64,000 nucleotides of DNA from the NCBI GenBank assembly GCA_018920345.1, contig JAHLMN010000007.1, positions 2-64,001 on the forward strand. The letters run 5' to 3'. Under the pieces are notes generated by a model. That model was not told the DNA's origin. It ran no database searches and saw only the letters and a program-made list of their open reading frames with translations. The DNA is from Candidatus Aenigmatarchaeota archaeon (lineage in GTDB: Archaea > Aenigmatarchaeota > Aenigmatarchaeia > CG10238-14). Each line of letters begins with the position of its first letter. Positions within the stretch are counted from its first letter, which is position 1. This document shows positions 1 to 64,000 of this stretch, one piece after another. Made by a program: the position numbers and the translations under genes.

Positions 1-475
1 CCTTAACTTGATACTCAGGCCTCCAATATACATATCTTTTTTTTCTAAAATTATGAGGTATGTTATAGATTTCATATTTGTTTTCAGGTATTCTTATTAT
101 TATTGGAGTGGCTGTTATAAGATTAAATTTTTTCTTTAGTTTAATGTTTACAACATCTATACTATCTATAAAAAATTCCATCTCTCCTATATTTATTGAA
201 TTTTTTTTATTAGATAAATCTGATAATTTATCAAATAAGATTTTTATAAAAACTCTATCAGGAGAAGATATTAGGAAATTTCTAGTTTCATTATCTTTTA
301 TATCACCTATTGGAAATATGTTGGAAAAACAAAAATATTTATAATCTTTCTTGTCATGAAGTATGCCATAATCTGTATCTTTTAAAAGATTATATATAAA
401 ACCTTGTGCCTTATGATAATAAGATAAATCATATTTGAAAGAACCTTTAGTTTTTAATTTTAATAATAATCTCAC
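1..475 (-). CDS. cas6: CRISPR-associated endoribonuclease Cas6, 3'-truncated by the window edge (about 158 N-terminal codons present)
   Basis: Own minus-strand translation from GTG at 475-473: (M)RLLLKLKTKGSFKYDLSYYHKAQGFIYNLLKDTDYGILHDKKDYKYFCFSNIFPIGD...NLITATPIIIRIPENKYEIY... It stays open to position 1. Matches Cas6 N-terminal hallmarks (MRxLxxL, YxxQGxIYxLL, FCFS). Not in the ORF track because it has no stop inside the window. Confidence 0.75.
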   Translation of the reverse strand, partial: MRLLLKLKTKGSFKYDLSYYHKAQGFIYNLLKDTDYGILHDKKDYKYFCFSNIFPIGDIKDNETRNFLISSPDRVFIKILFDKLSDLSNKKNSINIGEMEFFIDSIDVVNIKLKKKFNLITATPIIIRIPENKYEIYNIPHNFRKKRYVYWRPEYQVK

Positions 476-499
476 AAAAATAATATTTTTTAAAAAAAT

Positions 500-724
500 T
501 TAATAATTTCTAAAAATATATAAATTAGGCAAGTCTGGAGATTTTTCAAAAAAATATACTGTCCCAACCGATTGACCTCTTTGGCAATAAAACCCATTAT
601 CACCTATTACAACCTTACCTCCACCAACAACTTCTCTCAATAAATTTCCTGGTAACTCATTCTTGTAAATACAATCAAAAGGACAATCTTCTCTTCCATT
701 ACACTCTATAAATGCATAAAACAT
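500..724 (-). CDS. Hypothetical 74-aa Cys-containing protein between tuf and cas6
   Basis: Intact ORF on the same strand as its neighbours, with tight spacing. No recognisable family. Not ribosomal protein S10, which normally follows tuf. Confidence 0.4.
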   Translation of the reverse strand: MFYAFIECNGREDCPFDCIYKNELPGNLLREVVGGGKVVIGDNGFYCQRGQSVGTVYFFEKSPDLPNLYIFRNY

Positions 725-749
725 TAAATTAAAAAGAAAGAAAAAAGAT

Positions 750-2030
750 TTATTTCTTTAGTGGAACAACATCTAAAACAATTCCTGCTGCAACTGTTTG
801 ACCCATATCTCTAATAGCAAATCTTGCCAATTGTGGGAAATCTGATTGTTTTTCTACAACCATTGGTTTTGTTGGAACTACTCTTACTCTAGCAGCATCT
901 CCTGTTTTTATGAAATCTGGATGCTCTTGAACAACAGCACCTGTCTTTGGATCTATTTTAGCAATTATTTCTTCAATCTTACAAGCTACACTAGCTGTAC
1001 CCAAGTGGAAAACGGGGGTGTAGCCTGCTGTAATAACTGTTGGATGATTTAAAACAATAATTTGTGCTGTAAATTCTTTAGCAACTGTTGGTGGATTGCT
1101 TACATGGCCGCAGACATCGCCTCTCTTGACATCATTCTTGCCAATACCTCTTACATTAAAACCAATATTGTCTCCTGGTCTTGCTTCTGGTTGTTGTTTA
1201 TGGAACATCTCTATTGACTTTACTTCTCCTACAGCACCAGATGGCATAAAGATAACCTTGTCATTTACTTTTAAAATACCTGTTTCAACTCTTCCTACTG
1301 GAACAGTACCAACACCTGTTATGCTATAAGCATCTTGTATTGGTATTCTCAAAGGTTTGTCAATAGGTTGCTCTGGAGGTTGTATAGTTGCATCCATTGC
1401 ATCAACTAGTGTAGGCCCTTTATACCAAGGCATTTTATCTGATTTATGTACTACATTATCACCGACATAAGCTGATACTGGTACAAAAGGTATTGCATCT
1501 ACCTTATAACCAACACTTTGCAACAATTTCTTTACTTCAGCAACTATTTCGTTATATCTTTTTTCATCATAATTTGCTGCATCCATTTTATTAACAGCAA
1601 CCAAAAGTTGGTTTATACCTAAAACCTTGAGTAAGAAAGTATGCTCTCTTGTTTGCTCTTGAACACCTTCTCCTGGTTTAGCAGAAACAACTAAAATAGC
1701 TGCATCTGCTTGAGATGCACCAGTAATCATGTTTTTAACAAAATCTCTATGTCCAGGAGCATCTATGACAGTATAATAATATTTCTTGCTCTCAAATGGA
1801 GTATGCATAATATCTATTGTAACTCCTCTTTCTCTTTCTTCTTTTAGTCTATCCATAAGAAATGCAAACTCAAATGTTTCTTTCTTTAATTCTTTAGCTA
1901 ATTCTTTTAATTTTCTCATTTGATCGTCTCTAATAGCACCAGAATCATACAAAAGTCTACCTATGAGTGTGGATTTACCAGCATCTACGTGACCTGCTGT
2001 CATAATGTTGATTTTTGGTAATTCGGCCAT
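750..2030 (-). CDS. tuf: Translation elongation factor 1-alpha (aEF-1alpha)
   Basis: [10 protein letters not shown]-loop, [12 protein letters not shown] motifs. GGAGGTG Shine-Dalgarno 5 nt upstream of the ATG. Confidence 0.97.
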
Positions 2031-2076
2031 GACTACACCTCCTACATTTATTATATCTTAAGCTTTTAAATATATT

Positions 2077-4266
2077 TCATTCAAACTTTGGAATTTCTGC
2101 AGGCAAACCTTTTCTTTGTCTTATCTTCTTTATAGTTTGATCCTGCAGCTCTTTTGGAATTCTCTCGAATATAACATCAATTAAACTATAAAAACCTTTT
2201 CCTCCTGTTGCAGATTTCAAAGCAGAATTAAATCCAAACATTTCAGATACAGGAAGCTTGCATCTTATTATTGTTACTCCTCTCTCTTCTTCCATGTCCA
2301 ATATTTGACCTCTTCTATTTTGTATTTCTTTAATAGCTCCTCCCATCATCTCACTAGGAGTATCTATTCTTATTATTTGTTTAGGCTCTAGTATAACTGG
2401 CTCTGCCTTCATCATAGCAGACATTATAGCATGACTAAAAGCTGGTAAAATTTGACCAGGTCCTCTGTGTACAGCATCTTCATGCAGCTCAGCGTTTATA
2501 AGCCTTACTACTATACCAGTGCAGGGCTCTCTTGTTTGTGGGCCATCATCCATTACGTTTCTAAAAGCTTCTTTTAATAATTCCTCAACTTCATTCAAGT
2601 ATTGAATACCTTTTGTATTGTCAATAAGCATACTTTTATTGTATATCAACCAAATGTTCTTCACTTCAGCAGGACTCATACCAAGATCTATTAATTTCTT
2701 TTGGACATCCAAATGTTTTTTCTTGAAATCAACTTCAGGTGGTATGTCACCTTTGCTTATAGCCTCTTCTATCTTTGGATCAATTGGCTCAACAGTAATA
2801 TAGAATTTATTATGCTTGTTAGGCGACTTGCCTTCAACCATAGGAGATTTAGCAGTAACAGTTTCTCTATAGACAACGATAGGTGGTGTGGTTGTGAACT
2901 CTATACCTATCTCTTTAAGCTTTCTCTCTACTTTAGCATCTAAATGTAATTCGCCTAAACCAGAAACTAGATATTCACCTGTCTCCTCATCTATCTTTAC
3001 TTTTATTGTTGTATCCTCTCTTTCAAGTTTTTTCAAGAAAGCAGTCATCTTGGCCAAATCTCCTGGATTTTTTGGCTCTATTGCTTTAGTAACAACTGGC
3101 TCAAATATGTGTGTTATCTGCTCAAATGGCTCTATTATTTGATCTGGTTTGCATATGGTTTCACCAGAAAAAGCTTCACCTAAACCAACTATACCAACAA
3201 TATTGCCAGCAACAACCTGATCTACTTGCAATCTATGCGGTCCCTTATAGATGTTGACTTGTTGAACTCTTTGTATTTTTTTCTGACCTATCAAATAAAC
3301 TTCATCTCCTGTCTTCAAAGTTCCAGAAAATATTCTAGCAGTAGCAACATAACCTGCATGAGGATCAGGCATTAGTTTTGTTACAACAGCTGCTAATACA
3401 CCATTAGGATTAACTTCAATCATATCCTTGCCCACAGGGCTTTCTAGATCACCTTTCCATATTTTCGGTATTCTATATTTCTGAGCCTCAATAGGTGATG
3501 GTAAATGAGTAATAATCATATCCAAAACAACTTTATGTAAAGGAGATATTTTTGCAAGCTCGTCTTCTTTTTCATTAATAGTATAATCAATTATGTCTTT
3601 GAATGTTATTCCATGTTTTTTCATAAATGGTACAGAAATACCCCATTTTCTTAAAGCAGAGCCAAAAGCAACAGAGCCATTTTCAACATTAACAAGCCAT
3701 TTGTTTCTAAATTCATCATCAGCATATTTTTGTATCAAGTAATTGACATCTTGTATAATTTTAGTAAACCTTTCCATCATTTGCTCTGGAGTAAGTTTTA
3801 ATTCTTTTATCAACCTATCAACTTTGTTAATGAATAAAACTGGTTTTACTCTTTCTCTTAATGATTGTCTAATAACTGTCTCTGTTTGTGGCATGACACT
3901 TTCTACTGCATCTACTAGTACTATAGACCCATCAACAGCTCTCATTGCTCTAGTAACATCACCACCAAAATCCACATGACCTGGTGTATCTATCAAATTG
4001 ATCAAATAATCCTCATTATTATATTCGTGAATCATACTAGCATTAGCAGACCATATAGTGATACCCCTCTCTTGCTCTTGAGGATCAAAATCCATAAAAA
4101 GCTGTTTACCAGCAAGTTTTTCAGAAATCATTCCTGCACCTGCTAGCAAATTATCAGAGAATGTTGTCTTACCATGATCAATATGAGCGCATGTACCAAT
4201 GTTTCTAATATATTTGGGTTTTTTCATTACCTCCAATACTCTTTCAGCCATATCTCTTTCAGCCAT
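2077..4266 (-). CDS. fusA: Translation elongation factor 2 (aEF-2)
   Basis: AHIDHGKTT, DTPGHVDF, NKVD motifs over the full length. ATG at 4266 follows an AGGTGA SD. The ORF track's alternative GTG at 4275 overlaps the rps7 stop. Confidence 0.96.
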   Translation of the reverse strand: MAERDMAERVLEVMKKPKYIRNIGTCAHIDHGKTTFSDNLLAGAGMISEKLAGKQLFMDFDPQEQERGITIWSANASMIHEYNNEDYLINLIDTPGHVDFGGDVTRAMRAVDGSIVLVDAVESVMPQTETVIRQSLRERVKPVLFINKVDRLIKELKLTPEQMMERFTKIIQDVNYLIQKYADDEFRNKWLVNVENGSVAFGSALRKWGISVPFMKKHGITFKDIIDYTINEKEDELAKISPLHKVVLDMIITHLPSPIEAQKYRIPKIWKGDLESPVGKDMIEVNPNGVLAAVVTKLMPDPHAGYVATARIFSGTLKTGDEVYLIGQKKIQRVQQVNIYKGPHRLQVDQVVAGNIVGIVGLGEAFSGETICKPDQIIEPFEQITHIFEPVVTKAIEPKNPGDLAKMTAFLKKLEREDTTIKVKIDEETGEYLVSGLGELHLDAKVERKLKEIGIEFTTTPPIVVYRETVTAKSPMVEGKSPNKHNKFYITVEPIDPKIEEAISKGDIPPEVDFKKKHLDVQKKLIDLGMSPAEVKNIWLIYNKSMLIDNTKGIQYLNEVEELLKEAFRNVMDDGPQTREPCTGIVVRLINAELHEDAVHRGPGQILPAFSHAIMSAMMKAEPVILEPKQIIRIDTPSEMMGGAIKEIQNRRGQILDMEEERGVTIIRCKLPVSEMFGFNSALKSATGGKGFYSLIDVIFERIPKELQDQTIKKIRQRKGLPAEIPKFE

Positions 4267-4271
4267 AGAAA

Positions 4272-4874
4272 TCACCTGGATGCATCTGCCTCTTTTTCTA
4301 TTCTTTCTTTCTCTTTTATAGCCTCTGATTTAGAAGCATCATTCTTGTAAGCATAAAATATTTCATCAGCAAGCTCATCTGCCATAGTTCTTTTTTTACC
4401 AAATGCCTTTCTATAAGCAGACTGGACTATTATTGACAAAGCCTGATCAACTCTTCTTTGTGGTGATGTTACAACTGCTTTTCTGACAATAGAGCCACCT
4501 ACTTGATAAGATGTTAACTCTTCGCGTAAAGCAGCATTTTCAATTGCAGTAACAAAAACTTTTATAGGATTTTCATTTGTTCTTTTTTCAAGTTTTTCAA
4601 AAACATCTTCTATTATCTTGTAAACTGTTTGAGTCTTTCCAGTATTTCTACCAGAAGTTATCAAGTGTTTTTTGCCTTTATGACCAGGTACCATCAATTT
4701 ATTAGCAAATCTTTCAATTATATTCATATTTGACTTGTGAAATTTATTTTTAGAAAATCTCCCACCTGATCTTGGAATTATAGAAGGACGTAAGCATATA
4801 TAAGGTTTTAAACCAGGATCCTTTACTTCTATACCTTCAAAAGACCATCTATTGAAAAGTTTTAGCTCAGCCAT
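4272..4874 (-). CDS. rps7: 30S ribosomal protein S7 (uS7)
   Basis: Conserved position between S12 and EF-2. Typical archaeal uS7 sequence (200 aa). GAGGT SD. Confidence 0.93.
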   Translation of the reverse strand: MAELKLFNRWSFEGIEVKDPGLKPYICLRPSIIPRSGGRFSKNKFHKSNMNIIERFANKLMVPGHKGKKHLITSGRNTGKTQTVYKIIEDVFEKLEKRTNENPIKVFVTAIENAALREELTSYQVGGSIVRKAVVTSPQRRVDQALSIIVQSAYRKAFGKKRTMADELADEIFYAYKNDASKSEAIKEKERIEKEADASR

Positions 4875-4878
4875 TTAA

Positions 4879-5304
4879 TTACCTCGTTGGTTTTTGCTTC
4901 TTTCCTTTCAAAATCTCTTTTAAAGAAACTCCATTAACTTTTACAACTTGATATTTTAAACCCCATTGTGAACCTACAGGACCACCTTGAGATCCACCAA
5001 CACCTTCAAGTAAAACTTCGTCATGCTCATTTATATGATCAATAGCATGATTTCCAGGAACAAAAGCTGTGACTTGGATATTGTTTTTTATTAGCTGTAC
5101 TCTTACAGCTTTAATTAAACCAGAAGAAGGCTGTTTTTGCTCAACTGTTCTTTTAGCTAATACAATTCCTCTAGCTTGTGGCGAACCTTCAAAAGGTTCT
5201 TTTTTCTTTAATTGAAGTTGTCTCTTCATATAATGAACATCTTTCCATCTAAACTTTTGCCTATTCCTGCGCAATCTTCTTGCCGAAAATTCTCCTCTTG
5301 CCAT
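4879..5304 (-). CDS. rps12: 30S ribosomal protein S12 (uS12)
   Basis: Basic N-terminus, archaeal uS12-like sequence ([14 protein letters not shown] region), conserved operon position. Confidence 0.95.
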
Positions 5305-5305
5305 T

Positions 5306-5719
5306 TTATTTCAGCCTCACATCATTTATGTCATGTATTCGTTTAAGTATCTCTTTTAATATTTTAAACTTTTCTCCATTTCTTCCCATTACTATACCTT
5401 TATCCTTTTTATTTATTTTTATCTCTGCTATATTTTTCCCGTCTTCTTCAAAAATTTTAACATCTTGTGCAACTGGAACAATATTTTTAATGAATTCAGG
5501 TATATCAGAAGAATATTCATATACTTTGACATGTCTACCAACTAATTTTTCAATATATTTTATTGATGATCCTCCTTTACCTATTGCTAAACCAGCTTTA
5601 CCTTCTTCAACTATATAATAAACAGTATCACCATTTTCGAAGCAATCAATAACTCTAACATTTGTTATATTTTCAAAAAGATTAAGCAATCTTATTGTCT
5701 TTGTATCAAGCTCTATCAT
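5306..5719 (-). CDS. nusA: Archaeal NusA-like transcription termination factor (two KH domains)
   Basis: KH GxxG motifs ([18 protein letters not shown]). Conserved position after rpl30e. The start at MIELD gives an ATGA overlap with the rpl30e stop, so the longer track ORF is likely an over-extension. Confidence 0.88.
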
Positions 5720-5988
5720 TTGTCGCTCCCTTTTATTGCTAGTACACTTACTGAAAATGGCTTTCCACAAACTAGACCTAAATTGACATTGTCATTATCA
5801 AATTCTTTAACTTCCACTTTGGCTAATTTTGCATTATGTAATATTGTTTCTTTTTTATCTTTAGGCAAGTTATTTGCAATTATAATCATCTTTGGCTTTC
5901 CACTTTTAAGCATTTTAATAACTCTATTATAGCCTAAAACAACTTCGTTTGCTTTCACCTTTTCTTGTATTAAATTAACTAAACTCAT
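5716..5988 (-). CDS. rpl30e: 50S ribosomal protein L30e
   Basis: L7Ae/L30e-fold sequence ([24 protein letters not shown]). Conserved position between rpoA'' and nusA. Confidence 0.9.
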
Positions 5989-7115
5989 TCCTCTTCACCT
6001 ATTCTAGCTACTAACTCGAACATTCCTGTACCAACAGGCACTTGTTGATTTATCATTACATTATCAAATATTCCTTCAAACTCGTCAACTTCATTTCTTA
6101 CTGAAGCTTTAACTAGGTGTTTTATTGTTTCTTCAAAGCCAGCTCTTGATAAAACAGCTGACTGTGTACCAGCAACGCCATATCTTCCTACTGCTCTTAT
6201 CTCACCAGTCAAACTCATTATATCAGCAACAACAGTTATATGCCTTTCGTCTACATTTAAACCTTGTTGCTTTAAAGTATCATTTATTTCTTTTATCAAG
6301 ACATTTCTTGCTGCTTCTATACCTAAAACAGAAGCGACTTCATGAATATTATTAGAATAAGTTTTTGTTGAATCAACTTCTTCCATTTTCAATACATACT
6401 CTAAATTAGAGCCAAGGGTTTTTACGACCCAATTTTCACCTTCTTTAACAACTACAGCATTCTTTATGTTTTGAACACCTGTAACATATAAAGCTAAAAC
6501 CTTCTTTTTCAACTTCTCTAGCTCTTTTATAGAAGTGTCTTGTTTAGCTTGAATGACAACTGATTTTTGAGCCTCTTTAACTTCAAAACCTTTTAATGAT
6601 TTTTGAAGTCTAGCAATAATTTCTTCCATTTCGCTCTTCTTTGCCTTTTCCAAAACAATTTTTATCTTTTTATTCGTTAAATCTGTTGAAACTTCTGTAG
6701 CATAATACTTGACTTTTTTCTCCTTTATCATCTTTGCAAATTCTTCTGCCTTTTCTTTTGTGTTATATTTTTGTTTCAAATATATTGTCATCATTGGTGT
6801 TGTAGGCTCTTTTCTTGCATCAAATATTTCTATTAGTCTAGGTAAACCTAAAGTAACTTGAATACCCGCAGAAGCCGCAAAGTGATAAGTACGCATAGTC
6901 ATTTGTGTTGCTGGTTCAGAAATAGATTGAGCAGTAATAATACCTATTGCCTCTCCTGGTTGATACATGCTTTTTAAATATTCTTTTCTAACTTCCTCTA
7001 TTAGTTTTGCTTTCTGCTGTTCATTAAGCTTTTTCTTAGCACAAACAGACTCTATTTGATCTACAATTGATTTAGGTAAATCATCCAAATAATCTTTCTG
7101 CAATTTTTCCGACAT
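5985..7115 (-). CDS. rpoA2: DNA-directed RNA polymerase subunit A''
   Basis: Trigger-loop region [24 protein letters not shown] at 7115 is preceded by AAGGTGGT and overlaps the 3' end of the upstream ORF by 35 nt. Confidence 0.95.
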
Positions 7116-10100
7116 CAATACCACCTTTTTGTATTCTTGATGGATCCAAACCATCTTCAGCAGGCACAAATTGTATTATCTTTTTCGAAGCATCCCTAAC
7201 AGTGCCATCATATTCTACTTTTAAATCTTTTAAAGCACCTATTAATCTTCTTTCCAAATAACCACTATGTCTTGTCTTTAATGATTTATCCATAAGACCT
7301 TCTCTACTATTCATTGCATCAAAGAAGAATTCGAATGGTGTCAATCCTGTTTTATAACCATGTCTTACAAAACCTTTTGATTCTAAACTTATATCACCTC
7401 TTTCAAAATGAGGTAATGTCCTCTTATAATAGCCAATTTTTATTCTTTCACCTCTTATTGTTTCTTGGCCTAAACAAGCAATGCATTGAACCATGTTGAC
7501 TAAACTACCTCTTGCACCACTTTTAGCCATAATATAAACAGAATTTTCTTGTATACTCTTAGATACTATACTTGTAATCTCATTAAGCAAGTCGGCTAGT
7601 TTTATTTTAACTACAGATTCAAATGTTTCTCTAGGTGTTTTACCTACAATTCCTTTAATCTTACCTTTTTTGAAGTCTTTTATTAAATTATTTACATCGT
7701 CTTTTGCATCATCCAAAAGCTTGTTTATTTTTTCTATCACTTTTGGATCCACATCATAATCAGAAACAGAAACAGTAAAACCATATCTTGTCAACACTTC
7801 TAAAGATAATTTTGTAATGTTAAACAAGAACTTTCTTGCATATTCTCCACCATATACCTTTTCTATTTCATCCAATATTTTTCCTTTGAATGCACCAACA
7901 CCACTTTCATCTATGAATCCCTCTAATTGACCGTTCTTAATAACAATCTTCGTCTCACCTTTTGTGTATTCAAAATTAAAGTCTTTAGGCAAGAATAAGC
8001 TGAACAATTCTTTGCCGTCAAATTCTTTCTTGTTTGGTATTTCAACAGAAGAATCGCATGCTTTAACAATAGAAACGGCATCTTTTCTTGAAAACTTCAT
8101 TTTTGTTGTTAGTAAATACAAACCTGTAATATGATCATTTATTGCACCTATTATTACACTGCTAAATCTTGGGCTTCTAAATTGAGTAGAGACTTCTGTT
8201 AATAACTTTGTTTCTACTTGTGCTTCTTTTGTTTGTGGTATATGTAAATTCATTTCATCTCCATCAAAATCAGCGTTATAAGGTGGTGCGACAGTTAAGT
8301 TAAGTCTTAAAGTATTCCAAGGCATTACTCTAACTCTATGACCCATCATACTCATTCTATGTAAAGAAGGTTGTCTATTAAAGACTGACCAATCACCATC
8401 CTCTATCTGCTTTTCAACAACATAACCTGGCTCTAACTCTTTTATTATATCTGCCTTGTTCAACTCTGTTACTTTCTTTCTTCTTCCATCTGGTCTGTTA
8501 ACATAATTTATTGTTGGCCATTCAGGATATCTTTCTATCATTTGCTTTATCTTCTCTATATTTCTTTCATTAACAACCACTGGTACTGTTAATTCTTTAG
8601 CAACAGACAAAGGAACTCCGACTTCGTTTATATCCAAAAATGGATCAGGACTAATAACAGTTCTAGCAGAATAATTAACTCTTTTACCTATCAAATTGCT
8701 TCTAAATCTACCTTCTTTTGTCTTTAATCTTTGAGCTAGTGTCTTTAGCACTCTGCCAGATCTATGTCTAGCTGGAGGCACACCACTTATTTCATTATTC
8801 ATATAAGTAGCTACATGATATTGCAACAATTCCCACAAATCTTGAATTATAAATTCAGGCGCACCCAAATCAATATTTTCTCTTAATCTCTTGTTTATTC
8901 TAACAATATCTACAAGTTTATGCGTCAAATCATCTTCTGATCTCTCTCCTGTTTCTAAAGTGATAGAAGGTCTTACCGTAACAGGAGGTATAGGTAACAA
9001 AGTTAAAACAAAATACTCTGGTCTTGTTCCTTTTATCCCAAGATATGTACTAAGCTCAGTATCAGGTATTTTTTCTAACCTCTCTCTTACTTGAACAGGA
9101 TCTAATATATCATTATCTTCTTGATAAGTTGTTGGTTTTATGTATTTTATTTTTCCTTGTTTTTCCTTACAATATGGACATGTGTTCTTTATTAATGTCT
9201 TTAATTTCTTTAGAGATTTTTTGCCTGATTTGAATTTTTCTGCATCCTCTGGTGTTATTAAAACTTTGCCACAATTTCTACAAGTAAATCTCAAAATATT
9301 GTAAATCAATTTTGCATAATTAACATGAATAACAGGTTTTGTTAACTCTAAATGGCCAAAATGACCCTTGCATTCACCTACTGTGCCGCCACATGTTCTG
9401 CATCTCAATCCTGGATCAATAACACCCAATCTTGGATCCATTAAACCTCCTTCTATTGGATAACCTTCTTGATCATACAATTCTGTTTTGCTAATTTTGG
9501 AAGCAGATATCTTCTTTATCATTTCAGGTGTCAAAACACCAAATATTATCTTATCTATAATCGACAACTCTTCATCAACAACAACTTTTGGATATATTAC
9601 CATACTCTTCAATTCATCAAGCAATAGTTTGAATGCATAAGACATATCTATATCTACTATTTTAGAGCCACCACACATTGGACAGAATTTTTTGTTTTTG
9701 ACTCTATCGTTTATTGCCTCTACACCACAATCTTTACATATAGGGATTGAAATCTTGTCAGAATCAAATCTTTCTTTCAAAAGCAATGATGCGCCATGAG
9801 CAATCAAACAATCTTTTTCCATTTCACCTAATCTCAATCCACCCATTTTAGATTTACCTTCTGTTGGTTGTTTAGTTAATAATGTTACAGGGCCTTTTGA
9901 TCTTGAATACATCTTATTTGAAACCAGATGATCAAGTTTTTGATAATAAACACTGCCTATCAATATTTTATTCATCAATTTCTCTCCATTTCTACCATCG
10001 AACATCGTTTCTTTACCATCGTCATCATAACCATACTTCTTTAATGTTTCTCTAATTTGCTTTTCATTTAGTGGATGGAAAGCAGGACTATATAATATTT

Positions 10101-11361
10101 CTCCTGTTATTGCAGCAACTTTAGCAGAAATAATTTCTAAAAGTTGTCCTATAGTCATTCTAGATGGAATACCATGAGGATTGAAAATTATATCAGGCAC
10201 AATGCCTTCTTCAGTAAATGGCAAATCTTCTTGATTTATTATTAAACCTAATACACCCTTTTGTCCATGTCTACTTGCAAATTTGTCACCCAATTCTGGT
10301 ATTTTCAAATCTCTTACAACTACCTTTACAAGTTTGCTTCCCTCATAACTCTCTGTTATAAAAACTCTATCGACAATACCCTCGTTACAATGCTTTAATC
10401 TTACAGAAGTTTCTCTTATGTTCTCCAAACCTGTTGTGAATTGATCCAAACTACCTAAGAATCTTAATGGAGAGGATTTACCTATTAACACATCATCTTT
10501 CTTAACATATGTTTCTGGGTTGGCTATACCATCTTCAGGTAAATGTTTGTAAGCATCTTCACCTGCATATCCTCTTATACCTGGCTCTGGTATTCCAATA
10601 ATATCTTCTTGACCACCCAAATATCTCTTTTCTTCAGCTTCATAAGTTCTAAACATATATGACCAAAATAACCCTCTTTCAATAGATGATTTATTAATAA
10701 CAACAGCATCTTCCATATTATAGCCTAAAAAAGACATTAATGCGATTACAACATTGTGTCCACCAGGATGATCTTTATCATTTATTATATCATTCATATG
10801 TGTTTTTATTAAAGGCACTTGAGGATATATCATAATATTTGCCTTTGTATCAACTCTTACAGGATAGTTAAGGCTATATATGCCTATAGCTTGACCTATC
10901 ATTTTACCGCCAAAATTAACTCTATCTCCTCTATCAAATTCTGCGAAAGGAACAAGTGATGTGGCTACACCCATTATAATAGTTGGATCGAGCTCTAAAT
11001 GTGTGTGTTTTGTAGTTAAATCTTCTGGTCTTAAAGCAATTAAAGCATTCTCTTCTTCTGTTGCATCTAAATATTCTATTATACCCTGGTTAACTAAATC
11101 ACTCCATTTCATCTTTCCGGTTTCTAGAGCATTTATATGCTCTTTTGTTAGTTTTGGTTTCCCATTTTCCACAACTATTAAAGGTCTTCTAGCTCTACCA
11201 GAATCTGTAGATACCATCACAATATCAAAATGCTCTAAATAAGCAACATTAAGTTGATTAGACAACAAGCCTTTTCTTCTTTTTTCTCTCAAAGATTCTA
11301 CAAACTTTTTAGGATCTTTTACTTTGCCAAAATATCTTCCGTCAAAAAACACATCAGTCAT
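7081..11361 (-). CDS. rpoB1-rpoA1: DNA-directed RNA polymerase, fused subunit B' (C-terminal half of B) plus subunit A'
   Basis: The N-terminal ~595 aa carry B' motifs ([12 protein letters not shown], zinc ribbon CKDCG...[17 protein letters not shown]). From ~aa 600 the ORF carries A' motifs (zinc CRTCGG...[17 protein letters not shown] catalytic loop). One uninterrupted 1,426-codon ORF. Confidence 0.9.
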
Positions 11362-12869
11362 TTTTTCTCAACCTCTTTTGACAGTATATCTTCAATAATC
11401 TTAATCTCTTTTTCAGTTGCACCTTTAGTAATTTGGCCCATTATTGCTAAATATTTTCTCAAACCTATAGTTGCACCTTCTGGTGTTTGTGAAGGATCAA
11501 TTTTTCCCCATTGTGTTGGATGCAACACTCTAGCTTCAAAGTGCTCTTGTGTGGATGTTAATGGAGACAATACATTTCTTGTATGTGAAAGTGTTTTAAC
11601 AAAACTTCCTCTCTCTAATCTTTGTGAAACACCTGTTCTTCCACCAACCCAAGCACCAATTGCTATAGCAGATGTAATTTGATTTGTCAAAACACTTGAC
11701 TCTACAATAGATTGTAATGGTGGAAATCTTCCTCTTTTTGTTAACTTCTGATAATTGTAAGTTATCCTTGTTATCAAGCCCCATTTACCAAGTAAAACTG
11801 ATCTAAATAATATTTCAAGCAAATCTCCTGACAATTTTAATCTTTTATTTGAATAATGATCCAAATCATCTTTTGGGGATTTTTTCAAATAATGTCTTAT
11901 AACTTTCTCACATGCTTTAACTAGATATAGAGCCTTTGTATATCTATCCTTCTTTTCTTGACCTAAATGAGGAAGCAAATATTTATCTAAAAGTTTATTG
12001 ACTTTATCTTGTCTATATTCTTTTTGTGTTATTTTCAAAAAGTCTGCTATTTCTTCTATAGCTTCTTTGGCTGTTGCAGATTCTGTTTCAAACAAATTTG
12101 GATAAAATTCTTGTTGTACTTCAGGATCATCTGACAAAGTCATTATAATATCTCTATCTGTCTCTAAACCTAAAGCTCTAAGCAAAACTACTATAGGCAA
12201 CTTGTTAACATTTGCAAAATTTATTCTTATTATACCATCTGCTCTTCTTTCAATTATATGTCTCTGTATATAACCATCTTTTTCAGAATGAATTCTTGCA
12301 ACTTCGGTAACATTAGGTGTACTAGGTTTTTCAACTATTATCTTATTTGGCGATATTTCCTCTATTAAAACCAATACTCTTTCTGTACCATTAACAATAA
12401 AATATCCGCCTGGATCATCAGGATCTTCTCCTGCTTTTATTAATTCATCTCTATCCATTTTTGACAAAGGACATATCTTTGATTTAAGCATAACAGGCAA
12501 ATCACCAAAATTAACAGTTACTGTTTCACTTTCAATATCATTCAAAGTTGGTGTCATTTCAAGATACATTGGGGCTGAATAAGTGAGGTTTCTCATTCTA
12601 GCTTCTAGTGGTAATATAGGTCTTTCTGAGCCATCTGCTTCCTTAACCCATGGACCCCATACATCTGTCCCAAGAGGCTTTCCAATCTTGCATTTTCCTA
12701 GCTTAATTCTAAAATCACCCAAGTCAGGAACTTCTGGTTTTATTTCCTTTATTTGTTTTATTATTGATTGTATTCTATTTTCAATAAAATCATTATAAGA
12801 ATCTATCTGAAATTTTACTAAACCTTCTTCTTTCACAAATGACTTTAACATTGACATATATTCTTTCAT
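11358..12869 (-). CDS. rpoB2: DNA-directed RNA polymerase subunit B'' (N-terminal half of B)
   Basis: Rpb2 N-terminal (protrusion/lobe) region homology. ATGA overlap with the downstream B' reading frame. Confidence 0.94.
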   Translation of the reverse strand: MKEYMSMLKSFVKEEGLVKFQIDSYNDFIENRIQSIIKQIKEIKPEVPDLGDFRIKLGKCKIGKPLGTDVWGPWVKEADGSERPILPLEARMRNLTYSAPMYLEMTPTLNDIESETVTVNFGDLPVMLKSKICPLSKMDRDELIKAGEDPDDPGGYFIVNGTERVLVLIEEISPNKIIVEKPSTPNVTEVARIHSEKDGYIQRHIIERRADGIIRINFANVNKLPIVVLLRALGLETDRDIIMTLSDDPEVQQEFYPNLFETESATAKEAIEEIADFLKITQKEYRQDKVNKLLDKYLLPHLGQEKKDRYTKALYLVKACEKVIRHYLKKSPKDDLDHYSNKRLKLSGDLLEILFRSVLLGKWGLITRITYNYQKLTKRGRFPPLQSIVESSVLTNQITSAIAIGAWVGGRTGVSQRLERGSFVKTLSHTRNVLSPLTSTQEHFEARVLHPTQWGKIDPSQTPEGATIGLRKYLAIMGQITKGATEKEIKIIEDILSKEVEKK

Positions 12870-12875
12870 AATTCA

Positions 12876-13130
12876 TCATTCCTCAACAACTAATCTATAA
12901 TAAACAACTTCCTTAGCTATATTACTTTTTCTTATTATTTTTATCAGATCTCCTGGTTTTGCACCTATTGCCCTAACAGCAGGATCGCTAGCTTTTATTT
13001 GTGGGAATTGATTCATCTTTGTTATTCTATACTTTTCCATAACTTTTTGTTTTTCATCTTCAGAAACAATGTAATGTTTTGGCACAAGCTCATGGGAAAG
13101 CACATCTATTTTATTTTCTTGTTTCAACAT
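12876..13130 (-). CDS. rpoH: DNA-directed RNA polymerase subunit H (Rpb5-like)
   Basis: 84 aa with HELVPKH, PQIKASDPVA-like and GDLIKIIR motifs. First gene of the rpo operon. Confidence 0.92.
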   Translation of the reverse strand: MLKQENKIDVLSHELVPKHYIVSEDEKQKVMEKYRITKMNQFPQIKASDPAVRAIGAKPGDLIKIIRKSNIAKEVVYYRLVVEE

Positions 13131-13144
13131 ATCACCTTTTTTTA

Positions 13145-13248
13145 CGCTCTGGCCGGGATTTGAACCCGGGTCACGGGAGTTCTGCCTATAGTTGACAGTC
13201 CCGTATGATTGGTCTCTAAATGATTAGGCCGAGCTACACCACCAGAGC
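13145..13248 (-). tRNA. tRNA-Asp(GUC) with two introns: about 16 nt in the D-loop and 13 nt at the canonical 37/38 site. No encoded CCA.
   Basis: Hand fold: acceptor GCTCTGG/CCAGAGC, discriminator G, T-arm CCGGG-TTCAAAT-CCCGG, anticodon stem CGGGA/TCCCG, loop CTGTCA[ACTATAGGCAGAA]C. The D region is about 16 nt too long and is flanked by an AATCAT direct repeat. Confidence 0.85.
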
Positions 13249-13346
13249 AAATAAGAATTTTTTTATTAAAAGAATTTATAAAAATTTTTGTTATTTGGTG
13301 GGGGTGGGCTCTTTCAATCAATAACAGGTCACCGTTTAAGCGTAAA

Positions 13347-13464
<118 letters not shown>

Positions 13465-13483
13465 TGTGATTATGTTATTAAAA

Positions 13484-13491
13484 TATTTAAA
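13484..13491 (-). promoter_or_regulatory. Candidate TATA box (TTTAAATA) for the 5S rRNA/tRNA-Asp transcription unit
   Basis: TTTAAATA on the minus strand, centred about 24 nt upstream of the predicted 5S 5' end. Confidence 0.35.
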
Positions 13492-13593
13492 TCTTTCTCA
13501 ATAATCACAAAAATTGTTTATTCATACTTATATAGTTTTCTTTTTTTTGAAAAAACTAATTTTTACTTAAATTTAACCACAAATTTAAATTTA

Positions 13594-14532
13594 TTATCCT
13601 CTAACTGTGTTTGGCTGATTTTGAATAATATTTGATTCTCCATAGCATACATATAGCTTAGGTGAAGAGAAGAATCCTAAAAATCCAGGTTTCTCTTCTC
13701 TTGAAAGTGCGCAGCCTGTATTTATATTATATTTTTGCTCTAATGTACTAGCCAATCCTTTTAAGTCAGAGCTTATTCCTATACCTATTTTTTTCGAAAT
13801 TTGTTTTAAAGATTGAACAGGTATTTCGCCTTTGTATATTTTACCAACAATCTCATCTAAATCAGCATTTTTCGGAACACAAACAGTGACACGATAAATA
13901 TATTCTAAATCAACTTCGCTGGCTCCTCTACCCATAGGTGCTATATCTACTTGTTTCAATTGACCATCAGGACAAACTTTTGCTTTAACAGGGAACACTT
14001 TTTTTGCAGCAGAAGCTGTTGTTGTTGTAATTCTAACATTTACGGGAACTTGACTTTTTGGAATACATTCTCCTCTATAGCAAACTAATCCAGTACAGCA
14101 TTTCTTGCCAACTTGACACTCGCCGCCTTCTTGAACACATGAAACTGTTATGTTTTTTGTTGTTTTTGGTGTAGTTTTAACTGTGGTGGTTTTTGTTGTT
14201 TTTGGTGTAGTTTTAACTGTGGTGGTTTTTGTTGTTTTAGAACAATAACTATCAGGACATCTTACAACACCACTATTAGCAAAACTACAAGAAGCTGTGC
14301 TGCTACAAGAAGGTGAACAGTAACAACCATAGGAACTTTTTGTTGTAACAGATGTTTTTGTTGTCTGTGCAGAAATTTTTGTTGTTTCAATTGTCTTTAT
14401 TGTAGTTATAGCTATTTTTGTTGTTGCCGATTTAGTTGTAGTAAATCCTTCATCAACATAAGAATATGCTATATTGGTAAGAAGCAATAAAAATAATATT
14501 GAAAAAAACATTGTTTGAATTATTTTCCTCAT
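13594..14532 (-). CDS. Secreted Thr/Lys-rich, Cys-rich protein of unknown function
   Basis: N-terminal signal peptide (FFSILFLLLLTNIAYS), T/K-rich low-complexity stalk with a tandem repeat, and two cysteine clusters, one with knottin-like spacing. Confidence 0.7.
   Translation of the reverse strand: MRKIIQTMFFSILFLLLLTNIAYSYVDEGFTTTKSATTKIAITTIKTIETTKISAQTTKTSVTTKSSYGCYCSPSCSSTASCSFANSGVVRCPDSYCSKTTKTTTVKTTPKTTKTTTVKTTPKTTKNITVSCVQEGGECQVGKKCCTGLVCYRGECIPKSQVPVNVRITTTTASAAKKVFPVKAKVCPDGQLKQVDIAPMGRGASEVDLEYIYRVTVCVPKNADLDEIVGKIYKGEIPVQSLKQISKKIGIGISSDLKGLASTLEQKYNINTGCALSREEKPGFLGFFSSPKLYVCYGESNIIQNQPNTVRG
14154..14236. repeat. 36-nt in-frame tandem repeat (2 perfect copies plus a partial) encoding KTTKTTTVKTTP
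   Basis: tttggtgtagttttaactgtggtggtttttgttgtt occurs at 14165-14200 and again at 14201-14236. Confidence 0.9.
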
Positions 14533-14567
14533 TTTTATTTTTTTGTAAAAACTTCCTTATAAAAATA

Positions 14568-14682
14568 TCCCCCCGGCCGGATTTGAACCAGCAACCCTTC
14601 GGTTTCTGTCGAGCATACGCCGGTGGCGAATGCTTCAAGCAAACGCCTACAGCCGAATGCTCTACCGTTGAGCTACAGGGGG
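14568..14682 (-). tRNA. tRNA-Tyr(GUA) with a ~43-nt intron at the canonical 37/38 site. No encoded CCA.
   Basis: Acceptor CCCCCTG/CGGGGGG with the C1:G72 pair typical of archaeal/eukaryal tRNA-Tyr, A73, D-arm GCTC-AACGGTA-GAGC, anticodon stem TTCGG/CCGAA, loop CTGTAG[intron]A, T-arm GCTGG-TTCAAAT-CCGGC. Confidence 0.88.
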
Positions 14683-14718
14683 ACTAAATAATAAAAGTGT
14701 AGAATTAATTTAAGTATT

Positions 14719-16125
14719 TCACTCTACTTTTTTCGAAAAAAATACAACTTTTTCAGCTATTTTACTTATTACAATCTTGCCAGATTTATAGCTAAAGTAT
14801 GCTTTAGGTAATTTTATTTTGCCTTCAACATTCATTACTGGTTTTATTCTATATGTCAATACTCTATCTTCTTTAGGCCTCAATTTATCTATCTTCCATA
14901 TTAAAGTCGTACCTGTTTGTGTTACTTTTACCTCTGGCTTTAGTGTATCAAATTCTTTGACGACGGCAAATACAGATGGTACAGTATCTTTAACAACTAC
15001 ATTATGTATCTCTCTTATTGAATTATTTCTTACATGTAAAGTAACCAAATTTCCTTTCTCTAAATTAGTTATTTCTGAATATTTTTTTAGTAATGTTGGT
15101 TTATGGAATAATGTTAAAATAAAGCTTATAAAAAGCAATATTAAAAATGTCACAAAAGCAGCGTTGCTAAATCTCAAGTAATATTTTATTGTATAAGACG
15201 TGTTTGGCTCTATCTCACTAGTTATCCATGTATATATTACTCTATTTTCTTTTTCTTCCTCTTTTTGTGGCTCTATCTCAGGATAGAAGAAGTATTTCGC
15301 AATTTTTGGCATTGTCTCTGTAATAACAAAAGATTGAGGATAATTGCCTTTATTAGTTACATTTATCAAAAATTCTGTTTCAAGCAAAGATCTATAAATT
15401 TTTTTGTCTTTTTCAAAATCACTATATTTCTTTATAACAAAAGCAGATGTTTTTGAATGTATTGGTGAACCAAACTTGTCATATATAAAAACTTGAATAT
15501 TATATGTTCCTGGTGAATAATCATTTGTTATTTCAAATGGTGTTGAAATAGTTTTTGTTGAAGAAGGTTGGAGTAAAGCTTGCTCTTCGAACATTTTTAT
15601 TTGATTACCATCTTTGAATATTTTTGTTCTTATTATTAGTTGCTTACTTTGGGTTTTATCCAAATTAACTAAAACAGGTTGAATTAACAGTGTCTCTTTT
15701 GGTGACAAAATATCTTGATTTAGTTTAATATCAGAAATATATGTACCCGTTCTTCTTCTAACATTTAATATTATATCTTCTGTTGTTACATTACCACTAT
15801 CAGTTGATCTTGCAGAAACAGAAAATACTATATTACCTATATTTGCATCTATTGGAGGCTCTACTGAAAATTGAACTACCTCGGATTTTCCTGGATCAAG
15901 TACAACAAAATATTTTTCTAGACTTATCCAACTACTTGGCCAAACGCTAATATAGAATGTTTCTTTTTTGTCACCATCATTTGTCAATCTAAATTTAACA
16001 AAAGATTTTTCCAAAGTATAAACTGTCTCAGGATGATCAATAAATTCTATTTTTAAAGCATAAACATTGCTAAAAGTTAACAAAAAAAGCAAAATCAAAA
16101 TTTTTTCTTTCAATTTAAACACCAT
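14719..16125 (-). CDS. Membrane-anchored surface protein with repeated beta-sandwich (CARDB/NEW3/DUF11-like) segments
   Basis: Signal peptide, internal TM helix (AAFVTFLILLFISFILTLF), and recurring segments such as FVKFRLTNDGDKKETFYISVWPSSWISLEKYFVVLDPGKSEVVQFSVEPP, typical of archaeal cell-surface domains. Confidence 0.6.
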   Translation of the reverse strand: MVFKLKEKILILLFLLTFSNVYALKIEFIDHPETVYTLEKSFVKFRLTNDGDKKETFYISVWPSSWISLEKYFVVLDPGKSEVVQFSVEPPIDANIGNIVFSVSARSTDSGNVTTEDIILNVRRRTGTYISDIKLNQDILSPKETLLIQPVLVNLDKTQSKQLIIRTKIFKDGNQIKMFEEQALLQPSSTKTISTPFEITNDYSPGTYNIQVFIYDKFGSPIHSKTSAFVIKKYSDFEKDKKIYRSLLETEFLINVTNKGNYPQSFVITETMPKIAKYFFYPEIEPQKEEEKENRVIYTWITSEIEPNTSYTIKYYLRFSNAAFVTFLILLFISFILTLFHKPTLLKKYSEITNLEKGNLVTLHVRNNSIREIHNVVVKDTVPSVFAVVKEFDTLKPEVKVTQTGTTLIWKIDKLRPKEDRVLTYRIKPVMNVEGKIKLPKAYFSYKSGKIVISKIAEKVVFFSKKVE

Positions 16126-16147
16126 AATAATAATTGTTTTTTTAATA

Positions 16148-16891
16148 TTAAGTTTTTCTGCCGCTTAATTTTTTTATCCAGTTGAATATTTTTTCAGAAA
16201 AAGGCTGCTTTTTCTCAACTTTACTTTCTTGTGTTTGCTGTATTTCTTTATTTTCTTCTTTTTTAATTTCTGGTACTTGTATTTCTTTTACAGTTTGATA
16301 TATACTTTTCTTTATTCCAAATCTATTTTTCCAGGTTTCTTTATAAAACCATTCCAATTCTTTGCCATATTCTTCAGACCAACTTATATTTTCAAATGGT
16401 ATTACTTCTGTCTTATAATATTTTTCATAAGGCAGTGGAAAGCCTATTGCTAAAACCCCTACTGGTCTCAATTTGTCAGGTATTTTCAATATTCTCTTTA
16501 TACCTTCCTCCTCAAATGCATGGACCCATGAAGCACCTAAACCAAGATCGTGGGCGGCTAGAAGCATATTTTGTATTGATGCTCCAGTATCTTGTATGGC
16601 ATATAAATTTTTCCCTCTATCACCAAATTTTAAAGCAACTTTTTCCAAATTTGCACAAACAACTATTAATAGTGGTGCTTCTTCAACATGTCTTTGTCTT
16701 AAACAAGCTACTGAAATGTCTATTTTTGTTTTTTTATCCTTTACAACAATAAACTCCCATGGTTGTATATCTCCAGCTGAAGCAGCTAAAGTTCCGGCAT
16801 GCAGTATTTGGGCTATTAACTCTTCTGGAACATCTCTTTTATCATAAACTTTAACATTAACCCGAGTTTCCATTGCTTCAAATAATTCCAT
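16148..16891 (-). CDS. Nitroreductase-family flavoprotein with a K/E-rich C-terminal extension
   Basis: Nitroreductase-fold pattern (PWEFIVVKD, LLIVVCA, IQNMLLAAHDLGLGASW, PVGVLAIGFP). Confidence 0.8.
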   Translation of the reverse strand: MELFEAMETRVNVKVYDKRDVPEELIAQILHAGTLAASAGDIQPWEFIVVKDKKTKIDISVACLRQRHVEEAPLLIVVCANLEKVALKFGDRGKNLYAIQDTGASIQNMLLAAHDLGLGASWVHAFEEEGIKRILKIPDKLRPVGVLAIGFPLPYEKYYKTEVIPFENISWSEEYGKELEWFYKETWKNRFGIKKSIYQTVKEIQVPEIKKEENKEIQQTQESKVEKKQPFSEKIFNWIKKLSGRKT

Positions 16892-16952
16892 ATTCTCAAT
16901 AAAGAATTGGTAAATGTGAGTAATAAATTTTAATAATATCTAAATAATTTTG

Positions 16953-18659
16953 ATGAAATACATAGAAATTGCTAAAACATATGAAGTTTTAGAAAAAACA
17001 TCTTCTAAAATTGCTAAAACAGATATACTCACAGAACTTTTCAAAAAAACACCAACAGAAGATATAGAAAAAGTTGTTTTGCTTATTCAAGGTATAGTTT
17101 TTCCAAAATATAGTGGTTTAGAGTTAGGAATTGCAATACAAATGATGATAAAAGCAATAGCTAGATCTACAGGCTTTTCTGTAGAAAAAGTTGAAGAAAT
17201 GTTTAAAAAAACTGGTGATTTGGGTTTGGTTGCTGAAAATTGCATAAAAGAAAAAAAGCAGGCATCTTTATTAAAAAAAGAATTGGAAGTTGAAGATGTT
17301 TTCAAAAACTTACAAAAGCTCGCATATTTAACAGGGGAAGGTTCTCAAGACAAAAAATTAAATTTGATAGCAGAATTATTATCTTTTTCAAAACCACAAG
17401 AAGCTAAATATATAGTAAGAACAATTTTAGGTGACTTGAGAGTTGGTGTTGCTGAAGGTATAATAAGAGATGCTATAGCAAAATCATTTCTACCAGAAGG
17501 AAAAGAAAGTTTAGAAATATTAGATTATGCTTTGAACATATATCCAAATTTTGGTGAAATTGCAAAAATATCAAAAGAAAACGGTTTGAAAGGGTTGAAA
17601 CAAATAAAAGTCAAGTTAGGCCAACCAATACAAGTTATGTTAGGCGAAAAAGCTGAAAGCATAAAAGAAGTTATTGATGAATTTGGCAAAGTTGCTGCAG
17701 AATACAAGTATGATGGTATGCGTGCTCAAATACATAAAGATGGTGAAAAAATTTGGATATTTACCAGAAGATTAGAAAATGTTACTAAACAATTTCCTGA
17801 TTTAGTTGAGTTGTGTAAAAAGCATATAAAAGCCAAAAAGTGCATTGTTGAAGGAGAAGTTGTTGCTATTGATGAAAAATCTTCTCCATTGCCATTTCAA
17901 ATACTTTCTCAAAGAATACAAAGAAAATATGATATAGAAAAAATGGTGAAAGAAATTCCTATACAGATAAATTTATTTGATATTGTCTTTCTTGATGATG
18001 AAATGCTTTTTGATAAAAAATTGAAAGAGAGAAGAGAAATTCTTGAAAAGACTGTTGAACAAAAACAAGGCAAATTTATGTTAGCAAAACAAATAATAAC
18101 CGACAATATAAAAGAATTGGAAAAATTTTACAAAGAAGCTTTAAATGCTAAACAAGAGGGTATATTTCTCAAAGTTTTAGATTCAAAATATATATTTGGT
18201 AGACACGTGGGTGGTTGGTATAAAATAAAACCAACTATGGAGACCCTTGATCTTGCAATAATAGGTGCGACTTGGGGAACTGGAAAAAGAGCGGGTTGGC
18301 TTGGTTCATTTATTTTAGGTTGTAGAGATGAAAAAACAGGAAAATTCCTAGAATGTGGTATGTTGGGAACAGGTGTTAAAGAGAAAAAAACAAAGGAAAC
18401 AGATATAACTTTTGAAGAATTGACAAAAATTCTAAAGCCTTTAATAATTTCTGAAAAAGGAAGTAATGTAAGATTCAAACCAAAAGTAGTTATATCTGTT
18501 GATTATCAAGAAATTCAAGTATCGCCTAATTATGAATCTGGTTTTGCTTTAAGATTTCCTAGATTTGTTGCATTGCGTCAAGATAAAGGACCTGAAGATG
18601 TTGATACAGTAGAAAGAATAAAATATCTTTATGAGCTACAAAAAAAGACTAAAAAATAG
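16953..18659 (+). CDS. lig: ATP-dependent DNA ligase
   Basis: Adenylation motif EYKYDGMRAQIH (KxDG), EGEVVA, LKVLDS...WYKIKP. Length typical of archaeal Lig1. Confidence 0.95.
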   Translation: MKYIEIAKTYEVLEKTSSKIAKTDILTELFKKTPTEDIEKVVLLIQGIVFPKYSGLELGIAIQMMIKAIARSTGFSVEKVEEMFKKTGDLGLVAENCIKEKKQASLLKKELEVEDVFKNLQKLAYLTGEGSQDKKLNLIAELLSFSKPQEAKYIVRTILGDLRVGVAEGIIRDAIAKSFLPEGKESLEILDYALNIYPNFGEIAKISKENGLKGLKQIKVKLGQPIQVMLGEKAESIKEVIDEFGKVAAEYKYDGMRAQIHKDGEKIWIFTRRLENVTKQFPDLVELCKKHIKAKKCIVEGEVVAIDEKSSPLPFQILSQRIQRKYDIEKMVKEIPIQINLFDIVFLDDEMLFDKKLKERREILEKTVEQKQGKFMLAKQIITDNIKELEKFYKEALNAKQEGIFLKVLDSKYIFGRHVGGWYKIKPTMETLDLAIIGATWGTGKRAGWLGSFILGCRDEKTGKFLECGMLGTGVKEKKTKETDITFEELTKILKPLIISEKGSNVRFKPKVVISVDYQEIQVSPNYESGFALRFPRFVALRQDKGPEDVDTVERIKYLYELQKKTKK

Positions 18660-18740
18660 AAATAATTTTTATTTCAAATTTTGATGAAAATATTAATTTT
18701 TAAATATATGTCTATTATAAGTAATAAAAGGGGTAATCAA

Positions 18741-19562
18741 ATGTTAGCATCTCAACAACTTATGGATACACTAAAAGGAATTGGTCTTAATCTTTATGAA
18801 AGAAAATTATGGGTTGCGTTGCTTGCTAAAGGTGTTGCAACTGCAGGTGAACTTTCTACTTTGGCAAATGTGCCAAGATCAAGAACATATGATGTTTTAC
18901 AAACTCTTGCAGAAAAAGGTTATGTAATTGTTCAAAGTTCAAAACCACTAAAATATGTTGCTGTACCACCAGCTGAAGCTTTAGATAGAGTAAAAAATAA
19001 AATGAAGTTAGATTATGAAGCAAGAATAGAAAGAATAGAAAGATTAAAAAATTCTCCTTTGTTAGCAGAATTAGAAGAAATTCATAAAAAAGGCTTGGAA
19101 TTAATATCACCAGAAGACATAAGTGGTGCTTTGAAAGGAAAATATTCAGTTATGCAACAAATGGACTCAATGTTTAAAGCTGCAACTAATTCTATAAATA
19201 TAGTAACAACACCTTCTGGTTTGAATGAATTATATGAAAATCATTTTAATATGTTAAAGAATTTGAAACAAAAAGGAATTGATATAAAGATTGCTGCTAG
19301 AATAGATGACAGTTGTGCAGAAGCTGTTAAAGCTTTGTCCGGTATCGCAGAAATAAGGAAGATTGTTGATGAAAAAACACCTATATTTGGTAAATTTTAT
19401 ATTGTAGATAATCAACAAACAATGATGAGTTTATCTCATCCAGAAGCAAATGATACACAACATATGATGTTTTGGACAAAATCAGAGCATGCAACAAAAG
19501 ATATTTTACATCCTGTTTTTCAAATGGTTTGGCAACACTCTATTCCTTTAAATAAACAATAA
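18741..19562 (+). CDS. TrmB-family transcriptional regulator
   Basis: N-terminal wHTH (GLNLYERKLWVALLAKGVATAGELSTLANVPRSRTYDVLQTLAEKGYV). ATG at 18741 follows an AGGGGT SD. Confidence 0.8.
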   Translation: MLASQQLMDTLKGIGLNLYERKLWVALLAKGVATAGELSTLANVPRSRTYDVLQTLAEKGYVIVQSSKPLKYVAVPPAEALDRVKNKMKLDYEARIERIERLKNSPLLAELEEIHKKGLELISPEDISGALKGKYSVMQQMDSMFKAATNSINIVTTPSGLNELYENHFNMLKNLKQKGIDIKIAARIDDSCAEAVKALSGIAEIRKIVDEKTPIFGKFYIVDNQQTMMSLSHPEANDTQHMMFWTKSEHATKDILHPVFQMVWQHSIPLNKQ

Positions 19563-19567
19563 AAAAA

Positions 19568-21430
19568 TTAACCTATAAAAATAGGTCTTTTAGATAATTT
19601 TTTTGGTAAAGTTAAATCTTTAAAAGGTTTATCTCTTGTTAATTCATTTATTTCATTAACTATTTCTTCAAAAGTCATTTTCTTTTCAATGCTCTTTGAT
19701 TCTCTTTTTCTTACATTAAATTCTCCACTTTCTTTTTCTCTTCTTCCTATTACAAGCACATAAGGGATCCACTCCATTTCTGCATCTCTCACTTTTTTTT
19801 CAATTCTTTCACTTCTATCATCTATATCAACTCTTATTTTGTGTTGCTCAAAATTTTTAGCTAACTCTTCACAATAACTTATATAATCTTGATTTATCGG
19901 ACACAATCTAATTTGTGTTGGTGAAAGCCATAAAGGCAATCGAGGATTTTCTCCTTTTTGTGAAAGCATATGTGCTTTCTCTAGCATAGCATAAAAACAT
20001 CTTTCTAGACTTCCTGACGGCGAACAGTGCAGTATATATGGATTTTTCTTTTTACCATCTTCATCTACATATTCTATACCAAATCTCTTTGCATTCTCGT
20101 GATCAATCTGAACTGTTGTTAACGCTGATGCTTTATCCATAGAATCTATAAAGTTAAATTCAAACTTTGGATCAAAGTATGCATATCTAAAATTCCACAT
20201 TTCTATTAATACTGGTTTGTTGACAAGTTTAACCAAAGATATTACAAAATCTTTATTTTCTCTCCAAAATTCTTGAGTAAATCTTATTGCTACTTCAAAA
20301 TCGTTTATGCTTAGATCTAAATCTTTTAATGTTTCTATACCCAACTTGAATTGATTGTAAAATTCTTGCTTAGCTGATTCTAAATCACGACATAATGTAT
20401 GCATATCAGGCATACTAAATGCTCTTAGTCTTCTTAATCCAACTAGTTCGCCTGCTTTTTCAAGTCTAAAGGAATATCTTGTTAACTCAAACACTTTCAT
20501 TGGCAAATCTTTGTAAGAAATATTTGAAGCAGCCATTGTTAAAAATTGACCAAAACATGCAGCAAATCTTAAAAAGTATTTTTTCTTAGCTGACTCTAGT
20601 ATATATTGGCGAGCAGGAAATCTATTCAAATATTCTTTTAGTGCAGGATGCTCATAATCATACATTATAGGAGTTTCGACTTCCATTGCTCCATATTTGA
20701 TAACTTTTTGTGTTATCCATTGCTCCATTAAACTTTTCATCAATCTTCCTTTAGGTAAAAACCTAAAATTACCTGGATCTGAGCCAGGTTCGTAATCCAC
20801 AAGTTCTAAAGCCTTCATTAGTTTTACATGTGGTGGTACAATAGAAACAGCTCTAACTTTAGCATATTCATAATCAAAAAATTTCTTCAAGTTTTCATGA
20901 CCTTTATAATCGAATTTAGTTGCATCAACTAATTTACCTTCAGGTGTCAATATATACCATTCTGATTTTACTTTTTCTTCTTGTTTTAGAGATTGTGAAA
21001 CTTCTTCCTCTTTTGCTTCTTCTACCTTAAATACTTTTAATTGCTCAGCTAAAGGATGTGCTTTTATCTTTAAATGAAATTGCTTATTCCAACCAAAAGG
21101 AGCTCTATAAACTTCTAACCCAGCCTTTCTGCTAAATTCCTCCATCTTTTTTATTATAGATAAAGCTTCAGAAGGTTTTGCTAAATTAGAGCTCAAATGA
21201 GCATATGGGTATATCAATATCTTATTGACCTTTAAAACTTTCAAAGACTCCCTTATTTGATCTATAACATTCTTAGCTAATGATTCTGTATCTCCTTCCT
21301 CTACAGCTGTAAATAGAACGACTATATCTTCTAGCTTAACCTGTTTTTTTTCAATTTTTTCTGCTGCCTCAATCTCTTTTTCTATAGGCAAATATTCTAT
21401 AAAGTCCACATGTTGTTGTAATATTCTCAC
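19568..21430 (-). CDS. thrS: Threonyl-tRNA synthetase, archaeal type with N-terminal editing domain
   Basis: Archaeal ThrRS-like N-terminal region, class II catalytic core and C-terminal anticodon-binding domain. GTG start overlaps the upstream stop (GTGA). Confidence 0.9.
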   Translation of the reverse strand: MRILQQHVDFIEYLPIEKEIEAAEKIEKKQVKLEDIVVLFTAVEEGDTESLAKNVIDQIRESLKVLKVNKILIYPYAHLSSNLAKPSEALSIIKKMEEFSRKAGLEVYRAPFGWNKQFHLKIKAHPLAEQLKVFKVEEAKEEEVSQSLKQEEKVKSEWYILTPEGKLVDATKFDYKGHENLKKFFDYEYAKVRAVSIVPPHVKLMKALELVDYEPGSDPGNFRFLPKGRLMKSLMEQWITQKVIKYGAMEVETPIMYDYEHPALKEYLNRFPARQYILESAKKKYFLRFAACFGQFLTMAASNISYKDLPMKVFELTRYSFRLEKAGELVGLRRLRAFSMPDMHTLCRDLESAKQEFYNQFKLGIETLKDLDLSINDFEVAIRFTQEFWRENKDFVISLVKLVNKPVLIEMWNFRYAYFDPKFEFNFIDSMDKASALTTVQIDHENAKRFGIEYVDEDGKKKNPYILHCSPSGSLERCFYAMLEKAHMLSQKGENPRLPLWLSPTQIRLCPINQDYISYCEELAKNFEQHKIRVDIDDRSERIEKKVRDAEMEWIPYVLVIGRREKESGEFNVRKRESKSIEKKMTFEEIVNEINELTRDKPFKDLTLPKKLSKRPIFIG

Positions 21431-21750
21431 AACATCGCCTCATTATTTTTTATACCTATAGATTTAAATTTCATACTAAATGCCATTTTTTCTAAAAACA
21501 TTTTTTCAAGCATACTTTGTCTTCCAAAACCTTTTTTTGAAATAGATACAGCTATACCATATTTTTCTATCCATCTTGATTTAAAATATAATTTTTCAGG
21601 CATGGTTATTAATTGCAAATTACAACACTTTTGAATTATAATTTTTATCAGTTTTTTACTGGCAAACTTCCTTAAATGAACAATTTTTGTTTTATCATCA
21701 AGTTTTGAAATATCAGAATAACTAGAAATAGAGACTTGTTTTACATTCAC
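21427..21750 (-). CDS. Hypothetical protein (possibly DUF1699-like), translationally coupled to thrS
   Basis: 107-aa ORF with a 4-nt overlap onto thrS. The pattern IVHLRKF...IIQKCCNLQLITMP resembles my recollection of an archaeal DUF, unverified. Confidence 0.5.
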   Translation of the reverse strand: MNVKQVSISSYSDISKLDDKTKIVHLRKFASKKLIKIIIQKCCNLQLITMPEKLYFKSRWIEKYGIAVSISKKGFGRQSMLEKMFLEKMAFSMKFKSIGIKNNEAML

Positions 21751-21824
21751 CTTGTCCGATTTTCACCCATTCCTCTCACTTTTAATGATATTTGTTTAAA
21801 TGTTTTTAAGCTTAATTAATTGCC

Positions 21825-22265
21825 TCAAAAGAAAAAACCAAACCAATACCAAGATAATGTCCCTATGCTACCTACAACTATCATTAAAGATGCAAAAAGT
21901 TTGTTTTGATCAACATATTTTAATGAAATGTTTATGCCGGCTGAATATAAAGAAAGCCATACCCACCAATATATTAGAAAGTTTACTAAACTGTTGACAA
22001 AACCAAAATGCCAAGCAAAAATTGTAGATAATATTAGAGAAACAAAAAATCCCATTATTGTCATCAAAGAGTGCATTTGTGTGTCTTCTTCATTTGCTAT
22101 TATACCTGCTACAAGAGAGGTTTCTGCCAAGATAGCAAAAAAGGAATATATGGTGTTTTTAGGTGACCATAAAAATATGAATAAAGCTAAAAAAGCTGGA
22201 AGCAGCACAAATACTGTACCAACAACTCTTATAAAAACTTTATTCCAATCAACACTATAAAGCAT
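21825..22265 (-). CDS. Hypothetical integral membrane protein (about 4 TM helices)
   Basis: Four hydrophobic segments, Trp/Phe-rich. No recognisable family. Confidence 0.55.
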   Translation of the reverse strand: MLYSVDWNKVFIRVVGTVFVLLPAFLALFIFLWSPKNTIYSFFAILAETSLVAGIIANEEDTQMHSLMTIMGFFVSLILSTIFAWHFGFVNSLVNFLIYWWVWLSLYSAGINISLKYVDQNKLFASLMIVVGSIGTLSWYWFGFFF

Positions 22266-22363
22266 TTTTTCACCTGGCTCTAATATTGGTACTAATTAAT
22301 TATTGCAACATCTTATTTAAAATTAACAAAAAGTTTATATTCAAGAAAGCAAAATAAGAATTC

Positions 22364-22681
22364 ATGAATATTCAACTTGTAGGTTTTGACAAATTTTCAA
22401 TAGAAATTAAAGATGATGTTAGAAAAATTTGTAATAGGTTGATTGATAAATATAAAAAAATTTTTGATGAAAAATCTATAAAGACTTTCAAATTATCTGT
22501 TGATAAATTAAGAGAAAGGGGAGATCATACACTTTTTGAAATAAAATGTTATTTCGAAACTACACATGGCCTTTTTTATGCTGTACATAGTGACTGGAAA
22601 GTCATTGACGCAGTAGAAAGAGTTGTAGAAGAAATACAAAGACAAATAATAGAAAAAAAAGAAAAAACAAAAGGAAAGTGA
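22364..22681 (+). CDS. Ribosome hibernation/S30AE-family (HPF/RaiA/YfiA)-like protein
   Basis: By-eye alignment to E. coli HPF/YfiA: MNIQLVG vs MQLNITG, EIKDDVRKICNRLIDKYKKIFD vs EITEALREFVTAKFAKLEQYFD, DWKVIDAVERVVEEIQRQIIEKKEK vs DMYAAIDGLIDKLARQLTKHKDK. Same ~100-aa length. Confidence 0.55.
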   Translation: MNIQLVGFDKFSIEIKDDVRKICNRLIDKYKKIFDEKSIKTFKLSVDKLRERGDHTLFEIKCYFETTHGLFYAVHSDWKVIDAVERVVEEIQRQIIEKKEKTKGK

Positions 22682-22718
22682 AATATTTAAGATTTTTATG
22701 ATTCCTATTATTATTCAT

Positions 22719-22810
22719 AGCCCCGTCGTCTAGATGGCTCAAGCCAGGACAATGGCCAAGGATAGCGGGCTTTGGACCCGTTGACAGCGGTTCGAATCCG
22801 CTCGGGGCTA
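22719..22810 (+). tRNA. tRNA-Gln(UUG) with an ~18-nt non-canonical intron in the D-loop. No encoded CCA.
   Basis: Acceptor AGCCCCG/CGGGGCT, A73, D-stem GTCT/GGAT, anticodon arm GCGGG-CTTTGGA-CCCGT, T-arm AGCGG-TTCGAAT-CCGCT. The D-loop holds 18 extra nt (CTCAAGCCAGGACAATGG) flanked by an ATGG(C) direct repeat. Confidence 0.85.
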
Positions 22811-22816
22811 TATAAA
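22809..22816 (+). promoter_or_regulatory. Candidate TATA box (TATATAAA) for a leaderless trm9-like/ncsA transcript
   Basis: Centred about 26 nt upstream of the ATG at 22839, and overlaps the last two nt of tRNA-Gln. Confidence 0.35.
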
Positions 22817-22838
22817 TTTGTGTTCTTTTATTAGTTTT

Positions 22839-23474
22839 ATGCAACTAAAATATGTTTACGAAGAAATAGCAGAGTCTTGGAGCAATTTTAGAAATAAGCC
22901 TGTCTCTTTTATTCCATTCGAAAAAATAAAAGGCAGTGTATTGGATGTTGGTTGCGGAAATGCAAGAAATGTAATACCTCTCGCGAAGAAAGGATTATGG
23001 TGCGTGGGTGTTGATTTTTCAAAAAATATGATTAAAAATGCTATAAAACTTTGTCAAAAAAACAAAGTAGAAATTGATTTTGTTATAGCTGACGCGTCTA
23101 GGCTTCCTTTTAAAATTAAAGTATTTGACAATTGCATTTGTATAGCAACTTTGCATCATTTAGAAACTAGAGAAAAAAGAATTCAATCTCTAAAAGAAAT
23201 GAATTTTGTCACAAAAAATTCAATTTATATAAGTGTTTGGTATAGATGGCAGCTCTATCATTTGATAAACCTTATTAAGAATTTTTGGCGTTGTGGAGAT
23301 GTTTATGTCGATTGGAGAAAAAAAGACAAAGTATTAAAAAGATTTTATCATCTTTATACAAAAAAAGAGTTTGAGAAAGATATTTTGTCAGCAGGATTAA
23401 AGATTAAAGAGATTAAAATTGTTGAAGAAAACAAAAAGAAAAACTTGTTTGCACAGTGTAGGGCGAGTAAATGA
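22839..23474 (+). CDS. trm9: Class I SAM-dependent methyltransferase, Trm9/ALKBH8-MT-like (tRNA mcm5U34 methyltransferase candidate)
   Basis: YVYEEIAESWSNFRNKP resembles the Trm9 VYExIAxHFSxTRxKPWP block. SAM motif VLDVGCGNARN. C-terminal RFYHLYTKKEFE resembles the Trm9 RYYHxFxxGEL block. Confidence 0.65.
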   Translation: MQLKYVYEEIAESWSNFRNKPVSFIPFEKIKGSVLDVGCGNARNVIPLAKKGLWCVGVDFSKNMIKNAIKLCQKNKVEIDFVIADASRLPFKIKVFDNCICIATLHHLETREKRIQSLKEMNFVTKNSIYISVWYRWQLYHLINLIKNFWRCGDVYVDWRKKDKVLKRFYHLYTKKEFEKDILSAGLKIKEIKIVEENKKKNLFAQCRASK

Positions 23475-24391
23475 AGAAATGTAGCAGATGTAAAAATAAA
23501 GCAATATATTTTAGAGTAAACGAAGGTCGATATTATTGTGGTAAATGTTTTTCTAAAAACATAGAAGATAGAGTTAAAAGAACTATAAGAAAATTTAATC
23601 TTGTAAAAGATGGTGATAAGATAGTCGTTGGTTTATCAGGAGGGAAAGATTCTTCAAATACATTGTATATTTTAAAGAAAATATTTGGGCATAATCCAAA
23701 AATAAAAATAATTGCTGTTACAATTGATGAAGGAATAAAAGGATATAGAGATAAAACATTGAAGGGTTGTGTTGAATTTTGCAAAAGACTTGGTATAGAG
23801 CATCATATTATATCATTTGAAGATTCTTTCCATTTAACTGTTGATAAAATTGCAAAAAAAAGCAAAGACAAGGGTATGTGTAGTTTTTGTGGCGTTTTTA
23901 GAAGATATTTGCTAAACAAAAAGGCAAGAGAATTAGGTGCAAACAAAATAGCTGTTGGTCATAATCTTGACGATGAGGCACAAAGCATACTAATGAATGT
24001 ATTTAAAGGAGATTTATTAAGACTTGCTAGATTTGGTGCTGAGCCGAAACTAAAAGAGCACTCAAAATTTATACCAAGAATAAAACCACTTATAATGATA
24101 CCTGAAAAAGAATCTGCTCTTTATGCAATAATAAACAATATACCCGCTTATTTTGATGAATGCCCTTATGCAGTTTTTAACCCTCTAAGAATGGAAACTA
24201 GAGATTTCTTAAATAAACTTGAAGATAGATCTCCTGGTATAAAATATTCTATAATAAACAGTGGCGAAAAGATTGCAAAAATATTGAGAAAAAACATTAA
24301 AGTTGGAAATATAGGGACATGTGAAAATTGTGGTGAACCAAGCTCAGAAAAAATTTGTAAAGCATGTAAAATCATTGAAGAGTTTCTATAG
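23471..24391 (+). CDS. ncsA: tRNA 2-thiolation protein NcsA/Ncs6/Ctu1 family (PP-loop ATPase with zinc fingers)
   Basis: N-terminal CxxC...CxxC, PP-loop GLSGGKDSS, HNLDDEAQS, C-terminal CENCGEPSSEKICKAC. 4-nt overlap with the upstream methyltransferase gene. Confidence 0.88.
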   Translation: MKKCSRCKNKAIYFRVNEGRYYCGKCFSKNIEDRVKRTIRKFNLVKDGDKIVVGLSGGKDSSNTLYILKKIFGHNPKIKIIAVTIDEGIKGYRDKTLKGCVEFCKRLGIEHHIISFEDSFHLTVDKIAKKSKDKGMCSFCGVFRRYLLNKKARELGANKIAVGHNLDDEAQSILMNVFKGDLLRLARFGAEPKLKEHSKFIPRIKPLIMIPEKESALYAIINNIPAYFDECPYAVFNPLRMETRDFLNKLEDRSPGIKYSIINSGEKIAKILRKNIKVGNIGTCENCGEPSSEKICKACKIIEEFL

Positions 24392-24476
24392 TTTCATCGT
24401 ATAGATCCTCTAAAAGTTTTGCTAAATTTCTTTTTGGCAAATTAGCTTCTACTCTATATTCTAATGTCTTAATCAT
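24372..24476 (-). CDS. Candidate 34-aa small protein
   Basis: Own translation: MIKTLEYRVEANLPKRNLAKLLEDLYDETIETLQ. The ATG follows GAGGA and sits 5 nt after the upstream small-ORF stop. Overlaps the ncsA 3' end. Weak evidence. Confidence 0.25.
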   Translation of the reverse strand: MIKTLEYRVEANLPKRNLAKLLEDLYDETIETLQ

Positions 24477-24481
24477 AATCC

Positions 24482-24652
24482 TCACTTTTTCTTATAACCA
24501 TTTTCTATCTCTTCGATCTTTTGTTGAAGAAATGCTATTCTATCTTGTAAATATTTTAACTGTCTAACATTCTTTGCCTTGAAAAGTTGAGCTTTAGTAT
24601 TGAATAGCTCTTCTCTGTAAAATCTTAACTTTAGTAAATCTCTTTTGTCCAT
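24482..24652 (-). CDS. Candidate 56-aa coiled-coil small protein
   Basis: Own translation: MDKRDLLKLRFYREELFNTKAQLFKAKNVRQLKYLQDRIAFLQQKIEEIENGYKKK. Below the 60-aa ORF-track cutoff. Fills an otherwise empty intergenic gap. Confidence 0.35.
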   Translation of the reverse strand: MDKRDLLKLRFYREELFNTKAQLFKAKNVRQLKYLQDRIAFLQQKIEEIENGYKKK

Positions 24653-24767
24653 TTAAATCACTATATTACTTTATAGTGATACTTATATATAAATGTTACT
24701 ACTCTAAAATAGAAATATTTTTTTATAATTATTAAAGTAAATAAATATTAGCATACTACTGATATTA

Positions 24768-26375
24768 ATGCAAGAAAAAGAGTTTGCTAAACTTTTCTTT
24801 AAAGAGTTTAAAAGAAGAGACATAAAAAGTAAAGAAGATGTTGCTAAACTTAAGAGAGAGCTCTGTATAAAGCTGAAAATAAATGAAGAGCCCACCAATC
24901 CTGATATATTAAAATATGCTAGCGAAAAATTCATAGAAAAATATGGCGAATTAATGGGAATAAAACCTACTAGAACTATATCAGGTGTAGCCACTATAAC
25001 TGTTTCTTGCAAGCCAGGCTATTGTGGAGGAAGATGCACTTATTGTCCTCCTATGAGTAAAATAGTGCCTAAAAGCTATTCTGCCAATGAGCCTGCTATT
25101 CAGAGGGCTATAAGAAATAGATATGATCCTTATAAGCAAGTAAGAGACAGGCTAAACCAATACAAGATAATGGGTCATCCTACTGATAAGATAGAGATAA
25201 TTGTAATAGGCGGGACATTTCTTGCTTTGGAAAAAGACTATCAATATAAATTCATTAAAGGTATTTTCGATGGCTTAAACGGCAAAAGAAGCTCTAGCTT
25301 GGAAGAGGCTAAAAAATTAAATGAAACAGCAAAACATAGGTGTGTAGGCTTAACTATAGAAACAAGACCTGATTATTGCTTCGAGGAGCATGTTGATAGG
25401 CTACTTGATTTTGGCTGCACAAGAGCTGAGATAGGCATACAATCGATATATAATGATGTCCTGGATAGAGTAAAAAGAGATCATCATGTTGAGGAAAGCA
25501 TCAAAGCAATACAAATAGCAAAAGACAGCTCTTTTAAGATTATAGCCCATATAATGCCTTTTTTACCGGGATCAAATGTTGAGAGAGATATAAAGATGTT
25601 TGAAGAAATTTTCACAAATCCAGATTTACAAGTCGATGAATTCAAGATATATCCTTGTGTTGTTGTGCCTGGTACAGAACTTTACAAAGAATGGAAAGAA
25701 GGTAAATACAATCCGCCTACTTTAGAAGAAACAATAAGGGTTATAGTAGAAATGAAAAAAATTGCACCGCCATGGATAAGATTTAGAAGGATATTTAGAG
25801 ATATACCAGCTAATGAGATAGCAGCAGGGCCTAAAAAAAGTAACTTGAGAGAGCTTGCTATAAGTGAATTGAAAAAGCAAGGAAAGAGATGTAGATGCAC
25901 TAGATGTAGAGAACCTGGACATGCAAAAAAGATTTATGGTGTGGATGTAGACGAAAAAGAGATAAAGCTAGTAAGAAGAGATTATGATGCTTCTGGTGGT
26001 AAAGAAATATTTCTATCATTTGAAGATACAAAAAATGATGTGTTGATCGCTTTACTAAGGCTAAGGATGCCTTACAAGCCACATAGAAAAGAGATTGATG
26101 ATAAAACAGCCTTGATAAGAGAAGTTCATACATATGGAAAAATGGTGCCTATAAATAAAGATGATGTTAATGGTTGGCAACATAGGGGTTTTGGTTCTTT
26201 ATTGCTTAGAGAAGCTGAAAGGATTGCTAGAGAAGAATTTGATAAGAAGAAGATGATAGCAATATCCGGAGTAGGCGTAAGGCATTGGTTTATGAAGTAT
26301 GGCTACGAGCATGAAGGGCCTTTTATGAGCAAAACAATCCTAAAAGATAATTTTTTTGTTGACAAGAAACATTAG
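24768..26375 (+). CDS. elp3: Elongator protein 3 homologue (radical SAM plus GNAT; tRNA cm5U34 synthase)
   Basis: Radical SAM CGGRCTYC (CX3CX2C), GGTFLAL, GLTIETRPDY, GCTRAEIGIQS, and the C-terminal GNAT block QHRGFGSLLLREAERIA. Confidence 0.92.
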   Translation: MQEKEFAKLFFKEFKRRDIKSKEDVAKLKRELCIKLKINEEPTNPDILKYASEKFIEKYGELMGIKPTRTISGVATITVSCKPGYCGGRCTYCPPMSKIVPKSYSANEPAIQRAIRNRYDPYKQVRDRLNQYKIMGHPTDKIEIIVIGGTFLALEKDYQYKFIKGIFDGLNGKRSSSLEEAKKLNETAKHRCVGLTIETRPDYCFEEHVDRLLDFGCTRAEIGIQSIYNDVLDRVKRDHHVEESIKAIQIAKDSSFKIIAHIMPFLPGSNVERDIKMFEEIFTNPDLQVDEFKIYPCVVVPGTELYKEWKEGKYNPPTLEETIRVIVEMKKIAPPWIRFRRIFRDIPANEIAAGPKKSNLRELAISELKKQGKRCRCTRCREPGHAKKIYGVDVDEKEIKLVRRDYDASGGKEIFLSFEDTKNDVLIALLRLRMPYKPHRKEIDDKTALIREVHTYGKMVPINKDDVNGWQHRGFGSLLLREAERIAREEFDKKKMIAISGVGVRHWFMKYGYEHEGPFMSKTILKDNFFVDKKH

Positions 26376-27492
26376 CTAAATATTCTATTATAGTTTTCCA
26401 ATTGTCTCTGGCAAAAATCCAACTATCTATATGATTATATGTTTGTTCAACAAAAAAATCTTCCTGTTTCAATAAATCAGATAATATTTTTAAAATATCT
26501 TTAACACTATTCGTTTTATTTTTTTTATATGAATAACATCTTGCAGCTTTAGAAATTCTTTCTCTTGTATCTTTTAAAACACCCTCTGTCTGTTCTCTTA
26601 TATATTGTTTGAGTTCATCTAAAGGTAAACTTGGTTGACTTAATAATTTATTAACTACTCTTTCGACTATTATCCCTATTATCTCACCTTTTATAACATC
26701 AACAATATATCCGGGTCTTTTTCTATGTATTACACGGGCATTTGGTGTATAAACATTTATACAACCACTATTCATTTTTTGATTTAAATATGCTTGAATT
26801 TCATCTTCTCCTCTCATTGATATATCTGTTATCGAAGAAATATAAGGTATTAAAAGGGCTTCGTCACATCTAGATAAATTTCCCCCTCTTGCACCTTCAA
26901 TACCATATTTGAAATTTTCAAAAACTTTGGCAGGTGTAATTGCACGTATGATATTTTCAATTTCTGAATTTTTTGGATTTTTTAAATAATTGATCAGCGT
27001 CTCTATACCCACATAAGAGTCGTGGTTTTCATAAGGACCTGTGACAAGAGTAATTTTTTTCCCTTTATTTGTTGTGGTTCCTAAAAGTCTAATATGCTCT
27101 TTAAAAAAGCCTTCCTTAACCTCTTCGTCATCATCTAAATTTATAACACCAACATTATATTTATTGCAAAATAAAACAGCTAGAGCTGTTAATAAATTTC
27201 TAGCACCACCATATGTTCTAAAATTGAATAAAGCTTCTAGCTTTTGTCTATTAAAACATAATTTATTGTTTAATAATAAAATAATTCTTTTCATATTATC
27301 TGGACCAAAATAAAAAATATTATTAAAACCAAAAATATCTCTCCACAAAGGTGCAATAGTGGGATCATCGGTTTGACCAAAAACAATTATTGGAAATTGT
27401 TGATATGTAGGCTCATTAAAAATAGAATATAGACATCTATAAACTTCTGCTCCTCTTTCTCGGGTGGTCGGTATAGTAACTACATAATCCAT
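26323..27492 (-). CDS. Uncharacterised protein with GT-A-like glycosyltransferase features (DxD)
   Basis: N-terminal VVTIPTTRE strand, YGGARN, and the acidic NLDDDEE cluster are reminiscent of nucleotide-sugar GT-A enzymes. The C-terminal ~120 aa look helical. Family not identified. Confidence 0.45.
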   Translation of the reverse strand: MDYVVTIPTTRERGAEVYRCLYSIFNEPTYQQFPIIVFGQTDDPTIAPLWRDIFGFNNIFYFGPDNMKRIILLLNNKLCFNRQKLEALFNFRTYGGARNLLTALAVLFCNKYNVGVINLDDDEEVKEGFFKEHIRLLGTTTNKGKKITLVTGPYENHDSYVGIETLINYLKNPKNSEIENIIRAITPAKVFENFKYGIEGARGGNLSRCDEALLIPYISSITDISMRGEDEIQAYLNQKMNSGCINVYTPNARVIHRKRPGYIVDVIKGEIIGIIVERVVNKLLSQPSLPLDELKQYIREQTEGVLKDTRERISKAARCYSYKKNKTNSVKDILKILSDLLKQEDFFVEQTYNHIDSWIFARDNWKTIIEYLANVSCQQKNYLLGLFCS

Positions 27493-27557
27493 GAAAAAAT
27501 TGAAAAAGTTATTTTTTTATAATTAACTTTTTCAATATCTTTTTTATAATATTTTTC

Positions 27558-28979
27558 ATGGAAAAAAAATCTCTTTTAAGCAAAATTCTCAAAAAAATTA
27601 CACCTAAACCTAAAGAAGAGAGAAAAATCAAGCTAATAGCTAAAAAAATACTTGAAACAGCAACATCAATAGCTTCTTTTCACAAAGCTGAAGTTATTCT
27701 TGCAGGCTCTTTAACAAGAGATACTTGGTTACCAAACAAAAATGAGATAGATGTTTTTATACTTTTCCCTAAAAATTTGTCTTTAAAACAGCTGGAGGAA
27801 ATAGGTTTAGATACTGGTAAAAAGATAATAGAAAGCTTGAAAGGCAAATGGACAATAGAATATGCTCAACATCCCTATATAAGAGGAACTATAAATGGAA
27901 TAAGCATTGACATAGTCCCTTGCTACAAGCTTGAAAAGGGCGAAAAGATAATATCTGCAGTAGATAGAACTCAATTTCATGTAAAATATCTTGAAGAAAA
28001 ACTCCCAAAAGAAGCAAGAAATGAAGTTCGTTTGCTAAAACAATTTTTAAAGGCCAATGATTTATATGGAGCTGATGCTAAAACAAATGGTTTTTCTGGC
28101 TATTTGTGCGAGCTTTTAATAATTCAATACAAAAGTTTTCTAAATTTGTTACAAGCAGTCAAAAACTGGAAAGTTAAAGAAATAATAGACATAGAGAAGC
28201 AATGGAAAAAGGAAGATTATAATCACTTGAAAAAGAAATTCAAAGATGAAATATTAATAGTCATAGATCCTGTGGATAAAGAAAGAAATGTTGCTTCTGC
28301 TGTTAACGCATATAATTTCTTCAAATTTAAGAAACTTGCCATAGAATTTCTTGAAAAACCTAAAGAAGAATTCTTTTTCAAAAAAGAAATAAAACCTTTA
28401 TCAGCAAAAGAATTTGAAAAAATAGTAAAAGAAAGAGGCACAGATATTATTGCTATAATCTTTGATCCACCAAAAGTTGTTCCTGATATTTTATGGCCAC
28501 AATTAAGAAAAACAACAAAAAGACTGGAAAATATATTGAAAGAATATGAGTTTTATGTTCTCAAAAGCGATTGTTGGAGTAATGAGAAGGATTTGGCTGT
28601 AATAATTTTAGAAATGCAAGTCAGTAGGTTGCCACAAATAGATAAAATAGTTGGTCCGTGGGTTTTTGATGAAAAAAATGCAAGAAATTTTGCAGAAAAA
28701 CATAAAAACGATGCAATAGCCGGACCATATATAGAGGATAATTATTGGGTTGTTGAAGTTTACAGAAAATGGACTTCAGCTAGAATAAAACTAATAGACT
28801 CAATAAGTGAAAGTAAAGATATATTGCAACACAAGGGTATACCTAATTTTATTGCAGAACAATTGTCGAAAAAATTCAAAGTAATAGGTTCGGATGAATT
28901 AAAAAAATATTTGAGAAATAGAGATTTTGCTATATTTATGAGAAGCTATTTCGAGAAAGAAAACCTTGCTTTAATCTAA
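27558..28979 (+). CDS. cca: CCA-adding enzyme (archaeal class I tRNA nucleotidyltransferase)
   Basis: GSLTRDTWLPNKNEIDVFILF nucleotidyltransferase motif, SIDIVPCY, AVDRTQFHVKYL, GFSGYLCELLIIQY. Confidence 0.92.
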   Translation: MEKKSLLSKILKKITPKPKEERKIKLIAKKILETATSIASFHKAEVILAGSLTRDTWLPNKNEIDVFILFPKNLSLKQLEEIGLDTGKKIIESLKGKWTIEYAQHPYIRGTINGISIDIVPCYKLEKGEKIISAVDRTQFHVKYLEEKLPKEARNEVRLLKQFLKANDLYGADAKTNGFSGYLCELLIIQYKSFLNLLQAVKNWKVKEIIDIEKQWKKEDYNHLKKKFKDEILIVIDPVDKERNVASAVNAYNFFKFKKLAIEFLEKPKEEFFFKKEIKPLSAKEFEKIVKERGTDIIAIIFDPPKVVPDILWPQLRKTTKRLENILKEYEFYVLKSDCWSNEKDLAVIILEMQVSRLPQIDKIVGPWVFDEKNARNFAEKHKNDAIAGPYIEDNYWVVEVYRKWTSARIKLIDSISESKDILQHKGIPNFIAEQLSKKFKVIGSDELKKYLRNRDFAIFMRSYFEKENLALI

Positions 28980-29697
28980 AAATTATGTTTTGAATTTTTT
29001 CTAAAATCTGATAAAAGAATCCTGTTTTTTTAAATAAATAATCATAATTGCCAGAATTTATATTTAGTTTTCTGCCAACTTCTTTATCTGTTTCTATTAA
29101 AACTTTGACTAAATCATCATAAGAAAAATATATATTGTCTGTATAACTATCGTTACATTTCCTTATTGTTGTCTCAGCTTTTTTGCATGGAAAGCTAAAA
29201 CTGCATTTCTGTTCAACAACCCAATCTTTTTTATTCAACATTTTATCTATTTTATCTTCAAATGGTTTATGGCAAGAAAAATAATCTTCACCTGTAACTT
29301 GATGTAAAGGGACAAAAGCGTCAGAATAATAATGTATTGCCATACCTATGCTATAATCATCTTTTTTTATTGTTTGATTAAACTTTTCTAATGTAGGACA
29401 ACTAAAATAGCTGTTGTTAAAGCATAAAGAGATATCATCAAAATAATGTAAAGTTCCAGGTGCTTTTTTATTTGTATCTATTTTTTTGCATTGAACAGCA
29501 TAATAGCAATTATGATATTTTTGATCATTTACTATATTATCAGGTGCATTACATCCTTCTAAAAATAAAGTTTTGTTTTTTATTATTGCTTGTAAATCTT
29601 TGTTTCCATTATAAATCTTTTCACAAATCCATATGTGTGTATCAAAACCCCAAGCCGCAACTATAGGTATAAACAAAAATAACAAAAACCAACGCAT
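28936..29697 (-). CDS. Secreted zinc-dependent phospholipase C / P1-nuclease-superfamily-like protein
   Basis: A signal peptide is followed directly by WGFDTH (an N-terminal Trp/His Zn ligand pattern). Also HYYSDAFVPLH and a later H..FED. Many Cys residues. Confidence 0.5.
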   Translation of the reverse strand: MRWFLLFLFIPIVAAWGFDTHIWICEKIYNGNKDLQAIIKNKTLFLEGCNAPDNIVNDQKYHNCYYAVQCKKIDTNKKAPGTLHYFDDISLCFNNSYFSCPTLEKFNQTIKKDDYSIGMAIHYYSDAFVPLHQVTGEDYFSCHKPFEDKIDKMLNKKDWVVEQKCSFSFPCKKAETTIRKCNDSYTDNIYFSYDDLVKVLIETDKEVGRKLNINSGNYDYLFKKTGFFYQILEKIQNIIFRLKQGFLSRNSFS

Positions 29698-29712
29698 TAA
29701 AAAATATTTGTT

Positions 29713-30579
29713 TCAAGATAATAAATCTTCATCATCCATTCTTGGACAGACCATATTTATAACTGCATCAAATTTCATACCTATTATCTTATCTTTAGAG
29801 ACAGTATCAAAAGCTAATATATGTACTTGCTTTCCTTGTTCTTCCAATTCTTTTTTCAACTTAAATGCTTCTTTTATTCTATTCTGTCCTTGCTTCCAGC
29901 AAACTGTTATTGCTATCACTCTAGCGTCTTTTATTTTCTGTTCATGCCAAGCCTTTTTTTTCAAATACTTCATTTTCTCTTTTTCAAAATCTATTATTTT
30001 TTGTTTTTCTAGATCTAAAGAATATACTGGTTTATCAGTTGCTAAAACAACCCCAAAAGGATGAAATCTTCCTGTTCCGACATATAATAAACAATCTGCT
30101 TTTAAGCCAACAGCGGCGTCTATTCTACATCCCAATATCTGCCCTTCATGTTTTTGTGTTTTAGCTGTAACTACTTTTTTTCCTCTTTTCTCCAAAAAAT
30201 CTTTTACTTTTTTCATGGCAGGAATGTATTGCAAACTAGCAAATAATCCTATAGTTTTGTATTTCTCTATATGTGAAAATTCTTTTTCTATAATTGGTAT
30301 TGGATCAACATCAAAAAAATAATCCCAATAAACCACCGGTAATTCAGACTTGACACCAAAATCTGTATGAGCTATATGAAGTATAGCATCGCATTCTAGC
30401 CTCTTTGCCTCAAAATCTCTAACATCGCAAGCACCAAAAGTTGGTTCACAACATAAAACAGTTTCAAAACCACTCTTTTTCAATTCTTCGTCTATTTCTT
30501 GTATTTTTGTCTTCAAACCTTCTGGATATTGAACAAAAATTCTTTTTGCCCCTAATTTCTTCAATTCATCCAAATACAT
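29713..30579 (-). CDS. dph2: Diphthamide synthesis protein Dph2 (2-(3-amino-3-carboxypropyl)histidine synthase)
   Basis: Archaeal Dph2 pattern: RIFVQYPEGLK, CCEPTFGACD, ILHIAHT, LYVGTGRFHP. Confidence 0.82.
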   Translation of the reverse strand: MYLDELKKLGAKRIFVQYPEGLKTKIQEIDEELKKSGFETVLCCEPTFGACDVRDFEAKRLECDAILHIAHTDFGVKSELPVVYWDYFFDVDPIPIIEKEFSHIEKYKTIGLFASLQYIPAMKKVKDFLEKRGKKVVTAKTQKHEGQILGCRIDAAVGLKADCLLYVGTGRFHPFGVVLATDKPVYSLDLEKQKIIDFEKEKMKYLKKKAWHEQKIKDARVIAITVCWKQGQNRIKEAFKLKKELEEQGKQVHILAFDTVSKDKIIGMKFDAVINMVCPRMDDEDLLS

Positions 30580-30622
30580 AAAACCATCAAGAATTAAGAT
30601 TTAAAGAATTAATTTAAATGTT

Positions 30623-30874
30623 ATGGTTAGCTTGTCTTGGCGAACAAAGAGGAAGGGTTATTGGCTATTTAAGGAAGGTAAAGTAAAGAAAGACATAGAA
30701 ACAGATAAAAGGATATATTTTTTGGTTTATGGTGATAAGGAGCATTCAGTAATTTTTGATAAAACTAAAGGCAAGTTTACTTGTGACTGTGAATATTTTT
30801 CTTTAAAGCTATCTGACTGTTCACATATTTATGCTGTAAAACTATTTTTGGGTGTGGAAAATGAGAGAGATTGA
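30623..30874 (+). CDS. SWIM zinc-finger protein (small)
   Basis: CDCEYFSLKLSDCSHIYAVKL fits the SWIM CxCx(n)CxH signature. Confidence 0.6.
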   Translation: MVSLSWRTKRKGYWLFKEGKVKKDIETDKRIYFLVYGDKEHSVIFDKTKGKFTCDCEYFSLKLSDCSHIYAVKLFLGVENERD

Positions 30875-31064
30875 ATATTATTGTCCTACATGTAAAAAAT
30901 TTGTTAAAGAATTTAGAGTAGAACCTAATTTTTATGGTTTAAATACAGGTCTAAGTGGAAAAAGAACTCTTCCAGGTTCAGGAATGATTGTAAAAATTTG
31001 TGAAAAATGCAATAGTGTTTTGATTGAATTAGTAAAAGAAGGGAAAAAGAAAAGAAAAGATTAG
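30861..31064 (+). CDS. Small zinc-ribbon protein
   Basis: CPTCKK...CEKCNS pairs and a basic C-terminal tail. Overlaps the end of the SWIM ORF by 14 nt (or 23 nt from the GTG at 30852). Confidence 0.5.
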   Translation: MREIEYYCPTCKKFVKEFRVEPNFYGLNTGLSGKRTLPGSGMIVKICEKCNSVLIELVKEGKKKRKD

Positions 31065-31214
31065 CATTTAGATTTTGTTGTTTTTTTCGTTGTTTTTTTC
31101 TTTGCTGCCATAATAACCACTAATAAAATTTTGTTTATATTACTTAAAAAATATCATTAAAATTTTGTTTTTAATTTTCAAAATTTTTTGAATTTTATTT
31201 TTCAAATAATTATT

Positions 31215-32042
31215 ATGCCTGTTAATGCACCAAACGAGTATTATTTAGCAGAAGAAAAGTATAAAAATGCAAAAACAAGAGAAGAAAAAATAAAGTATTT
31301 GGAAGAAATGATTGCTTTATTACCAAAACACCACGGCTCAGAAAAGCTTTTAATGGAATTAAAAAAAAGATTAGCAAAATTAAAACAACAAAAAGAATCA
31401 AAACCGGCTAAGACAAGTTTTTCTATAAAAAAAGAAGGTGCTGCTCAAGTTTGTTTAATAGGCTTAGCTAATTCAGGTAAAAGCACTTTATTGAAAATGC
31501 TTACAGGTGTTGATGTAAAAATTGCTGATTATCCTTATACAACAACAAAACCCGAAGTTGGAATGATGAGATATGAAGATGTATGGATACAAATAGTTGA
31601 AATTCCGTCAACATTTGATTCTATGTGGCTGGGGATTGTGCATAATTGTGATTTAATAATAAGAGTAATTGATGGAAATGAAGATATAAATAAACAAAGA
31701 AAAGAAATTAGAAAAATTTTAGAAGAAAATAGAATAAGAGTTCCGACGATTAAGGTAGTCATGAAAAGACCTTTGAATATTGAGAAAATAAAAAATCAAA
31801 TATGGCAACAGTTGAATTTAATAAGAATTTATACAAAAGATCAGGGCAAAGAACCTGAAAAAACACCAATTATTTTTAAAGGTCATGCAACAGTTGAAGA
31901 TGTTGTTAAAGAAATACATAAAGATTTTTTAAAACATTTTAGATATGCAAAAGTTTGGGGAAAATCTGTAAAGCATCAAGGTGCACAAGTTGGATTAGAT
32001 CATCAATTGGCCGACAAGGATATAGTTCAAATATTTGCTTAG
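31215..32042 (+). CDS. DRG/Obg-family GTP-binding protein with C-terminal TGS domain (shortened)
   Basis: N-terminal DRG-type helix (YLEEMIALLPKHHGSEKL), G1 GLANSGKST, G2 YPYTT, and a TGS-like C-terminus (IRIYTK...VWGKSVKHQGAQVGLDHQLADKDIVQIF). Confidence 0.72.
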   Translation: MPVNAPNEYYLAEEKYKNAKTREEKIKYLEEMIALLPKHHGSEKLLMELKKRLAKLKQQKESKPAKTSFSIKKEGAAQVCLIGLANSGKSTLLKMLTGVDVKIADYPYTTTKPEVGMMRYEDVWIQIVEIPSTFDSMWLGIVHNCDLIIRVIDGNEDINKQRKEIRKILEENRIRVPTIKVVMKRPLNIEKIKNQIWQQLNLIRIYTKDQGKEPEKTPIIFKGHATVEDVVKEIHKDFLKHFRYAKVWGKSVKHQGAQVGLDHQLADKDIVQIFA

Positions 32043-32081
32043 GTATCTTAAATAAATCTTTTTCTATGTAAAATATATTTC

Positions 32082-32495
32082 ATGGAACAATTTGAAGTTG
32101 AAATGTATGCCATAATAGAAAATAATGGCAAAGTATTAGCGTTACTTAAGAAATCTACAGATGGATTTTCAGCAGACAAGTGGTCTTTACCTGGCGGAAA
32201 AATGAATTTTGGTGAAGATGCTATAGATTGTTTAAAAAGAGTTGTTAAAGAATCCAGTAATTTAGATATAGATGTATTAAGTCCGATAGATGTTTCAGTA
32301 GATGTAGATGAAGATAAAAAGAAGCAAAAAATAGCGATAACTTATATTTGTGAATTTAAATCAGGTCAATTAAAAACTAGCAAAGAATACAAGGAAGCAA
32401 AATGGCATGATCCAAAAAAAATACCTGATTTAGAAGAGTTAGATTGGGTAATGGAAAAGGCAATTTATCCATATATAGAACTTATATCAGCTTAG
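32082..32495 (+). CDS. NUDIX hydrolase (degenerate Nudix box)
   Basis: LPGGKMNFGEDAIDCLKRVVKESSNL approximates GX5EX7REUXEEXGU. Confidence 0.65.
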   Translation: MEQFEVEMYAIIENNGKVLALLKKSTDGFSADKWSLPGGKMNFGEDAIDCLKRVVKESSNLDIDVLSPIDVSVDVDEDKKKQKIAITYICEFKSGQLKTSKEYKEAKWHDPKKIPDLEELDWVMEKAIYPYIELISA

Positions 32496-33517
32496 TCAAC
32501 AAAAATAACAGGTAATTTAGGTAAATTACAAAAATCTGTAGTAAAACAGTAAGCTCCAGCATTTAAAAAGACTATTTTATCTCCAACTTTTGGATTTTTC
32601 AATTTTACATCATATCTAAATATATCCATGGAGCAAGGTGTACATCCTTTAACAACATAAGTTTCTCCCTCTTCTTGCTCTCCTTCTATTAATAATTTTA
32701 TTGGTACTATTATTGTATCTAAAGCACCATTGTAAACAGAAGCATCAACAATTATATTGTTTTCGTGTATTGACAATATCTCTGTCTCTAATTTTGTTGG
32801 AGGTGCTGCCAAAAATCTCCCTGGCTCAATTATTGTTTTTATATTATATTGCTTCAACCAATCCCTTAGCTCAATTATTTTTTCAAAAATAAAATTCAAA
32901 TTTCTTGCTGTTGTATTTTTATAATCTACAGGCAAACCTCCGCCTATATTTATTGCATCAATACTCCTTAATGTTTCTTCTGTTAACATTTGTGATAATT
33001 CTTCTTTCAAATTCCATTCACTTGTGTTTTGCGTCTTTCTATGAAAATGGACGCCTAATAATTTTATACCTTTCTGTTTTCTTAATCTTGGTATCCAATC
33101 ATTTATTTGTTTAGAATACATTCCAAAAACAAAATATTTGCCTGTATGAATTGTATGCTCTCTCATTTTCATTCTTAAAAGCAAGTTGATTTCAACATCA
33201 TTTTCATTTAAAAAATCTATAAGCATTTTCAAGTCTGTCTCATTATCTACTATGAAATTTTCTATACCTTTATCGATCAACTCTTTTATTTTTTGTTTAT
33301 CCCAAGCTTGAGCAACAAACCAAACTCTTTTCATATCTTTAATAAAAGTTAATGATTCCATCATATGTATAGTAAAGAAAGAATCTGTTTTTTCTTCTAA
33401 TATCCAAGATATTTCAGGAAATGTCTTTAAACTATATGATATTTCTAAACCTAGATCTTTCAATTTTTTGTATTGGTCTAATAATTTTGATATACTAACT
33501 ATAAATCTTGATTTCAT
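32492..33517 (-). CDS. PLP-dependent decarboxylase, Orn/DAP/Arg decarboxylase family (fold type III)
   Basis: YSLKTFP (PLP lysine), GVHFHRKTQ, INIGGGLP, EPGRFLAAP, CTPCSMDIF, GAYCFTTDF. ATGA overlap with dys. Confidence 0.78.
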   Translation of the reverse strand: MKSRFIVSISKLLDQYKKLKDLGLEISYSLKTFPEISWILEEKTDSFFTIHMMESLTFIKDMKRVWFVAQAWDKQKIKELIDKGIENFIVDNETDLKMLIDFLNENDVEINLLLRMKMREHTIHTGKYFVFGMYSKQINDWIPRLRKQKGIKLLGVHFHRKTQNTSEWNLKEELSQMLTEETLRSIDAINIGGGLPVDYKNTTARNLNFIFEKIIELRDWLKQYNIKTIIEPGRFLAAPPTKLETEILSIHENNIIVDASVYNGALDTIIVPIKLLIEGEQEEGETYVVKGCTPCSMDIFRYDVKLKNPKVGDKIVFLNAGAYCFTTDFCNLPKLPVIFVD

Positions 33518-34449
33518 ATTAATCCCTCTTCACTTAATATATCTAAAGCAGCAAACATTGCTAATGGAAAAGTTATGCTAACGTCACCTATAACAGTAAC
33601 TGCATCTGCAGAATCTTTTATCTTTCCCCAACTCTTAGCTTCTCTAGTTGTTGCTCCACTTAAACTACCAGAATATTCATGTGCTGTAGTCATATAAACG
33701 GCATAGTCTGCTCCGCCATTTAGCAAAGTACCTAATATAGCATGATGTTTTGAAACACCTCCACCCAAAGCTATTATTGCTTTTTTATCATCATGTGTAG
33801 AGCTAAAAATCAAATTAGCAAAATCCTGAACAACATCTATTACAAAATCTTTGTGATCTTGTTGAAACATAAATAGATGAAAACCAAATGCCCCATCTGT
33901 TATAGCAGGGCAAAAAACAGGAACATTGTTTTTAGCTGCTTGATAAAGTATTGATCTTTCATCTTTCAGCATTAATCCTATTTCTTTTAGCATCTCAGAA
34001 ACAGAATATCTATTTTTTTTAGCATACAACTTTGCCAATATTTCAAGCATATATGATTCGAATCTTTCATAACTTTCATTTCTTATTAATAAATTGCCTA
34101 CTCTATTCATCCCTTTTTCATGTAAACCGACATCATCAGCAGAATAATTACCTATATAAAAATCTTCGCCTATTGCCTTCATTATATCTTCTTCTATACT
34201 ACCAACGGTTGTTATAATAACATCTGCCATCTTTAACTCTATTAATTGAGCAAAAAAGCCTCTAAGACCTGAAGTCGTCATATTAGAAGTAAAAGTCAAG
34301 TAAATTTTTGCACCTTCTCTTTTCATCTTTGTAAAACATTCTACTGCTTTGTTCAACTCCACACCTTGAAAACCACAATTACCTAGAGATTTGACTAATT
34401 CAAATACCTTCATTCCTTTTTGCCATTTTATATCTTTAACTTTTGCCAT
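33514..34449 (-). CDS. dys: Deoxyhypusine synthase
   Basis: DHS pattern (IYLTFTSNMTTSGLRG, ITTVGSIEEDIMK, GGGVSKHH, EAKSWGKI). ATG at 34449; alternative GTG at 34461. Confidence 0.9.
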   Translation of the reverse strand: MAKVKDIKWQKGMKVFELVKSLGNCGFQGVELNKAVECFTKMKREGAKIYLTFTSNMTTSGLRGFFAQLIELKMADVIITTVGSIEEDIMKAIGEDFYIGNYSADDVGLHEKGMNRVGNLLIRNESYERFESYMLEILAKLYAKKNRYSVSEMLKEIGLMLKDERSILYQAAKNNVPVFCPAITDGAFGFHLFMFQQDHKDFVIDVVQDFANLIFSSTHDDKKAIIALGGGVSKHHAILGTLLNGGADYAVYMTTAHEYSGSLSGATTREAKSWGKIKDSADAVTVIGDVSITFPLAMFAALDILSEEGLI

Positions 34450-34571
34450 TAATATCACCAATAAAAATTCAGTTTAATCAAAATTAATATAGAAAGAATT
34501 AGATTTATGGTGTTGTCCTCTTTTTTGACATATATTAAATATTTAAAATAACAAAATTTAAAAAACTTTAC

Positions 34572-35471
34572 ATGAATCAATTTCTAACAATAGAAATAGG
34601 TATTTTGGCTCTATACATATCTTGTATATTTTACATTATAAAAAAAGATAAAAAAATGATTTTATTCTTTTTAGCTTCAACTTTGTATGCTATATTTTTT
34701 GAAAATATGAATATTTTATTATCTCAAGGTTTTGAGGGAGGATATTATTACAATAAAAATTTTTCTATTTTTATTTTTCATTTACCTCTATTTGTCAGTT
34801 TAGCTTGGTCTATTATTATTTATACAAGTATAAAAATCGCCCAATCATTAAAAATTTCTGAAAATTCTTTGCCTTTTGCTGCATCTTTAATTGTTTTACT
34901 AATAGATTTAGCAATAGATGTAATTGCTATAAGACTAGAATATTGGACATGGATAGGTTATAGTTTGAAAGATGGTTATTTTGGCGTGCCAGCTAGTAAT
35001 TTTATAGGTTGGCTATTTATTTCTTTTTCTTGGTTTTATATTGATCAAAAATTGAAAATCAAAAAAAATTGGCTCAAATATTCTATTATGCCAATAATTG
35101 CATATATTTTTTATTTCTTGTTGTTTATACCAATAACTTTGGTTCAGAACATATTTTATTTTAATAAAACACAGCAATTTTTCGTATTAATATTTTTAAT
35201 ATTTTTATTTTTATCATTAATAAAAAAGGGTGAAGTAAAACATAAAACAGATAACATAATTTATATATTTAGACTGCCTTTCTATATTTTTGGTTTTTAT
35301 TTTCTTTTATCAAGAAAAATTTATCAGGAAAATATTTTATTACTTTTGTTTTCAATAATCTTTTTAACATTAGAAATCGCACTTTTTTTAGGTGAAAAAG
35401 GTGTATTTGAGAGAAAAAATAATAAAAACAATATCAAAATCTTTAAAACAAATAGAATTTCTAAGAAATGA
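34572..35471 (+). CDS. Integral membrane protein, COG2324/carotenoid-biosynthesis-protein (DUF422)-like
   Basis: Multiple TM helices. RLEYWTW...GYFGVPASNFIGW resembles my recollection of that family. The low-complexity C-terminal tail overlaps argS. Confidence 0.5.
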   Translation: MNQFLTIEIGILALYISCIFYIIKKDKKMILFFLASTLYAIFFENMNILLSQGFEGGYYYNKNFSIFIFHLPLFVSLAWSIIIYTSIKIAQSLKISENSLPFAASLIVLLIDLAIDVIAIRLEYWTWIGYSLKDGYFGVPASNFIGWLFISFSWFYIDQKLKIKKNWLKYSIMPIIAYIFYFLLFIPITLVQNIFYFNKTQQFFVLIFLIFLFLSLIKKGEVKHKTDNIIYIFRLPFYIFGFYFLLSRKIYQENILLLLFSIIFLTLEIALFLGEKGVFERKNNKNNIKIFKTNRISKK

Positions 35472-37122
35472 AGAAATTGAAAAATTTATCGAAGAACCAC
35501 CAAGAGAGGATTATGGTGATTTTGCTTGTAGTATTGCTTTTAATCTAGCAAAAAAACTTAAAAAATCCCCTTTTGATATTGCAAATGATATTGTAGAAAA
35601 AATAGAAAAAGAAAAAATAATAGAAAAAGTCGAAGCAAAAAATGGTTATGTAAATTTTTTCTTAAATTATGAATTTATTGCAAAAGAATTAATAAAAGAG
35701 GTTAGAAAAAATAAGGAGAATTATGGTAGAACTAAAGTTGGTAAAGGAAAGAAAATCATGGTAGAATTTTCTCAACCAAATCCAGTTCATCCAATGCATA
35801 TAGGTCATGCTAGAACAACTTTAATAGGCGATTCTTTATCTAATATTCTGGAATTCAATGGATACAAAGTTATAAGAGCAAACTATATGAATGATGTTGG
35901 TTTACAAGTAGCAAAATTAGTTACAGCATATAAATTATGGGGAAATAATAAAAAACCAGAAGGAAAGGCAGATTTATGGTTGTGGAGGTTTTATGTAAAA
36001 TTTCATGAAGAAGCGAAAAATAACAAAGAGTTAGAAGATCAAGCGAGAGAAATGCTTAGAAAGTTTGAGTTATTAAAAGATAAAAATGTTTCAAAATTAT
36101 GGAGAAAAATAGTTAACTGGTGTATAGATGGCTTTAAAGAAACTTATAAAAAGATTGATGTGGATTTTGACATATATTTTTATGAAAGTGATTATAGAGA
36201 TTTAGGAAAAAAATTAGTTTTTGAGGCATTGAAAAAAAATATTGCGTTCAAATCTGATCAAGGAACAATAGTAGCAAATCTAGAAAAGGTAGGTCTACCA
36301 AATTTTGTCCTTTTGAGGTCTGACGGAACTGGTTTGTATCAAACAAGTGACCTTGGTTTAACTGTGTATAAATTCAAAAAATATAAGCTAAATAAATCTA
36401 TATGGGTTGTTTCAGCCCAACAAAATCTATACTTTAAACAATTATTTAAGACACTAGAATTACTTGGATTTAAGTGGTCTAAAGATTGTTATCATTTATC
36501 ATTTGAACATGTTATTTTACCTGAGGGTAAAATGTCTTCAAGAGAAGGAAGGGCGATAATGCTTGATGATGTCATTGACAAATTAACAGAATTAGCTCTA
36601 AAAGAAGTTGAAAAAAGAAATCCAAAAATTCAAAGAAAAGATAAATATGATATTGCTAAAAAGATTGCAACAAGTGCCTTAAGATATTGGATACTTAGAA
36701 TTGATACAAACAACATAATAACATTTGACTGGGAAAAAATGTTAAGTTTTGATGGCAACACAGGACCTTATTTGTTGTATGCTTATACAAGATGTAATGG
36801 AATATTAAAAAAAGTAAAAATTATTCCTAAAAAATACCAGAAACCAAAAGAAATTAATATTTATGAAAAAAAGTTGTTGAAAAATATATTACAATTTACT
36901 AAAGTTGTTGAAAAATCAGGAAAAGAATTTAAACCAAGTTATATATGTAATTATTTATATGATCTTTCAACAACATTCACAGAATTTTATCATAATTGCA
37001 GAGTTATTAATGAAGAGGATCAAAAAAGAAAATTATTTAGAATATATCTTGTTCTTATGACAAAAATAGTTTTAGAGAATTCTTTTAAATTAATTGGAAT
37101 AAAACCAACTAAAATAATGTAA
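35392..37122 (+). CDS. argS: Arginyl-tRNA synthetase
   Basis: Class I HIGH (PMHIGHART), KMSK-like (KMSSREG), and a DALR-type C-terminus ending IM. Start codon ambiguous (GTG 35392/35401, TTG 35407); there is no upstream ATG. Confidence 0.93.
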   Translation: MKKVYLREKIIKTISKSLKQIEFLRNEEIEKFIEEPPREDYGDFACSIAFNLAKKLKKSPFDIANDIVEKIEKEKIIEKVEAKNGYVNFFLNYEFIAKELIKEVRKNKENYGRTKVGKGKKIMVEFSQPNPVHPMHIGHARTTLIGDSLSNILEFNGYKVIRANYMNDVGLQVAKLVTAYKLWGNNKKPEGKADLWLWRFYVKFHEEAKNNKELEDQAREMLRKFELLKDKNVSKLWRKIVNWCIDGFKETYKKIDVDFDIYFYESDYRDLGKKLVFEALKKNIAFKSDQGTIVANLEKVGLPNFVLLRSDGTGLYQTSDLGLTVYKFKKYKLNKSIWVVSAQQNLYFKQLFKTLELLGFKWSKDCYHLSFEHVILPEGKMSSREGRAIMLDDVIDKLTELALKEVEKRNPKIQRKDKYDIAKKIATSALRYWILRIDTNNIITFDWEKMLSFDGNTGPYLLYAYTRCNGILKKVKIIPKKYQKPKEINIYEKKLLKNILQFTKVVEKSGKEFKPSYICNYLYDLSTTFTEFYHNCRVINEEDQKRKLFRIYLVLMTKIVLENSFKLIGIKPTKIM

Positions 37123-37123
37123 A

Positions 37124-37243
37124 TTAAATAAGCATAGGATTGGGTTCTACAAATATTTTACCACATTTTTTACATTCATAAGTCATAGGAAATGTTCCAT
37201 TAATAATTTTTATTCTAGCTGAACCACAATATGCGCAATTCAT
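37124..37243 (-). CDS. Candidate 39-aa zinc-ribbon protein
   Basis: Own translation: MNCAYCGSARIKIINGTFPMTYECKKCGKIFVEPNPMLI (CxxC...CxxC). Below the ORF-track cutoff. Confidence 0.45.
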   Translation of the reverse strand: MNCAYCGSARIKIINGTFPMTYECKKCGKIFVEPNPMLI

Positions 37244-37260
37244 ATTACATCACTTAAATT

Positions 37261-37314
37261 TTTAAGGGAGACGCGAAATTCTCGGCCCACCCCATCGGTT
37301 TTGTCTCCCTTAAA
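37261..37314. other. GC-rich perfect inverted repeat / hairpin element (12-bp stem, 30-nt loop); candidate small structured RNA or operator
   Basis: TTTAAGGGAGAC (37261-37272) is the exact reverse complement of GTCTCCCTTAAA (37303-37314). The loop is gcgaaattctcggcccaccccatcggtttt. Lies in the divergent intergenic region. Confidence 0.6.
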
Positions 37315-37460
37315 GCTCTAAATTATTATAAAAAATTAAAACTTATAAAAAATTCTTAAAAATCTTGTGTTATTATCAATTGTTTTTTTAGAAATTCAAA
37401 AAAAATAATAGATATATTATTATAATAAAATTTATAATATTTTAATTCTTATTATAATTT

Positions 37461-38396
37461 ATGCAATTCTTAGTTGAAGAGGATAAAGATGGCCAGAAAG
37501 TTTATGATACAAAAATATTAAATAATCCGAAGTCTTTATCAGCTTTTTCAAATGATTTATGTTTTAAAATAATAAAAGAAATCTCTAAATCCCCATCATG
37601 TGCAATGGATATTGCAAGAAAATTGAAACAGCATGAACAAAAAATTTATTATCATATGAGAAAATTAGAAAAACTTGGAATAATAAAACTTGAAAGTTTA
37701 GAAGAAAGGGTCGGCGCTACTGCAAAAATATATTCTTTATCTTCACCTACATTTTCATTTAAAGTAACAGATGATTATTATACAAGAAATCTTAAATTAA
37801 AACCAGCTGAAATAAAATTTTTGAAACCTTTTGTAGAAGATAGTAAATTTAATGCTTTGATTATAGTTGGCAGTCCTGATCCCCATGGAAAATATAAAGC
37901 ACCTGCTTCGGATGGATATTGTGTAATTAATTTAGGAGCATATTTAGGTCAATTTGTTTCCAATGTAAAACTTCCTATATATAAATTAGATACTCAAATA
38001 AATGAAAATGATCTCAAAAAAAATTTAATAATTATAGGTGGGCCTAAAACAAATATTATTTCAGAAAAAATAAATAACAAATTGCCAATTTATTTTAACT
38101 ATTCGGATGAATTTTTAGATTGGACTATTATATCAACTTTATCAAAGAAAATTTACAAAGAAAAAGAAGTTGGAGTTATAGAAAGAATAAAAAATCCATT
38201 TGCTGAAGATAAAGAAATATTATTTATGTCAGGAAAGGGTTTCAGAGGAACTTTGTCTGCTGTAATAGCATTTACAAAATATCTAAAAGATTTTGCAAAA
38301 GGAAATGAGTATAATAATGATATTTTTGCAAAAGTAGTAAGAGGTATAGATGAAGACTCTGATGGCATTGTTGATGATGTAGAATTTCTAGAATAA
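37461..38396 (+). CDS. ArsR-like winged-helix protein with an uncharacterised C-terminal domain
   Basis: wHTH segment CFKIIKEISKSPSCAMDIARKLKQHEQKIYYHMRKLEKLGIIK. A ~190-aa C-terminal domain of unknown function. Confidence 0.6.
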   Translation: MQFLVEEDKDGQKVYDTKILNNPKSLSAFSNDLCFKIIKEISKSPSCAMDIARKLKQHEQKIYYHMRKLEKLGIIKLESLEERVGATAKIYSLSSPTFSFKVTDDYYTRNLKLKPAEIKFLKPFVEDSKFNALIIVGSPDPHGKYKAPASDGYCVINLGAYLGQFVSNVKLPIYKLDTQINENDLKKNLIIIGGPKTNIISEKINNKLPIYFNYSDEFLDWTIISTLSKKIYKEKEVGVIERIKNPFAEDKEILFMSGKGFRGTLSAVIAFTKYLKDFAKGNEYNNDIFAKVVRGIDEDSDGIVDDVEFLE

Positions 38397-38399
38397 AAA

Positions 38400-39344
38400 T
38401 TAAAAAATTTTATTGGATATAAATTGAATTATTATATAAATAATGTAAAAAATTACTAGATACAAACCTTCTTTTTTTGTTAAGGTTTTTTCCGTTTTAA
38501 AAAAAATAATTAATATTATAGAAGATATTGTCATAGCTGTACCTGAAATAAATATAATAATTGTATCAAAAGAAAAAGGATGTATAATAGACATTATTCC
38601 TAAAATTATTGTTGAATTTATAATAACTGTTCCAAATATATCTCCTATAGATAAGCTTTCTAAATTTTCTCTGGCTGATCTTATTGAAAAAATTGTTTCC
38701 GGCAAGCACACACCCAAAGAAACTATAGTTAAACTTAAAATTTCTATTGGGATTTTTATTTCTTTTGCTATCTCAACACCTAAATTAACCGTAAAATCTG
38801 CACTATATAAAAGAAAAATTATACTTATGATGAAAATCAAAAAATAAAGTGTTATATTTTTAATTTTTATTTTATTTGTGCTTCTCTTAAATAAATTGGC
38901 TTGAATAAAAAGATGTAAAAAGAAAAATATACCTATAAAAACAAGTATTATACCATCTAAACGTGAATAGTTTCCATCTAAACCCAAAAGAAATGGAAAT
39001 ATTAGAATTAATAAAAATATTAAATTCTTGTTAATGATAATACTTTTTATTTTTATTCCGTTATATGAAAATAAAGACACTAAACCAAAAACAAATGTTA
39101 AATCTGCTATTGTAGAGCCGAATAATGTTCCTAAACCAAACTGAGGTTTTTGTTTTACAGCTGAAATAATAGATATTGCTGCTTCAGGTATAACTGAAAT
39201 AAATGAAACTATGAAAAAACTTGTTATAAAATCTGGTAAATTTAATGATTTTGCTATTTTGTGAGAATATTTAACTGCATAATCTGCACTTTTTACTAGA
39301 ACAAATATAGACAAAAAAAATAAAATGATGTTTATTTGAAGCAT
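38400..39344 (-). CDS. Ca2+/cation antiporter (CaCA/YrbG family) membrane protein
   Basis: Two alpha-repeat regions (ISVIPEAAISI and LGVCLPETIFSI...GDIFGTVIINSTI). About 10 TM helices. Confidence 0.8.
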   Translation of the reverse strand: MLQINIILFFLSIFVLVKSADYAVKYSHKIAKSLNLPDFITSFFIVSFISVIPEAAISIISAVKQKPQFGLGTLFGSTIADLTFVFGLVSLFSYNGIKIKSIIINKNLIFLLILIFPFLLGLDGNYSRLDGIILVFIGIFFFLHLFIQANLFKRSTNKIKIKNITLYFLIFIISIIFLLYSADFTVNLGVEIAKEIKIPIEILSLTIVSLGVCLPETIFSIRSARENLESLSIGDIFGTVIINSTIILGIMSIIHPFSFDTIIIFISGTAMTISSIILIIFFKTEKTLTKKEGLYLVIFYIIYIIIQFISNKIF

Positions 39345-39386
39345 TTATAGATATTTTTAATTTTTAATATAAATTATTTAATAAAA

Positions 39387-39620
39387 TCATATATTTTTCA
39401 AAGCTCTTTCTATAGCAGGCTTATTAAAACCTATTATTATATTGTCGTCTATTTCTATTACAGGAACTCCCATTTGGCCAGATTTTTCTATCATCTCTCT
39501 AGCTGCTTCAATATCAGAAGAAACATCAACTTCTTCATATTCTATTTTTTTTAATTTAAAATATTGTTTTGCCATTTCGCAATAAGGGCATGTTGGTGTC
39601 GTATATATTTTCACTTTCAT
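39387..39620 (-). CDS. Glutaredoxin-like protein (CPYC)
   Basis: KIYTTPTCPYC active site and GVPVIEIDD, typical of the Grx/NrdH fold. 77 aa. Confidence 0.85.
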   Translation of the reverse strand: MKVKIYTTPTCPYCEMAKQYFKLKKIEYEEVDVSSDIEAAREMIEKSGQMGVPVIEIDDNIIIGFNKPAIERALKNI

Positions 39621-39673
39621 AAAATCACAATTTATTTATTAAGTTAAAATATATAATATTTTTGGTGAAATTG

Positions 39674-40087
39674 ATGGATAAACAAAAAGTTTTGAAAGAA
39701 TTGAATCATGCATTGACTACAGAATATCAGGCAGTAATTCAATATTTAACACATGCTACAATAGCTAAAGGCATAGATTCGGATGCGGTTATATCACTTT
39801 TAAAACATATAGCAGAAGAAGAAATGAAGCACGCTGAAATATTAAGAGAAAGAATATTTTGGCTTGGTGGCACACCAACAATGGACGTTGATGAAAGAAC
39901 ACTTGTTAAAGATATTAAACAAATGTTAAAAGTAAACGCAAAAGCAGAGGAAGATGCTATAAAAATGTATAAAGGAATTCTAAAAATGCTTAACCATATA
40001 GAAGACATAGAAATATATGAAGCAATAGAAGAAATACTAGAAGATGAGATAGAGCATTGGGAGGAATTCACAAGGCTGCAAGATTAA
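39674..40087 (+). CDS. Ferritin-like / bacterioferritin-family four-helix-bundle protein
   Basis: Di-iron ligand pattern E..Y...H (TEYQAVIQYLTH), EEEMKHAE, EEDAIKMY, EDEIEHWEE. GGTGA SD before the ATG at 39674. Confidence 0.75.
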   Translation: MDKQKVLKELNHALTTEYQAVIQYLTHATIAKGIDSDAVISLLKHIAEEEMKHAEILRERIFWLGGTPTMDVDERTLVKDIKQMLKVNAKAEEDAIKMYKGILKMLNHIEDIEIYEAIEEILEDEIEHWEEFTRLQD

Positions 40088-40091
40088 TTTT

Positions 40092-40790
40092 TTATTTTTT
40101 ACTTATATATATTTCCTTGAAAAAATCCTCTTGCTCAGCTGTTATATCACCTCTATTGGCCAAATATAATAAAGGTAAAAAATGTTTTACAATTTCTTCT
40201 CTTTCCCATTTATCAACTAACCTTGAAAACTCTACTTTTTCTTTTTTTAACAATTTAGTCAAATCTTCTATTTCTTTAAGCAAATTTTCAATTCTTTTTT
40301 CAATATCCTCTTCACTAACATTTATATGATTTGCAACTTTTTTACCTAATGCATGTCTTCTATATTCTTTTCTTTCTTTTACTTTCATTGCTTTTCTTAG
40401 AGCTTCAACCAATTCATCTAAAGTAACTGTTCTTGTAGGCATACGTTCCAAAGGAGGAGTAAGTTTTATTTGTTGTAATTTTTCTCTTAATTCTTTGAAT
40501 TCATCTTCATTTATTTCTGGTATTACACTTTCTTCTTCTTTCTCTTTTGGAAACAGTGTCTCTGTCTTTAACTTAAGTAATATTGCCGCAACAAAAACTA
40601 TTTTTGCAGGGATTCTAAAATCAAGCATTTTTATATTCTCGATGTATCTCAAAAAAGAATCAGCAAGTTTTACTATGTCTATGTCCCAGGGATCTAAGCC
40701 TTCTATGCTTACTATATTATAAATTACATCTTCCCATGATTCACTTTCCATAACAGTTTTTAGCAAATCTTGCTCTGTTAATTTATTCAT
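40092..40790 (-). CDS. scpA: Segregation and condensation protein A (kleisin ScpA)
   Basis: ScpA N-terminal pattern (GLDPWDIDIVKLADSFLRYI...FRIPAKIVFVAAILLKLK). Overlaps the smc stop. Confidence 0.8.
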   Translation of the reverse strand: MNKLTEQDLLKTVMESESWEDVIYNIVSIEGLDPWDIDIVKLADSFLRYIENIKMLDFRIPAKIVFVAAILLKLKTETLFPKEKEEESVIPEINEDEFKELREKLQQIKLTPPLERMPTRTVTLDELVEALRKAMKVKERKEYRRHALGKKVANHINVSEEDIEKRIENLLKEIEDLTKLLKKEKVEFSRLVDKWEREEIVKHFLPLLYLANRGDITAEQEDFFKEIYISKK

Positions 40791-43278
40791 TAGGCATCTC
40801 CAGTCCTAATATCTTTGATTCACCATTTTCCATAGCAACGCCATAAACTTTGTCAGCTTGTTTAATTGTATAATCGTTATGTGAAATTAGTATAAATTGA
40901 TCCTTTTCTGATAGTTTTTTGACCATGTCTATAATTTTTTTAGTATTCAATTTATCAAGAAATGCATCTATCTCGTCAAGTATATAAAATGGAGCTGGTT
41001 TATACATTTGTACAGCAAACAAGAAAGCTAAAGCTGTTACTGACTTTTCTCCACCTGACATTGCATCTATATTTAAAACAGCTTTGCCAGTAGGATTTGC
41101 TTTAATGATCAAACCGCTTTCAATATTTAGTGGGTCTTCCAATTCTAAAGAAGCTTCACCACCAACTATCTCTTTGAATACTTTTTGAAAATTTTCATTA
41201 ATACCGCTCAAAGTTGCATAAAATACTTCTTTTCTCTTCTCTTCTATTTTTTCTATCATCTCGATTATTGATTGCTTCTCTTTATTTATAGTATCATACT
41301 TTTGTTTTAACTCATCGAACTCTATTTTAAAAGCATCATATTCTTCTATAGCCTTCATGTTAACTAAGCCCAAAGAATTTAACTCTCTAACAGCATCCTG
41401 TATTCTCATCTCAAGTATTTCTGGTTTTTCATCTATGAATTCAATATCGCCGTATCTCTCTGCTTCAATTCTATAATTTTCTAACTCTGCTTCTAGTTTT
41501 GCTGCTTTTATTTTTGTTTTATTTATTTTATTTTGTAAAACAATTCTTTCCTCATATAATTGCTTTCTTTTATCTTTCAATTCTTCTATATCTTGCTCTA
41601 TTTTCTTTCTTTCTTCTTCTAGTAAAGCTATTTCTTTATCTTCTTTTTCTTCACTCTTCTTTAATTCTTCCATTTTTTTCTCTATTTGTTCTATTTCAAC
41701 TCTCAAAAAGTTTATCTCTTCAGCCAATTCTCTTTTTGCTTGCATATATTCACTTATTTCTTTATCCGGGCCAAACATCTCCTTTTTCTGATAAAAACCT
41801 CCTATCATTGCACCTGTTGGCTCTATTAAATCTCCATCAAGTGTGACCATTCTGATACTTCCTATACCAATATCTCTAGCAACTCCTAAATTTTCAACGA
41901 TAATAGTATCTCCGAAAACATGCTCAACAGCAGCAGCATATTTTCTATCATAATTTATTAGATCTGTTATTAGTCCTATTACTCCGGGTTTTTTCAATAT
42001 AGCTTTTTGTTCAGGTGATAATTTTTTTGGTTTTATTTTGTTTAAAGGTAAAAATGTCGCTCTTCCTATTTTTTCTCTTTTCAAATAATTTATACATTCA
42101 GTTGCAATCAAAGTATCTTCAACAACTATATTTTGTAATCTATTTCCACCAGCAACTTCTATTGCTATCTCATATTCATTAGGTACTTGAATAAGTTGAC
42201 TTATGACACCATAAACTCCTTTTCTATTCAAATCAAGTATAGCCTGAACGGCCTTACCAAAATCTTTTCTTTCTTGTTTCAAAAACTCCAACTTTTCAAT
42301 CATTTGATTTATTCTGTCTATCTCTCTTGTATGTGCATCTATTCTTGCTTCATTTCTGAAAATTCTATTTCTCAATTCTTCTATTTCTTGTCTCAAGTAA
42401 CTTCCTTTCGAACGAACAAACATTTTGTTTGCTATTTCCTCTTTTCTGGCTTCTGCTAACTCTAAATCTTTTTCTACTTTTTTTATCTCATCTTCTAACT
42501 CCTTTATTTCTGTTTCTACGTCCAATGCTTCGCTATCAGCTTTTTTAAAATCATTAAGTAAATAATTGTATTTTTGTTTAGCCAAAGAAGCTTTCAAAAT
42601 CTCTAAATTCTTTTGTAAATCTTTATATCTTAAAGCGATATTTCTATCATTTTCTAACTCAACTAATCTTTGCATTCTCTCAGAAATAACTATTTCAACT
42701 TCCTTTAGCTTTAATTCAACTTTTTCTAGATTTGCTTTAGCTTTCTCTTTTTTTTCGTTATATTGACTTATACCAGAAATATCATCTATTATGAGCCTTC
42801 TTTCTTCAGGTGTCATTTCTATAACTTCGTTAACATCACCCTGCATTATTATGTTGAAGCCATCAGGGTGTATTCTAGCTGCAGATAAAACCTCTAATAT
42901 TTTTTCTCTAGTTGTTGTTTTTCCATTTAATTTAAATAAACTCATCCCACTTTTATTCACTTTTCTAGTTATAGATATCTCTTCTTCTTCAAAAGGAAAT
43001 ATCTTGTTTTTATTATCAAACCATAATGTAACTGAAGCTTGATCAGCAGGTGGGATGCTTTTGCTACCATGATATATTAAATCATGAAGTTTATCTGCTC
43101 TTAAAGATTTTATAGAAGTTCTTCCCAGTGCAAAACATATTGCATCTAATATGTTTGTCTTTCCCGACCCGTTAGGCCCTGCTATTACAGTTAAGCCTGG
43201 AAATAATGGTATAGATACTCTTTTTCTGAATGATTTAAAGCCCTGCATACTTATTTTGGTAATTCTGGTTTCGGCCAT
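40783..43278 (-). CDS. smc: SMC chromosome segregation ATPase (unusually short, ~831 aa)
   Basis: Walker A GPNGSGKTN, hinge (GVYGVISQLIQVPNEYEIAIEVAGGNRLQNIVVE), signature MSGGEKS, Walker B FYILDEIDAFLD. Confidence 0.9.
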   Translation of the reverse strand: MAETRITKISMQGFKSFRKRVSIPLFPGLTVIAGPNGSGKTNILDAICFALGRTSIKSLRADKLHDLIYHGSKSIPPADQASVTLWFDNKNKIFPFEEEEISITRKVNKSGMSLFKLNGKTTTREKILEVLSAARIHPDGFNIIMQGDVNEVIEMTPEERRLIIDDISGISQYNEKKEKAKANLEKVELKLKEVEIVISERMQRLVELENDRNIALRYKDLQKNLEILKASLAKQKYNYLLNDFKKADSEALDVETEIKELEDEIKKVEKDLELAEARKEEIANKMFVRSKGSYLRQEIEELRNRIFRNEARIDAHTREIDRINQMIEKLEFLKQERKDFGKAVQAILDLNRKGVYGVISQLIQVPNEYEIAIEVAGGNRLQNIVVEDTLIATECINYLKREKIGRATFLPLNKIKPKKLSPEQKAILKKPGVIGLITDLINYDRKYAAAVEHVFGDTIIVENLGVARDIGIGSIRMVTLDGDLIEPTGAMIGGFYQKKEMFGPDKEISEYMQAKRELAEEINFLRVEIEQIEKKMEELKKSEEKEDKEIALLEEERKKIEQDIEELKDKRKQLYEERIVLQNKINKTKIKAAKLEAELENYRIEAERYGDIEFIDEKPEILEMRIQDAVRELNSLGLVNMKAIEEYDAFKIEFDELKQKYDTINKEKQSIIEMIEKIEEKRKEVFYATLSGINENFQKVFKEIVGGEASLELEDPLNIESGLIIKANPTGKAVLNIDAMSGGEKSVTALAFLFAVQMYKPAPFYILDEIDAFLDKLNTKKIIDMVKKLSEKDQFILISHNDYTIKQADKVYGVAMENGESKILGLEMPNE

Positions 43279-43317
43279 AATGATCAGCAATAAAATAATA
43301 GTTATTCAAATCTAAAT

Positions 43318-45951
43318 TTAAAAAGGCAAGTAATTATATTTTCTTTTCTTTATTTCTCCTAATATTAAAATAGATGATGCTAAAGAAACTGACAGTAAAA
43401 ACTCCTTTAAAGATAAAAGTTCCAAGCCCATTATTTTCAAAAACAATGGGCTAAATATAGCTAATGTCTGAAGTAAAACAGATAAAGAAAATAAAATCAC
43501 AAAGGTCAAATTATCCTTGATTTTCATTTTGAAAATAGATGTTTTTTCAGATCTACAATTCAATGCATTAAAAAGTTCAAACCATACCATTGTGTTGAAA
43601 GCAAAAATAGTTGCTTTTGATAAATTTTGTTTTGAATAAATAAAATAAAGTAAGAATACTCCTAAAAATATAACTAAAGATTGGCCTATTATTCTTTTTA
43701 TCACATTTTTATTTAAAAATCCTTGTTTAGGATCTTTTGGTTTTTCTTTTAATAAATCTTTTTCTCCTCTTTCAAAAGCAAAACCAGCAGCAGGAATTCC
43801 TTCTGTAATTATATTAAGCCATAGGATTTGCTTAGCTGTATATGGAAATGGTAATCCAGATAAAATACTTGCTAAAATAACAAATACTTCTGCTAATGAA
43901 GTAGAGACAAGATAAACAACAGAATTTTTTATATTTTGGTAAACTCTTCTTCCTTCTTCTATTGCATGAACTATAGTGTTAAAATCTTCTTCAACTAAAA
44001 TTATATCACTAGCTTCTTTTGCAACCTCCGTACCTCTGCCCATTGAAATACCGACTTCGGACATTTTTAATGCAGGTGCGTCGTTTATTCCATCACCGGT
44101 TACTAAAACTCTATGGCCTTTTTCCCTTAATGCTTGAACAATTTTTATTTTATGTTCAGGTGTTATTCTTGCAAAAACATCAACATCATCAACTATTTCA
44201 ACAAGTTTTTCAAATGTTATAGCATTCATGTCTTTTCCATTAATAACTTTTTTCACTTTCATTCCAGCTTCTTTTGCAACATATATTGCAGTTAATTCAT
44301 GATCACCTGTTATTATCTTTACATTTATTCCAGCTTCTTTGCATCTTTTTAAAGCATCTTTAGCTTCTGGCCTAGGAGGATCAATCATACCCACAATGCC
44401 GATGAAATATAAATTTGTTTCAGCATTACTTGGTTTTGGTTTGTCAATTTTCTTGTATGCTAAAGCCAGTGTTCTTAAACCACGAGATGCCATGTCTTTA
44501 GCTTGATTAAGTAATAATTTCTTTTTTCTTTCTGTTAACAACTTACCGTCAAAATCATAACTGCATTTATCTATTATTACTTCAGGAGCACCTTTTGAAA
44601 AAATAAAACTGTCTCTTTCTTTGTAAGCAACAGTCATCATTTTTCTTTCAGAATCGAAAGGTATTTCAAAGATCAAATTTTCTTCTGTTTTTTCTATTTC
44701 TATGTTTGCTTTTTTAGCTAAAACCAACAAAGCTCCTTCTATTGGTGAACCCATTATCCAATAATTACCTGTATCATTCTTCAATAAAGTATTATTACAA
44801 ATAACCCCTGTTTTTATAAGCATAAAGAGTCTTTCATCTTTCTTAGGTTCAATCTTTTTGTTTTCAACAAAAAACTCACCTTGTGGCAAGTAACCACTAC
44901 CAGTTACAATAATTTTTTTATTTGTGTAAATTTCTTTTACAGTTAATTCATTTCTTGTCAATGTTCCAGTTTTATCAGTACAAATGACATCAACACTAGA
45001 AAGACTTTCTATAGCAACAAATTTTCTTACTAATGCCTTTCTCTTTGCCATTATATTGGCACCAACAGCTAAAGAGACTGTAATTATTATTGGTAAACTT
45101 TCAGGAACAGTAGAAATAGCTAGAGCCAAAACAGCCAAAAATGCATATTTTAAATTCATACCTTGAGCTATTACAACTAGAAATATTATGACACAAATTG
45201 ATAACAGCAATATAGTTAATTGTTTACCTAGTTTGTCAATTTCACTTCTCAAAGGAGATTTTTCTTCCTCTTGAGCAACTAGTCTAGCAATTTTACCTAT
45301 TTCTGTTTTACTTCCTGTTTCTGTGACTATCGCTATACATCTACCATGAGTTACAGTAGAGCCAGAATAAAGCATGTTAATTCTATCTGATATTTCTACA
45401 TCTTCTTTTATTGGTTCTTGAGTCTTTTTTATTGGAACAGATTCCCCTGTCAATAAAGATTCGTCAACTTCTAAAGAATGAGATTCAACTATTCTTGCAT
45501 CTGCCGGTACTTTATCTCCAGCTAATAAAACAATTAAATCACCAGGAACCAAGTCGTCAGATGTTATTTCTATTTGTTTTCCATCTCTAATAACTTTGAC
45601 TTTAGGTAAAGTCATCTTTTTTAGTTGTTTAATAATTTTTTCTGCTTTATATTCTTGAAAAAATCCTATAACTACAATTATTATAGTAAAAGCCATTATT
45701 AAGAAAAAATCTATCATTTCATTAACAATTAAAGAGATTAAAGCAGCTATAATAAGCAAAATTATCATGAAACTTTTTAATTGATTAAAAATTATTTTGA
45801 AAATGTTTATACTATACTCTTCATAAATTATGTTTTTCTTAAAAATTCTTCTTCTCTTCTCTACTTCATCATTTGTTAATCCATTTCTAGATGAACCTAA
45901 TTGTTTGATAACTTCGTCTGCAGAAAATTTATACCATTCTTTATTGTCCAT
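43318..45951 (-). CDS. Cation-transporting P-type ATPase (type II, Ca2+/Na+-like)
   Basis: TGES, PESLP, DKTGTLT, TGDHELTA, VTGDGINDAPALK. About 10 TM helices. The ATG at 45951 sits just downstream of the upstream gene's stop. Confidence 0.92.
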   Translation of the reverse strand: MDNKEWYKFSADEVIKQLGSSRNGLTNDEVEKRRRIFKKNIIYEEYSINIFKIIFNQLKSFMIILLIIAALISLIVNEMIDFFLIMAFTIIIVVIGFFQEYKAEKIIKQLKKMTLPKVKVIRDGKQIEITSDDLVPGDLIVLLAGDKVPADARIVESHSLEVDESLLTGESVPIKKTQEPIKEDVEISDRINMLYSGSTVTHGRCIAIVTETGSKTEIGKIARLVAQEEEKSPLRSEIDKLGKQLTILLLSICVIIFLVVIAQGMNLKYAFLAVLALAISTVPESLPIIITVSLAVGANIMAKRKALVRKFVAIESLSSVDVICTDKTGTLTRNELTVKEIYTNKKIIVTGSGYLPQGEFFVENKKIEPKKDERLFMLIKTGVICNNTLLKNDTGNYWIMGSPIEGALLVLAKKANIEIEKTEENLIFEIPFDSERKMMTVAYKERDSFIFSKGAPEVIIDKCSYDFDGKLLTERKKKLLLNQAKDMASRGLRTLALAYKKIDKPKPSNAETNLYFIGIVGMIDPPRPEAKDALKRCKEAGINVKIITGDHELTAIYVAKEAGMKVKKVINGKDMNAITFEKLVEIVDDVDVFARITPEHKIKIVQALREKGHRVLVTGDGINDAPALKMSEVGISMGRGTEVAKEASDIILVEEDFNTIVHAIEEGRRVYQNIKNSVVYLVSTSLAEVFVILASILSGLPFPYTAKQILWLNIITEGIPAAGFAFERGEKDLLKEKPKDPKQGFLNKNVIKRIIGQSLVIFLGVFLLYFIYSKQNLSKATIFAFNTMVWFELFNALNCRSEKTSIFKMKIKDNLTFVILFSLSVLLQTLAIFSPLFLKIMGLELLSLKEFLLSVSLASSILILGEIKKRKYNYLPF

Positions 45952-45953
45952 AA

Positions 45954-46724
45954 CTAATACCTTGATAAAATTGATTTTACTTCTTTTAATAATTCTACTG
46001 AACCTTCTCTTGCCCAAATGTTTCTACCTAGAGCAAAACCTCTTGCTCCTGCTATTAAAGCGTTATTTATATTGTTCAAAAAATTTTCTTTTGTTTTAGC
46101 TTCAGGTCCACCAGCAACCAATAAAGGTACAAAACAATTTTTTACAACTTTTGTAAATGTTTCCCTGTTTCCTGTATAATATGTTTTTACTATATCACAA
46201 CCTATTTCAGCACCAACTCTAGCAGCATATTCAATTGCTTTAGCATCATATTTGTTTTTATATTTTGGCGATCTTGGATACATAAAACCTATTAAAGGCA
46301 TTCCAAGCTCTATACATCTTTTCTTTACTTGAGAAAATTGCTCAAACATATGATGTTCCATATCACTTCCCAAATAAATAGTAAATGCAACTGCATCTGC
46401 ACCTAAAAGAGCAGCTTCATCAACTGTTGTAACTAGAGATTGTATATGACTTTTATCATTAACTAAAGATGTTCTTGCTGTTAGTTTTATAATTAAAGCA
46501 AAATCTTTTGGCAAATAGTCTTTCACTATTCTAGCTGCACCAGAATGAAGTATTATGCCATTTGCTCCCCCATCTACAGCTATTTTTGCTATTTTTACTG
46601 GATGTAAATCGATATTAGGGTAAGCAATTGGACCATGCTCAACTGCATGATCAAAAGCTATAAGCAAAGATTTACCGTCCTTTAAAATTTTTTTCATTCT
46701 CTCTTTTTTGTTTTTATTAAACAT
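45954..46724 (-). CDS. Class I aldolase, DhnA/FbaB family (fructose-bisphosphate aldolase or ADH synthase)
   Basis: LLIAFDHAVEHGP, IIKLT (Schiff-base Lys region), DAVAFTIYLGS, CDIVKTYYTG, LLVAGGP. GGTGA SD before the ATG at 46724. Confidence 0.8.
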   Translation of the reverse strand: MFNKNKKERMKKILKDGKSLLIAFDHAVEHGPIAYPNIDLHPVKIAKIAVDGGANGIILHSGAARIVKDYLPKDFALIIKLTARTSLVNDKSHIQSLVTTVDEAALLGADAVAFTIYLGSDMEHHMFEQFSQVKKRCIELGMPLIGFMYPRSPKYKNKYDAKAIEYAARVGAEIGCDIVKTYYTGNRETFTKVVKNCFVPLLVAGGPEAKTKENFLNNINNALIAGARGFALGRNIWAREGSVELLKEVKSILSRY

Positions 46725-47670
46725 TTTTTTCACCTATTACTTTCAATATATCATTTTCTGTTGGGAAATTTTTTACTGCACCTATTGACCTTACATTTAA
46801 AGAAGCGCAAACGCTAGCAAATTTCAAAGCATAAGTCATTGCATCTTTTCTTAAAAGAGAGAAAATGAAAGCTGAGGTAAATGCATCACCAGCCCCTGTA
46901 GTATCAACAACTTTAACTCTATATGCTTTTTGTTCATAAAATTTTGTTCCATGAATAGCTACACAACCTTTATTACCTCTTGTGATAACAACAGTTTCTG
47001 GCCCCAAATCTTTTATCGATTGCAAAGATTTTGGCAGTTCTTTTTTTGTTAATAGCTTTGCTTCTTCCTCATTCATTATTGCTATATGGCTGTCTTTTAT
47101 TAGCTCTAAAAGATCTTTTTTCCTTTCTCTAATCATTGCAGCACTTGGATTAGCTATTAATGTCAAGCCACATTCTTTTGCATACTTGAAAGCCTTATAT
47201 AAAGCTTCTATGGATTTTTCTCCTAAAACAGAAGTAAAGACAAAATATCTAAACATATTTACATATTCTTTTGAAATTTTCCTAGCATCTATAAAATCAT
47301 TTGCCCCTCTATAAATTATTATTGTTCTTTCACTATCTTCTCCTATCAATACAACAGATTTGCCAGTGGGTTTTTCTAAGACTTGAATTCCATCAACATT
47401 AACATTTGACTGTCTTAAAAAGTTCAATAATGCTTGACCAAATTCATCATTGCCAACAGCTCCTATTAGCCCAGATCTTTTACCTAGAGAAGCAATGCCA
47501 TAAGCTATATTATGAGCCGAGCCGCCAAAAGTTGTTTCTAAAAAAGATGCTTCTATTTTTGTGCCATAATCAAGAACAAATTGTTTTTTATTTTTCAATT
47601 TTTGAACTTTTATTTGTTTTGAAGAAACTATAACATCAGCTATAATTGAACCAAATGAAAGCACATCCAT
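46717..47670 (-). CDS. PfkB-family carbohydrate kinase
   Basis: GGSAHNIAYG N-terminal motif and the DTTGAGDAF ATP/anion-hole motif. Confidence 0.85.
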   Translation of the reverse strand: MDVLSFGSIIADVIVSSKQIKVQKLKNKKQFVLDYGTKIEASFLETTFGGSAHNIAYGIASLGKRSGLIGAVGNDEFGQALLNFLRQSNVNVDGIQVLEKPTGKSVVLIGEDSERTIIIYRGANDFIDARKISKEYVNMFRYFVFTSVLGEKSIEALYKAFKYAKECGLTLIANPSAAMIRERKKDLLELIKDSHIAIMNEEEAKLLTKKELPKSLQSIKDLGPETVVITRGNKGCVAIHGTKFYEQKAYRVKVVDTTGAGDAFTSAFIFSLLRKDAMTYALKFASVCASLNVRSIGAVKNFPTENDILKVIGEKNV

Positions 47671-47779
47671 AATAGAATTATTTGTTTTTCTATTTATTAA
47701 ATTTCAAAATTGTATTCATGCATTTTTTACCTAAATATAAGCAAATTTTATAATTAATAGAAACTAATTATTTAGATAT

Positions 47780-47989
47780 ATGAAGCCTGAAGAAATTTTT
47801 GGTATAAATGCTGGCAAGGTATGGCAATTATTGGATAAAAATCGTTCAACACCTTTAACACTTCAAGAAATAATGAAATTAGGTAAACTAACAAGAGATG
47901 ATGTCATGAGTGGTTTGGGTTGGTTGGGAAGAGAGGGAAAAATAGAAATAGTTGAAAAAGATGGTAAGCTTGCTTATAGACTTTTGTGA
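47780..47989 (+). CDS. Small winged-helix protein (DUF2582-like)
   Basis: 69 aa. The pattern AGKVWQLL...LTLQEI...LGWLGREGKIEI resembles small archaeal wHTH proteins. Confidence 0.5.
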   Translation: MKPEEIFGINAGKVWQLLDKNRSTPLTLQEIMKLGKLTRDDVMSGLGWLGREGKIEIVEKDGKLAYRLL

Positions 47990-47995
47990 GGTGAT

Positions 47996-50257
47996 TTGTT
48001 GAGGTTTGTAAAATTTTTGAAAGAAATGTCAAGAAAAGATTTGGCTATAGCTGGAGGTAAAGGTGCAAATTTAGCTGAAATGTATAATATTGGTTTACCT
48101 GTACCAAATGCTTTTGTTGTTACTGCCCAAGCTTACAAATATTTTTTAGAAAAAACTAAATTAAACCAAACTATATTTGAAATTTTGAAAAATACTGATG
48201 TTAACGATAGTGATCAACTCCAAAAAAATACTCAAAGAATTAGAGATTTAATTGAAAAAACAAAAATACCTGAAGAAATTGAAAAAGAAATAGAAGAAGC
48301 TTATGAAAAATTGTCAAAACAATATGGCGTTAAAGAGGAATGGGTTGTTGCAAGAAGTTCTGCTACTGCTGAAGATTTACCTGACGCTTCATTTGCTGGC
48401 CAACAATTAACAGTGTTAAATATAAAAGGAAGTAAAAATGTCATTAAAGCAATAAAACAATGCTGGGCATCATTGTTTACTGCAAGAGCAACTTTTTATA
48501 GAGTTAGTAAAGGTTTTGATCATTCAAAAGTTTTGATTGCTGTTCCAGTGCAAAAACAAGTAGATTCTGAGAAAGCTGGAGTTGGTTTTACAATTCATCC
48601 TTCCACTGGAGATAAAAACAAGATAATGATAGAAGGATCTTGGGGCCAAGGAGAAAGTGTTGTTTCTGGCTCTGTAACACCTGATACATATATATTGGAT
48701 AAAAAAACAGGTGAAGTGTTGCAAAAACATATTGCCACAAAATTAGAGATGCGTATACTTGATAAAAAGAAAGGTGGTATCAAAGTTCTTAAAGTTCCAA
48801 AAGACAAACAAAACAAAAGAGTTTTAACAAATTCTGAGCTAGAGCAACTGTATAAACTTGCTTTAAAACTTGAAAATCACTACAAGAAACCACAAGACTT
48901 TGAATGGACAATAGAAAAGGGAAAAGTTTATCTTGTACAAACAAGACCAATAACTGTGATTTATGAGAAAAAAGAGACAGCAGAAGTAGAAGGTGTAAAA
49001 CCAATATTACAGGGATTAGCTGCTTCGCCTGGCATAGCTCAAGGTGTCATCAAGATAATCAAATCGCCTAAAGAGTTAAGCAAGATAAAACAAGGTGATA
49101 TTTTAGTAACTAAGATGACAAACCCTGATTTTGTGCCGGCGATGAAAAGAGCTGCTGGAATAATAACTGACGAAGGTGGACAGACGTCTCATGCAGCTAT
49201 AGTGTCACGTGAATTAGGAGTAGTTTGTGTTGTTGGCACTAAAGAAGCTACTAAAAAATTGAAAGATGGCAATCTTGTTACAATAGATGGATATAATGGC
49301 AAAGTTTACTTGGGAAAAATAGAAATTGCCAGAAAAGAAGAAAAGTATGAGTATGTCAAGACAAAAACTAAAGTTTACATAAACTTAGGTGAACCAGAGC
49401 TAGCAGAAAGATATAAAGATTTGAAATGTGATGGAGTTGGCTTAATGCGAGCAGAGTTTATGGCTTCTGAAGTGGGTAAGCATCCAAAACTGCTTATAAA
49501 AAGAGGTGGCGATGATTTATTCATCAATACATTTGCAAAAGGAATTGAAAAAGTTGCAAAAGCATTTTATCCAAGACCAATTGTTTATAGAGCATTAGAT
49601 TTCAAAACAAATGAATATGCTGATCTAGCTGGAGGAAAACGTTACGAGCCACATGAAAACAATCCAATGATTGGTTGGAGGGGTGCTTCTCGATACATAA
49701 CAGAGCCAGAAACTTTTGAGCTAGAGTTAAGAGCAATAAAGAAAGTGAGAGATAAAGGTTATGATAATGTTTATTTGATGATTCCTTTTGTTAGAACCTT
49801 ATGGGAATTGGATGAAATAAAGAAAATAATTGATAAAGTTGGTTTAAGTAAAGACAAAAAATTCAAGCTATGGATAATGGTTGAGGTGCCTTCAGCTGCA
49901 ATATTAATAGAAGAGTTTTGTAAGAAAGGTATAGATGGTGTTTCTATCGGCAGCAATGATTTGACACAATTAATATTAGGAGTAGATAGAGATTCTGCTA
50001 TTCTAGGTGAAAAGTGGTTTAATGAATTAGATCCAGCTGTTTTGTGGGCTTTGGAAAGAATAATAAAAACATGTAAAAAATACAAAGTTACTTGCTCTAT
50101 TTGTGGTCAACTTCCATCAACACATCCAGAAATTGTCAAGCAGCTAGTAAAATGGGGTGTAACAAGTGTTTCTGTCAACCCTGATGTTGTGGATAAAGTA
50201 AGAAGTGTTGTTGCAGAAGCAGAAAAAGGATTAATACATAAAATTTTGAAAAAGTGA
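47996..50257 (+). CDS. ppsA: Phosphoenolpyruvate synthase (pyruvate, water dikinase)
   Basis: GGKGANLAEM, phosphohistidine region TDEGGQTSHAAIVSRELG, and a PEP-utilising TIM-barrel C-terminus (SIGSNDLTQL). TTG start just after a GAGGTGA SD. Confidence 0.95.
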   Translation: MLRFVKFLKEMSRKDLAIAGGKGANLAEMYNIGLPVPNAFVVTAQAYKYFLEKTKLNQTIFEILKNTDVNDSDQLQKNTQRIRDLIEKTKIPEEIEKEIEEAYEKLSKQYGVKEEWVVARSSATAEDLPDASFAGQQLTVLNIKGSKNVIKAIKQCWASLFTARATFYRVSKGFDHSKVLIAVPVQKQVDSEKAGVGFTIHPSTGDKNKIMIEGSWGQGESVVSGSVTPDTYILDKKTGEVLQKHIATKLEMRILDKKKGGIKVLKVPKDKQNKRVLTNSELEQLYKLALKLENHYKKPQDFEWTIEKGKVYLVQTRPITVIYEKKETAEVEGVKPILQGLAASPGIAQGVIKIIKSPKELSKIKQGDILVTKMTNPDFVPAMKRAAGIITDEGGQTSHAAIVSRELGVVCVVGTKEATKKLKDGNLVTIDGYNGKVYLGKIEIARKEEKYEYVKTKTKVYINLGEPELAERYKDLKCDGVGLMRAEFMASEVGKHPKLLIKRGGDDLFINTFAKGIEKVAKAFYPRPIVYRALDFKTNEYADLAGGKRYEPHENNPMIGWRGASRYITEPETFELELRAIKKVRDKGYDNVYLMIPFVRTLWELDEIKKIIDKVGLSKDKKFKLWIMVEVPSAAILIEEFCKKGIDGVSIGSNDLTQLILGVDRDSAILGEKWFNELDPAVLWALERIIKTCKKYKVTCSICGQLPSTHPEIVKQLVKWGVTSVSVNPDVVDKVRSVVAEAEKGLIHKILKK

Positions 50258-50258
50258 T

Positions 50259-51236
50259 TTAAAAAAATATATTCAAAATATAACCTATTATCATTACTCC
50301 AAATAAAGTTACTGAAATAAATATTGCTAGCAATTGCCATTTCATTACTTTGCTTAGCATCATCATTTCAGGAAAAGAAACTGTAACTACTGCTGTCATA
50401 AATGCCAAAGCTGTTCCTATTGGAACGCCTTTCTCTGTTAAAGCTTCTATTATTGGAATAACACCAACAGAATTTGCATATAATGGAGCACCCAAAATAA
50501 CAGCTAAAGGTGTTGACCACCATTCTTTTGAAGATAAATATTTTTCTACTAGTTCAATTGGAACAAAACCATGTATTAAAGCACCTATTCCTACACCAAT
50601 CAAAACATAAGGAAAAATTTGTTTTGTGATCTGCCATCCATCATTCCACCAGTATTTTAATAAAAATTTGAGCTCTATTTTTTCTTGATATTCTTCTTCT
50701 AAAACCTTTCTATTTTTATATTTGATTAAATCTTTGTTGATCCATTTTTCAGGTTTTATGCTTTGTATAAATAATCCTCCTATTATTGCTATAATTATTC
50801 CTATAATATTGTAAATCAAAGTGATTTTAATACCAAATATTGCTGGAAACAAATAAAGAGATGCTTCATTGACTAGAGGAGATGATATTAAAAAAGTAAA
50901 TGTAATGCCCAAAGGTATACCAGCTGAAATAAAACCAATAAATAATGGAATAGATGAACAAGAACAAAAAGGTGTAACAACACCTAGTATCGCTGCTAAC
51001 AAATAATCCAAACCAAACAATCTTTTTTTATTTAGAATTTTTCTTATTTTTTCTGTGGGAAAATAATATCTTGTTATAGCCATTATAAAATTTATTATAA
51101 TTAAAAGTAAGCCAATTTTAATTATATCATAAATAAAAAAATTTATTGATTCACCCAAATAAGATCCTTTAGCAATATGAAGAAAATCATATGTAACAAA
51201 ATCCGAAAGGTATTTTATTGGTTCAAAAATATCCAT
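50259..51236 (-). CDS. Permease, ArsP/DUF318 family
   Basis: VVTPFCSCSSIPLFIGF signature, ~8 TM helices, paired with a thioredoxin-like gene as is usual for this family. Confidence 0.72.
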   Translation of the reverse strand: MDIFEPIKYLSDFVTYDFLHIAKGSYLGESINFFIYDIIKIGLLLIIINFIMAITRYYFPTEKIRKILNKKRLFGLDYLLAAILGVVTPFCSCSSIPLFIGFISAGIPLGITFTFLISSPLVNEASLYLFPAIFGIKITLIYNIIGIIIAIIGGLFIQSIKPEKWINKDLIKYKNRKVLEEEYQEKIELKFLLKYWWNDGWQITKQIFPYVLIGVGIGALIHGFVPIELVEKYLSSKEWWSTPLAVILGAPLYANSVGVIPIIEALTEKGVPIGTALAFMTAVVTVSFPEMMMLSKVMKWQLLAIFISVTLFGVMIIGYILNIFF

Positions 51237-51237
51237 T

Positions 51238-51480
51238 TTATCGCCTTAAGGCTTTTTTTATTTTCTCTATGTCATTTGTAAAGCCGACAAAAACAATTTT
51301 TTCATTAACAGCAATCACAGGACTTGACATTGCACCTAGTTCTATTAATTTTTTTAAACCTTTATCTCCTGTTATATATTTTACCTCTTCATTTATCCCC
51401 AACTCTTTTGCTGCTTGCTTGGTTATTTCATACAATTTTTTACATGTTGGGCATCCTGAACCTATAACTTCTATTTCCAT
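51238..51480 (-). CDS. Thioredoxin-fold redox-active disulfide protein (MTH895/TM0996-like)
   Basis: MEIEVIGSGCPTCKKL with a CPTC active site. 80 aa. Confidence 0.75.
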   Translation of the reverse strand: MEIEVIGSGCPTCKKLYEITKQAAKELGINEEVKYITGDKGLKKLIELGAMSSPVIAVNEKIVFVGFTNDIEKIKKALRR

Positions 51481-51531
51481 TTTATCACCAAATATTTTAG
51501 AAGTAATATTTACAATTATAAATATATAAAT

Positions 51532-52107
51532 TTAAGCTTCAATAACATAATCAAAATAATCATCATATGGGTTTTCTAACTTCATCATCTCTTCAATAGT
51601 TAACTTTTCAAAATATCTTCTGAATGGTCTCATAGAATTTCCGTGAGCTGATATTGCAACATTAACTTTTTCTTTTTTCATCATTTTAATTAAATCTTTA
51701 ATGAATGATAAAACTCTCTTTTCAACCATTTTTATAGATTCTCCACCAGGTGGAGCAACATCATAAGAACGATGCCATATATCAAATTGTTTTTGCCCAT
51801 ACTTTTTAATTATAGTTTTATGATATTTTCCTTGTAGATCACCATAACTTCTTTCTATAATTCTATCATCAACTATTATTTTTTTACATTCTGGATGATA
51901 TTTCAAAACTATTTTTAATGTATCTTTTGATCTCGATAATCTAGAACAAAAAGCAACATCTATTTTCAAATTTTTCATTTTTTTAGCTAATTTTTCAGCG
52001 GATTTTATACCCAATGGGCTCAATTTTGAATCCTTCCAGCCTGTAAATCTCTTAGCCAAATTGAAATATGTTTGTCCGTGTCTAAAAAGGTAAATGTGTA
52101 GTTTCAT
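51532..52107 (-). CDS. Histidine phosphatase / phosphoglycerate mutase family protein
   Basis: LFRHGQT catalytic motif, SRLSRSKDT, ISAHGNSMR. Confidence 0.8.
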   Translation of the reverse strand: MKLHIYLFRHGQTYFNLAKRFTGWKDSKLSPLGIKSAEKLAKKMKNLKIDVAFCSRLSRSKDTLKIVLKYHPECKKIIVDDRIIERSYGDLQGKYHKTIIKKYGQKQFDIWHRSYDVAPPGGESIKMVEKRVLSFIKDLIKMMKKEKVNVAISAHGNSMRPFRRYFEKLTIEEMMKLENPYDDYFDYVIEA

Positions 52108-52167
52108 AAAAATTATGTCAGTTTTTAAATAAAAAAGCTTTTAAAAATTTGAGTTAGTTATTGATAA

Positions 52168-52650
52168 ATGAACATATGCCAAAAATGCAGAGAATGCTGT
52201 AAATTTAAAAAAGATGAAGAATATTTTGCACCTCTTTTTACTAAAAAAGAAATAGAAATTATAGGAGCAGATAAAAATTTATTTAAGAAAAAAGGTAAAG
52301 GTGTCTTTCAAATTAAACTTGTAAAATCAAAAATTGATGAAAATATTCTAGTTTGTCCTTTTTTGAATGAAGATACACATTTATGTAAAATTTATCCAAA
52401 TAGACCATTTGATTGTAAAATTTGGCCCTTTATTTTTATGAAAGAGGGTAAATCAATATTTCTAGGTTGTTTTAAAAAAGAATTTTGTGAAATAACTAAA
52501 CAAAAGAGCGAAGAGGAATTTCAAAAATATTTATATTCAGTTTTTGAATGGATAGAAACAAACAAAATAGAAGAATTAATAAAAAAATATCCTGATTTAA
52601 TTTGGGAAAAGGAAAATGATACAATAATATTAAAGGAATTTTCTATTTGA
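52168..52650 (+). CDS. YkgJ/UPF0153-family Fe-S/zinc cluster protein (CxxCxxCC)
   Basis: N-terminal CQKCRECC plus conserved downstream Cys residues (CPFL, CKIY, CKIWP). Confidence 0.65.
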   Translation: MNICQKCRECCKFKKDEEYFAPLFTKKEIEIIGADKNLFKKKGKGVFQIKLVKSKIDENILVCPFLNEDTHLCKIYPNRPFDCKIWPFIFMKEGKSIFLGCFKKEFCEITKQKSEEEFQKYLYSVFEWIETNKIEELIKKYPDLIWEKENDTIILKEFSI

Positions 52651-54142
52651 CTCTTTTCTTTAATTCGTTAGAAATTTCTGCCAAAGTATCAATATTTATA
52701 TAGGTATTTGGGTAAATAACATCTTCTGCTAAAACAAAATCAATAGGTGAAGTTGGTTTTTCTTCTGCAGTTACTTTTAATGTTTCTTCCGATTTCTTTT
52801 TTGGTTTTTTTGTTTTCTCTTTTATAGTTTCTAGTTTTGCTTCTAAACCTTTCATTAAAGTCTTTAAATCCTCTTCTTCTTTTTCTTTTTTAACATTCAT
52901 TAAAGCCAATTCTTTAATAACTCTAACTTTTATCTCAGATAAACCAGTAATTGTATTTATGAATGCATCATGGGGTGTAGCAAAAGGTGAGAAATATTTA
53001 TGAACATCACCATCATTCCACCATTTTGTACACATGTAATAAAGCAAATCACTTTGTTGAAGTAATCTCCACATTCTTATATGTTGTTGTCCGTTCTGCT
53101 TAACTAATGTCTCTAACCTTTCTAATTCTTCAAATGTCATTTTTTGCATCGAATTCCCAAGCCAAGCTGATGTATCTCTTTCCATATCTGCCCAAGAAAT
53201 TGTATTATTTTCATGTACATCTATTTCTCCCAATGGTTCATATTTTTGAGCTGCTTCAGATGGTAAAACAAAATCTAAGTTTTGCCAATCAAATATTTTC
53301 CATGGTAATGCTTTTAAGAAAAAGAATATACCACTATCTTCAGGCTGATGCTCGCCAAAAGTTTCATAATCCATAAATAATGTTATAATTTGTCCCGGTG
53401 TAGAAGAAAGCCATATTGAATATTTTTCAGCTGTTAAAGGCCACTCATTCCAATTCTTTGCAGAAAATCTATAGCCTACATCATCACTCAATCTATAATT
53501 TCTTGTAAATACTCTTATTCTTTCTTTTAACGGCTTGTCGTTTTCTGAAACAGGTCCTCTAGCATAAACATAATTAGGAGAGCGCCAAGTCAATATTCTA
53601 TCAACACCCTCTGTAAATATTGCCTTAAAACCTAAATCTTCAACTGTTTTTGCAATTAAATTGTTGTAAATCATTTCAGTGTTTATAAAAACTGATGGTT
53701 TGACACCAAGAAAATCTTTTATTGCTTGTGTTTGCATTTTTATTTGTTCTTTAAACTCTTCCTTATTTTTAAACAGACCTGCTAAAGAATGAAAGTAAGT
53801 GCTTGCCAAAAATTCTGCTCTTCCTGTTTTTGCTACTTGTCTAAATAATTCAAGCAAATCTGGCTGCCATTTTTCACATTGCTCAAGCCAAACACCTGAC
53901 ATGTTAAAGGCACATTTAAACTCTCTTTTTTGACCTTTGAAAGTATCTATTAACTCCAAAAGTATGTGAGTAGTTGGATAATAACATTTTTGAGATGCTC
54001 TATCAAAAACATATTTGTTTAAGCCATTGCTGCTAAAAAAATGATCAACTAACTTTTCATCCTCAAGATGTTCACTTGGACCTGGTAAATGTTTTACTCT
54101 TAAAGGTTGGTGAATCTCAAATCCAAGTAATATTGACGCCAC
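52643..54142 (-). CDS. Glycoside hydrolase family 57 (alpha-amylase/branching-enzyme-like) with a K/E-rich C-terminal tail
   Basis: GFEIHQP start motif, STYFHS, MDYETFGEH. GTG start after a GGGGGT SD. Confidence 0.8.
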   Translation of the reverse strand: MASILLGFEIHQPLRVKHLPGPSEHLEDEKLVDHFFSSNGLNKYVFDRASQKCYYPTTHILLELIDTFKGQKREFKCAFNMSGVWLEQCEKWQPDLLELFRQVAKTGRAEFLASTYFHSLAGLFKNKEEFKEQIKMQTQAIKDFLGVKPSVFINTEMIYNNLIAKTVEDLGFKAIFTEGVDRILTWRSPNYVYARGPVSENDKPLKERIRVFTRNYRLSDDVGYRFSAKNWNEWPLTAEKYSIWLSSTPGQIITLFMDYETFGEHQPEDSGIFFFLKALPWKIFDWQNLDFVLPSEAAQKYEPLGEIDVHENNTISWADMERDTSAWLGNSMQKMTFEELERLETLVKQNGQQHIRMWRLLQQSDLLYYMCTKWWNDGDVHKYFSPFATPHDAFINTITGLSEIKVRVIKELALMNVKKEKEEEDLKTLMKGLEAKLETIKEKTKKPKKKSEETLKVTAEEKPTSPIDFVLAEDVIYPNTYINIDTLAEISNELKKRVK

Positions 54143-54177
54143 TTTTTACCCCCTAATAAAAATATCTGCAATTAAAT

Positions 54178-55314
54178 TTAATTTTTTAGATTAAAAAGGT
54201 TTTGTAAATTTTCTTCATTTCTTACTTTACTAACTATTTTTCCTTTTCCTGGATCAACTTTTTTTATTAAAGCCAAATAGTAACTTAACCACTCAAGAGG
54301 TATTATATATATAAACGGTGAAAGTAAATCGCCTTCTATATTAGAAAACATAGATTTTTTATCAGCATCTATAAATTCAAAAGGATCTATTTCTATGACA
54401 AGTTTTTTCGGCCATACATTTTTTATGATTTTATATAATTTCATAGAATTATCCCAAAATTCTAATGGTTTTAGTATTATCAAAATATTAGGCCTTCTTT
54501 CAACAACCTCTATTAAACTATGAATAAACTCTTCTGCTTCTATATCGCAAGCATTTGTTTTTACACCCTCCATGAACATTATTCTTGCTGCTTTTCTTGC
54601 AACTAAATATCTTGGTCCATCACCTAATATATAAAAATTTTCCTTTGCTTTTAGTTTTAGAGCTAAATTTCTACTATATTCTTTGAGTTTTTCACTTCGA
54701 CTTAAAACATCAACTATTTTAGGTATCTGATTTACTTGAAGATCTAATATTCTTTCTTCACTAAATATTAAAATCGCTAAAAGATTTAGCAAAGCTAAAG
54801 AAGTGTGAAATGTAGCTGTGCTTGGTAATGGCTCTTCGGGATATATTTCAGTCCAAGTGTTCAATAAAAATGCTTTTTTATAGCTTTTGCATAATTCTAT
54901 CAAACTATTTTGTTTATCTTCTTTTAGATTAGTTATACAAACTATCCAAGCATTTTTCTTTTTAACTTCTTTAAAAGCCTCTAAAACATCTGATGTTGTT
55001 CCTGATTGACTAAGAAAAATCACACATGTGTTTTCATCTATTGATTTTGAAGGATAATTTGCTAAAATTCTTGAATGAATTACATTTAATGGTTTTTTTG
55101 AATACTTTCTCCAAATATATTCTGTAATTAAAGGAATTATGTATTTGTCACCACAACCAGAAAAAACAAAATTTTTGCAATTTTTCACTTTTTCTGCCAC
55201 AAATTTAACTTTTTCTATTTCTTTACTAAAAGTAAGTGATATAGATCTTCCTTGGCTTTCTATATTTGCTTTCATATTTGTTGAGTCTATTTTTTCTAAT
55301 TTAAACCAATTCAT
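54178..55314 (-). CDS. SIS-domain sugar-phosphate isomerase (GlmS C-terminal/PGI-PMI-like)
   Basis: FSGCGDKY, FLSQSGTTSDV, and a second SIS-like half. The likely start is an internal ATG (55314 or 55275), because the long track ORF would overlap the divergent gene. Confidence 0.7.
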   Translation of the reverse strand: MNWFKLEKIDSTNMKANIESQGRSISLTFSKEIEKVKFVAEKVKNCKNFVFSGCGDKYIIPLITEYIWRKYSKKPLNVIHSRILANYPSKSIDENTCVIFLSQSGTTSDVLEAFKEVKKKNAWIVCITNLKEDKQNSLIELCKSYKKAFLLNTWTEIYPEEPLPSTATFHTSLALLNLLAILIFSEERILDLQVNQIPKIVDVLSRSEKLKEYSRNLALKLKAKENFYILGDGPRYLVARKAARIMFMEGVKTNACDIEAEEFIHSLIEVVERRPNILIILKPLEFWDNSMKLYKIIKNVWPKKLVIEIDPFEFIDADKKSMFSNIEGDLLSPFIYIIPLEWLSYYLALIKKVDPGKGKIVSKVRNEENLQNLFNLKN

Positions 55315-55368
55315 CAAATAAAGATTGTTTAATGTAAATTTATTTTTTAATAGCATATATGTATAGTT

Positions 55369-56592
55369 ATGAAAGCAGTGTATGTTCCATGGCTTCATAT
55401 GCATCAGCCTATGGTGTGGCATAACGGAAAGCTTATGAGTAATTTGCAAAAAATGCTTCTAGCTTCTGATTCAAAAGAATCATGGGAAGCAAAGCTTATG
55501 GCTAGAGCATACAAAAATCCTGCAAAATATGTGTTAGAGTTAAGCAAAAAGGGATTTAAACCAAAAATAATGCTTGATTTTTCAGGTATTTTGTTGGAAG
55601 CTTTAGCAGGCATGAAAGAAATGCTTGAAAAAACAGAAGTAAATGGTGAAGTAATAGGGGATATAATATCTTTATATAAAGAGGTCATGGATAAATATCC
55701 GAATGCTATAGAATTTGCAGGTACCGCTTATTCACATTGTTATTTTCCTGCCATACCTGAAGATGATTGGTCTTTGCAGATAGAAGAATGGAAAAATGTT
55801 TTTGCTGAATTATTTGGTCAAAAGCATTTGAAAAAAGTAAAGGGGTTTTGGCTTCCTGAAATGGGAGTACCTAGTAAAGACAAGCTTGGAAAACTTATAG
55901 AAGTTTTGAAAGATAATGGATATGAATGGATGATATTGCCAATAGAAGCCTTAAAAGGTGAAAGACAACTTGGGTTTGAGCAGAGAATAATGATAACTAG
56001 TCAACCTCATTTTATAGAAGCTGATGGTGAAAAATTTCCTGTTATTTTTAGAGTAAAGTATGATTTTATTGATCAGCAGGCTGGTTGTGATGCAAACGGT
56101 ATTTATCAAAAAGCATTAATGGCAGCAAAAATATTTTCGTATAAATCTAGCAAACCAGCTTTAGTCGTACCTGCATCAGATGGTGAGAATGGTAATGTGA
56201 TGATGAATGAATTCTTCCCAAATACATTTGTTCCATTTTTCTCTAAGAAATATGAAGATGTTGGCTCTATGACAATAACAGAATTTTTAAAAAAATATTA
56301 TTCAAATAAAGGAAAAATAATGCCAGATGGCTCTGTTGAGTTATCTTTTGAAGGATCATCTTGGTTGGGCAGTCATGAAAATTGGCTTGGTGGAGACAAA
56401 AGAATTGAAATGAAGAAAAAAGTTGATGAACTAAGTAAAGATTTTCATAAGATTAAAAAACCTACAGAAAAAATGAAAAAGTTTTTGTTAATGGCTGAAA
56501 CTAGTTGCTATGTTTATTGGAACATGGATTATTGGTTTGATCAAGGAGAAGAAATGATATTAAATGCAAAAAAGATTTTCAAGAAGGAATAA
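55369..56592 (+). CDS. GH57-family-like glycan-processing enzyme
   Basis: HMHQP, GTAYSHCYFP, FWLPEMGV (catalytic Glu context), ASDGENG. Confidence 0.65.
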   Translation: MKAVYVPWLHMHQPMVWHNGKLMSNLQKMLLASDSKESWEAKLMARAYKNPAKYVLELSKKGFKPKIMLDFSGILLEALAGMKEMLEKTEVNGEVIGDIISLYKEVMDKYPNAIEFAGTAYSHCYFPAIPEDDWSLQIEEWKNVFAELFGQKHLKKVKGFWLPEMGVPSKDKLGKLIEVLKDNGYEWMILPIEALKGERQLGFEQRIMITSQPHFIEADGEKFPVIFRVKYDFIDQQAGCDANGIYQKALMAAKIFSYKSSKPALVVPASDGENGNVMMNEFFPNTFVPFFSKKYEDVGSMTITEFLKKYYSNKGKIMPDGSVELSFEGSSWLGSHENWLGGDKRIEMKKKVDELSKDFHKIKKPTEKMKKFLLMAETSCYVYWNMDYWFDQGEEMILNAKKIFKKE

Positions 56593-57085
56593 CTTCCAAT
56601 GTACCGTAAAAATTCTTTTTTATTAAAAGTGTATATTCTTTGATTAATGGTTTTCCTAGAATTTTATTAACTGCTAGCTGTAAATCATTATATTCTTCTA
56701 AGGCTCCTATATAAGGCATTTGAGCTATGCACTCTATTTTTTGACACTTTAAATCTTGCTGCTGTTTGAATTGCAAACACAAATAATCACCTTCGCTGAT
56801 CTCTTGATTTAAAATTAAATCATTAACACCTACTGGAGGTCTTATATCATCATAAGAAAAATAAACAACCTTAACAAAAATTGGTATTTGATATTTTACT
56901 TTAACTGAATTTTCTATTTCTTGTTGGCAAACTGACTGTATATCAGTATAGAAACTATTAAATGAAGATAAAGCTGCTTGATATTGAGATTGAGATATCG
57001 AGACAGTTAAAATTCTATATGCTAATGTCAAAACTAGTAAACCTATGATTATACTTCCTAAAAAAACTAATGTTTGCTCAGCCAC
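56579..57085 (-). CDS. Hypothetical N-terminally membrane-anchored protein
   Basis: GTG start, one N-terminal TM/signal-anchor (LVFLGSIIIGLLVLTLAY), and a Cys-containing ectodomain. Confidence 0.5.
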   Translation of the reverse strand: MAEQTLVFLGSIIIGLLVLTLAYRILTVSISQSQYQAALSSFNSFYTDIQSVCQQEIENSVKVKYQIPIFVKVVYFSYDDIRPPVGVNDLILNQEISEGDYLCLQFKQQQDLKCQKIECIAQMPYIGALEEYNDLQLAVNKILGKPLIKEYTLLIKKNFYGTLEVIPS

Positions 57086-57117
57086 TTTAAACTATTTGTT
57101 TTACAAAATTAAATTTA

Positions 57118-57191
57118 TGGGTTCGGCCGGATTTGAACCGGCGATTTCTGCCATGTGAGGGCAGCGTCTTAACCAACTGGACCACGAACCC
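57118..57191 (-). tRNA. tRNA-Val(CAC), intron-less, no encoded CCA
   Basis: Acceptor GGGTTCG/CGAACCC, A73, anticodon arm CTGCC-CTCACAT-GGCAG, T-arm GCCGG-TTCAAAT-CCGGC. Confidence 0.9.
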
Positions 57192-57192
57192 G

Positions 57193-58446
57193 TCAATATT
57201 CAAATAAATTTTTTTGAGGCAAGTTTTTTATTTTTTCTTCACTGAAAATTGGTTCTCCATAAACACCATCATATCCTGGCCTAAATTTTATCTTCTCCTC
57301 TCTAACAGCTATAATTGCTTTTGCTATTTTTTCGCTCGTATATTTTATCAATTCGTCTAAAGAAGAATTTAGAATTACATTCAATTCATTACCAAAAACT
57401 TTTATTAATTTGTTTTGTTCTTCCTCAACCTTTTTTGAATATAATTGCTTTACCCCAAGGCTAAATGAAATTATTTCGTATAAAGGTAACAAATGTTTGA
57501 AAGGTATAGCATTTTTTGGAATAAAACCTTCGTCTCTATCAGCCAACTCTTCTACTCTTTGCAAAACTCCTATAGTCATTGTCTTCTTACAAACAGGGCA
57601 AATATTTTTTAATTTCAAAGCTTGCTTGGGGTGCATAAAAACATTGCATTGTCTATGTCCTGTGAAATGATATTTGCCATAGTTTGGGTCAACTTCTATT
57701 GTATACAAAAATCTTTTATTATCTTTTTCTTTTATTGCATCCCATATTTTCCAATAGTCTGGCTCTTTTAATTCAAACACATTTGCCTCTCTGCCAAGTC
57801 TCCATGGCCATGGTGAGTGCGAATCAGAATTCGAAAGCAAAGCAAAATCATCTAGCTGAGACAAACGCCAATTCATAGAAGGATCGCTACTTAAACCTGT
57901 TTCCAAAGCATGTATGAATTTTGTTTTTTCTTTATAGCATTCTTTTATTGAATCATATCCAGTTATACTGCCCAAACAACCAAAATAAGGTGTCCATATG
58001 TGAGCAGGAACAATTTGAATGTCATTGCTTATCTCCTTAAGAATTTCAACAAACTCTTCTGAGCTTATTTTTATAATCATTCTTCCATCTATTCCTGTGT
58101 TAGCACCTTTTTTTGAAAAAATATCTATTATTTGCTCTATAATTTCTATACTAGGTACATGAACAATGTGATGAATTCTCCTAGATTTTTTATCTTCATA
58201 ATAAAAAGTAGCCATTTCTGTTGTAAGCATAAAATAAACATCATCATAAATATACAATCCTTTATCTTCTAAAGGCTCTAATTTTGTTTTTATATCTTTC
58301 AATTGGTCTGGAAAAGTAAAATCTCCTGTACCCAATAAATTAATGCCTTTAATTCTTGCGTATTTAGGTAATATAGATATATCCATTTCTTTGCTTGTTG
58401 CTCTTGCATATTTACTATGTATGTGAAGATCGGCTATAATTTGCAT
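57193..58446 (-). CDS. endoQ: Endonuclease Q (PHP-domain deaminated-base endonuclease)
   Basis: ADLHIHSKYARATS PHP motif, GTGDFTFP, and the zinc finger CPVCKKTMTIGVLQRVEELAD. Length matches archaeal EndoQ. Confidence 0.8.
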   Translation of the reverse strand: MQIIADLHIHSKYARATSKEMDISILPKYARIKGINLLGTGDFTFPDQLKDIKTKLEPLEDKGLYIYDDVYFMLTTEMATFYYEDKKSRRIHHIVHVPSIEIIEQIIDIFSKKGANTGIDGRMIIKISSEEFVEILKEISNDIQIVPAHIWTPYFGCLGSITGYDSIKECYKEKTKFIHALETGLSSDPSMNWRLSQLDDFALLSNSDSHSPWPWRLGREANVFELKEPDYWKIWDAIKEKDNKRFLYTIEVDPNYGKYHFTGHRQCNVFMHPKQALKLKNICPVCKKTMTIGVLQRVEELADRDEGFIPKNAIPFKHLLPLYEIISFSLGVKQLYSKKVEEEQNKLIKVFGNELNVILNSSLDELIKYTSEKIAKAIIAVREEKIKFRPGYDGVYGEPIFSEEKIKNLPQKNLFEY

Positions 58447-58478
58447 AAATAATAATTAAATAGAATTTATTTAACACT

Positions 58479-58643
58479 CTATATTTTCAATGGTTTACAA
58501 ACTCCTTCAACACATTCATAATTGAAGCAATCATTTTCACAAAAATTTTTGTGATTTTTGCATAATGCTATATTTATATTATTTTTGAAAGAAATGTAAT
58601 AATTTTTGTTCAAACTTTCTCCACAGACAATACATTTCATCAT
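58479..58643 (-). CDS. Candidate 54-aa Cys-rich small protein
   Basis: Own translation: MMKCIVCGESLNKNYYISFKNNINIALCKNHKNFCENDCFNYECVEGVCKPLKI (8 Cys). Below the ORF-track cutoff. Confidence 0.3.
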   Translation of the reverse strand: MMKCIVCGESLNKNYYISFKNNINIALCKNHKNFCENDCFNYECVEGVCKPLKI

Positions 58644-58698
58644 ATAAAATATTAGTCTGTTATATTTTTTAAAATAATAACAAAATTATAAAAATATA

Positions 58699-59649
58699 CT
58701 AAGCGTCTCTTATTCCTTGCTCTGTGACTTTGAAAACACATTCAGCTGTTGGTAAATCTGGTGCATCAACCATTTTAGCAATCTTTTTGTCTTGTGTTGA
58801 TTTTCTCAAATAAACTCTATATGTTGCTTGATGAGCCAATATATGCCCACCTGCTGGTGTAGTTGGATCACCAAATAAAACAGCTGGGTTAGCTAAAACT
58901 TGGTTTGTAACATAAACAGCTAGATTGTATGAATCTGCTAGCTTTTGTAGAGTATGCAAATGTTTGTTTAATTTTTGTTGTCTTGGTGCTAGCTCACCTC
59001 TGCCAACATAATCTGCTCTAAAGTGAGATGTTAAAGAGTCTATAACTATAAGTTTCACCTTATTTTGTTCAATCATCTCATTTGCCTTTTCAACCAAAAA
59101 CATTTGATGATCACTTGTGAATGCTCTAGCAACAAAAATATTTTTCAAAACTTTTTTGCTATCCAACCCTAAAGCTTCTGCCATTTGAACTATTCTTTGT
59201 GGTCTAAATGTATTTTCTGTATCTATGAACAAGCAATTACCTTCCAAACCACCTTTCTCTTTTGGCAACTGCACATTAACAGCTAACTGAAAGCCCAACT
59301 GACTTTTTCCAGATCCAAATTGACCAAAAGCTTCAGTTATTGCTTGTGTTTGTATGCCTCCCCCTAATAATTCATCTAAAGCCTTGCTGCCAGTAGTTAT
59401 TCTAGCTGCTTTTTGTTGTTGCTCCCAAACTTTATCAGCAGAAACAAAACCCATTTCAAGCATTTCTCTTGCATTTGTAATTATTTTCATTGCAGTTGCT
59501 TCCCCTATTTCTAATATAGATGCCAACTCGCCAGGTGAAGAGACAGCAATAGACATTGGATCTGTTAGTCCAACTTCTCTGAGTTTTTCAGCCATTTTAG
59601 GGCCAATACCGCTTATATCTTCTAATTCATACTTCTTCTTTTCCGCCAT
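58699..59649 (-). CDS. radA: DNA repair and recombination protein RadA
   Basis: N-terminal HhH ([12 protein letters not shown]), Walker [10 protein letters not shown], Walker B LIVIDS. Confidence 0.96.
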
Positions 59650-60619
59650 CTTCCTCTAACTCCTCTATTAACTTATTAGCTTCATCAAGAATATCTATCT
59701 CTCTTGCTTGATTTACAACTAATTCTAAGTTTTCAAAGATTTTATTCTTTTGTATTCTACCTTTAAATAGAAATTCTTTTCCAATTGTATGTTCTTTTAT
59801 CAGTTTTATAGCCTCTTCTAATTCTAAACTCTCTAGAGTTTTTTCATCTAAATCTGAAACATCTTTCGCAACATCCCTAAAAAATACTGCCCGCATAGTC
59901 CCTGTACCATCATCAATAACACCTGATATTATCATATTTTTTTCTGGCTCAACTTTTCCATGAGTATTGCAAATGTAATTATCTTTTTCCAATTTTGTTT
60001 TACATTCTGGGCATAGATAAAAGACTGGATTTACGCTAAAAATATCAACAATCATTCCTTTTATTTCAAAATAACCTTCAGTTGCATCTTTTATACTTAT
60101 TCTATTTACTGACAATGGCTGGACTGGTAAATCTTCTTCTATTTTTCTCATGATACTTGTCTTGTAAAGAATAATGTCCATATTGCCAAAAGTGCTTTGT
60201 CTTGTAGAAACATTTTTCAGCTCTAAAACATCCCCTATATTTATTTCATCTGCTATTTCTGTTTGCTTATCCCACAATGGTATTCTTGCTTGCCCTGTGC
60301 CATCGGAAATGACAAGGTTTCTAACTTTACCTTGAGTGCCATCTTTCTTAGCAAATTCTCTAATAGGAGTTACACCTATAACTTTTGCTTTTAAATTGAC
60401 TCTTTTCATGTCTGTTTTTATATCTTTTAACTGCAATGTTCTTTCACTTTTTTTAAGTAAATCTATACCTAAATCTCTTGCAACAAGATGAGCAGCTCCT
60501 TCCAAAGAAACCAATCCAGAAAGTTCTTCTTGTTTCGCTTCTATTCTTTCCATTAATTCTTCTTTACTTTTACCAGTTTGTTTAGAAAGCTCTTCTAAAA
60601 TCTCATCTAAAGTAAGCAT
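59627..60619 (-). CDS. rpa: Replication protein A-like ssDNA-binding protein (OB folds plus zinc finger)
   Basis: OB-fold region ([16 protein letters not shown]...[19 protein letters not shown]), zinc motif CPECKTKL...CNTHG, and a second OB fold. 23-nt overlap with radA. Confidence 0.78.
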
Positions 60620-60650
60620 AAGTATATTATAGAAGCAAAAAGTGAAATAG

Positions 60651-60875
60651 TTATTTTGTCACTTTTTTTCTTGCCATTTTTACATCTGATTCTAGTACTG
60701 TCTTTCTACCAGCATGAGAAGCCATTGCAGCTGCCTCTTGGGATAATCTATATAAATAGTCACTCATTCTGGCAGCAAACTCCTTCATTGCTCCTCTTGA
60801 AACTCTTTTTGCTCCTGCCTTTTTCAATATTCTTTCAAATGGCATCAAAGGTAATTTTTCTTTATCTTTTGCCAT
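60651..60875 (-). CDS. Archaeal histone (HMf family)
   Basis: Histone-fold pattern LPLMPFERILKKAGAKRVSRGAMKEFA...HAGRKTVLESDVKMA. 74 aa. Confidence 0.88.
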   Translation of the reverse strand: MAKDKEKLPLMPFERILKKAGAKRVSRGAMKEFAARMSDYLYRLSQEAAAMASHAGRKTVLESDVKMARKKVTK

Positions 60876-60909
60876 ATTTCACCAATTAAATTTTGGTTAA
60901 AATGATATT

Positions 60910-63900
60910 TTAAGTATATTGTTCTTCAATTTTCAGCATTATTTCATTATATAATGATATCATTTTCTTCATTTCATTTAAAGTGTTTATATCTGTAAAT
61001 GACTCTTCATTCTTCCCATTTGAAATTAACAATTTTGCTTTACCTTGGCTAGAAGAAAATTCATATATTTTTTCATATGATGATTCTTTTACTAAGAGTT
61101 TTTTATTATTCATTAAAAACTTGCCTATTAATTTATCTTTCGCTATTTCTACATTTAATTCTATACCGGAATCTTTGTAATTTATTATTTTTTTGTCTTC
61201 CTCAAAAAATATATTTACAGATTCTTTTGGAGAAATTTTAGATTCAAGAAATCTTGAGAAATTCAAACTTTTTATTTTTTTCAAAGGCAAAATTATTTTT
61301 GATATTTTAGGCTCTATGCAAAAATATGTATATTTTGGACCAACTATTTTGTCTGCCTCAACTATTAAACTAATACTGTAACAACTTGATCCTCTTTTTG
61401 GTAAAAGAATATTATAATTGTTTATTCCACTAGATAGATATATTGTTTTGTTAATTGTATCAACTCCATATTCTGATTCTATTAATATTATTGATTTTAC
61501 TTCTTTATTTTCAGAGCTATAAATGGTAAAATTAACTAAATAATCTTTAGCAGCTATATTTGTTATTTCTATATTGTTTTTATATGAAATGCTAACTGTT
61601 ATATTTTGCAATATTTCTCCTGAACTTGTTATTGGAAATATTATAATATCTATAACTGTTCTATTATCCAAAAGTTTATATACATCATACCAATAATTTT
61701 CCTGAATACCGAAAGATAAAACATTTTCTTGAATTTTTTGAGAAGAAAAACTCAAATTATTTATAATTGAATCTTTCGGTAAAATAATTGTCTTTTTGTA
61801 TATTGGTATTTCATCAATATAATCTGCATCTTTAAAGTAAGCATATTTTGTTTCATTTTTTTGAATTATAGTATAATTAGGTTGAATTGTTAATTTTATG
61901 TTTAAATATTGTCCATCAAAATAAATGTTTTCTGACTGAATATTTTCTATGAAAGGATCAAATATTTTAGCTGGATCACCAAAAAGTGTTCTAGCATAAT
62001 ATTCTTTTAAATAAGGATTAGGATCGAAAAATGAAATATTTTTTATTGATTTGTAATATTTGTATAAATCATTTTTGCCATTATTCAAAATATAAGCAAT
62101 TTCTCCATTAAAATTTTTTAAAAGTAAATAACTACTATAGCTTGATTGTGGCGTATATATTGATGAAGTTGTTGTTAATATAGATATTGCTTTTTTATTC
62201 TGTATATCTGGCACGCTTTCATAGCTATTAGAATAATATAAGTAAACAAAAGAAGGGATGTTTGGTAATTCAGAAATAGGTATATGCAAATTATCTGGAG
62301 TAAAAAAGTGTGTTTTGTTCCCAAAAGCCATATAAAGTATAATGTCTTTGTTTCTTATTTCTGATAAAAAATTTTCTTTAGTGTAAATTGGAAGATGTTT
62401 TAAAGCGAAGGTTTTATCTTTCAATATTTTGTCAAACGCACTTGACCAATCATATTCTACTAATAAATAAACAGCTTCATTAAAAGTTGAAAATAATGTT
62501 TTTATTTGTTTTAAAAGACTGTTAAAATCATTATTTTTTATATAGCTATTTACATCTTTCAACAAAGAATTTATATCTTGATAATTATATTCATCTTTTT
62601 CTGATCTCTTCTCAACTAAAGATGTTATATTAAAACCATATGAAGATAAGTATGATCTTAAAGATTGTGAATATTGCATTAAAGGAACACTATAAAATAT
62701 GTCGTTAACAGGTAGTGTATCATAAACAGAAATGATCAAAGCTTGTTTGTCTTTTTTAGGTTCAAAATATATTTGATGTGTTAATGATTCTAAAGATCCA
62801 TTGAGTCTAGAAACAGATAAATCTAAATATCCGTCATCGTTTATATCAGAATATGGTATATCTGTCTTTATTTTATCTCCATCATAATCTAATAAACCAT
62901 CATTTACTGGATCGTCTACAAAGAAAAATGGTGCATCTATTAATGTTAAAAATACTTTGTTTTTGAATCTATAATCTATAGTCAATTGATATTTTGTAAA
63001 ATCTATTTTTTCTTTTAATTTTTGTTTTGCCTTGTTTGCATCTCCTGAAAATAATATCACAAAACCATTGTGTTTAAAAGCTAAAGATGAGGCTAATATA
63101 GATTTTTCACTATCTTGATTTGCAAGAATTATATAGTTTGTTGTTTTTAATTTAGACAAATATAGACTTTCTGCTTCAGTTGGATATGTAAAGTTGTAAA
63201 TTTTTTTTGGATTAAGAAGTTGTAAAATTTCTTGGGTTGGTTCTATTATTATTGGTATTTGCAAAGAAGATGAAATTATTGCTGTATTTTTCTCATTTGT
63301 AGCTATTATTTCCTTATTCTGGAAAAATATTAAAGACAATGTTTCTCTATCTATATAATAATGTTCTTTTTCTGTTTGAACATTTGTATCTAAAAGAAAT
63401 ATTTGCTCAGGTTTATAAAGTTCTAACAAAGTTGAAGAATTTGTTATTAAAACTGTTTTATTGGTTGAAGCTGCCATTATAAAATTTTTCCAGTTATCAT
63501 TAGTAACTATTATTGAATTTTTATTTGGATAAGTTAATATGTAAAAATATTCTTGAATTGTTTTGTATGGTGTTTTTATTATTATGGACTTTTTTCCTAA
63601 ATATTTTGTTTGTATATTTATTTCAAAAGAATATGTTCCATTTTTATAATTTTTAAATGAAGATATTTCTATTGATGAATTTGGAATTGATATATTAAAA
63701 TCATTTAACGTTAAATTTGATATTGGCATATTGTTTTGTAATATATGAACATTTATTTTTTGTTTATTTTTTACATAAAATATTTTTGAAATATCAACAC
63801 TGATATTTATTGGTTTTATCTCTTCTTCTGGACCTAAATAAACTTCTGGCCAAGGATCCATGTAAAGCATAACTGTTGCATCATCATACCATGATTTCAT

Positions 63901-64000
63901 CTGATTATTTGAATTTCCACTATATCTACTAAATCCAATATATCCTATTTTATATGTAGAATCATTTAAATCAAAAATTAATGCCTCCGAATGACACCGA
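60910..64000 (-). CDS. Very large Asn/Ile/Tyr-rich surface protein, 5'-truncated by the window edge (over 1,029 codons)
   Basis: The track ORF starts at the M at 63900, but the frame stays open to position 64000 (own translation ...RCHSEALIFDLNDSTYKIGYIGFSRYSGNSNNQ-MKSWYDD). Contains YSDINDDGYLDLSVSRLNG, reminiscent of the peptidase C25/gingipain-like DxDGxxD..GR segment. Confidence 0.7.
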   Translation of the reverse strand, partial: RCHSEALIFDLNDSTYKIGYIGFSRYSGNSNNQMKSWYDDATVMLYMDPWPEVYLGPEEEIKPINISVDISKIFYVKNKQKINVHILQNNMPISNLTLNDFNISIPNSSIEISSFKNYKNGTYSFEINIQTKYLGKKSIIIKTPYKTIQEYFYILTYPNKNSIIVTNDNWKNFIMAASTNKTVLITNSSTLLELYKPEQIFLLDTNVQTEKEHYYIDRETLSLIFFQNKEIIATNEKNTAIISSSLQIPIIIEPTQEILQLLNPKKIYNFTYPTEAESLYLSKLKTTNYIILANQDSEKSILASSLAFKHNGFVILFSGDANKAKQKLKEKIDFTKYQLTIDYRFKNKVFLTLIDAPFFFVDDPVNDGLLDYDGDKIKTDIPYSDINDDGYLDLSVSRLNGSLESLTHQIYFEPKKDKQALIISVYDTLPVNDIFYSVPLMQYSQSLRSYLSSYGFNITSLVEKRSEKDEYNYQDINSLLKDVNSYIKNNDFNSLLKQIKTLFSTFNEAVYLLVEYDWSSAFDKILKDKTFALKHLPIYTKENFLSEIRNKDIILYMAFGNKTHFFTPDNLHIPISELPNIPSFVYLYYSNSYESVPDIQNKKAISILTTTSSIYTPQSSYSSYLLLKNFNGEIAYILNNGKNDLYKYYKSIKNISFFDPNPYLKEYYARTLFGDPAKIFDPFIENIQSENIYFDGQYLNIKLTIQPNYTIIQKNETKYAYFKDADYIDEIPIYKKTIILPKDSIINNLSFSSQKIQENVLSFGIQENYWYDVYKLLDNRTVIDIIIFPITSSGEILQNITVSISYKNNIEITNIAAKDYLVNFTIYSSENKEVKSIILIESEYGVDTINKTIYLSSGINNYNILLPKRGSSCYSISLIVEADKIVGPKYTYFCIEPKISKIILPLKKIKSLNFSRFLESKISPKESVNIFFEEDKKIINYKDSGIELNVEIAKDKLIGKFLMNNKKLLVKESSYEKIYEFSSSQGKAKLLISNGKNEESFTDINTLNEMKKMISLYNEIMLKIEEQYT

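Follow-up and report, generated by a model that had tools for sequence, protein, structure and literature searches.

An in-frame fusion of the RNA polymerase genes rpoB' and rpoA' in Aenigmatarchaeota that probably yields a single subunit

Background

In Euryarchaeota and most DPANN, the large RNA polymerase (RNAP) subunits are encoded in a canonical split operon, rpoH-B''-B'-A'-A''. Covalent joining of the two largest subunits is a bacterial trait of Helicobacter and Wolbachia, in which the C-terminus of beta adjoins the N-terminus of beta' in the enzyme; a 1999 study by Zakharova and colleagues reportedly speaks in its title of 'fused and overlapping' states among relatives. PMC7483510 refers to the naturally occurring rpoB-rpoC (beta-beta') fusion in Helicobacteraceae and Wolbachia, citing Zakharova et al. 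(1999) as well as Lane & Darst (2010). Two archaeal cases are also relevant. In the engineered Pyrococcus furiosus rClamp (PDB 3QQC), B 1053-1115 is followed by a short linker and A' 3-318 (Martinez-Rucobo et al. 2011, PMC3094117), and the resulting clamp folds and binds Spt4/5 (PMC3094117). In Pacearchaeota, A' and A'' have been secondarily re-fused (Da Cunha et al. 2017, PMC5484517). Assembly of archaeal RNAP is hierarchical and sensitive to stoichiometry (PMC13556214).

Here we describe an archaeal locus in which B' is joined to A'. Full-text searches of the literature, with targeted reading of the most pertinent hits, yielded no account of B-A' fusion in Archaea, in agreement with the first-pass annotation, to which this architecture was likewise unfamiliar.

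Organization of the fused gene

The window (the whole 64-kb stretch of DNA that was analyzed) had been annotated at first pass as carrying rpoB' and rpoA' in one frame of 1,426 codons. The list of open reading frames (ORFs), the translation and Pfam agree on this reading: the ORF starts with ATG, is uninterrupted, and encodes Rpb2 domains 4-7 (B'/Rpo2C) with Rpb1 domains 1-5 (A'/Rpo1N) immediately after them. The features of the locus are listed below, with module boundaries set by comparison with the unfused sister locus L045 (SD, Shine-Dalgarno).

12876 to 13130, minus strand: rpoH (Rpo5), which opens the RNAP large-subunit cluster; Pfam RNA_pol_Rpb5_C, E=2e-29; SD duplex -9.2 kcal/mol
11358 to 12869, minus strand: rpoB'' (Rpo2N), separate gene; Pfam Rpb2 domains 1-3; C-terminus ...SKEVEKK*
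11371 to 11375, minus strand: GAGGT SD of the fused gene, within the last B'' codons; duplex -7.9 kcal/mol
7081 to 11361, minus strand: fused rpoB'-rpoA' ORF, 1426 aa
9568 to 11361, minus strand: B' (Rpo2C) module, aa 1-598; Pfam; B' of the unfused sister L045 is exactly 598 aa
9562 to 9567, minus strand: two-codon joint TTG TCG (L599 S600); from DNA comparison with unfused and fused relatives
7084 to 9561, minus strand: A' (Rpo1N) module, aa 601-1426; Pfam; Rpo1N chains in the PDB align from their residues 3-7
7081 to 7083, minus strand: stop TGA of the fused ORF
5985 to 7115, minus strand: rpoA'' (Rpo1C), separate gene, 377 aa from ATG 7115; Pfam Rpb1 domain 5; SD duplex -9.3 kcal/mol

Pfam places Rpb2 domains 4, 5, 6 and 7 (PF04566, PF04567, PF00562, PF04560) at aa 4-594 and Rpb1 domains 1-5 (PF04997, PF00623, PF04983, PF05000, PF04998) at aa 601-1421, all well over gathering scores. 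The first module is identified as B' by its Rpb2 domains 4-7, by hybrid-binding and active-site motifs (GDKF at aa 358, RHGQKG at aa 364), and by a C-terminal Cys4 zinc ribbon (CxxC...CxxC in the translation). The second is identified as A' by Rpb1 domains 1-4 and the start of domain 5, by N-terminal zinc sites of the clamp core, and by the catalytic metal-binding loop NADFDGDE at aa 1029. On either side the splits described at first pass are borne out by the sequence. At 11361-11358 the TGA stop of rpoB'' and the start ATG of the fused gene overlap as ATGA, and A'' starts at ATG 7115-7113 behind its own SD (AAGGTGGT, 7127-7120), with 35 nt shared between it and the 3' end of the fused ORF.

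The gene order is canonical (rpoH-B''-[B'A']-A''-L30e-NusA-S12-S7-EF2-EF1a). Gene order, downstream genes and split sites, the latter between Rpb2 domains 3 and 4 (B''/B') and within Rpb1 domain 5 (A'/A''), are identical to those of the split archaeal operon. The difference is that the window lacks a stop and start between B' and A', so that three large-subunit polypeptides would be made in place of four (B'' 499, B' 598, A' 844 and A'' 378 aa in L045). Like the fusions of Helicobacteraceae and Wolbachia, this one is lineage-specific, involves adjacent or overlapping genes of one operon, and joins the C-terminus of the second-largest subunit to the N-terminus of the largest. However, in those Bacteria whole beta and beta' are joined, whereas here only B' (the C-terminal half of B) and A' (the N-terminal two-thirds of A) are linked, through a joint of two residues, while B'' and A'' remain separate. 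The Pacearchaeota case is similar in that split large-subunit genes were secondarily re-joined in a fast-evolving, small-genome DPANN lineage, but A'-A'' restores the ancestral single subunit A and B'-A' links two different subunits.

Distribution and history of the fusion

The closest homologues and genome loci of the window belong to Aenigmatarchaeota (source names and GTDB titles, with names as given by depositors). The 90%-identity cluster of the window protein holds 11 full-length members from independent assemblies (NCBI, JGI, ENA, Logan), which lie on separate contigs as long as 780 kb. Of the 120 90%-identity clusters with the best scores, likewise drawn from NCBI, JGI, ENA and Logan, 116 are full-length fusions, with 99-100% query coverage and 53-99% identity; the other four are truncated or partial. 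Most of the 116 are labelled Aenigmatarchaeota, and 29 of them also include B'', forming a B''+B'+A' chain of 1,909-1,932 aa. At the level of genome loci, 17 of 80 GTDB species are fused (13 loci missed by the motif regular expression were classed by eye); about half of the sampled Aenigmatarchaeota species carry the fusion. Recurrence in clusters, species and near-identical members of independent assemblies marks the fusion as heritable and conserved among related genomes. Automatic annotation gives the fused genes the plain names 'subunit A'' and 'subunit B'.

All 43 loci from other DPANN or Archaea, which lie beyond the core Aenigmatarchaeota clade, were unfused, which rules out a fusion common to other DPANN, and in the searched collections no further archaeal or eukaryotic lineage showed B'-A' joining. 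Whole-query matches to loci of Woese-, Nano- and Pace-type archaea, Altiarchaeota and Hydrothermarchaeota were obtained solely by aligning across stop codons. In a HMMER search of the whole library at 50% clustering, where this family collapses into one representative and its internal spread is hardly visible, the top 150 held just two more representatives with B joined to A', both very distant.

A neighbor-joining gene tree of 30 Aenigmatarchaeota species (100 bootstraps) grouped the window with L001 and L002 at 100% bootstrap and contained clades of mixed fused and unfused state with the same support. Fitch parsimony, which counts changes without direction, required 7-9 changes between the two states among these species, all inside one phylum. 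We argue from mechanism and outgroup that these changes reflect fusions that arose repeatedly in Aenigmatarchaeota. The directionless count would also accommodate one ancient fusion at the base of the phylum followed by many fissions. Deep branches are indeed fused (L031, L059 and the clade with full B), and a fused gene such as that of L002, which still carries GAGG and ATG, could revert through a small indel. We nevertheless regard a single ancient fusion as unlikely. All of the outside loci are unfused; unfused members of different subclades agree in the detail of their SD-stop-ATG architecture (...AAAGAGG-stop-ATG), whereas the joint sequences of fused subclades are unrelated to each other; and an SD, a stop and a start are more easily lost than regained all three together.

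The joint and its start signals

The window sequence, its translation and the anti-SD duplex energies revealed no stop, ATG or SD at the B'-A' junction. A single frame crosses the subunit boundary without an internal start signal, as would be expected of a fusion of the beta-beta' type. The boundary, placed at first pass at about 9562-9585, could be narrowed by comparison with L045 to L599-S600 (nt 9567-9562). The B' module ends with ...YPKVVVDEE, co-linear with ...YPKLIVKEE* of unfused relatives, and I601 occupies the position of their A' start methionine. In these relatives the B' protein ends with ...KEE, the codons of which (AAAGAGG) are the SD of A', and stop and ATG follow 0-6 nt on. All 15 unfused relatives that were scored retain the A' SD (-5.8 to -10.7 kcal/mol), the stop and the ATG. 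Fused junctions, that of the window included, differ from unfused ones by 1-2 nt, and the SD has decayed across fused lineages. Where the window has TTG TCG, relatives carry an ATGAAT stop/start overlap, and the sequence comparison indicates that the joint is a relic of such an overlap. The loss of a stop codon by which the first-pass annotation explained the covalent subunit thus stands as an in-frame fusion replicated in many assemblies and species, but not as a simple stop-to-sense change. The joint holds no intein, insertion or long linker; these are ruled out by its two residues and by a gapless alignment to P. furiosus sequences.

Modeling with AF2 (49-sequence alignment, pTM 0.78) predicts a beta-hairpin at the junction, with strands at aa 589-596 and 601-609, a turn at 597-600 (E597-E598 and L599-S600), and a mean pLDDT of 87-92 in 10-residue blocks. 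The best structural match in the PDB is 3qqc_A (TM 0.75/0.77 over 369 columns), to which HMMER aligns the window protein without gaps through the joint, the engineered GG falling at the position of E598-L599. Model and engineered clamp thus both suggest that the joined termini adjoin in the folded enzyme. The clamp joins B to A' at the same spot and shows that a tether is compatible with a folded, Spt4/5-binding clamp, but it is an artificial domain construct with an A'' segment and neither a natural full-length subunit nor an active polymerase.

A single frame may still give two proteins, if A' is also or mainly made as a separate chain, whether from a start codon within the joint region (TTG 9567 or ATT 9561) or through proteolysis at the joint. 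TTG and ATT are permitted rare starts in translation table 11, and Archaea are able to use TTG, making low-level initiation at either codon possible. Furthermore, when the closest relatives are aligned, the joint's single TTG (9567-9565, L599) stands opposite the first ATG of their ATGAATATG motif, and an in-frame methionine is kept at the joint in some fused relatives (L002, L003, L004, L009). However, this TTG has no convincing SD, as the first-pass annotation had held. Its duplex energy of -2.4 kcal/mol is weaker than the mean in-frame background of the ORF (-3.6 kcal/mol) and compares with -7.5 to -9.3 kcal/mol at other operon-internal starts of the RNAP and ribosomal-protein cluster; the best value anywhere in the joint is -4.8 kcal/mol. 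Decay of the SD in other fused lineages also argues against a separate A' start. Among the 120 homologues the length of the junction is nearly constant, and no methionine or start codon is conserved there. A tight, confidently predicted four-residue turn would moreover be a poor protease site. Separate production of A' is consequently very unlikely.

An assembly or sequencing artefact, in which an indel error of 1-2 nt merged two separate genes, would be conceivable from the small length difference between fused and unfused junctions, since a single error could create such an ORF, but it is effectively excluded because the fusion is replicated across assemblies; in addition, one indel is insufficient, given that the SD, stop and ATG of every scored unfused relative are absent from the window. 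A non-functional paralogue with working genes elsewhere in the genome, conceivable because only 64 kb of the genome are visible, can be dismissed with nearly complete confidence, since the ORF lies in the canonical rpoH...EF1a operon, retains all catalytic and zinc motifs with Pfam scores far over thresholds, and has its full length conserved in homologues as distant as 53% identity, which indicates long-term purifying selection; intact motifs and operon position likewise rule out a pseudogene.

Discussion

The fused ORF of this uncultured DPANN archaeon is very probably a genuine and functional rpoB'-rpoA' gene fusion that most likely produces one 161-kDa polypeptide, the single-chain expression of which we infer from the sequence. 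The fused chain would assemble with separate B'' and A'' into RNAP. In the probable unfused ancestor, A' had its SD in the closing codons of B' (AAA GAG G..), and its ATG lay next to the B' stop or overlapped with it. A change of 1-2 nt at this point very probably removed the stop and joined the frames, after which SD and ATG decayed. The C-terminal strand of B' and the N-terminal strand of A' are predicted to pair as antiparallel neighbors in one structural unit, the clamp, so that two extra residues could close a beta-hairpin without strain. The tether would then sit inside the clamp module, and both ends should move jointly as the clamp opens, since both belong to the same unit. Because such a junction is easily made and hard to undo, fusion has probably recurred in the phylum in a ratchet-like manner, and in some lineages it has extended to a single B''-B'-A' chain.

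Several consequences may follow. B' and A' would be made strictly 1:1, Rpo1N would join intramolecularly after Rpo2 docks on the Rpo3/11 platform, and translational re-initiation at the junction would be unnecessary. Any functional benefit is nevertheless conjectural, and near-neutral drift fits the pattern equally well. That the repeated fusions are adaptive, a stepwise consolidation of the catalytic core of RNAP in Aenigmatarchaeota (B''+B'+A'+A'' first, then B''+[B'A']+A'', then [B''B'A']+A''), is a doubtful proposition that we consider quite unlikely. Its driver would be the securing of clamp assembly and stoichiometry in ultra-small, chaperone-poor, host-dependent cells. If true, the tether would alter clamp dynamics or the use of Spt4/5 and TFE in a lineage-specific way, and the phylum would constitute a natural series of increasingly single-chain archaeal polymerases.

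We have found no earlier description of a natural fusion that covalently connects the two catalytic subunits in an RNAP of archaeal or eukaryotic type; this one would be the first. Its parallel with beta-beta' of Helicobacter and Wolbachia indicates that a joint at this place is tolerated throughout the cellular RNAP lineages. On the practical side, automatic annotation as 'subunit A'' or 'subunit B' can mislead the extraction of marker genes, estimates of completeness and RNAP-based phylogenies of DPANN, and the fused and triple-fused proteins may offer ready-made designs of tethered archaeal RNAP for recombinant expression, assembly and structural work. For the phylum itself, the many transitions between fused and unfused states form a replicated natural experiment on gene fusion, which is rare. 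These transitions expose the path at the DNA level, from an SD within coding sequence through overlapping stop and start to the joining of frames and the decay of signals, and would permit ratchet-like and adaptive fusion to be tested against each other.

Structure of the fused gene

The minus-strand reading frame that opens at ATG 11361 and ends at 7081 spans 1,426 codons, both in the ORF listing and in the translation of the window. In the Pfam search, aa 4-594 matched Rpb2 domains 4-7 and aa 601-1421 matched Rpb1 domains 1-5, with scores far above gathering thresholds, which bears out the claim of the first-pass annotation that the B' (Rpo2C) and A' (Rpo1N) subunits of RNA polymerase (RNAP) share a single ORF. 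The catalytic NADFDGDE motif (aa 1029) and the GDKF/RHGQKG motifs are intact, as are the zinc-binding cysteines on either side of the joint. Module boundaries were set against L045, an unfused sister locus whose B' is exactly 598 aa, and the modules of 67 and 94 kDa add up to a predicted mass of 161 kDa.

Modules of the fused gene, refined against the unfused sister locus L045
11361-9568, minus strand, B' module (aa 1-598)
9567-9562, minus strand, joint (L599, S600)
9561-7084, minus strand, A' module (aa 601-1426)

The gene order (rpoH, rpoB'', the fused gene, rpoA'', L30e, NusA, S12, S7, EF2, EF1a) is that of the canonical cluster. The neighboring splits are intact, as had been noted; the 3' end of B'' meets the start of the fused gene in an ATGA overlap, and A'' starts at ATG 7115, preceded by its own Shine-Dalgarno (SD) sequence, AAGGTGGT. 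All other observations of the first-pass annotation also held. The first 35 nt of rpoA'' lie, in another frame, within the 3' end of the fused ORF (7081-7115). At the remaining boundaries the genes share just the 4 nt of an ATGA, and the longer overlap here may be the reason why A' and A'' were not fused in any locus examined.

Homologs of the fused protein

We searched 5.8 billion clustered proteins and evaluated the 120 best matches, 116 of which were full-length fusions (query coverage 99-100%, identity 53-99%) and the remaining four truncated or partial records. Lengths were 1,417-1,461 aa in 87 of the fusions and 1,909-1,932 aa in the other 29, which add Rpb2 domains 1-3. Named sources were nearly all Candidatus Aenigmatarchaeota (or Aenigmarchaeota). 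The 90% cluster of the window protein holds 13 members, and its 11 full-length copies (1,425-1,426 aa) sit on independent contigs (NCBI, JGI, ENA, Logan), the longest of 780 kb; these copies and the prevalence of fused matches rule out an assembly artefact or a singleton. The junction is nearly fixed in the alignment of all 120 matches (...IYPK, 8-12 variable residues, then (I)xKIxFGxLSPE) and contains no conserved Met.

Unfused relatives and the probable path to fusion

A scan of one GTDB genome per species with a junction profile delivered 80 loci (L-handles), whose state was assigned by reading frames. Comparison of the orthologous locus showed that the in-frame junction recurs, with 17 loci fused and 63 unfused, and fused and unfused species are interleaved within Aenigmatarchaeota. 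L001, L005, L009 and L014 come from groundwater, hot-spring and lake-sediment samples. All 43 loci that fall outside the core clade of Aenigmatarchaeota were unfused. These comprise Woese-, Nano- and Pace-type DPANN, Altiarchaeota, Hydrothermarchaeota, one 'Methanobacteriota', one unclassified 'archaeon', many mislabelled MAGs, and the divergent SYAFKLTLDE group (L033, L034, L049), part of which is labelled Aenigmatarchaeota; the A' N-terminus is longer in most of them.

Many GTDB representative MAGs titled 'uncultured Methanosarcinales archaeon' (L020, L024-L026, L028 and L030, among other loci) carry DPANN-type RNAP operons. L019, titled 'uncultured bacterium', has an Aenigmatarchaeota-type fused gene, and the database protein P0077 is labelled Woesearchaeota, yet groups with the fused family. 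These odd titles look like widespread taxonomic mislabelling, which is likewise remarked upon in bioRxiv 10.64898/2026.06.17.729505.

The DNA of unfused junctions reads ...TAT CCA AAR nnn nnn nnn AAA GAG GAA TGA AT ATG... or ...AAG GAG GAG TAA A ATG...; the final B' codons (K-E-E) are themselves the SD of A', with duplex energies of -5.8 to -10.7 kcal/mol in 15 of 15 loci scored, and the B' stop overlaps the A' ATG or precedes it by 0-6 nt. Across this segment fused and unfused genes differ in length by 1-2 nt, and the stop is absent from the fused ones. A Met codon is still present at the joint of some fused loci (L002 EEMNT, L003 DNMV, L004 NLMK, L009 EEMR). Codons TTG 9567-9565 and ATT 9561-9559 of the window align with the first and second ATG, respectively, of ATGAATATG in its closest relatives, and the SD of the window has decayed to GAAGAG. 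The earlier remark that this TTG lacks a convincing SD is confirmed by its energy of -2.4 kcal/mol, compared with an in-frame mean of -3.6 for the ORF and -7.5 to -9.3 kcal/mol at operon-internal starts elsewhere in the cluster. With the SD decayed and both ATG and stop absent, the signals for independent translation of A' are gone, which at the level of sequence argues for a true single-chain product.

Recurrence of the fusion

Trees were built by neighbor joining (100 bootstraps) from the C-terminal 585 aa of B' concatenated with A' for 60 complete loci, 30 from Aenigmatarchaeota (window included) and 30 from other DPANN, and the fused or unfused state was mapped by Fitch parsimony. The observed tree required nine changes and every bootstrap replicate 7-9.

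Clades containing both fused and unfused loci, each with 100% bootstrap support
L009 fused; L078 and L079 unfused (85-88% identical)
L004 and L005 fused; L077 unfused
Window, L001 and L002 fused; L045, L061 and L080 unfused
L013, L023 and L037 fused; L016 unfused, with unsplit B

Several independent database sequences stand behind each fused lineage. Independent fusions out of an unfused ancestor are indicated by three observations: no outgroup is fused, the SD-stop-ATG layout is common to unfused members from different subclades, and the joints of fused subclades are unrelated. We consider the alternative, an old single fusion followed by many fissions, unlikely. The B'-A' fusion proposed by the first-pass annotation is supported and extended, both to recurrence and to a triple-fused extreme. 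Identity is 76% between the window and L002 and about 66% among members of the full-B clade, and such long persistence of fused clades shows that fusion is at least not harmful.

Triple fusions and distant B-A' joins

By domain content, the 29 longest fusions are B''+B'+A' in one chain (Rpb2 domains 1-7 and Rpb1 domains 1-5; 1,909-1,932 aa). In L037 (2782-8532, plus strand) rpoH is followed by a B-A' gene of 1,916 aa and then A''; L013, L023 and L059 likewise encode the triple-fused chain, with a separate A'' next.

Triple-fused database proteins
P0070, P0085-P0087, P0089-P0096, P0099, P0102-P0104, P0106-P0117, P0119

Since B is split in all outgroups, the unsplit B of triple-fused Aenigmatarchaeota looks like a secondary B''-B' re-fusion, and probably a repeated one (P0070, the L059 group, the L013 group). 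The Aenigmatarchaeota species at L016 (WANL01000021.1), sister of the triple-fused clade with 100% bootstrap support, combines an unsplit B (~1,073 aa up to the C-terminal motif) with a separate A' (...KIRVKE* then GTG...IGAIEF), and may represent an intermediate state or a reversal.

When 1.84 billion representatives clustered at 50% were searched exhaustively with HMMER, the only other B-to-A' joins among the top 150 matches were P0165 and P0208, both very distant (32-36% identical). P0165 (2,214 aa, one 18.7-kb Logan contig) carries Rpb2 domains 1, 3, 4, 6 and 7, domain 4 being weak and under its gathering score, and all Rpb1 domains 1-5; it would represent a compact single-chain B+A'+A'' catalytic core, possibly of viral, plasmid-borne or highly reduced cellular source. 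P0208 (1,665 aa, truncated; 10 contigs up to 79 kb; JGI name RPB2) looks eukaryote- or virus-like.

Structure of the joint

The top match of the junction region in a PDB sequence search was 3qqc_A, an engineered Pyrococcus furiosus clamp in which B 1053-1115, a short linker, A' 3-318 and an A'' segment are joined, and which folds and binds Spt4/5 (PMC3094117). The window aligns with it without a gap through the joint, the engineered GG lying at E598-L599. The native B of Pfu and Tko ends two residues past the position of E597, and native A' aligns from its own residue 3-6 at S600/I601; since both natural termini abut the joint, the fusion adds essentially no linker.

An AlphaFold2 model of aa 525-920 (49-sequence alignment; pTM 0.78) predicted a beta-hairpin at the joint, with mean pLDDT of 87-92 in 10-residue blocks.

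Predicted elements of the hairpin (AlphaFold2)
aa 589-596, strand at the B' end, IYPKVVVD
aa 597-600, turn, EELS
aa 601-609, strand at the A' start, IIDKIIFGV

Structural search with this model again returned 3qqc_A as best PDB match (TM 0.75/0.77, rmsd 3.4 Å, 369 columns), followed by Rpo1N chains of solved archaeal RNAPs. According to the authors of that structure, the clamp has three components, among them the C-terminal portion of B and the N-terminal portion of A' (PMC3094117). The tether consequently lies within one rigid, mobile module and should not hinder clamp opening or closing.

Other features of the window

Strong SDs (-6 to -14 kcal/mol, all gene starts scored) precede many window genes, including operon-internal genes of the RNAP/ribosomal cluster. 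Most other genes have an AT-rich upstream region without SD, consistent with their being leaderless or first in an operon. The only tRNA gene in the 64 kb is Val-CAC (57118-57191). An SMC protein of 835 aa (40783-43290, minus strand) has Pfam N and C head halves and hinge, with coiled-coil arms much shorter than expected; SMC proteins are typically about 1,150-1,200 aa long. Five ORFs, four of them sizeable, had no Pfam match, and ORF 14719-16125 gave a weak DUF11 repeat match and nothing else.

ORFs without Pfam match
60910-63900, minus strand, 996 aa
57193-58446, minus strand, 417 aa
26323-27492, minus strand, 389 aa
13594-14532, minus strand, 312 aa, directly upstream of rpoH
13142-13465, minus strand, 107 aa, directly upstream of rpoH

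Evolutionary implications

The 161-kDa chain would most likely be translated from ATG 11361 and would assemble with B'' and A''. In Methanococcus, RNAP assembly is hierarchical, with the Rpo3/11 platform joined by Rpo2'/2'' and then by the Rpo1 modules, and archaeal RNAP assembly is sensitive to subunit stoichiometry (PMC13556214). Fusion would fix the B':A' ratio at 1:1, make recruitment of Rpo1N intramolecular, and dispense with re-initiation at an overlapping stop and start. Selection for the fusion and a near-neutral ratchet, easy to make and hard to reverse, are readings between which we favor neither.

Among natural systems, the closest analog is the beta-beta' chain that Helicobacteraceae and Wolbachia encode as a fusion, with the same joint, in Bacteria (cited in PMC7483510). 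Already known in Archaea are the splits of A and of B and, in Pacearchaeota, the secondary re-fusion of A' with A'' (PMC5484517). Full-text literature searches and targeted reading, whose coverage is incomplete so that absence of a report is no proof, found no mention of an archaeal B-A' fusion, in keeping with the earlier claim of an apparently undescribed architecture. The words 'fused' and 'fusion' are absent from a 2026 survey of archaeal RNAP subunit evolution (PMC13257274), and in a 2026 preprint that analyzes the B'' subunit of Aenigmarchaea no mention of a B-A' fusion was found. This is apparently an unreported natural fusion of large RNAP subunits newly seen in Archaea, recurrent and with a triple-fused extreme. 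Understanding of the transcription mechanism is unchanged unless the tether is functionally important. The value of the finding is that of an evolutionary and structural curiosity with practical consequences for annotation, given that databases label the fused proteins merely 'subunit A'' or 'subunit B'.
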